Source: a virus (Duplodnaviria; Caudoviricetes). From it: DNA of 26,086 nt. Shown in pieces: positions 1 to 26,086 of the stretch. Both the position numbers and the translations under genes were made by a program. The stretch covers positions 1 through 26,086 of IMG/VR virus record IMGVR_UViG_3300037721_000072. One strand, 5' to 3'. The notes below the pieces were generated by a model. It made no database searches and was not told the DNA's origin. It was given only the letters and a program-made list of their open reading frames with translations. Within the stretch, counting starts at the first letter, position 1, and every line of letters begins with the position of its first letter.

Positions 1-284
1 CTGACAATTTCCACTGCCTCTTCAACAGACCGAACGGTTGCCACCTTGATGCCACGGTTCCTTGCCCGTCGATGCCAAGCTTCCTGCTCATCGGACAGCC
101 GGCCGTTCGGGAGCTTAACCTCTAGCCAGCCTGAGGGGGACACGATGCACAGGTCTGGCATTCCAGTTTCACCTGTTCTCACCCCCGATTTGCCTCTCTT
201 TTCCTTAACTGCCGCTCGCACGACCCAGAAGCCCAGGGCCTGAAGAGCGTTCACGATGCGACGCTGGAGTTCGGTTTCAGACAT
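1..284 (-). CDS. VRR-NUC domain PD-(D/E)xK nuclease (Holliday-junction resolvase-like), 3' end runs off the window
   Basis: Not in the ORF track. Manual translation from ATG 284: MSETELQRRIVNALQALGFWVVR...TGMPDLCIVSPSGWLEVKLPNGRLSDEQEAWHRRARNRGIKVATVRSVEEAVEIV. It has the E...G.PD...EVK...G.LS..Q..W signature, and the start overlaps the upstream stop. Confidence 0.9.
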   Translation of the reverse strand, partial: MSETELQRRIVNALQALGFWVVRAAVKEKRGKSGVRTGETGMPDLCIVSPSGWLEVKLPNGRLSDEQEAWHRRARNRGIKVATVRSVEEAVEIV

Positions 285-501
285 CTTTGGACTCCCAGAG
301 TACACAGCCGAAATCAGGTGGCGTACCGAGGTGAGCGTTCCCAGCGCAGGGCTCTCCATCTTGGCCGACCGCCTCCTCGAGCTTGAGGCACTGCTGCTCG
401 TCTTTTGCAAAGTATGGCCGCCCGTACTCGTGTGTCGATCCATCGGGCAGCGTGAACGTCCCCAGTTTGCCCCAATGTTTACAGTTCTTGCAACTGTTCA
501 C
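277..501 (-). CDS. Small Cys-rich hypothetical protein (CxxCxxW...FGC)
   Basis: GTG at 501 forms a GTGA overlap with the upstream stop and has AGAGG upstream. Sequence MNSCKNCKHWGK...PPDFGCVLWESKDV. The longer 540 start in the track is unlikely. Confidence 0.75.
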   Translation of the reverse strand: MNSCKNCKHWGKLGTFTLPDGSTHEYGRPYFAKDEQQCLKLEEAVGQDGEPCAGNAHLGTPPDFGCVLWESKDV

Positions 502-731
502 AGTGGAGCCTCTTTCCATCCGTGCCCACACCTCCCGCACTTGGCTGCCCTGAGCCCGTCAACCCAGGGCGTAATCGCCACCACCGACCAGCGCATGGGG
601 CAACGTGGCCTGAACGACCTCAGTGAGGCTTCCGTTCCATGGAGAAGTTCCATGTAGTCGATGCGCTTCTGGGCTGCGGCATCGAGGAACAGGGTGATGT
701 AGTCGTGGGCCACGAGTTCATGTTCATTCAT
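498..731 (-). CDS. Hypothetical protein with C-terminal CxxC (KCGRCGHGW), possible Zn ribbon
   Basis: 4-nt overlaps with both neighbours. Confidence 0.7.
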   Translation of the reverse strand: MNEHELVAHDYITLFLDAAAQKRIDYMELLHGTEASLRSFRPRCPMRWSVVAITPWVDGLRAAKCGRCGHGWKEAPL

Positions 732-1153
732 AGCTTTGCTCCTAGCTTAGCCAGTGCCTCCGCCTGCATCTCGGCGGGTGTTAGGAACGCGAGCCGCGCC
801 AACTCCTCCGGCGGCTCGCGGCCCCAGCGCTCCTTGAACTCGTGACCGCAGTTCAGAGCAATGTCGGGCCAGTCGGTGTCGTAGTCACCGAAGTGCGTCT
901 CGCGTGCTCGGCGCCGATTGGCTTCGTTGTTCGTTCGGTGAATCTCGCAGAGATGCTGATAAATGGCGTCACAGCGCAAACACCGCACGGTTTCCTCGAC
1001 CTGGCCGCCCCAGATGACCGTGTGTCGAACGTATATGTGCCCGCGCTCGACCGTCTCTTTGCAGGCGTCGCAACGGTGCTCCTTTCGGGCGCGCCGCTGA
1101 CGCTGGCTGTCCACAACGATGGGCTCACCACCATCATCGCAATCGACACTCAC
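728..1153 (-). CDS. Phage Zn-finger protein (ARKEHRCDAC...RCLRC)
   Basis: Two CxxC pairs in the ARKxHxCxxC pattern common in phage hypotheticals; coupled on both sides. Confidence 0.8.
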   Translation of the reverse strand: MSVDCDDGGEPIVVDSQRQRRARKEHRCDACKETVERGHIYVRHTVIWGGQVEETVRCLRCDAIYQHLCEIHRTNNEANRRRARETHFGDYDTDWPDIALNCGHEFKERWGREPPEELARLAFLTPAEMQAEALAKLGAKL

Positions 1154-1422
1154 CGCTCCCCCCTCACAGTCTTCGCCACGACCTTACGGAGAGCCGTCAC
1201 GTCAGCCACCACCAGTTCCGTGCCGTACTCAGAGAACGTAAAGCACGCCCTCAGCTCACGAGCTATCTTCAAAACAGCGTAAAGGCTCGGGCCAAACGTT
1301 CCGAACCTGTCCCTCTCCATGGCCTGTATTGTGAACCGGCTAACTCCTGAACGGTTGGACAGTATTTCCTGTGTCCAACCCATTTCTTCCCTGAATTTCT
1401 TCATCTGCTGGCCTAACGTCAT
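1150..1422 (-). CDS. XRE/Cro-C1 family helix-turn-helix transcriptional regulator
   Basis: LGQQMKKFREEMGWTQEILSNRSGVSRFTIQAMER...PSLYAVLKIAREL is the canonical XRE HTH pattern; first gene of the leftward operon. Confidence 0.92.
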   Translation of the reverse strand: MTLGQQMKKFREEMGWTQEILSNRSGVSRFTIQAMERDRFGTFGPSLYAVLKIARELRACFTFSEYGTELVVADVTALRKVVAKTVRGER

Positions 1423-1428
1423 GAGAGA

Positions 1429-1457
1429 ATACTACACCATGGCGCTTGACATGTCTA
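1429..1457 (-). promoter_or_regulatory. Leftward sigma70-like promoter TAGACA-N17-TAGTAT, probably leaderless
   Basis: -35 at 1457-1452 and -10 at 1434-1429; only 6 nt (TCTCTC) separate it from the ATG at 1422, and there is no SD. Confidence 0.7.
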
Positions 1458-1474
1458 GCCCAATGGGGCACTGT
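1446..1474 (+). promoter_or_regulatory. Rightward sigma70-like promoter TTGACA-N17-CACTGT, probably leaderless
   Basis: Perfect -35 at 1446-1451, weaker -10 at 1469-1474, 7 nt to the ATG at 1482. Confidence 0.6.
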
Positions 1475-1481
1475 GGGGGAC

Positions 1482-2210
1482 ATGAGCTACGACAATTGGA
1501 AGTGCACCCCTCCTGAGGAGGAGCTGGAGACTGAGTCGTGCAGCCATGTGATTGGAACCTGTGCGTGTGATGAGGTGCCAGTTGATACTGGGGCGATGGC
1601 TGACACAGAGACGATAACGCTGGAGTGCCTGGAAAGGCTGGAGGCGCATGCCGCTCGCGTCCGCGCAGCGGAAGGAGGCAACAGTATTCGCTCGCTGAGT
1701 CTCGCCACCATCGAGACCCTGCTTGGTTGCGCCCGGAAGGTGCTGGAACAAGAGGCGAAGCCGGTGCCGGTGGGGGAGGTGACGCGAGAGCACCTCGTCG
1801 AGGCGATTTGCCGCCTGTACCCGAAAGCGGACAGCGAGGGCATCAGGGTGATGCTGATAAAGCCGCGCGAGGAGATTGCGGCACTGGCTCAGTTGTTAGC
1901 CACTCGCGAACTCGCAGCCTACGAGCGCGGGAAGGCGGAGCGGGAGCAGGCGGCCGAGGACAAGGCTTACGACTGGGCCATCGCTGACGCCATTACTCTC
2001 TCACACGCCCAGGCGCTAGCGGACTCGGCGGAGCGGGAGAGGGTGGAAGCTTTGCTCTACGCGGCGCGTGGCGTCATCAGCGCGAGCGAAAACAAGTACC
2101 CCGACCTCACTCGAGAGGAAGCCGAGCGCATAGCCATGGCCACCCTCCGGCGCGTAGTCGACACGTTCCCGCACTCGTGTGCAGCGGCAGAGAGGCTGGT
2201 GAGGCCGTGA
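1482..2210 (+). CDS. Hypothetical protein, first gene of the rightward operon (acidic N-terminus, helical)
   Basis: ATG 1482 (MSYDNWKCTPPEEE) is preferred over the track's TTG 1446, which lies in the -35 box; GTGA overlap with the next gene. Confidence 0.75.
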   Translation: MSYDNWKCTPPEEELETESCSHVIGTCACDEVPVDTGAMADTETITLECLERLEAHAARVRAAEGGNSIRSLSLATIETLLGCARKVLEQEAKPVPVGEVTREHLVEAICRLYPKADSEGIRVMLIKPREEIAALAQLLATRELAAYERGKAEREQAAEDKAYDWAIADAITLSHAQALADSAERERVEALLYAARGVISASENKYPDLTREEAERIAMATLRRVVDTFPHSCAAAERLVRP

Positions 2211-2401
2211 GGGCGCTGGCGGAGCACCTCGGCAACTACGGCAAGCTGACCTTTCGCAAGCCGATGAATGGTTACGGGTGGCGAATCAGTGCTGCTTTGC
2301 CTGGCGCATTCCTGGATGGTTTCCGCGCAGAAGACTCGAAACCTGAGGGCGCCGCCATCGCTCTCGCGGAAAAGCTCAAGCTGATTCCGGAGGCGAAGTG
2401 A
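2207..2401 (+). CDS. Hypothetical protein
   Basis: GTG 2207 overlaps the previous stop (GTGA) with GAGG upstream; coupled to the next gene. Confidence 0.65.
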   Translation: MRALAEHLGNYGKLTFRKPMNGYGWRISAALPGAFLDGFRAEDSKPEGAAIALAEKLKLIPEAK

Positions 2402-2634
2402 CCAGCGACGAATTGATTGGCCGCGTCAGTGCGGCCCTTGCCGAGCGTGACCAGTTATTCGCTTACGTCGCAAAACTAGAGGCGTTCGGCGGACGGCTCG
2501 CCAACTGCGCATACAACATCAAGCAACAGACGAAGATGAGCGAGCACGAACGCAACTGTCTCATCGACAACTACGGCGAGCAGTACATGGGCTGCTCGCG
2601 ATGCTTCATCGCTCTGCCACCGGAGACCCCCTAA
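2398..2634 (+). CDS. Hypothetical protein (C-terminal CxxC)
   Basis: GGAGG SD and GTGA overlap. Confidence 0.65.
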   Translation: MTSDELIGRVSAALAERDQLFAYVAKLEAFGGRLANCAYNIKQQTKMSEHERNCLIDNYGEQYMGCSRCFIALPPETP

Positions 2635-2636
2635 CC

Positions 2637-2855
2637 ATGGGCCCAATCGAGCGAGAGCTGAGGACGGCGCCGGTGGAGAACGAGGACATTTACCAGTGGG
2701 CATGGACCTGCATAAGCGCCAGGAGCCGCAAGGTTGTTCAGGACGCATGTTGGTCAACCGGCGACGGGCTACTGACCGCTGGCGCCCGGCGCCTCGGTAT
2801 CCTCCCCGACGTGCTCAGCGATGCTGTCGAATTTGCAGCAAGTGAGGGAATCTGA
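2637..2855 (+). CDS. Hypothetical protein
   Basis: ATG 2637 lies 2 nt after the previous TAA with GGAG upstream; MGPIERELRTAPVE... Confidence 0.6.
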   Translation: MGPIERELRTAPVENEDIYQWAWTCISARSRKVVQDACWSTGDGLLTAGARRLGILPDVLSDAVEFAASEGI

Positions 2856-2938
2856 TGGCGAAGCCCAACGTCTGCCCGACCTGGACGGTGCAGAAGCGCG
2901 CAATCGAAAAGACAAAGAAGAGACGGAAGGTGGTCTAG
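2855..2938 (+). CDS. 27-aa basic microprotein (MAKPNVCPTWTVQKRAIEKTKKRRKVV)
   Basis: Below the track cut-off. TGATG overlap upstream with a GAGGGA SD, and its TAG directly abuts the next ATG (2939). Confidence 0.6.
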   Translation: MAKPNVCPTWTVQKRAIEKTKKRRKVV

Positions 2939-3166
2939 ATGGCAAAACAGGAAATAGAAACGTTGATTCTGGCAGGCACGAAGCTCTCCAATTTCGCCTT
3001 CAATGTGGCCAGGGAGGAAGGGCGCATACCGGCACGCTGGCTCAATTCGGCGCGTGATGCCGTCAGCGAATTCGACAACGCGCTCAAGGCCTACCGAGGG
3101 GCGGCGGAGCGCCCGAAGAAGATGGTGAAGATACGCGCCATCAAAGCAAAGGGACGGAAGCGATGA
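2939..3166 (+). CDS. Hypothetical protein with basic C-terminus
   Basis: AAGGTGG SD; ATGA overlap with the next gene. Confidence 0.7.
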   Translation: MAKQEIETLILAGTKLSNFAFNVAREEGRIPARWLNSARDAVSEFDNALKAYRGAAERPKKMVKIRAIKAKGRKR

Positions 3167-3378
3167 GAACAACGAAAGCGCTCCGCCATCCGCGCAACCA
3201 TTTACCAGACACCTTCTACACGATGCCTGGCAGCGCAGGCACCACCATGACCCGCAAGCAAGTTTCCGAGACGATGCTGGCTACGGGCGGCTGGATCATG
3301 TCCTGCGGCAGGGGCTACTCGATCAAGGCCAAACATCTTGCCGCGGGCGTCTACTCGGTGACTTTGGAGGAGCGATGA
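3163..3378 (+). CDS. Hypothetical protein
   Basis: ATGA overlaps at both ends. Confidence 0.7.
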   Translation: MRTTKALRHPRNHLPDTFYTMPGSAGTTMTRKQVSETMLATGGWIMSCGRGYSIKAKHLAAGVYSVTLEER

Positions 3379-4211
3379 CCAACCAGCAGGCGAGCAAACC
3401 GATTGAGTACGAGGCCAACGGCAAGCGCTATGTGCTGTTCCGCCGAGATGTGGCCCTGGACAGATACTCGGGAAACCTTGCCACCGCCGCCGACCTCATC
3501 GCAGCGCTCCAGGCCAACGAGGCTGTGCGGGCTGATGTGCTCGATGGTCTCGGCCATCGCGAGGAGGTAGAACAGCGCGTGGTAGCAAGCTGGAGGGCCC
3601 GCGCAGAAGCCGCCGAGGCGAGGGTGGTGGAGCTGACTGAGCAGCTTTCCGCGTCTGAGTCCGCCATCGACGCCTACCGCGACCAGCGAGAGCGCTTCTC
3701 TACGCAAGCGATGGAGGCTCGCCAGCAAGTCGCCTCCCTCCAAGCCCAGCTCCGCGAGAGGGAGGAGGAATGCCAGCGGCTGCGGGGGCAGCTGGAGGTG
3801 ACGAAGCGGGAGTTGAAAGCTGTGCTTGGCCGCATCGAATCTGACGTCAACGAAGTGCGGAGCTATCTACTTAACGAGTCGGAGTTCGAGGAACACCCGA
3901 TTGTTCAGTTGTCAGCATCGGTGCTGAGAATTAGGAACCAACTTGCCGCCTCGGCCATCCAGCCCCCGCCGGGGGAAGGCGTGATGGATGAGAGAGCTAC
4001 AGCCCTGCCGGGCATCGTCGAATGCTGCGGCGCAATTTGGTACCGACGTGTTGCGCATCCGAATGACTCGAATTCCAAGTGCTGCCGCTGCGGTGGCCGC
4101 CTCGCCATCGGTGAGGAATTCTTTCGGGGCAGGTTTACGCAACACGCCGTACATCCGCGTTGCCTAGAGGCTGAGATAGCGAAGCGCCGCGCGCAGAAGG
4201 AGCAGGCGTGA
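3375..4211 (+). CDS. Coiled-coil protein with C-terminal Zn-finger-like domain (CxxC...HxxC)
   Basis: GGAGGAG SD; long E/R/Q/A heptad region; C-terminal CCRCGGRLAIGE...HPRC. Confidence 0.8.
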   Translation: MTNQQASKPIEYEANGKRYVLFRRDVALDRYSGNLATAADLIAALQANEAVRADVLDGLGHREEVEQRVVASWRARAEAAEARVVELTEQLSASESAIDAYRDQRERFSTQAMEARQQVASLQAQLREREEECQRLRGQLEVTKRELKAVLGRIESDVNEVRSYLLNESEFEEHPIVQLSASVLRIRNQLAASAIQPPPGEGVMDERATALPGIVECCGAIWYRRVAHPNDSNSKCCRCGGRLAIGEEFFRGRFTQHAVHPRCLEAEIAKRRAQKEQA

Positions 4212-4510
4212 TGGTTCACCACTGCCACGCGCTCGGTTGCAAGGCTGCCTGTCCGCCCAGATGGCTCATGTGCAAGCCGTGCTGGTCCCAGGTGCCGGCC
4301 GACATTCAGGCCGAGGTGTACCGCACCGTCAGCATGCGCGGCCCTAGTTGCGATCATACCTGGGCACCGTGGTGGCGTGCCCAGGCGCGAGCGATTGCGC
4401 ATGTTGCTCACCTGACACAACCGAACGAAGCGGCGCGAGACCGTTACCTAGCGCGCGAACTGGGCTTCGCCGACACGCTGGAGCGCTGCGCGCAGAAGGA
4501 GCAGACGTGA
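4208..4510 (+). CDS. Phage Cys/His-rich protein (HxCHAxGC...LMCxxCW)
   Basis: Motif seen in small phage hypotheticals; last gene of the rightward operon. Confidence 0.75.
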   Translation: MMVHHCHALGCKAACPPRWLMCKPCWSQVPADIQAEVYRTVSMRGPSCDHTWAPWWRAQARAIAHVAHLTQPNEAARDRYLARELGFADTLERCAQKEQT

Positions 4511-4518
4511 GCGGCGCC

Positions 4519-4839
4519 TCAGAACAGCTTCACACCGCGGAGAATCAACAGCGTGGCGGCTGCAATGGCGGCGAGGCCCAGCACCAGGATGACCACCGCG
4601 CGCCCGGTCGGGGTGAGTCCGGCGAGCGCGCCTAACGCGACCTTCGCCTTAGGCGGCGCGTCGGACGGGATTTTCACCTGCGAGTCCTCTTCCTCGTCCG
4701 TGTAGCTGTGGAGCTGCTGGCGGGTGATACCGGCGTCCTGCTCTAGCTGTCTGACCCGTCGTTCGAGGTCAGCGACGTGTTTTTCCCACGTCTCAGGTAG
4801 ACGCTGGCCCGGAATGCCTGGGGCGTGAGGCGGCGTCAC
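4519..4839 (-). CDS. Membrane protein of the lysis cassette (holin-like candidate)
   Basis: Short coiled coil plus C-terminal hydrophobic helix AVVILVLGLAAIAAATLLIL; coupled to the upstream gene. Confidence 0.6.
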   Translation of the reverse strand: MTPPHAPGIPGQRLPETWEKHVADLERRVRQLEQDAGITRQQLHSYTDEEEDSQVKIPSDAPPKAKVALGALAGLTPTGRAVVILVLGLAAIAAATLLILRGVKLF

Positions 4840-5069
4840 GGAGCTACCCTAGCCAGTACCGCAAGCGCGGCTGCTACAATGCTCACGAGCGCAGGGAGCC
4901 AGATGTGCTGCTCGAGTCGAGTGACGCGCCTCTCGGTCGCTTGAGCTGTGTTCAGGAACTGGAGCTGCCTTTCGCTGATGCTGTGGACGATGTCGCGGAT
5001 GTCGTTGAGGTCGGAGCGAAGCAATGGGCGCTCAATGGGGGTCGTTTCTTCGTATTGTTCCATGCTCAC
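4836..5069 (-). CDS. Holin-like membrane protein (coiled coil plus single C-terminal TM, XhlA-like architecture)
   Basis: ERRVTRLEQ followed by IWLPALVSIVAAALAVLA; directly downstream of the endolysin. Confidence 0.6.
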   Translation of the reverse strand: MSMEQYEETTPIERPLLRSDLNDIRDIVHSISERQLQFLNTAQATERRVTRLEQHIWLPALVSIVAAALAVLARVAP

Positions 5070-5575
5070 TCCTCGTCCTGAATGCCAGGGACGCTGTACG
5101 GTTGATTGCGGACGAATCCGGCTTCCGGGGGCGCTTGAGCGAGCAGCAGGGGCTCGATGCTGTAGAAGACGATGCCCTGGCGTGGTCGAACCTGTTGGCG
5201 CACGCCGGGCTGATTCCCGTCGACCGAATGCACCTTGCCATCGTGCTCGTAGGAGTAGAGCAGGTGGTGTTGGAAGGGTTGCGGTAGGTAACCGATGTCA
5301 CCGCGTGACGGGGTTCGCGTTTGCTTGAGCCCGGCCGGACCGAGGAAGCCGATCCCGTCCTGCCAGTAGATGTCCTGGGCGATGCCGGCTTGCTTGAGGC
5401 ACCACAGGGCAAACCCGCCGCACCAGTCGCGCGTCTTGGCGTACGTCTTGGCCTGAGCGTCGCTCCACTCGGGAGGAAGGACCGAGCGCCAGTACTCATA
5501 GACGCGCTGGGAGCCCTTGCGTTGCGGGCCTATCTCGGCCTCGGCTATCTCGATGATGCGAGCCCTTGTCGTCAC
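5066..5575 (-). CDS. Endolysin, CHAP (NlpC/P60-fold) peptidoglycan hydrolase
   Basis: IIEIAEAEIG...DWCGGFALWC (catalytic Cys)...PSRGDI...QHHLL (His)...VHSVDGN. Confidence 0.85.
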   Translation of the reverse strand: MTTRARIIEIAEAEIGPQRKGSQRVYEYWRSVLPPEWSDAQAKTYAKTRDWCGGFALWCLKQAGIAQDIYWQDGIGFLGPAGLKQTRTPSRGDIGYLPQPFQHHLLYSYEHDGKVHSVDGNQPGVRQQVRPRQGIVFYSIEPLLLAQAPPEAGFVRNQPYSVPGIQDEE

Positions 5576-5628
5576 GACGCCACCTGACAGGGAGTAAGCA
5601 GTAGAGGAAGAACCAGCGCATGGGTCAT
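5572..5628 (-). CDS. Putative 18-aa hydrophobic peptide coupled to the endolysin (MTHALVLPLLLTPCQVAS)
   Basis: AAGGA 5 nt before ATG 5628; its TGA overlaps the endolysin GTG. Confidence 0.35.
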   Translation of the reverse strand: MTHALVLPLLLTPCQVAS

Positions 5629-5637
5629 TGCGTTCCT

Positions 5638-7149
5638 TCAGACGATGACGGTTCGAATCTGACCAGGTAAGACTATGCCATCCGCGCCAACAGCTGCTGG
5701 ACGCGACGCGGTGAAAAGCAAGTTCCCGGCGGCAGCAGCATCATGCTCGGCCCAGTAGGTACCCGTTGCCTGCTGGGCCAGTGATACCTGGGCAACGGTG
5801 ACGCCGCTTGCGCCCCACGTTGTCGCTTGGGTCATGGAGACTCGCGACCCTGCTTGCGCTCCAGCGCCGTCCGGGTCACCAGCCCAATAGCTACCGTACG
5901 TGGTGGTGAGCCACGCCGGCGCGTAAGGAGTACCGCCGAATGCAAGCCCCAGTAATCCGTGCAGAACATCGTCGGCGAAGCCGCCAATCGATGCGTTGTC
6001 CTCACCAGTGATGGTGATGGCTCCGGTGGCGAACTGTGGCGCCCCGGTAGCAACAGAGACGGCCACGCCCGAGGAGAATGCCTGCTGCGCTAGCACCGCT
6101 CCCGCCCCTTCTGTGGCGCTGTCGGTGAGCTTCCAGCCCCATACAGTCGGCCATGTGCCGCTCGGTGTCGGGAAAGTGAACGCAACCCCGTTGCTTACCA
6201 TCCTCCCGGCAGGGGCCGGCCACGTAGTGGCGTCATTCGTGTTGGACGCTGGTGCGTAGCTCGCGGCCGTCCCCGGCGTAAGCGGAATGCTGAGCGCAGC
6301 ATCCGCATAAAGGTGAATGTAGTGCGTAGCAGCCGGCGAATAGCTGCCCTGGTCTCGGGCGTGGTTTACCAGCGCTGTCCGTAGAGCCGGGCCTAGAGAC
6401 CCGAGGGTGATAACCGCCATGATGACCGCCGCTTCCCTCTCTCCGTACGTGGCGTACCCGGCTTGGTTTGGGTGCAGCCCATCCGCGCCCGCGTAGGTAA
6501 CTCCATCGGACTGGTCACGAGTGATGGCCCGCCGCGTGTCGTTTGTCCCGACTACCGCTGCGGATATCTGCAACGCCCGGAATGACGCCGCGTTGTTTTG
6601 GTTGGTCAGTTGGTAATTGGTGCACACCACGAAACGGTCAGCGCTTGTCCCAACTACGGACTCGACCACGCCGTGAGCCAGGCCATAGTTTGTCGCCCAA
6701 GCATCGATAATCGCTTGCTCGGGACCGGTTGGCGTCGGGTAACCGTAGCGAGCTTCGTACTCACCCTGGTCGCTGATGTGATGGTGAACGAACGAATCAT
6801 TCGGGTGTGCGGCCTGGATAGCGGCCCATGCCGCAGTTAGGGAAGCGAGTCCAGCGGTGTACTGTGCGCCACCGGGAATCCACCCGTTTGCCGCTGTCGA
6901 GCCGAGGTAGATATCGACAATGATCGGCCTGTATGCCTTTGCAGTGAGGATTCTACCTACGGTGTAGGCGGCGCCCGTGCCACCAGAGGCGTTTCCTAGC
7001 AGGGGGCCCAACGTTGCCGGTCCAGTGCCAAGCTCATCTTTCCAGAAGAGGTTGCCCCCGATGTCGGCGCCGGCTTCGCCGGAGCCAGGCGTGCCGCCGG
7101 TGTTGCTCTGTCCCGGCCAGCCGCGCCAGAAAATGTGCCGAACGGTCAT
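5638..7149 (-). CDS. Virion/tail protein: N-terminal SGNH (SASA/CE6-like) O-acetylesterase plus C-terminal phage structural domain(s)
   Basis: GQSN, DQGE and DGLHPNQAGY motifs in order. The C-terminus resembles a widespread phage tail-protein fold (VSNGVAFTFPTPSGTWPTV...DSATEG; partial second copy HDAAAAGNLLF). ATG 7149 has an ATGA overlap. Confidence 0.8.
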   Translation of the reverse strand: MTVRHIFWRGWPGQSNTGGTPGSGEAGADIGGNLFWKDELGTGPATLGPLLGNASGGTGAAYTVGRILTAKAYRPIIVDIYLGSTAANGWIPGGAQYTAGLASLTAAWAAIQAAHPNDSFVHHHISDQGEYEARYGYPTPTGPEQAIIDAWATNYGLAHGVVESVVGTSADRFVVCTNYQLTNQNNAASFRALQISAAVVGTNDTRRAITRDQSDGVTYAGADGLHPNQAGYATYGEREAAVIMAVITLGSLGPALRTALVNHARDQGSYSPAATHYIHLYADAALSIPLTPGTAASYAPASNTNDATTWPAPAGRMVSNGVAFTFPTPSGTWPTVWGWKLTDSATEGAGAVLAQQAFSSGVAVSVATGAPQFATGAITITGEDNASIGGFADDVLHGLLGLAFGGTPYAPAWLTTTYGSYWAGDPDGAGAQAGSRVSMTQATTWGASGVTVAQVSLAQQATGTYWAEHDAAAAGNLLFTASRPAAVGADGIVLPGQIRTVIV

Positions 7150-8018
7150 GACCACCTCGCCAGCAAGTAGTTGCAGACACGTGTCCGTGCGGCCGCGTCG
7201 TGCTCCGTGCTGAAGAGCAGAACCTCTCCCACTTGAGACCCGGTATTCGGAGTGTCAGGCGTCGAGTCTGGGCGGCAGAAGAGCGCAAGCCGGTTCGGAC
7301 CGGTTCCGGGCACATACGACGGGTCCAGGGTCGCGTTGTTTGGGTCGTCAGCCGCATTGCTGAGCGAGTGCTTCACCCCCACGCCGGGAGAGTGCCAGCA
7401 GCTCACTACCATGTTTGTGCTCACAGCACCGGTGCTGCGAACGGTCAGCACCGTGGCGGGCGCCGTCTGAGCGTACTCGTACTGAGACACACCGACGCGC
7501 CGTCCCCACGTTCGAGTGGACGCGCTTGCGACGCCAGAGTTGCCGACGCCGACAAGGACGCCGCCGCCGGTCGCCGTGTCCGCCTTCTCGAGCACGTAGA
7601 TGGTGTAAGGCTTCGATGCGTTCGGACAATCGAGAGGTCCAACTGCTGCCGCCTCGGTCGTCAGGAAGTAGTGAGCGATGGTGGTGGGATGGAGTACCGG
7701 TTTCCCATTGAGCCCCGTCGCCTCGTATGGACAACTCGACGCTGCCGGCATCGCCACGCCGCTGACCTTGTTGTTGAAGGTCGTCACGGAGGTGCCGCCG
7801 CTCACCGTGTACGAGGCAGCGTCAAGCATATCGAGCCAGAATACGCCGCCGCCTTCACTTAGTGGTGAATACGAGCTGAAACTAATCACCGAGTCCACAA
7901 CGATACGTTGTGAAATTACGATTTGACTTAGACCAGACGGGTACCCGCCGTAACTGGAACCTGGCTCTGGGTGCCTCCCGAGCTGGCTACCAATGGTAGG
8001 ATACCCCCGCGTCGGCAT
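7146..8018 (-). CDS. LamG/concanavalin-A-like lectin-fold virion protein
   Basis: FWLD..DA, GLNGKPVL and GEVLLFSTEHDAAARTRVCNYLLARW are typical of phage LamG-like domains. The start MPTRGYP at 8018 has a TGATG overlap. Confidence 0.72.
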   Translation of the reverse strand: MPTRGYPTIGSQLGRHPEPGSSYGGYPSGLSQIVISQRIVVDSVISFSSYSPLSEGGGVFWLDMLDAASYTVSGGTSVTTFNNKVSGVAMPAASSCPYEATGLNGKPVLHPTTIAHYFLTTEAAAVGPLDCPNASKPYTIYVLEKADTATGGGVLVGVGNSGVASASTRTWGRRVGVSQYEYAQTAPATVLTVRSTGAVSTNMVVSCWHSPGVGVKHSLSNAADDPNNATLDPSYVPGTGPNRLALFCRPDSTPDTPNTGSQVGEVLLFSTEHDAAARTRVCNYLLARWS

Positions 8019-8386
8019 CAGACGCTCGGGGCGCGCTCGGGGCTGAGAGCCAGCGAGACAATCCAGGGGCTTTGAGCGGAACCAGTATTCACCCACTCGA
8101 CCTTGAAGTCGTCCATGTGTTCGATCAAAGCGTCGTACAGGTCCTCCTCTGTCGTGGACGCAGCGGAGAACGTGTCCACCAGGACCCAGTTCGCCCCTCG
8201 GTCGTTGGACTTGTACAGGTTCACCGTGCCGGCGGATGAGTGCCTGACACCCAGAACGAAGCGTCTGTACCCGATGCCAGGGGCCATTCGCTTGCCAGGA
8301 AACGCCAAAACGCTCGAGAACAACACGTAAGTGTTGGAATCAGCCCCAGGCGTCGACCCCGTGTAGGTAATTACCGCTGTGTTCAT
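8018..8386 (-). CDS. Small beta-rich virion protein with Asp-box-like motif (SNDRGANW)
   Basis: Coupled at both ends; beta-strand pattern; located among structural genes. Confidence 0.7.
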   Translation of the reverse strand: MNTAVITYTGSTPGADSNTYVLFSSVLAFPGKRMAPGIGYRRFVLGVRHSSAGTVNLYKSNDRGANWVLVDTFSAASTTEEDLYDALIEHMDDFKVEWVNTGSAQSPWIVSLALSPERAPSV

Positions 8387-11382
8387 TTGTTCATGTCCAT
8401 GAGGTTTTTGAGGACCGCCGCCGCGAACTGCGCCTCTTCCTCGGAGATAGTATCACGAGGCTTCTCGTCGCGCTTTGTCGCAATCGACCCAGCCGGACGA
8501 GCTGCTTGTCCGCCCCTTACGTGAAGGGCGCGCCAAGACGGGACGGCCTGCTCTAGGAATCGGTCGATGACATCCGACGCTTCCTTGGTGGCCTCCATCT
8601 TAGGCAACCCACCGGAGACGCTGTTGAGGGTGGGCACGGCTCGGAGGGTGTTGTTCATCTTCACGTAAGTCCCTCCGCCGCTGCCGATACCGGAGATTGC
8701 CCTCCCTAGGTATTGCTTCCAGTTTTGGGCGTCACGGAGGCGCTGGATATTACGGATAGCCTCCTCATTGTCGAGACCGGACCTCCTGGCAAGTCCAAGA
8801 ATCTTCTCGCTAACGATTGCATTCTTGGGGTCAGCGGTCCCCAGGATGCGACCTTTGAAACCATCGTAATCTTCCGCCCGGATTCTAACCTGCGGCTCGG
8901 TGCCTTCAGCCATGGCTGACACCTCGTCGCCAGTGGGCCCACGGGTACCATCGGTGAGCTTGATGCGGAGGATTCCGTCCTTATCGCGGTAGGAATCGGT
9001 GACCTTGAACGAGCGCCCCGTGGGTATGGCGACTTCATCGAAGGTGTTAAGACCAGGGACGTTTTCCAGGTCCAATCCCGATGAACCCTCGATGCTAAAG
9101 AGCACAGGCTCTCCCTTGGAGCCTTTCTTGGAAAAAGCGGCTGCGTGGTTCTCGTCTTTTGACGTGGACCACAGATGATCGCTTTTGGTTTTCCCTGAAG
9201 CGATGAGTCGTTGGATTTCCTCCGGTGGCATCCGCGCACCGCGGAACACCGTCCCCTGGTACCCAAGACCTTTGTCGACTGCCTCGGCGATGGCCTTGTT
9301 CGCGGCGTACTGCGCCTGTGTAGCGCTAGCAGTGCGGTTCGTGTCCTTTGGTCTAGAAAAGTCACTGCGTTCGACATCGGAAGCCACTGCACGCTCCGTG
9401 TTGAAATACTCCTGTACCTTGGGGAGGCTGGGGTGAGATTCGAAGAACTTCACAGCCTCGGATGGCCCAGGCCCACCAATGCGCACAGGCGCTGGCTCTA
9501 GCCGAGGCGGGAGCCCCATTTGTCGGTTGTCGAACTCTTGCAGGTCTTGCTCTCGGCTTTGACGTGCCTTCATCCCAGCGTAATCGCTGACGGGTTGCGC
9601 GTTGCCTTCAGTGTCGCGAATAGCGTAGGCGTCCACCCGAGTAGGCTCGTTGAACTGAAGCTCGTCTCGCCCCTTTCGCAGCATCGCCGAGACCTTGTTG
9701 ATGTCAGGGTCTGGTTTCTTGGCATCTTGATTGGCCCAAGAGTCGACCTCCGAGATAACGTCGTCCAATTCCTTGGCCGTGAGGTTACCCTTCTGGCGAA
9801 TCTTCCTGGCGTACCTCTGCAAAGCAGTCCGCTTAGCCTTCGCCTGGGGCGTCATCCCCGGCATGTCGTTGGCGAACTGGATTATCTCTTCGGCCAATGG
9901 GCTGGTGTCTACGGTCGCAGAACCGAGGCGCTCCCTGGCGATGGCGGTCTCTCCCTTTGCCCTGACAGAGGCCGACTCTTGCTCCTTGAGCCTCTGGCTC
10001 AATAGCTTCGGCGCGACTGCGTCAGCTATGCGGCTGTCAGCCGTAGTTCGAGCTGCGGCCGCTTCTCCGGCGAATCTGTCAAGGTCCGGAGGAAGAACCG
10101 GCTCACCGAGCGGCCCCATCTTTACTCCCGAAGCCTGTCCGTGAAGGAGGATATCCTTCGGAGTCCCTCCAGCTATGCCCCTGGCGCCTAGCTTCGCCAG
10201 GCCGCCAAGCGCTTCGCCCCCAGCCCCGAATGCGGCACCATACCCAGCGCCGCGGAGGGCAGCCCCTGGTAATCCCTGAGTTGTTTCGTAAAGCCGCTGC
10301 GCTGCCTCTTCTGCGGTGTCGCCAGCGTCCAAAGCATCAGCGGTGAACCTGGCTATCTCCCGCAGAGAGGCGTCCGTTGCGCCGGTAGCGGCAGCCGACG
10401 TGATCCCCTTGACGGCTCCAGAGATGCCCTTGGAGCCTAGACCCGCTTTGCCCAAAGCCTTGGCGGCGGTCGTGGCGATTCTTGACGGTAACCCCGTGGG
10501 AGTCAGCGTCCCGACAATTTCGCCACCCATTGCAGCGTTGGGATTCCTGGAAACGCTACGCCCCTCCTCCTCGTTCTCTGTGGGGAGAGATAGACCGCCT
10601 GTCATGCCTCGGACGGCGCCAGTGGCGGCAGCTACGGATGGGTCCAGTGCCTTCGCTTGAAACTTGTCAACGTCGCCCATCTCCTTGGTATGGTCAACCC
10701 GGGAGATGGCGTAGCCGTTCTTCATAGCGTCGGCCAGGGCATGTTTCCATGAGGCATCCTGGAAAGCTCTGAACGTAGTGGAATCCTCAAGTTCCTTGTC
10801 AGGCAATCTCGACAAGTCCTCAACGAGGTTGAATTCCTTCTTGAGCCTGCGGGCGATGTTACCGTCGGCCATTGCTGACCGGAACTCGGCCACCGATGGC
10901 TCGTAGAAGTAATGCCTCTGGAGCGCAGTAGGCATGAACGCCAACGGGTTGGCCAACGACAGCTTCGGCTTCGGTGGCACGTAGTCCGGAGGGTCGTTGA
11001 ATATCTTCAGCTTCGAAGCATTCGGGAGCGAGTCGTCCTTGGTCGCCTGGCGCACCTGCTCAATTACCTGGGTACGCTTGGGGTCTACGGCCAGGTTCTG
11101 AATAACGTTAGGCTGTGAGAGATCTATGCTATAGCCGGCCTTAGTGGCCTGGTCGCTAATTCGAGCCGAATCGTCAGCCTCTGTCTGCTGAACGGACGAC
11201 TCGTTTTGGAGCTTATCGAATGCGGTTCCTGGCCCGATACCCTCAACTAGGGTTGCCTTTTGCGGCATGGCGAGAGATTCCCACCGACGCATGGCGTTAG
11301 TGAGCTTCTTTGGGTCTTTAGCCTGGCCACTTTGAAGCAGCCCCTGAGCTTGGTCATACTGTTCCTGGGATGTGATGGGCAT
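8383..11382 (-). CDS. Large internal virion/ejection protein with embedded ADP-ribosyltransferase (R-S-E) domain
   Basis: 999 aa with a G/A-rich helical mid-region typical of podovirus ejection proteins. ART motifs YQGTVFRG, WSTSKD...A.AF, VLFSI and FDEVAIPTGRSFKV at about 8950-9265. Confidence 0.8.
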   Translation of the reverse strand: MPITSQEQYDQAQGLLQSGQAKDPKKLTNAMRRWESLAMPQKATLVEGIGPGTAFDKLQNESSVQQTEADDSARISDQATKAGYSIDLSQPNVIQNLAVDPKRTQVIEQVRQATKDDSLPNASKLKIFNDPPDYVPPKPKLSLANPLAFMPTALQRHYFYEPSVAEFRSAMADGNIARRLKKEFNLVEDLSRLPDKELEDSTTFRAFQDASWKHALADAMKNGYAISRVDHTKEMGDVDKFQAKALDPSVAAATGAVRGMTGGLSLPTENEEEGRSVSRNPNAAMGGEIVGTLTPTGLPSRIATTAAKALGKAGLGSKGISGAVKGITSAAATGATDASLREIARFTADALDAGDTAEEAAQRLYETTQGLPGAALRGAGYGAAFGAGGEALGGLAKLGARGIAGGTPKDILLHGQASGVKMGPLGEPVLPPDLDRFAGEAAAARTTADSRIADAVAPKLLSQRLKEQESASVRAKGETAIARERLGSATVDTSPLAEEIIQFANDMPGMTPQAKAKRTALQRYARKIRQKGNLTAKELDDVISEVDSWANQDAKKPDPDINKVSAMLRKGRDELQFNEPTRVDAYAIRDTEGNAQPVSDYAGMKARQSREQDLQEFDNRQMGLPPRLEPAPVRIGGPGPSEAVKFFESHPSLPKVQEYFNTERAVASDVERSDFSRPKDTNRTASATQAQYAANKAIAEAVDKGLGYQGTVFRGARMPPEEIQRLIASGKTKSDHLWSTSKDENHAAAFSKKGSKGEPVLFSIEGSSGLDLENVPGLNTFDEVAIPTGRSFKVTDSYRDKDGILRIKLTDGTRGPTGDEVSAMAEGTEPQVRIRAEDYDGFKGRILGTADPKNAIVSEKILGLARRSGLDNEEAIRNIQRLRDAQNWKQYLGRAISGIGSGGGTYVKMNNTLRAVPTLNSVSGGLPKMEATKEASDVIDRFLEQAVPSWRALHVRGGQAARPAGSIATKRDEKPRDTISEEEAQFAAAVLKNLMDMNK

Positions 11383-12947
11383 CAGTAAAGGTCTTCTTCT
11401 CGGGACTCGACCGGAGTCGAGTCGTCAGACCTGCGGATGGTCTTCCCTAGAGCCGCCTTACGTCGCTGTAAGATAGGCGCATCCACCTTGCCCTCGTTCT
11501 GGGCCGCGTACGCCTCCTCCAGGTCAGCCGCCACCTCTTCCCGGGTAGCTGCGTTGATGCGACGCTGCTCCGCAATGACCATCTTGATCTTGTTGACGAA
11601 GCTCGGGTCAAGAGGGCCACCAGTCCACCTAGAGACCGTGTTCCTCGCGGAGGCAATGACACCGTCGAGCTGATCATAGCGCGCTCGCTCGCGCTCACTT
11701 ACCGTGGCGCCAGACCTCGACTGTACCAGCACGTCGACAGCGTTGCGTTGGAGCGCCGGGTCCGAAGAAGAGGCCAAAGCTTCAGCTTGAGCTAGCAACC
11801 GGTCGCTCTCATTGAGCTTACCTACAGCACCTCGAGCCTCTGTGATGTAGAGCTTGATTGACTCTGCGCGGTCCTCTTTCGGCCCCAGAGCCTGAAACTT
11901 CCCTGGGGTACCCACTCCGCCGCCCCACTTCGGCCTAGTGCCGAGCTTCGTGCGCTCAAGGTTGATAACCCGGTTAGCTTCGCCGTTAAGGTAGTCCATG
12001 CCCAACTTGATGGCATCCTTCGGCGCTACGCCATCGACCTCGATGAGCTTCGAGGCCATCGCCTGGGCGCGCTTAGCCGCTGAACCGATCTCTGGGTTCT
12101 CGTGCTGAAGAAACGGTTCGAATACGCTAGCAACCATCGGTGTCCACCTACCAGACGGGCCGGACGATTCGTAGAGCGTCTTCCCTCCCTTGGACACGAC
12201 AGTGGGCAGTAGCTGGCTAGAAAGCCGCCGCGGTGCTGGCGCGGTTTCCGCCGTTTGTTCCTCTCCAATCTTGAGAGGAGTCGGGTCTTCCTGGTCCAGA
12301 TCGACAACGCCACCCTCAGCAGCCGCCGCTTGCTTGACCTCAGGAGAATCCACGTCGCCCATATCCACAGGCGCCGTATCTTCGCTTTGCTCTGGGAATT
12401 GCTTCTTGAGGTAGGCTTTCATCTCCGGCGTGGTGCCTGGTGCACCGCTGGCCGTTGACTCCATCCTTTCCGGTAACCCGCCAGACTCATCGATGAGCTT
12501 TTGCTCAAATTCCTCCTGTGAAAGCTCAGTCTCTTGAGCCTGCTGACCAGTGAAAGCTTGCAAGTCTGGTCGACTAACGAGCGGACGTTCGCCAGTGAAC
12601 GCGCGCAGGTCTGGAGCTTGCTGCTTGGAGCCCACGTCCATCCCGAAGCGCTTCAGCATCTGCGCTGCTCGAGAAAGGCGCACCGGGTCTCCCTGGTCCT
12701 CGGCGTCCTGGTATTCAGCCAGGAGTGCCTCAACCTGCTTTTGGTCGTCCTGTGAGAACTTCCTGTCCTGGTACGCCTGCTCCATAGAGAGACGCTTGTC
12801 CGCTCGCGTGTTCTGCTGCTCGTTCTCCAGCTTCCGCTGCTTCATCTCCTTGTTCCCCTGAACAACACGCAGCAAATCCTGCGACGTTGCTAGGCCCTCG
12901 AGAGGGCGGTTGTTCATCGGCTGGAGGAATCCGGAGAATGGGTTCAT
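11382..12947 (-). CDS. Internal virion/ejection protein (helical, acidic linker)
   Basis: 521 aa, positioned between ejection-type genes; TGATG coupling to the 999-aa gene. Confidence 0.65.
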   Translation of the reverse strand: MNPFSGFLQPMNNRPLEGLATSQDLLRVVQGNKEMKQRKLENEQQNTRADKRLSMEQAYQDRKFSQDDQKQVEALLAEYQDAEDQGDPVRLSRAAQMLKRFGMDVGSKQQAPDLRAFTGERPLVSRPDLQAFTGQQAQETELSQEEFEQKLIDESGGLPERMESTASGAPGTTPEMKAYLKKQFPEQSEDTAPVDMGDVDSPEVKQAAAAEGGVVDLDQEDPTPLKIGEEQTAETAPAPRRLSSQLLPTVVSKGGKTLYESSGPSGRWTPMVASVFEPFLQHENPEIGSAAKRAQAMASKLIEVDGVAPKDAIKLGMDYLNGEANRVINLERTKLGTRPKWGGGVGTPGKFQALGPKEDRAESIKLYITEARGAVGKLNESDRLLAQAEALASSSDPALQRNAVDVLVQSRSGATVSERERARYDQLDGVIASARNTVSRWTGGPLDPSFVNKIKMVIAEQRRINAATREEVAADLEEAYAAQNEGKVDAPILQRRKAALGKTIRRSDDSTPVESREEDLY

Positions 12948-12949
12948 GG

Positions 12950-13909
12950 TTAGCCGTAAAAGGAGTTGTAGAGACTGGCAGCCGTATTCGCGTATCCGAG
13001 CGTGTCGTTCGCGTTCGTGCGCTCGTTGTTCGCTGCCTGGTTACCAGCAGCTACGCCGCCAGAAGAGGCCTGCTCCATCATGGCAGCGTCGTTGTCCAAG
13101 GCCGGAAGAATGGTGGACTTGTACAGGTCGGCCATCCTGTCACCCATCGACATCTGGTTGTTGAAGTAATCCTGCCCCCGAGTCCGTTGTGCGCCTTGAG
13201 CAGCAAGGGCTGCGTCCATCCCGGCGTTGGTCCGACTCAGCCCAAGCTGAGAAGCGTCCAGGCCGAGTTGCGAAAGCAGCTGTGTCCACTGGCGCTCATT
13301 GTTGGCGTTGTTCAGGGAGTTGGTGTCCGCTTGACCTGCGAGTTGGCCGCCTAAGCTTTGCCATCCTCGCTGTTCCCCCAGGCGCTGGAGGTTGTAGTCG
13401 GCTTCTTTCAGGGCTTGCTGTCCGTCCAGGTCAGTGAACGCCCTGGCAGTCTGGTCGTTGGCGGCGGATGACCCGTACGCGCCCCTGGCCGCCATGGCCT
13501 GATTGATAGACTCGGCGGCCCGGTTCTTGGCGTTGTCGAAGTAGGAACCAAACCCAGGCTCCGAAGAGATACTCGGCATCGCGCCTTGAAACTGGTTGTT
13601 CCAGGCTCCAGAGTTATCTGTCGTTGCCGGCCTGGCTCCTGGGTTCGAGTATTTCCCAACCAAGCCCTGGTTGTTGACCTCGCCAAATGACGGCGCCTGC
13701 CAGACGTTGGAATTGGCGTTGTAGTACGACTCGCCGGCCCCTGGTCCGGATGTGTTGACGCTGGACAGGTGGCTCTGGGCTTGTCCTGGCTGGATCCCGG
13801 GGCCCTGGTTGCCCCAGGATGGTCCGCCGCTCTTCTGGTTTAGCCAACTAGGCGTCGCTGGTTGGTTAGGGGCTGACCAAGTTGAACCGTCACGGATATC
13901 GTTAGGCAT
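12950..13909 (-). CDS. DNA-transfer/ejection protein (N/Q/G/A-rich)
   Basis: INQAMAARGAYGSSAA resembles the AARG...S motif of podovirus DNA-transfer proteins; low-complexity composition. Confidence 0.72.
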   Translation of the reverse strand: MPNDIRDGSTWSAPNQPATPSWLNQKSGGPSWGNQGPGIQPGQAQSHLSSVNTSGPGAGESYYNANSNVWQAPSFGEVNNQGLVGKYSNPGARPATTDNSGAWNNQFQGAMPSISSEPGFGSYFDNAKNRAAESINQAMAARGAYGSSAANDQTARAFTDLDGQQALKEADYNLQRLGEQRGWQSLGGQLAGQADTNSLNNANNERQWTQLLSQLGLDASQLGLSRTNAGMDAALAAQGAQRTRGQDYFNNQMSMGDRMADLYKSTILPALDNDAAMMEQASSGGVAAGNQAANNERTNANDTLGYANTAASLYNSFYG

Positions 13910-14280
13910 CAGATTCTGTTTCCTTTGGCTGGGCCTGTCGTAGTCTGACTACCCCAGCTGCTGGAAGACTCCCGAACTGGCTCTACCCATTGGGGGCCCG
14001 AATCACCGTACTGCCATTGAGCCGCAAATGGCGCGTCCGCAGTGGACTGGTGCTGAAAACGCTTGTACCCGTGTCCGAATCCGGACTGAGGCTCGTAGAC
14101 CTCTTGGTGGGACATGGGTTTGTAGCCGAAGTCTGTCCCTGCATTGGGCAGATAGAGCCCGGGTGGCTGAGGTTGTGGCTGAGGCGAGCGCTTGGGCCCA
14201 CTGCTGCCGCTGTCGAACGCCCCGGTGACGTTCAGTGGGTCGAAGACGGCCCTTCCGATCCCTCCGAGTACGCCGCCCAT
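13909..14280 (-). CDS. Small G/P/Q/S-rich putative ejection protein
   Basis: TAATG and TGATG coupling, GGAGG/AAGG upstream; starts MGGVLGGIG. Confidence 0.7.
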   Translation of the reverse strand: MGGVLGGIGRAVFDPLNVTGAFDSGSSGPKRSPQPQPQPPGLYLPNAGTDFGYKPMSHQEVYEPQSGFGHGYKRFQHQSTADAPFAAQWQYGDSGPQWVEPVRESSSSWGSQTTTGPAKGNRI

Positions 14281-14597
14281 TACCTTCGGCCGCCTCCGCC
14301 GATGCCGAAGCCGGTTGCACTCATGGGTGACTTGCCGAAGTCCTGAGGAACACCGGACACGCCGCTCTGTTGCTGACCCGGGCCCATGAACTGCATACCA
14401 GGGGGCATCTGTTGACCAGGCTGCCCGGCGCCCTGACCTTGCTGAGGCTCGCCGCCGGTGATGCCGAGCATCTTGCCTACGCCAAGCGGGTCAGGCAGGC
14501 CGCCGAGTAGATTCTGGAGGAATCCCCCACCGCCCCCTTCGCCGCCGCCGCCGAATAGACCGCCGCCGCCGCCACCGCCGCCTAGGATATTACCCAT
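14280..14597 (-). CDS. Small Gly/Gln-rich putative ejection protein
   Basis: ATG 14597 (MGNILGGGG) with GAGG SD, overlapping the previous TAA. Confidence 0.72.
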   Translation of the reverse strand: MGNILGGGGGGGGLFGGGGEGGGGGFLQNLLGGLPDPLGVGKMLGITGGEPQQGQGAGQPGQQMPPGMQFMGPGQQQSGVSGVPQDFGKSPMSATGFGIGGGGRR

Positions 14598-14814
14598 GGG
14601 AACCTCGAGTGCCTCCCCCAATGGGGAATTGTGAGAATGGATTGGTTTGAGCCGTTGGATACGAATGTTGAATCGGCGAGTCGTATTTCTCTTGGTTTGA
14701 TGAGAAGACCTCTCCGAGCGAAGGGGGCGGTGGCAACTGTTGCGCTGGCGCCGGCTGCTTTTCGTCGCCCTTCAGAAGCTGCATGGCTACCGGGATAAGA
14801 GCTGCCCATGCCAT
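14590..14814 (-). CDS. Small Pro/Gln-rich putative ejection protein with hydrophobic N-terminus
   Basis: GGAGG SD, TGATG overlap; MAWAALIPVAMQLL. Confidence 0.7.
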   Translation of the reverse strand: MAWAALIPVAMQLLKGDEKQPAPAQQLPPPPSLGEVFSSNQEKYDSPIQHSYPTAQTNPFSQFPIGGGTRGSHG

Positions 14815-15173
14815 CAGCGCCTCCCGAAAATACCCAGCGGGTCTATTGGGTTAAAACCCATCATGCCTTGGGGCCGCGCCTGCTGTGGCTGAATGGGCTG
14901 CTGAGGCAAATCGTGACCCATCATCCTCTGCGGCGCTCTCGTGAGACCTCCGACCCCAGGAGCCTTGGCGTTCGGGTCACCCCAGAGCGTTTCCAGAGCG
15001 TTGTTTCCTCCCTGGAAAGCTGATGTCATGTTGTTGAGCGCATTTAGCCGCGCTTGCATTGCCTCAGGCCGGTACGCTTGGAGGTCCTCTCGGGACGCCT
15101 TGAGGGCCTGCATCTGTTGCTGCTGGCCGGCCGATTCGCCGCCGCCCAGGATGCCGCTAATTAGTCCGCCCAT
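14814..15173 (-). CDS. Small Gln/Gly-rich putative ejection protein (P22 gp7-like position)
   Basis: ATG 15173 in a TAATG overlap with the gp10-like stop; MGGLISGILGGG. Confidence 0.72.
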   Translation of the reverse strand: MGGLISGILGGGESAGQQQQMQALKASREDLQAYRPEAMQARLNALNNMTSAFQGGNNALETLWGDPNAKAPGVGGLTRAPQRMMGHDLPQQPIQPQQARPQGMMGFNPIDPLGIFGRR

Positions 15174-16603
15174 TATTGCTCCAATACTTCGAAGTCTTCG
15201 CTTGCTGAGACCAGGATCAACTCTTCCGTTCCTGTGAACTCGAAACGCCACTGTCTACGGCGGTAGGTTCCAAGTGACCTGAATTCTAGCACAGGATGTG
15301 TATCTCCGGACCTACCCAAGTCGATCGGGATCGAAGGTTCCCACGGGCCCGGCTGGTCTCGGTATGAGAAAAAAGCCTGGGGCCCGGTGCCGCCGTTCAC
15401 AGTCCCACGACGCAGGGCGAAACGGACGCACTGACAGTGTTTTTTCTGGTCAGTTCCACGTGAAACATAGCCCGTCTCGACGTAAGCCTTGATAGGCGTT
15501 CCCAGGTCAGTCAGTGCGTCCGTGGTTAGCTCCCCGATGAAGCCTTCCGTTGTCCCAACAACGTTGACGTTCGTGTCCTGGCGGAGGTGGTGACTGAGTA
15601 CCTCGAACGGCGCGAACCCGGTGGTGCTAGCTACCCAACCTGACCACTGGCCCCAGCCTGAGCCGGTTTGGTAGACGAACGTCCGGCCGTCTGTGGGGAA
15701 TGTCCACACCAGACAGTCGACATTTCCCGTCATGACCCGGTAGCCGTAGCAATCGGAGTAGGTGTCCATCTCGTCCAAGCTCTTGGCTATGGGGTCGGAG
15801 ATGACCTTGATGCTTCGACCGTCGCTCACGACGAATCGCTGAAACTGGTCCAACCAGGCGAACGACTGGTCAGTCTTGATGACCGAATACGGAGCCCCGC
15901 AGCCGTACTCCCTCGTCGCCTCCGGCAGGTAGACTGCTGAGGCGTCGGGTCCGTAGACCTGGAGCGTGCCTTGGCCAAAGACGAAAACATTGTTGGTGTT
16001 TTCGTGAACGGCCACGACGTTGTCTGGGCGGGCTTCGGCGGTGATGTACCCCGCTGGGGGAGCAAATGACCAATTCTCGGCTCCGGAATAGTCCGAGTCA
16101 CCGATGAACGTGGAAGAATACCTGACAGCGGTCTTGTTGAGCAGAACATCGTTGGCAAGCAGCCTGGAGGCGTGAGCGATGACGTGCGACGCCATCGGCG
16201 GGTTTCCCCCAAGCGTCTCAATGACTCGAGAGGAGCGGATGTATTTGAGCATCTCGCGCCCGCCAGTGATCACCACCAGAGCCTCCGTCTGAGCGAATAT
16301 CGGGCGTAGCTCTCCGGGAACTGCCGCCGTGAGTGCACGAGCTAAGCCTCCCTGAACTTCGTAGACTACTCGTCCTGGTCCGCCTGAGACGGCCAATAGC
16401 CGCCCGTCATCTGTGGCAAATAACCCTTCAATACCTGCCGAGTTCACGACGGCCTCCGGTGCTGCGGGATACGTCCTGATTCCAGGCCTCCGTGTCACGG
16501 ACCCGCTGGGGTCCACAACGACATTCATCGAGACCACGCCGGCCCCAGCCAGAGGCTCTACGCCTGAGGCTTGCTGATTGGTGAACGGTATGGGTTGAGC
16601 CAT
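15173..16603 (-). CDS. Tail hub/packaged-DNA stabilization protein (P22 gp10-like)
   Basis: N-terminal N...RRPG, AEARPDNVVAV, VFVFG..T.QVY, GCGAPYSV and C-terminal FRSLGTYRRRQWRF match the gp10-like pattern; start 16603 by TAATG overlap. Confidence 0.85.
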   Translation of the reverse strand: MAQPIPFTNQQASGVEPLAGAGVVSMNVVVDPSGSVTRRPGIRTYPAAPEAVVNSAGIEGLFATDDGRLLAVSGGPGRVVYEVQGGLARALTAAVPGELRPIFAQTEALVVITGGREMLKYIRSSRVIETLGGNPPMASHVIAHASRLLANDVLLNKTAVRYSSTFIGDSDYSGAENWSFAPPAGYITAEARPDNVVAVHENTNNVFVFGQGTLQVYGPDASAVYLPEATREYGCGAPYSVIKTDQSFAWLDQFQRFVVSDGRSIKVISDPIAKSLDEMDTYSDCYGYRVMTGNVDCLVWTFPTDGRTFVYQTGSGWGQWSGWVASTTGFAPFEVLSHHLRQDTNVNVVGTTEGFIGELTTDALTDLGTPIKAYVETGYVSRGTDQKKHCQCVRFALRRGTVNGGTGPQAFFSYRDQPGPWEPSIPIDLGRSGDTHPVLEFRSLGTYRRRQWRFEFTGTEELILVSASEDFEVLEQ

Positions 16604-18234
16604 TAACCTACGCGGACGTCCACGATATGCCAACGGTAGGCGTTGTCAGTTGCCAAGTCCGACAAGACGCAGGTTAGGTAAATCGACTGGCCGTTGTTTA
16701 CAGCCGTCGCCCCTCCAACGAGCGAGGTGTAGGTGCCAGCGAAGGTGACGGACGCCCAGTTCCCGCCGCTGTTGTTGAGGATGTATATCCCTAGCTGTTG
16801 AGAAGGGAACAACATCGCAGGCATCGTTACCGTGGGAGCCGTACCGGTTGACACTATCTCGGCCAGGGAAACGCAGTCGAATACCGTGTATGCCGCCACC
16901 GCCCCAGACTCGCGGCTTCTGTCGCTTGTCTCCAAAAACGACCCCTTGGCCAAGGGGACCGTGGCAGAGTTGCCTGAGTAACGCTTGATGCAGCCAGGGA
17001 AAAACGTGCCATTGACACATATCTTCCCGCCGCCCAGGAAAATAATACCGACATTGAACGAGTTTGCCGTGGATACAAAGTGGCATTCGCCGATGGCTAC
17101 ATTCGCGAGCGTCGAGACTACGCGAACGCCGGACAAGTCAGTAGGCGGTACGGACACTGACGACCCATCGAAGATGCACCCGAAAATCGCGTAGTAAGAA
17201 GGCAGTAGCCCCGTGACGGAGTCTAGTCGAATCAGTTCCTGGTTGTACCCAGCCGCGCCAGAGAAAAACCGGCAATCCGTCATCGTCACATCCGCGGCGA
17301 GGTAGGCCGCATACCCTGCGTATGCAGTGAACCGGCAACTGTCGAGCCTAAGCTTGCCGCCATTGGTAAACGTCCTGATGAGATTCCCGGCACAATTGGA
17401 GCTAACTCCGAACACGCAGCCGACGAACCTCACGTTCACAGCGACGGTGGAGTAAAACTGCTCACCTGTGTTCGACTGAGAGGCGTCGAAAGAGACGCCA
17501 TGGATTAAGATAGGCGCGCTCTGGGCCGTGCCAGAGGTTAACGTGAGAATCCTGGCGTTCGAAACGGAGCTGGTTTTGATGGTGACCTGGTTAGCCCCGA
17601 TGCCGATGAGGCTCACCCGGTGGTCCCACTCGATGGCCGTAGAAATCAGGTAGGTGCCCGCAGGCAGGAACACCACGCCGCCGCCAGCCGCTACCGCAGC
17701 GGCCAGCGCCGCCTGGATAGCAGCTTGGTCGTTTGCGACCCCATCGCCAACGCCGCCGTAGATTGGGCTCTTTACGTTGTAAACCAGGCCGGTCAACCCG
17801 CCGAGTGCATTTGTCAACGTGGTGGCCGCACCCCCAACAGAGACCTTCCAGTCCGGAGCCCCGGCATTGGTCACCCATAGATCCAATACAGCCTGGAGAG
17901 TGGTAGGCTCGTTGACCGCAGCGACGCCGGAGACGTAGTCATTGCCAGTGAACGACGGGGAGATGACCTCCACGTTCCTCGATGCATATCCGTCGGTCCA
18001 GGACCGGATTACCGTACCGTCTGGAGACTTGGCCACAACATCGACGAGCTGGTTTACGTAAACCTCCACCGCGCCATAGGCGTCCAAGTCAATGTCATCG
18101 CCGGACGAATCAGAGGTGGACGCTTCAAAGTCGAAATAAACGGTGGCCCGAGTAGAGGTACCGCGGATGTAAACCTCGGCCCAGCCATTGGCCGCTGCGG
18201 CGATGCCAGCGTTAAGCGTGCTGATTAAATTCAT
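16603..18234 (-). CDS. Tailspike with particle-binding N-domain and pectate-lyase-3-type beta-helix
   Basis: VY..GT.T.ATVY.D...IDLDAYG anchor; YNVKSPIYGGVGDGVANDQAAIQAA...GGVVFLPAGTYLI. Confidence 0.88.
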   Translation of the reverse strand: MNLISTLNAGIAAAANGWAEVYIRGTSTRATVYFDFEASTSDSSGDDIDLDAYGAVEVYVNQLVDVVAKSPDGTVIRSWTDGYASRNVEVISPSFTGNDYVSGVAAVNEPTTLQAVLDLWVTNAGAPDWKVSVGGAATTLTNALGGLTGLVYNVKSPIYGGVGDGVANDQAAIQAALAAAVAAGGGVVFLPAGTYLISTAIEWDHRVSLIGIGANQVTIKTSSVSNARILTLTSGTAQSAPILIHGVSFDASQSNTGEQFYSTVAVNVRFVGCVFGVSSNCAGNLIRTFTNGGKLRLDSCRFTAYAGYAAYLAADVTMTDCRFFSGAAGYNQELIRLDSVTGLLPSYYAIFGCIFDGSSVSVPPTDLSGVRVVSTLANVAIGECHFVSTANSFNVGIIFLGGGKICVNGTFFPGCIKRYSGNSATVPLAKGSFLETSDRSRESGAVAAYTVFDCVSLAEIVSTGTAPTVTMPAMLFPSQQLGIYILNNSGGNWASVTFAGTYTSLVGGATAVNNGQSIYLTCVLSDLATDNAYRWHIVDVRVG

Positions 18235-18953
18235 CTACGGCTCCATCCAGTGCGGTGAGCGACAACGAAACGAGTGGGAGCCTTCTGGGCTGAGTAACTC
18301 TTGCACTTGTCGAGGTGCTTCTCGGCTATCTGCTCGAAGTAGCCTACCCGGCCTGGATTTAGCGAGTAGCTCGAGGCCAGGAGCGCGCCCAGCTTGTAGG
18401 TGATGTGGAGCGTCCAATACCTCTCCACATCAAGCGTCTTGGCTCCGTCGTTGGAGTCTGCCGCAAGTCGGTGGACCTGCATTCGGAGCGTACCCAGGTC
18501 GGCCGCCGTTGGAGTGGGCCAGACTCGCAACTCGACGGGGGAAGCGGCGCGGTGGGAGTAGTACTGGAGCGGGCGCCCGGTCATGTCTTTGGCCGTCTGG
18601 AGCTGCCAATCCTCGCGTGAGATTGGGATAAGCGGGATCTCCCCTCCGGCGTGGTTGATGTCCACGGTCCCTGGCGGGATGTACATTATCTGACCAACCA
18701 CATCGATGACGTCAGCGTTCAGCACATAGGCCGACTGTCCCGCCACGAGTGCCAGGGTCTCGAACGCCACGGCGCGCGCCCGGAGGCCATCGGCTTCCAG
18801 GTCGTCGAGTATCATCTCCAGGAAGTCTTTAGCCAGGGCTTGCTTGTCGAACGACAACGATTGCGACTCGTTGACCACGCCGATTAGCTGATGGGCACGC
18901 TGACAAATCTTAGCGATGTCCAGCTCGCGGGTGCGGTTGGCGTTGATGGTCAT
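18231..18953 (-). CDS. Head-tail adaptor/tail tubular protein (P22 gp4-like)
   Basis: I..RA...IG...L..ILDDL, L.AGQSAY.L..D, GRP..Y, VWPTP and ITYKLG..LA; start MTINAN at 18953 by ATGA overlap. Confidence 0.82.
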   Translation of the reverse strand: MTINANRTRELDIAKICQRAHQLIGVVNESQSLSFDKQALAKDFLEMILDDLEADGLRARAVAFETLALVAGQSAYVLNADVIDVVGQIMYIPPGTVDINHAGGEIPLIPISREDWQLQTAKDMTGRPLQYYSHRAASPVELRVWPTPTAADLGTLRMQVHRLAADSNDGAKTLDVERYWTLHITYKLGALLASSYSLNPGRVGYFEQIAEKHLDKCKSYSAQKAPTRFVVAHRTGWSRR

Positions 18954-21262
18954 CCGTTGATGCTCCGACTGACCTCGACCCAGGACGAGCCACGCCATTC
19001 AAGTGTTATCGAATCATTCGTGGTGCCCAGCGTGCAGTCGCCTGCAATTTGCAGGTTCCCGGTTCCGTCCTTCACGACCACGTCACGTGCGCTGTTCGCT
19101 ATGCGAATACCGACACGGTCCCCTTCCCTGCCGGAGTAGCTGATGGTGGCCAGGTTATCGGTGGCCGCGCCGCCTTCCGTGTCAACTTGCAAGAGTCTGA
19201 GCCCATGCGGGCATGTGACAGCGTCACTGGCGATGGTGAGACTCTGGCGCTGCACGTCGAGGTTCCGAATGGTCGGCTCACTCGTTGTCCCTACGGAGGT
19301 GGCGAAGGTCCTAAAGGTATTCCCCTCGATGTAGTGGAATTGGTTGGCCTGCGCATCAAAAGTGACGCCGGTTCCAACGCTAGTTGGCGCATAGCCGCTA
19401 TTGTTGACCACGTTCAGGTCTTGGCAGCTCCCCGAGCCGGAGCAGTTGATATAGATCCCGTTTCCACCGGTCGCTCCGACTGGTAGCTCCGAGTAGTTGC
19501 CGGTTACGGTACCTCGGATGCAGTCACGGATGCGAATGTGAACCCCGTTCGTGTTCGCCCCAAAAGTCTGATTCCCTTGGCATGTGAGCCCAGTCACATC
19601 CTCCAGGTAGAGCGACTCGTTGGCGGTACCACGGATGATGTTTCCGTTTACGGTGAGCCCGCTTACTGTGGCACCAGCCAGCGTCCGGATGCCATGCGTT
19701 CCACCGTTGATGGTGTTCCCGATAACGGAAGCGTCTTGGAGATTGCCGTTTAGCGAGATGCCGACGCTCGTCGGCGTATCAACCAGATTCCCGTCAATCT
19801 TCAGCCTTCGTAGTGTGAACGCGCCAGTCGTGATGCGGATGCCATGCGCGCCGCAGTCGCTGAAACTGTTCCCCTGGATGACGATGTTTTCACCGTCGGC
19901 CTCCATTGCGTCCAGCCGCAGACCACAGGCATAACCGTAGGTCTTGTTCCCGGAGACAGTGATGTCGTTGCAGTCGTAGAAAATCTGTATTGCATCGTAA
20001 TTGGCCTGGTCTGAGGCTGGGTTAGGTCCATAGACCGCGTTATTGGTCACGGTTGCCTTTTGGGCACGTACCTTGATTCCGCCCCAGTACCCCTGGACCA
20101 CGTTGCTGTCGATGACACAGTTATAGCCAGAGCGATGCATGTCGATGCCGCTCTGCCATGAGCCAAGCACCATGTTCCCAGTGACGGTGATGTTATTGGG
20201 AACGCCGAACCAGTAATCCTGGCCCGTCCCGCCCGTGCTGCCAGTCGTAACGAAATGCCGGCAATTGATGCAAAAGTTATCGTGAATCCGAACGTTCGCC
20301 GTACATCGGTAGACGCCGACGCCGTACTGCGAGCGCTCTTTGATGGAGTCGAACTCGAAGGAGTTACCTCCCACCTCTACCCCGTAACAACTCTCCAATA
20401 TTATTGGTTGGTTTTCTACTGCCACGAAGCGGCAACGGAGAAACACCAAATCTCTGGCCCAGATGGCCCTCAGGCAGATGTCCGACCTCGAGGCCGATGT
20501 CGCATCGTTTACCTCAATCGTGCCCGTGTAGGTAGGCGTCGGTGCTCCAATGGGGTTGATACCCTTACCCTTCACCGTAAGGTCTGACATGCCGCCCGTG
20601 ACAAACGAGATATTCGCTAACTGCACAGTCCCAAGACCAATGTCGTACGGTTCGACTGTCGGCGTCGTGAAATAGACATCGTTCCCGTCTACCCACTGAA
20701 CGCGCAGAAACTCCGCTCGCGTCCCGCCATCGTCGATTACGTAGTTCTCCGTGCTGCGAAGCTGGACAATGTCATTCGGCGCGTAGCCGGCGCCACTGGC
20801 AACAGTGCACATTACCGCTCCGCGTGCCACCGTAGCCGTTACGCTCTGGACATTAGAGCGCCCAGCTCCCTGCATGAGAAACATGCCGGTGCCATAGGAG
20901 TAGTCGGTGCTACCACTGAAGTCCAAGACAGACACATGCATACCTGCCCCCTTCAGGTAGACGCCGTCTGGCCAAGTGATTGGAGCGCCAGAAGAGCCGC
21001 CAGCGAGTGTTATCGGGAACACCCCAGGTGGGATTAGCAGTGTCCCGCCACCTCGAGCCGAGAGTGCTGTCATCGCCGCCTGAAGCGTTGCGGCATTGAT
21101 GACCCCTGATGAGGCAACGGCTAGCCCAGCCTCTCCGCGGACCTCGCCGACTGTGGCCTTACGGGTCACTCCGCCAGAGACGACGGGGACCAAGTCCGAC
21201 GACAAAAGCGCCACGGTTTGCTCTGATAGCTCAGAGATTTTCTGAGGACGTTCTTGAGCCAT
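18950..21262 (-). CDS. Second spike/fibre: right-handed beta-helix (putative depolymerase), 770 aa
   Basis: N-terminal KISEL...DLVPVVSGGVTRKATV anchor motif; GGTLLIPPG; many I.GN.I parallel beta-helix repeats; C-terminal VDTEGGAATDNLATI...WVEVSRS domain. Confidence 0.88.
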   Translation of the reverse strand: MAQERPQKISELSEQTVALLSSDLVPVVSGGVTRKATVGEVRGEAGLAVASSGVINAATLQAAMTALSARGGGTLLIPPGVFPITLAGGSSGAPITWPDGVYLKGAGMHVSVLDFSGSTDYSYGTGMFLMQGAGRSNVQSVTATVARGAVMCTVASGAGYAPNDIVQLRSTENYVIDDGGTRAEFLRVQWVDGNDVYFTTPTVEPYDIGLGTVQLANISFVTGGMSDLTVKGKGINPIGAPTPTYTGTIEVNDATSASRSDICLRAIWARDLVFLRCRFVAVENQPIILESCYGVEVGGNSFEFDSIKERSQYGVGVYRCTANVRIHDNFCINCRHFVTTGSTGGTGQDYWFGVPNNITVTGNMVLGSWQSGIDMHRSGYNCVIDSNVVQGYWGGIKVRAQKATVTNNAVYGPNPASDQANYDAIQIFYDCNDITVSGNKTYGYACGLRLDAMEADGENIVIQGNSFSDCGAHGIRITTGAFTLRRLKIDGNLVDTPTSVGISLNGNLQDASVIGNTINGGTHGIRTLAGATVSGLTVNGNIIRGTANESLYLEDVTGLTCQGNQTFGANTNGVHIRIRDCIRGTVTGNYSELPVGATGGNGIYINCSGSGSCQDLNVVNNSGYAPTSVGTGVTFDAQANQFHYIEGNTFRTFATSVGTTSEPTIRNLDVQRQSLTIASDAVTCPHGLRLLQVDTEGGAATDNLATISYSGREGDRVGIRIANSARDVVVKDGTGNLQIAGDCTLGTTNDSITLEWRGSSWVEVSRSING

Positions 21263-21603
21263 CAGGTTTCCAACAAAATAGTTCCGCCATCCTCGGTTAG
21301 GATAGGCATACCGCTCTCAGTCAGAAGCATACCAGTGAGCGAACCAATAGGCGTTGCCGGCTCATCGTTGTCGTACGAGCCAGGGTAACGCGGAGGCCTA
21401 TCGTGGGAATGCGCGGCGGCCTTTGCGCTAGCGACGTTCGCCTTAGTGAGCGCTACGGCGTCCCTGCCCCGACCCTCCTGGGGGCAATTCAACAGACCTT
21501 CAAGGTCACGCCACAGATCGGAACGGTTCCAACGTGTGCCGCAGCGGTCGCATAAAGCCGTCCCTCGTTCGCCTTGTCGCCGTCGCTTGCCTACTGTCCG
21601 CAT
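21262..21603 (-). CDS. Small virion protein: CDRCG Zn-binding N-terminus plus LLTESG/ILTEDG repeats
   Basis: ALCDRCG.RW.RSDL.RD.EGLLNC and a C-terminal (L/I)LTE(S/D)G repeat; TGATG coupled to the spike. Confidence 0.75.
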   Translation of the reverse strand: MRTVGKRRRQGERGTALCDRCGTRWNRSDLWRDLEGLLNCPQEGRGRDAVALTKANVASAKAAAHSHDRPPRYPGSYDNDEPATPIGSLTGMLLTESGMPILTEDGGTILLET

Positions 21604-21637
21604 GGCCGTTCGCTTTCGCGCGCCCTAAGGGACACTG

Positions 21638-22600
21638 TTAAGTCGCCGCCACTGGAGAAAGGAGACCGCTCAACCGGGGCTGGTCAGAGCAGAAGTTCTG
21701 GAAACACTTGATGGTGGCACTGGGGGAGCCTGGGAACAGAATACCCGTCGCGCTTGCGGTGCCATCAGTCAGGATGGCGCAGTAGTTGTCAGCGAAGACC
21801 CCCGTGGCTGCCGTTGCGGTAGCGACCGTGATGCACGACGTGCTGGCCGTCATCGTATTGTCCAATACGTTACGCAAGACCTTGAGCCCGGTAACGGCAC
21901 TCGTCACGTCGATGAGGCCATTCGCCGCGGTAGCAGAGAACACCATCTCGTTATCCGTGATGCGGACCTGGTCCGACACGCCTACGAGTTTCACTCCATC
22001 TGTGACGTTGTGCGTCGCGGTTCCGCGGAAGACGTTTCCGATCAGCTCGAACCGATGGGAGGCTGCCCCAATCTCCAGGGCGATCGTGGCCTTGTTCGAA
22101 GCGCCAGAAGCGACCTCAATGTCGCAACCGTAGATACCAATGTCCGCCGCAGTGCTGACAATAGCCTTCACCACGCCGTTCGCCCCCTCCAAGCGGAGAC
22201 GGAGCCCGGTGATGGTAACGTCCGCGTCATCCAGCACCCATTGGGAACCCGTAGCCGTCCATCGGAACACCGGCATGTTGGAGCCACGCCCGAAACCGAC
22301 GATGCGCGTTCCTGCGACAAGGTTCGTCAACATCGTCGCGTCAGTAACCGACTCGGAGTGACCAGGGAGAACCGCTACAGTGTCCCCGAGGCCAGCGCGG
22401 ACCTTCGCCAAGCCGGCAGCCAGTGTCGGCACCAGGTTCGATGCGGTAAACTGGTCGTCGCCGGTTTGAACTCCGGTTGAACGAACGTACGCCGCGATGC
22501 GCGACCCCGGAGGGAGCAGCGTAATGCCAAACGGCGTCTTCATGCCAGCCCCGGCAGCAGCCATGGGTAGGTCAGGGCTTAGAGGTGAATCGAAAGGCAT
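21638..22600 (-). CDS. Beta-helix protein directly after the MCP (putative head fibre/decoration)
   Basis: PTLAAGLA...GDTVAVLPGH.E entry motif followed by IGNVF, ITDNEM, VLRNVL and FADNY rungs. Confidence 0.7.
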   Translation of the reverse strand: MPFDSPLSPDLPMAAAGAGMKTPFGITLLPPGSRIAAYVRSTGVQTGDDQFTASNLVPTLAAGLAKVRAGLGDTVAVLPGHSESVTDATMLTNLVAGTRIVGFGRGSNMPVFRWTATGSQWVLDDADVTITGLRLRLEGANGVVKAIVSTAADIGIYGCDIEVASGASNKATIALEIGAASHRFELIGNVFRGTATHNVTDGVKLVGVSDQVRITDNEMVFSATAANGLIDVTSAVTGLKVLRNVLDNTMTASTSCITVATATAATGVFADNYCAILTDGTASATGILFPGSPSATIKCFQNFCSDQPRLSGLLSPVAAT

Positions 22601-22607
22601 GTTGACC

Positions 22608-23519
22608 TCAGGCGTTGGAGAAGAAGAAGCCGCGGGCGTCCGACCAGCCAGAGGCCCAACGTGCGGACACGCTGTACTTCATGGTCTCGTTGTCGTTCTC
22701 GACCCAGCTGTTGCTCTTGGGCTTACGGCGCCACTTGGACTGGATGCCGTTGTCCACGTCGGTGATGACGCCCCAGTTCGTGGTGGTGTTGTTCCAGTAC
22801 TTCACCGGAACCGGCTTGATATCTAGGTCGTACACCGCGTTGATGGCGGCAAAGTTCCCCGCCTCCGGAGACTTCTCCGAGCCAAGAATCTGCTTCCAGA
22901 CCGCCCATTGCTCGGTCGGGAAGACAACTTTCTTGATGTCGTAGCCCTCGGTGATGCCGTCGTGACCAGGCAGCTTCATGACGAGGCTTCGGACGGTCGC
23001 CAGCGCCAGCGCCGAAGGTGCCATGGGCACCGACAGCGTGTTACTGAACGTTCCGCCACCCGGCATCGTGTGAGCCGCAGAGGCCAGCGGAACACCGTCT
23101 CCGCCCACGTATGAGGTGTTCGTGGCGCGAATCAAGATGCTCGTCATGTCGATGTCGAACGTCTTGTAGATGGCGCGGTCGAGGCGCTTGGCCAGTCGGA
23201 GCGTCTCCGGGTACTTGTTGTCCTCCATCGCCTCATCAGTGACGATGAGCTTCAGCGCGAACTTGCGAGGGATGTAGCGCTTGAGGAACCCTTCACGAAT
23301 GGTCCCGACGGTGATTTCCTCACCCTCGTCGGTCTCGGCCGCAAGGCCAGGCCCGCCCATCTCGAGGTCATCGACGTATGCCTCGTCCATCGAGCCGACC
23401 TTCATCCACTTCTTGCAGACGAGGGCAGACTCGTTCTCGCCGAGCCGGTCATCCACGATGGAGTCCAGCGTCTCCTTGAAGGAGTTGAAAATCGTTGAAC
23501 TAAAGATTGTTCCAGACAT
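22608..23519 (-). CDS. Major capsid protein (HK97 fold, Mu gpT-like family)
   Basis: 303 aa; S.D...D...GPGLA..T.EG..I, GGDGVPLASAAH, KVVFP, YWNNTTTNW and C-terminal RWASGWSDARG; position after scaffold and decoration genes. Confidence 0.88.
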   Translation of the reverse strand: MSGTIFSSTIFNSFKETLDSIVDDRLGENESALVCKKWMKVGSMDEAYVDDLEMGGPGLAAETDEGEEITVGTIREGFLKRYIPRKFALKLIVTDEAMEDNKYPETLRLAKRLDRAIYKTFDIDMTSILIRATNTSYVGGDGVPLASAAHTMPGGGTFSNTLSVPMAPSALALATVRSLVMKLPGHDGITEGYDIKKVVFPTEQWAVWKQILGSEKSPEAGNFAAINAVYDLDIKPVPVKYWNNTTTNWGVITDVDNGIQSKWRRKPKSNSWVENDNETMKYSVSARWASGWSDARGFFFSNA

Positions 23520-23525
23520 GGTACC

Positions 23526-24182
23526 TCAGATACCCAGCCACATGGTGGTAGCGCCAGTGAAGCTCTGCGGGCGGTTGCAGATCACTTCGAGTTCAACGTT
23601 CGCCCCCGAGAAGTCCTGCATGCCAACATCAGGGATGCCAACAATGCGCCAGTCCAGGGTAGCCGTGGCCGCGTGCGTGGAGATGTTCAGCTTCGGCAGA
23701 AGGGCCAGACCGCCGGAGGCTGCGGTGTGAATGTGTGAGCAGTTCTCACCGATGAACGCCTGGTAAGCGGCCAGCGTCGTGGCGGTCGTATTGTCGTTCA
23801 CCGTGATGCGCCAGACAGCTGCCTCAGCTGGGATGTAGAAAACCTTGCTCTGAAGGTCGAGGTTCGAGCCGTAGGCCACGCTCGATGGAAGCGCATTGCC
23901 GCGGGCGGTCACCGCATTCGAAAACGACGGGTCGAGGTATTGCTTGATGCCGACCACGATACCCAGCACGTCACCAGGCGTGCCGTCCGTTCCAGGAGCC
24001 ACGTTCACCGCGCCGGAGGTCAACCGGACAATGGGGTCGCCTGGACGAAGAGAGGCAGCTGTTGCCGAGCCGCCAGCGAAAGTCGCGCCGCTAATGCAGA
24101 ACGCCTCTTCCTGGCTAGCGTGAGCAAAGCCAGAGCGCATGCGCGCCAGCCGGAAGCCGTATTTGACAGGGTTATCAGCCAT
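23526..24182 (-). CDS. Capsid decoration/cement-like protein
   Basis: MADNPVKYGFR, GDPIV..SG, LGIVVGI.QY and WRIVG pattern typical of the gene preceding this MCP type. Confidence 0.7.
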   Translation of the reverse strand: MADNPVKYGFRLARMRSGFAHASQEEAFCISGATFAGGSATAASLRPGDPIVRLTSGAVNVAPGTDGTPGDVLGIVVGIKQYLDPSFSNAVTARGNALPSSVAYGSNLDLQSKVFYIPAEAAVWRITVNDNTTATTLAAYQAFIGENCSHIHTAASGGLALLPKLNISTHAATATLDWRIVGIPDVGMQDFSGANVELEVICNRPQSFTGATTMWLGI

Positions 24183-24664
24183 CAGTCGTCTCCGTTGGGA
24201 ATCACGGCGACAGAGCCGTTTTCCGCTTCAAATGAGAAGTACTGGCCGCCCTCCTTGGAGCGCAGCTCAATGCGACGGCTGAGGTCAGCAATCGCCTTTT
24301 TGGTTTGAAACATGCGCTTCTCGATGAGGTCGGCAGCGTTCTGGCCGCTCTGCCCGTCATCACCGAACTCGTAGATTTCCTTGGCGCGCTCAGCGGTGGT
24401 CTGCATAAGGACATGACCACGCGACTCGATCAATTGGCCAGGCTTCAGCGCCTTGCCCAAGCGACCCTTGACGCCACCTTCACGGTACTGCACTGGCTCG
24501 TAGCCGATGCCTTCGTAGTACTCGACGCCGTGCTCCTCTGCGGCCTTGTACACCCAAACGTAGCGACGTTCAGGGTCGGGGTTCGTCAGCTCGAAATAAG
24601 GCGAGCCGGAATTGATGGGCCGAGGCGACGGGTCTTTTCTTACAGCGGTCTTCTTCGCGGGCAT
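24182..24664 (-). CDS. Conserved phage head-module protein of unknown function
   Basis: P..RYVWV...GYEPV...G.LIE..G.VLM; GGAG SD; TGATG coupling. Confidence 0.8.
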   Translation of the reverse strand: MPAKKTAVRKDPSPRPINSGSPYFELTNPDPERRYVWVYKAAEEHGVEYYEGIGYEPVQYREGGVKGRLGKALKPGQLIESRGHVLMQTTAERAKEIYEFGDDGQSGQNAADLIEKRMFQTKKAIADLSRRIELRSKEGGQYFSFEAENGSVAVIPNGDD

Positions 24665-24773
24665 GAGTCTCCACCTTGCCGAGCTGCAACCTGGCTTGGT
24701 TTCCCCGGAGACTCAGGCCAACAGGCGGGGACCCTGCGACCGTCAGGCTAACCCTACTGGCAGTAGGGCAACC
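24664..24773 (-). ncRNA. Putative structured cis-regulatory 5' leader of the capsid operon
   Basis: Three closely spaced stems: 24773-24746, 24741-24716 and 24715-24664. The last pairs TGAGTCTCC with GGAGACTCA, which covers the SD and the A of ATG. Confidence 0.55.
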
Positions 24774-24782
24774 GATAGAAGC

Positions 24783-24811
24783 AGGGTATCTTATGACCCA
24801 CCACGCGGCAA
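24783..24811 (-). promoter_or_regulatory. Sigma70-like promoter TTGCCG-N17-TACCCT for capsid genes
   Basis: -35 at 24811-24806 directly after the scaffold stop, -10 at 24788-24783; lies in the largest intergenic gap of the window. Confidence 0.5.
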
Positions 24812-25699
24812 CTACTTTCTTGACATTTGCTTCAGGGCAGCCCGCTTGCCGGGGCCGTTAGCCCACTTCTGCCAAGCCTCTCGCGGTGGGAGCTTGTCGT
24901 ACAGCTCCTCTGCCATCTGCCTCTCTCGCTTGCCCATCTTCACGGCCCCGCCCTCGACATCACCTGAGGCGCCGCCCTGGGCAGACACTCCAGACAGACG
25001 GGCTCGAGTCGCGGCGTCGCCATTGGCAGTTGCTCGGCGAGGCTTCATGCCGTACTTGACGCGGGCCTCGTCTAGAATCTTCTCTGCCAAGTCCTCGGTG
25101 TCCGGCTGCCCCTCGCCCAGGGCAAGCTGCTGCCAGCGACCAATGGCCCAGTTCCTGGCCTTTTCGTTCTGGAATATATCTGAGTGCTTGGTGGTGAACT
25201 CATTCCACTTCCAGCGACGGTACATCTCCTGTTCGTTGACAGGCTGGCGCGAGGCTTCGGCTACGGCTGCCATCTTGGCCGTCTGGAGGGCCTGGGCGCG
25301 CTCTTCGTAATACGACTGCTCCTTCTCAGTGAGTCGCCGGCTTCCGGCTACGGACTCGTACTCCTTGTGTAACTGACGAGTGGCAGCGTCGATGTCCCGG
25401 AGGCGCTGGTGGTGGGGATTCTCCGCTTGGCGGCTCTGGTCCTGCGGGGTTGCGAGTTGGCGCTGGTGGAGAGCCCGGGCCTCTTGAGCATCACGGCGAG
25501 CCTCCTCGGCGGCCTTCTCAGCCCGTGCCGTGCGTTCCTCGAACTCCTTGAAACGATTGCGCTTTTTCTCCTCACGTGAGACTACCGGTACGGCAATCTC
25601 CTCGTTCCTGTCAGCAGGCTCCGGCGGAAGCTCTGGCTTCTCTTCAACTTCCTCTACTTCAGAACCCTCAACCTTATTGTCGTCAAACTCATCAGCCAT
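24812..25699 (-). CDS. Capsid scaffolding-like protein
   Basis: Acidic N-terminus, coiled coil and helical basic C-terminal tail; start MADEFDD at 25699 with GGAGG SD and TGATG overlap. Confidence 0.7.
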   Translation of the reverse strand: MADEFDDNKVEGSEVEEVEEKPELPPEPADRNEEIAVPVVSREEKKRNRFKEFEERTARAEKAAEEARRDAQEARALHQRQLATPQDQSRQAENPHHQRLRDIDAATRQLHKEYESVAGSRRLTEKEQSYYEERAQALQTAKMAAVAEASRQPVNEQEMYRRWKWNEFTTKHSDIFQNEKARNWAIGRWQQLALGEGQPDTEDLAEKILDEARVKYGMKPRRATANGDAATRARLSGVSAQGGASGDVEGGAVKMGKRERQMAEELYDKLPPREAWQKWANGPGKRAALKQMSRK

Positions 25700-26085
25700 C
25701 AGCTGTCCTCCGAGGGAACGCCTTGGGCGGGAGTCCAAGCTTTCCCGGTTTCGTCACAGTAAAAGTGCTCCGTTACGCCATCGACTTCTCGGGCAACAAT
25801 GCGCGCCTTTCGCGTCTTCAAAGCTTCGGCCAGCTCCTCCGAGTCGAAGATGTCCCCCGAATGCAAGATAACCAGCGATGGTTCCTTGCCGGCAATGGAA
25901 GGGAGCCGCTTTCGAAAAGGCGCCGTGTGGGTGAAGTGGACCGTGTGCCCGATATCGACCCCGTGTGAGCGGAGTTCGTCCAGTGCCTGGAGTCCCGCAG
26001 AAACGATGATGCCACGGGGGGCCTCGTTGCGTTCCCGGGCCTTGCGTTCGTCCGTTTTGACGATGAGCCCACCGCCGTAGGTCGC
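25699..26085 (-). CDS. Phage GroES/Cpn10-like co-chaperonin, 5' end outside the window
   Basis: Not in the ORF track. Manual translation ATYGGGLIVKTDERKARERNEAPRGIIVSAG...GVDIGHTVHF...IAGKEPSLVILHSGDIFD matches the GroES mobile loop and beta-barrel pattern, plus a C-terminal extension of about 47 aa. Confidence 0.78.
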   Translation of the reverse strand, partial: ATYGGGLIVKTDERKARERNEAPRGIIVSAGLQALDELRSHGVDIGHTVHFTHTAPFRKRLPSIAGKEPSLVILHSGDIFDSEELAEALKTRKARIVAREVDGVTEHFYCDETGKAWTPAQGVPSEDS

Positions 26086-26086
26086 C

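Follow-up and report, generated by a model that had tools for sequence, protein, structure and literature searches.

An ADP-ribosyltransferase (ART) fold of the R-S-E type is predicted at aa ~641-815 of a 999-aa protein encoded in the window (the whole stretch of viral DNA analysed, 26,086 nucleotides), and it retains the R, S, F and E residues. It belongs to a clade in which Phe or Tyr stands two residues ahead of the catalytic Glu, at the position known from textbooks as the specificity switch of R-S-E ARTs. We read the domain, with a probability of about 0.4, as an active, injected ART that would modify an acceptor other than arginine, a nucleotide or nucleic acid being the leading candidate. 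Sequence comparison identifies it as cargo that is swapped in and out of a likely ejection protein.

Coordinates of the ART domain, its motifs, the carrier gene and the genes that anchor its position.
Feature	Positions	Strand	Basis
ART domain, aa ~641-815 of 999-aa protein; optional ~177-aa insert	8938..9462	-	profile and predicted-structure matches
Helix motif Y659-x-N661-x-x-R664-x3-S668-x-x-E671-R672	9367..9408	-	alignments
VFRG, aa 712-715; R714 is the NAD-binding Arg of R-S-E	9238..9249	-	sequence, model, alignment
WSTS, aa 738-741; S739 is the Ser of R-S-E	9160..9171	-	sequence, alignment
PN-loop F750-x-K752-K753; F750 corresponds to the nicotinamide-stacking Phe	9124..9135	-	alignment to Vis, ExoT
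ARTT loop P776-G-L-N-T-F781-D-E783	9034..9057	-	sequence, alignments
999-aa Cys-free, mostly helical protein, ART carrier; last and largest of three ejection-position genes	8383..11382	-	gene order, composition
521-aa Cys-free protein, second of likely ejection trio	11382..12947	-	position
319-aa Ala/Gly/Asn/Gln-rich protein, first of likely ejection trio	12950..13909	-	homologues, composition
Head-closure / tail hub protein (Hc3), anchors gene order	15173..16633	-	phrog_578, E 2.4e-27
Head-tail adaptor	18231..18998	-	PF24175 SU10_adaptor, E 4.2e-9
Major capsid protein	22608..23519	-	PF25209, E 1.2e-8

Pfam ART (PF01129) matched aa 640-830 with E 7.2e-5 and 22.7 bits, just over the cut-off of 22.3; the entire 999-aa protein scored 18.5 bits, below the cut-off. 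The AlphaFold model of aa 641-822 reached a pLDDT of 94.0 and a pTM of 0.87, with R714, S739 and E783 each placed on a core strand (E68-78, E98-101 and E143-146 of the model). All matches listed by Foldseek against the PDB were ART structures, the best being Vis (E 5.3e-9), and VIA structure comparison (Z 14.7, rmsd 3.2, 164 aligned) gave Vis and Tre1 as top structural matches. The ESM Atlas values for the domain were 0.96 by features and TM 0.70, and Alt, ModA/ModB and fusions of an ART to a head protein are among its matches in BFVD. Shuffling reproduced a loose R..STS..E pattern, composed after the sequence was seen, in 1 of 5000 trials. Fold, position of R/S/E on core strands and PN-loop aromatic all place the domain in the R-S-E (cholera-class; VIP2/C3/Alt fold) superfamily. 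The published mART regular expression did not match the ART domain. A 228-codon +1 frame across the ART (9392-8706) was also considered as a gene and rejected, as 4-6 stops close it in 4/4 relatives.

The earlier note had derived an ART domain from three motifs, VFRG, WSTS and NTFDEVAIP, and had proposed a structural check of the fold. All three lie in the 999-aa ORF (11382-8383, minus strand), and Pfam above cut-off together with AlphaFold and Foldseek on the domain bear out the fold. The positions of WSTS were exact and NTFDEVAIP corresponds to aa 779-787 (9048-9022, minus strand), but VFRG lies at 9249-9238 and not at 9241-9250. The interval then assigned to the domain, 8950..9330 (aa 685-811), stops short of the N-terminal helices (aa 641-684, 9462-9331), where some of the residues that mark the clade lie.

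The ARTT loop has no aromatic at position 3, a Phe at position 6 and the catalytic Glu at position 8. It aligns to ExoT without gaps, F781 falling on the first Glu of E-x-E, and profile alignment to Vis, Tre1, ExoT and HopU1 puts F781 on the same Glu; the F-x-E register proposed earlier is thus real. It was also presented as atypical, but it is not a one-off: F-x-E marks out an entire clade (29 of 84 representative clusters, SH-aLRT 99), and the finding is less surprising than the note took it to be. In a tree of 85 rows, 39 F/Y rows form one branch, again with SH-aLRT 99. Of 87 aligned rows, 40 have F/Y and 47 have E or Q at this site, two residues ahead of the catalytic Glu; the clade rows contain near-copies, and counts over them, here and below, are not independent. 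At ARTT position 6 these 40 rows carry F (33) or Y (7) in place of the Glu of Arg-specific E-x-E ARTs.

Within the clade the catalytic side is kept and the acceptor side is changed jointly. E783, the catalytic Glu, S739 and F750 are found in 40/40 rows and R714 is Arg in all 39 rows covering the position, down to about 25% identity; in the PN-loop, K752 is present in 30/40 and K753 in 32/40. The Tyr and Asn of the helix in E-x-E relatives (Tyr in 20/47 and Asn in 31/47 non-clade rows) are replaced by R664 and S668, and the loop reads G-x-N-T-[FY]-x-E. The covarying positions are R664 (39/39), N661 (39/39), S668 (36/40), D773 (38/40), N779 (38/40) and T780 (39/40). Position 778 is L or S, and neither an aromatic at ARTT position 3 nor a helix Y-x3-N is present. 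Mean net charge is +1.0 in the clade versus +1.9 in E-x-E relatives, and charge does not separate the clades. No description of the clade or the F-x-E motif was found in the literature searched (most subscription papers lie outside it, and members may be listed in the supplementary files of PMC9503650 and PMC5512222).

The ART is an optional insert: its slot measures 184-186 aa in 16 rows with the domain and 9 aa in 10 rows without. In ten of 27 aligned relatives it is cleanly missing, and one more carries another insert at the same place. This other insert (P0014), in which a DGRHR motif is present, resembles P0044 (E 2e-8) and has no match in Pfam or PDB; it may be ParB/Srx-like, which we treat as a lead only. 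Compared with one relative (L003), the ART gave pN 0.175 and pS 0.784, and mean identity over 16 rows was 60% in the ART versus 54-55% in the flanks. By these sequence measures, the domain is under purifying selection and conserved at least as much as its carrier. It is associated with head proteins elsewhere too, as fusions to portals (Portal_Mu in 5 of 14 hits). An ART occupies the same gene position in relatives L005, L007/L008 and L032, and the clade signature is retained across many different carriers. Motif scans yielded five viral matches, three of them real, and 38 genome matches, of which one was real; the rest arose by chance. The tblastn search of 50,697 phage records with the ART domain and an E-x-E relative gave no match, so no cultured member was found there. 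As to the host, L032 is found on a contig of 17 kb that was binned as Myxococcia, and all of the 13 kb read from it looks phage-like. A match was seen in 0 of 400 further genomes from that phylum sample, and of 613 candidate stretches in species genomes none could be confirmed.

The carrier gene is the third of a trio that follows the tail hub and precedes the tail-fibre and lysis genes, which is the position of gp16. Trio order agrees with the annotated internal-protein trios of PBR31 and VvAW1, in line with the podovirus ejection-gene position suggested before. Cys is absent from 23/23 carriers. The 319-aa protein, with a composition resembling PBR31 internal protein A, has 165 homologues without a name, and 120 of them together contain 1 Cys in 39,344 residues. 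Outside the ART, the three trio proteins had no PHROG, Pfam or NCBIfam match, and profiles of the 319-aa family and the carrier gave a best E of 0.16 against PBR31 and VvAW1 internal proteins, which is not significant. The full-length carrier model (pLDDT 62, pTM 0.40) gave only ART-type and unnamed matches in a fold search, with TM 0.14 or less. Among named ESM clusters, PF26808 Phage_P22_gp16 comes closest to the carrier (0.86; 32% of members), which we treat as a lead only. Gene order and Cys-free composition, rather than homology, indicate that the 999-aa protein is likely the phage's largest ejection protein. The cultured-phage matches of the hub and capsid proteins are just 21-30% identical, and promoter and terminator counts were at chance level.

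Gene order, Cys-free composition and precedent suggest that the carrier is probably packaged late and ejected with the DNA, the insert refolding in the cytoplasm. Invariant E783, R714, S739 and F750, together with purifying selection, make it equally probable that the domain cleaves NAD. ARTT position 6 reads the acceptor (PMC7827354), and with Phe/Tyr in place of the reading Glu the domain is very probably unable to recognise the guanidinium of Arg as E-x-E enzymes do. In iota toxin, Tyr251 lies beside the acceptor and is needed for NAD binding, and Asn255 is at the NAD site (PMC3202787); the equivalents of both are changed in the clade, and NAD binding may therefore be weaker. According to excerpts of PMC12945103 and PMC11281641, CARP-1, which acts on N2 of guanine in DNA, has Tyr at ARTT position 6, and DarT1 reads guanine by means of Asn (PMC11281641). 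Speculatively, N661, R664, N779, T780 and F/Y781 could form a specific acceptor site, in which the aromatic would stack, the amide would read the base and the Arg would hold a phosphate or carboxylate.

The domain would act as a mono-ADP-ribosyltransferase, with a nucleobase, a nucleotide or a phosphate as the likeliest acceptor. Taken on its own, a nucleotide or nucleic acid as acceptor is nevertheless rather unlikely, and a non-Arg protein residue slightly more so. By analogy with T4 Alt only, the purpose might be an early disarming of host defence or host gene expression. Stated in full, the proposal, a doubtful one, is that the [FY]-x-E clade is an injected ART lineage whose Arg-reading pocket would have been rewired to a nucleotide reader (N-T-F for aromatic-x-x-E, plus the helix Arg). 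As an anti-defence measure it would modify nucleic acid of the host, or a signalling nucleotide of the guanine type, within minutes of infection, and it would be swapped in and out of a fixed ejection-protein slot. Several points weigh against the main reading of an injected ART with an acceptor other than arginine. The nearest structures (Vis, Tre1, ExoS) are protein-Arg ARTs. Net charge is not raised in the clade, whereas the clefts of CARP-1 and pierisin are electropositive in the excerpts of PMC12945103. No gene for an ADP-ribosylhydrolase, macrodomain or NADAR was found among the 27 window proteins or the 45 ORFs of a 98%-complete relative, and a promiscuous DNA modifier would therefore endanger the phage's own DNA.

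Other activities have to be weighed against transfer to a non-arginine acceptor. The domain could be an NAD glycohydrolase or could hydrolyse immune signals derived from NAD. This would agree with the retention of E783 and with C2, ExoS and iota E378D, in which transfer but not NADase depends on the first Glu (iota E378A loses both; PMC3202787). We consider it unlikely: the new invariant acceptor-side residues exceed the needs of water as acceptor, the dose delivered would be only tens of copies by the figures for P22 (PMC8402733), and NAD depletion is described in excerpts of PMC9503650 as a host defence that phages counter. Support for retained arginine specificity as in T4 Alt, with another acidic residue substituting for the lost Glu, comes from the E-x-E enzymes among nearest folds and sister branches and from the conserved D/E773 and E/Q671 (39/40 each). 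However, positions 671 and 773 do not align to the ARTT reading position, an acid at 782 occurs in only 24/40 rows, and R664, judged from iota Tyr251, would put a positive charge where the Arg acceptor would sit, so that this explanation is very unlikely. The changed equivalents of iota Tyr251, Asn255 and Glu378, and the scores of most clade members under Pfam cut-offs, could instead point to a protein that binds NAD, ADP-ribose or an ADP-ribosylated molecule, or acts as a decoy for one of them, without catalysis. Retention of the catalytic Glu would be surprising in a pure binder, and this possibility is improbable. The earlier note had left the choice between new specificity and a non-catalytic NAD-binding role; the latter is weakened because catalytic Glu, STS Ser and stacking Phe are kept in every clade row and the domain is at least as conserved as the carrier, and the former is the likelier reading.

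Timing and function also allow other explanations. The enzyme might be active late in the producing cell, or never in the new host's cytoplasm, for example by protecting virions during assembly against defences that detect packaging proteins. The portal remains with the capsid, and fusions of the same clade to portal proteins (Portal_Mu in 5 of 14 hits) therefore need release or act before injection. Excerpts of PMC9503650 raise the late-action option for head-associated ARTs, and the ejection role of the carrier is without homology support. Late action nevertheless seems quite unlikely in view of the trio gene order, the absence of Cys from every carrier and the DarB-like anti-restriction protein held by the same slot in VvAW1. 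Finally, the ART is absent from 10 of 27 aligned relatives and replaced by another insert in one, and is therefore dispensable, as a decaying, functionless remnant would be; such decay is contradicted by pN far below pS, by conservation at least equal to that of the carrier and by a signature held across many carriers, and is extremely improbable.

The clade and its slot matter in several respects. The clade has swapped the specificity switch and the facing helix together, and E-x-E sister branches and ART-less carriers serve as built-in controls, making acceptor rules testable. It represents a phage ART set missed by the standard motif and most Pfam cut-offs. The 9-residue linker in a likely ejection protein takes inserts of 140-185 residues, marking a podovirus cargo site for time-zero delivery. 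Should the domain turn out to modify nucleotides or nucleic acids, phages would have a new chemistry of counter-defence; if it is just one more ART that modifies proteins, a known theme is extended.

Head-packaged R-S-E ARTs (T4 Alt, the Alt/VIP2 family, MuF and portal fusions) are already known (excerpts of PMC9503650). The Alt/VIP2 family shares the R-S-E fold, late structural-gene context and likely delivery with DNA. However, the present domain is an internal insert in a podovirus-type ejection gene, whereas T4 Alt is a free internal protein and MuF fusions carry a C-terminal tail; moreover, Alt is E-x-E and modifies Arg, unlike the [FY]-x-E clade with its changed helix motif. Phormidium phage Pf-WMP4 gp32 (phrog_832, 'RNA polymerase ADP-ribosylase'; Pfam ART E 1.1e-9, plus a ParB-like region) is likewise the largest gene after tail genes and an annotated internal protein in a podovirus, here a cultured one, but it has a canonical E-S-E loop, its likeness to the carrier is seen in the ART only, and its activity is annotated by name. 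Vis (Vibrio splendidus), Tre1 (Serratia; modifies Arg174 of FtsZ), ExoS/ExoT and HopU1 are the closest solved folds (Z 12-15), with a gap-free ARTT register and, for Vis, the same R-to-S spacing; unlike the phage domain they are secreted E-x-E enzymes, with 15-20% identity and other acceptor-side residues. CARP-1, a clam DNA guanine-N2 ART, resembles the clade in one residue, being an active R-S-E enzyme with Tyr at ARTT position 6 (excerpts of PMC12945103), but it and the pierisin/scabin group are of another lineage and absent among the fold-search matches listed. In contrast to pierisin, scabin and ScARP, the clade has no Trp at position 3, no Q-x-E and no excess positive charge; it combines an aromatic at position 6, invariant R664 and frequent K752-K753 with a net charge not above that of E-x-E relatives. 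Polyvalent proteins (PMC5512222) are also large virion proteins with interchangeable ART and ParB-like domains, but they hold several unrelated enzymatic domains and their ARTs are of the H-Y-D type, whereas the carrier has one R-S-E cargo in a defined slot. VvAW1 gp01, a DarB-like ejected protein, provides a parallel in position, with a methylase-helicase cargo in the same gene slot.

The three motifs that the earlier note had placed in a 999-aa protein were all located in one ORF of the window (26,086 bases; estimated completeness 56%).

Coordinates of the ART-bearing carrier and its motifs in the window
Feature	Carrier residues	Window position	Strand	Type
ART-bearing carrier		11382-8383	(-)	ORF, 999 aa
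VFRG	712-715	9249-9238	(-)	carrier motif
WSTS	738-741	9171-9160	(-)	carrier motif
NTFDEVAIP	779-787	9048-9022	(-)	carrier motif

The public gene call for the carrier, P0001, begins at residue 39 (961 aa); homologous sequences support the upstream ATG at 11382 as the probable start. A 228-codon +1 frame is open over the ART domain (8706-9392, minus strand). It was rejected as a gene and is likely due to chance, since it is closed in 4/4 relatives.

An ART domain within this protein, as proposed earlier, is also what the models predict. Pfam ART scored 22.7 bits on aa 640-830 (cut-off 22.3, E 7.2e-5), and AlphaFold2 modelled aa 641-822 from a 61-row alignment with a pLDDT of 94.0 and a pTM of 0.87. 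In Foldseek against the PDB, all matches listed were ART structures, the best being Vis (E 5.3e-9). VIA scored Vis (rmsd 3.2 over 164 aligned residues) and the Tre1 pair 6dre (PMC8120803) equally, each with a Z of 14.7. BFVD matches included ARTs of VIP2, Alt and Mod type as well as fusions to head proteins, and the ESM Atlas result agreed. To the limit of prediction, the ART fold is settled.

The ARTT loop aligned to ExoT without gaps, and the profile of alignment A2 placed it, again gap-free, on Vis (E 9e-26), Tre1, ExoT and HopU1. These alignments identify E783 as the catalytic Glu and set F781, two residues before it, on ARTT position 6, the acceptor-reading residue (PMC7827354); the F-x-E register claimed in the earlier note therefore holds. 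Position 3 is Leu or Ser where an aromatic is normal, and the PN-loop Phe is F750. In the upstream helix, the profile alignment sets R664 and S668 opposite the Tyr and Asn of Vis, Tre1 and ExoT; mapped by spacing alone, they would be the equivalents of iota Tyr251 and Asn255. The domain passes as an R-S-E ART-fold member and fails both the arginine E-x-E subgroup and the W/Q-x-E guanine group. The published mART regular expression (PMC7764402) had no match in it.

Across homologous sequences, F-x-E is the marker of a clade. The domain had 84 matches among 1.84 billion cluster representatives, 29 of them with F or Y at position 781. Leaving out 8 of the 84 and adding close homologues gave an 87-row alignment, of which 40 rows have F (33) or Y (7) at this position and the remaining 47 have E (45) or Q (2); because clade rows include near-copies, these counts overstate independence. 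E783, S739 and F750 are invariant in the 40 F/Y rows, and R714, R664 and N661 each occur in 39/39 rows covering the site. The same rows also carry S668 (36/40), E/Q671 (39/40), D773 (38/40; Glu in the window), G777 (39/40), N779 (38/40) and T780 (39/40). The other rows have Tyr at 664 in 20/47 and Asn at 668 in 31/47. In a quick ML tree, built from 85 rows after removal of 2 gappy ones and with motif columns retained, the 39 F/Y rows all fell on a single branch (SH-aLRT 99) neighbouring E-x-E branches. Searching from the clade's other end returned 14 matches, all [FY]-x-E, 5 of them with a Mu-type portal domain.

Among database homologues, P0048, P0056, P0228, P0230 and P0231 are Mu-type portal proteins whose C-terminal part is fused to the [FY]-x-E domain. 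Peptidase_S74, a self-cleaving chaperone that could be a means of cargo release, matches the ART carriers P0041, P0046 and P0070 weakly (below cut-off, E 4e-4 to 6e-3). P0042, P0067, P0092 and P0099 (1,200-3,000 aa) each contain 3-5 ART-like repeats.

Gene order in the window runs capsid, tailspike, adaptor, tailspike-like, hub (phrog_578), four small ORFs, the 319-, 521- and 999-aa genes, then tail and lysis-like genes. The carrier, last of the trio after the hub, thus occupies the ejection-gene position suggested earlier: phage PBR31, whose hub is a distant match, has three putative internal proteins (A, 308 aa; B, 581 aa; C, 557 aa) arranged alike, and phage VvAW1 has here a gene for DNA ejection along with a protein resembling DarB. 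This order is conserved in the related loci L001, L005, L007/L008 and L032. Cys is absent from all three trio proteins, from 23/23 carriers and from the PBR31 trio; its absence is typical of ejected proteins. The full-length carrier model is mostly helical and weak (pLDDT 62), the nearest named ESM cluster (P22 gp16, 0.86) is a lead only, and profiles against the PBR31 and VvAW1 proteins gave no match. The carrier is probably packaged and ejected.

The adaptor gene lies between two genes for tailspike-like beta-helix proteins (543 aa, 16603-18234; 770 aa, 18950-21262; both minus strand); L001 lacks the 770-aa gene at that place. A likely lysis cassette (4519-5575, minus strand) has a CHAP-like protein of 169 aa (below the Pfam cut-off, E 0.0018), after which come two small ORFs with hydrophobic C-termini; L001 and L032 have another lysin-like gene at this place. 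In the near-complete relative G002, a helicase gene (L005:628-3210) carries an intein-like insert.

Full-length carrier matches numbered 24: the window's own, one unaligned 602-aa protein and 22 aligned carriers; 12 of these carry the ART, 9 are without it and 1 contains a different insert. Once loci were added, 28 rows gave slot lengths of 184-186 aa (16 rows) and 9 aa (10 rows); P0014 has 142 aa and the distant P0101 230 aa. The tree of carrier flanks requires 4 changes of slot state. Because P0014 is sister to the ART-bearing P0009 (support 99), the tree points to replacement within the slot. The P0014 insert (aa ~636-775, ~140 aa), with a [DN]GRHR motif, is possibly ParB/Srx-like; similar stretches occur in two E-x-E carriers (P0029 ~591, P0044 ~508). 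The wider carrier set is weakly linked, via parts outside the ART, to proteins whose ARTs are of E-x-E type. Against the relative L003, the ART domain gave pN 0.175 and pS 0.784 (dS saturated), and mean identity over 16 rows was 60% for the ART and 54-55% for the flanks. The domain is dispensable yet maintained.

NAD-binding and NAD-cleaving residues are retained in the window ART, and the acceptor side is altered as a set. The residue of iota toxin that pairs with the target Arg is Glu378; Tyr251 of this toxin adjoins the acceptor and aids NAD binding (PMC3202787). Because an acid became aromatic (781) and an aromatic became Arg (664), an Arg acceptor would be disfavoured and an anionic or stacking one favoured. 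Our leading reading (probability about 0.4) is that the ART is injected and active and that its acceptor is not Arg; among such acceptors, a nucleotide or nucleic acid is placed first. The sole aromatic position-6 precedent found is CARP-1, for which a Tyr at this site is reported, with guanine N2 of DNA as the target (PMC12945103; PMC11281641); DarT1 reads guanine by an Asn (PMC11281641). Against a nucleic-acid target, the closest folds belong to enzymes that modify Arg in proteins, the mean net charge is no higher than in E-x-E relatives (+1.0 for [FY]-x-E vs +1.9), and no reversing enzyme was found among 27 window proteins or 45 ORFs of G002.

That the domain acts as an NADase is unlikely. 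NADase activity survived loss of the first Glu in C2, ExoS and iota E378D, which speaks for this role; in iota E378A it did not (PMC3202787). Action late or without injection is distinctly unlikely. The earlier note, whose interpretation is supported in part, read F-x-E as new specificity or a non-catalytic role; the remodelled acceptor side favours the former, and retention of the NAD residues makes a dead binder quite doubtful. An enzyme still Arg-specific, its acid relocated, would suit the closest folds and is improbable given the altered acceptor side; a mere remnant, in a domain apparently maintained, is hardly credible.

According to PMC9503650, head contexts account for ~44% of phage ARTs, and Alt/VIP2 ARTs are known fused to MuF or portal; only by analogy might the carrier ART work like Alt. 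Polyvalent proteins combine ART and ParB-like domains (PMC5512222), but their ARTs are described there as H-Y-D, whereas that of the window is R-S-E. Gp32 of the cultured phage Pf-WMP4 likewise bears an ART and matches the carrier in gene position, but its loop is E-S-E; its RefSeq label (L050:6061-10440) is 'ParB-like partition nuclease', and Pfam ART also lies at aa 1250-1396. Since head-packaged ARTs, polyvalent proteins and gp32 have already been described, the architecture, an ART in a head/ejection-type protein, is not new. No description of the [FY]-x-E clade was found in the open-access main texts searched. Judged by sequence, the new elements are this clade, whose acceptor side is apparently remodelled, and a slot whose content can be swapped.
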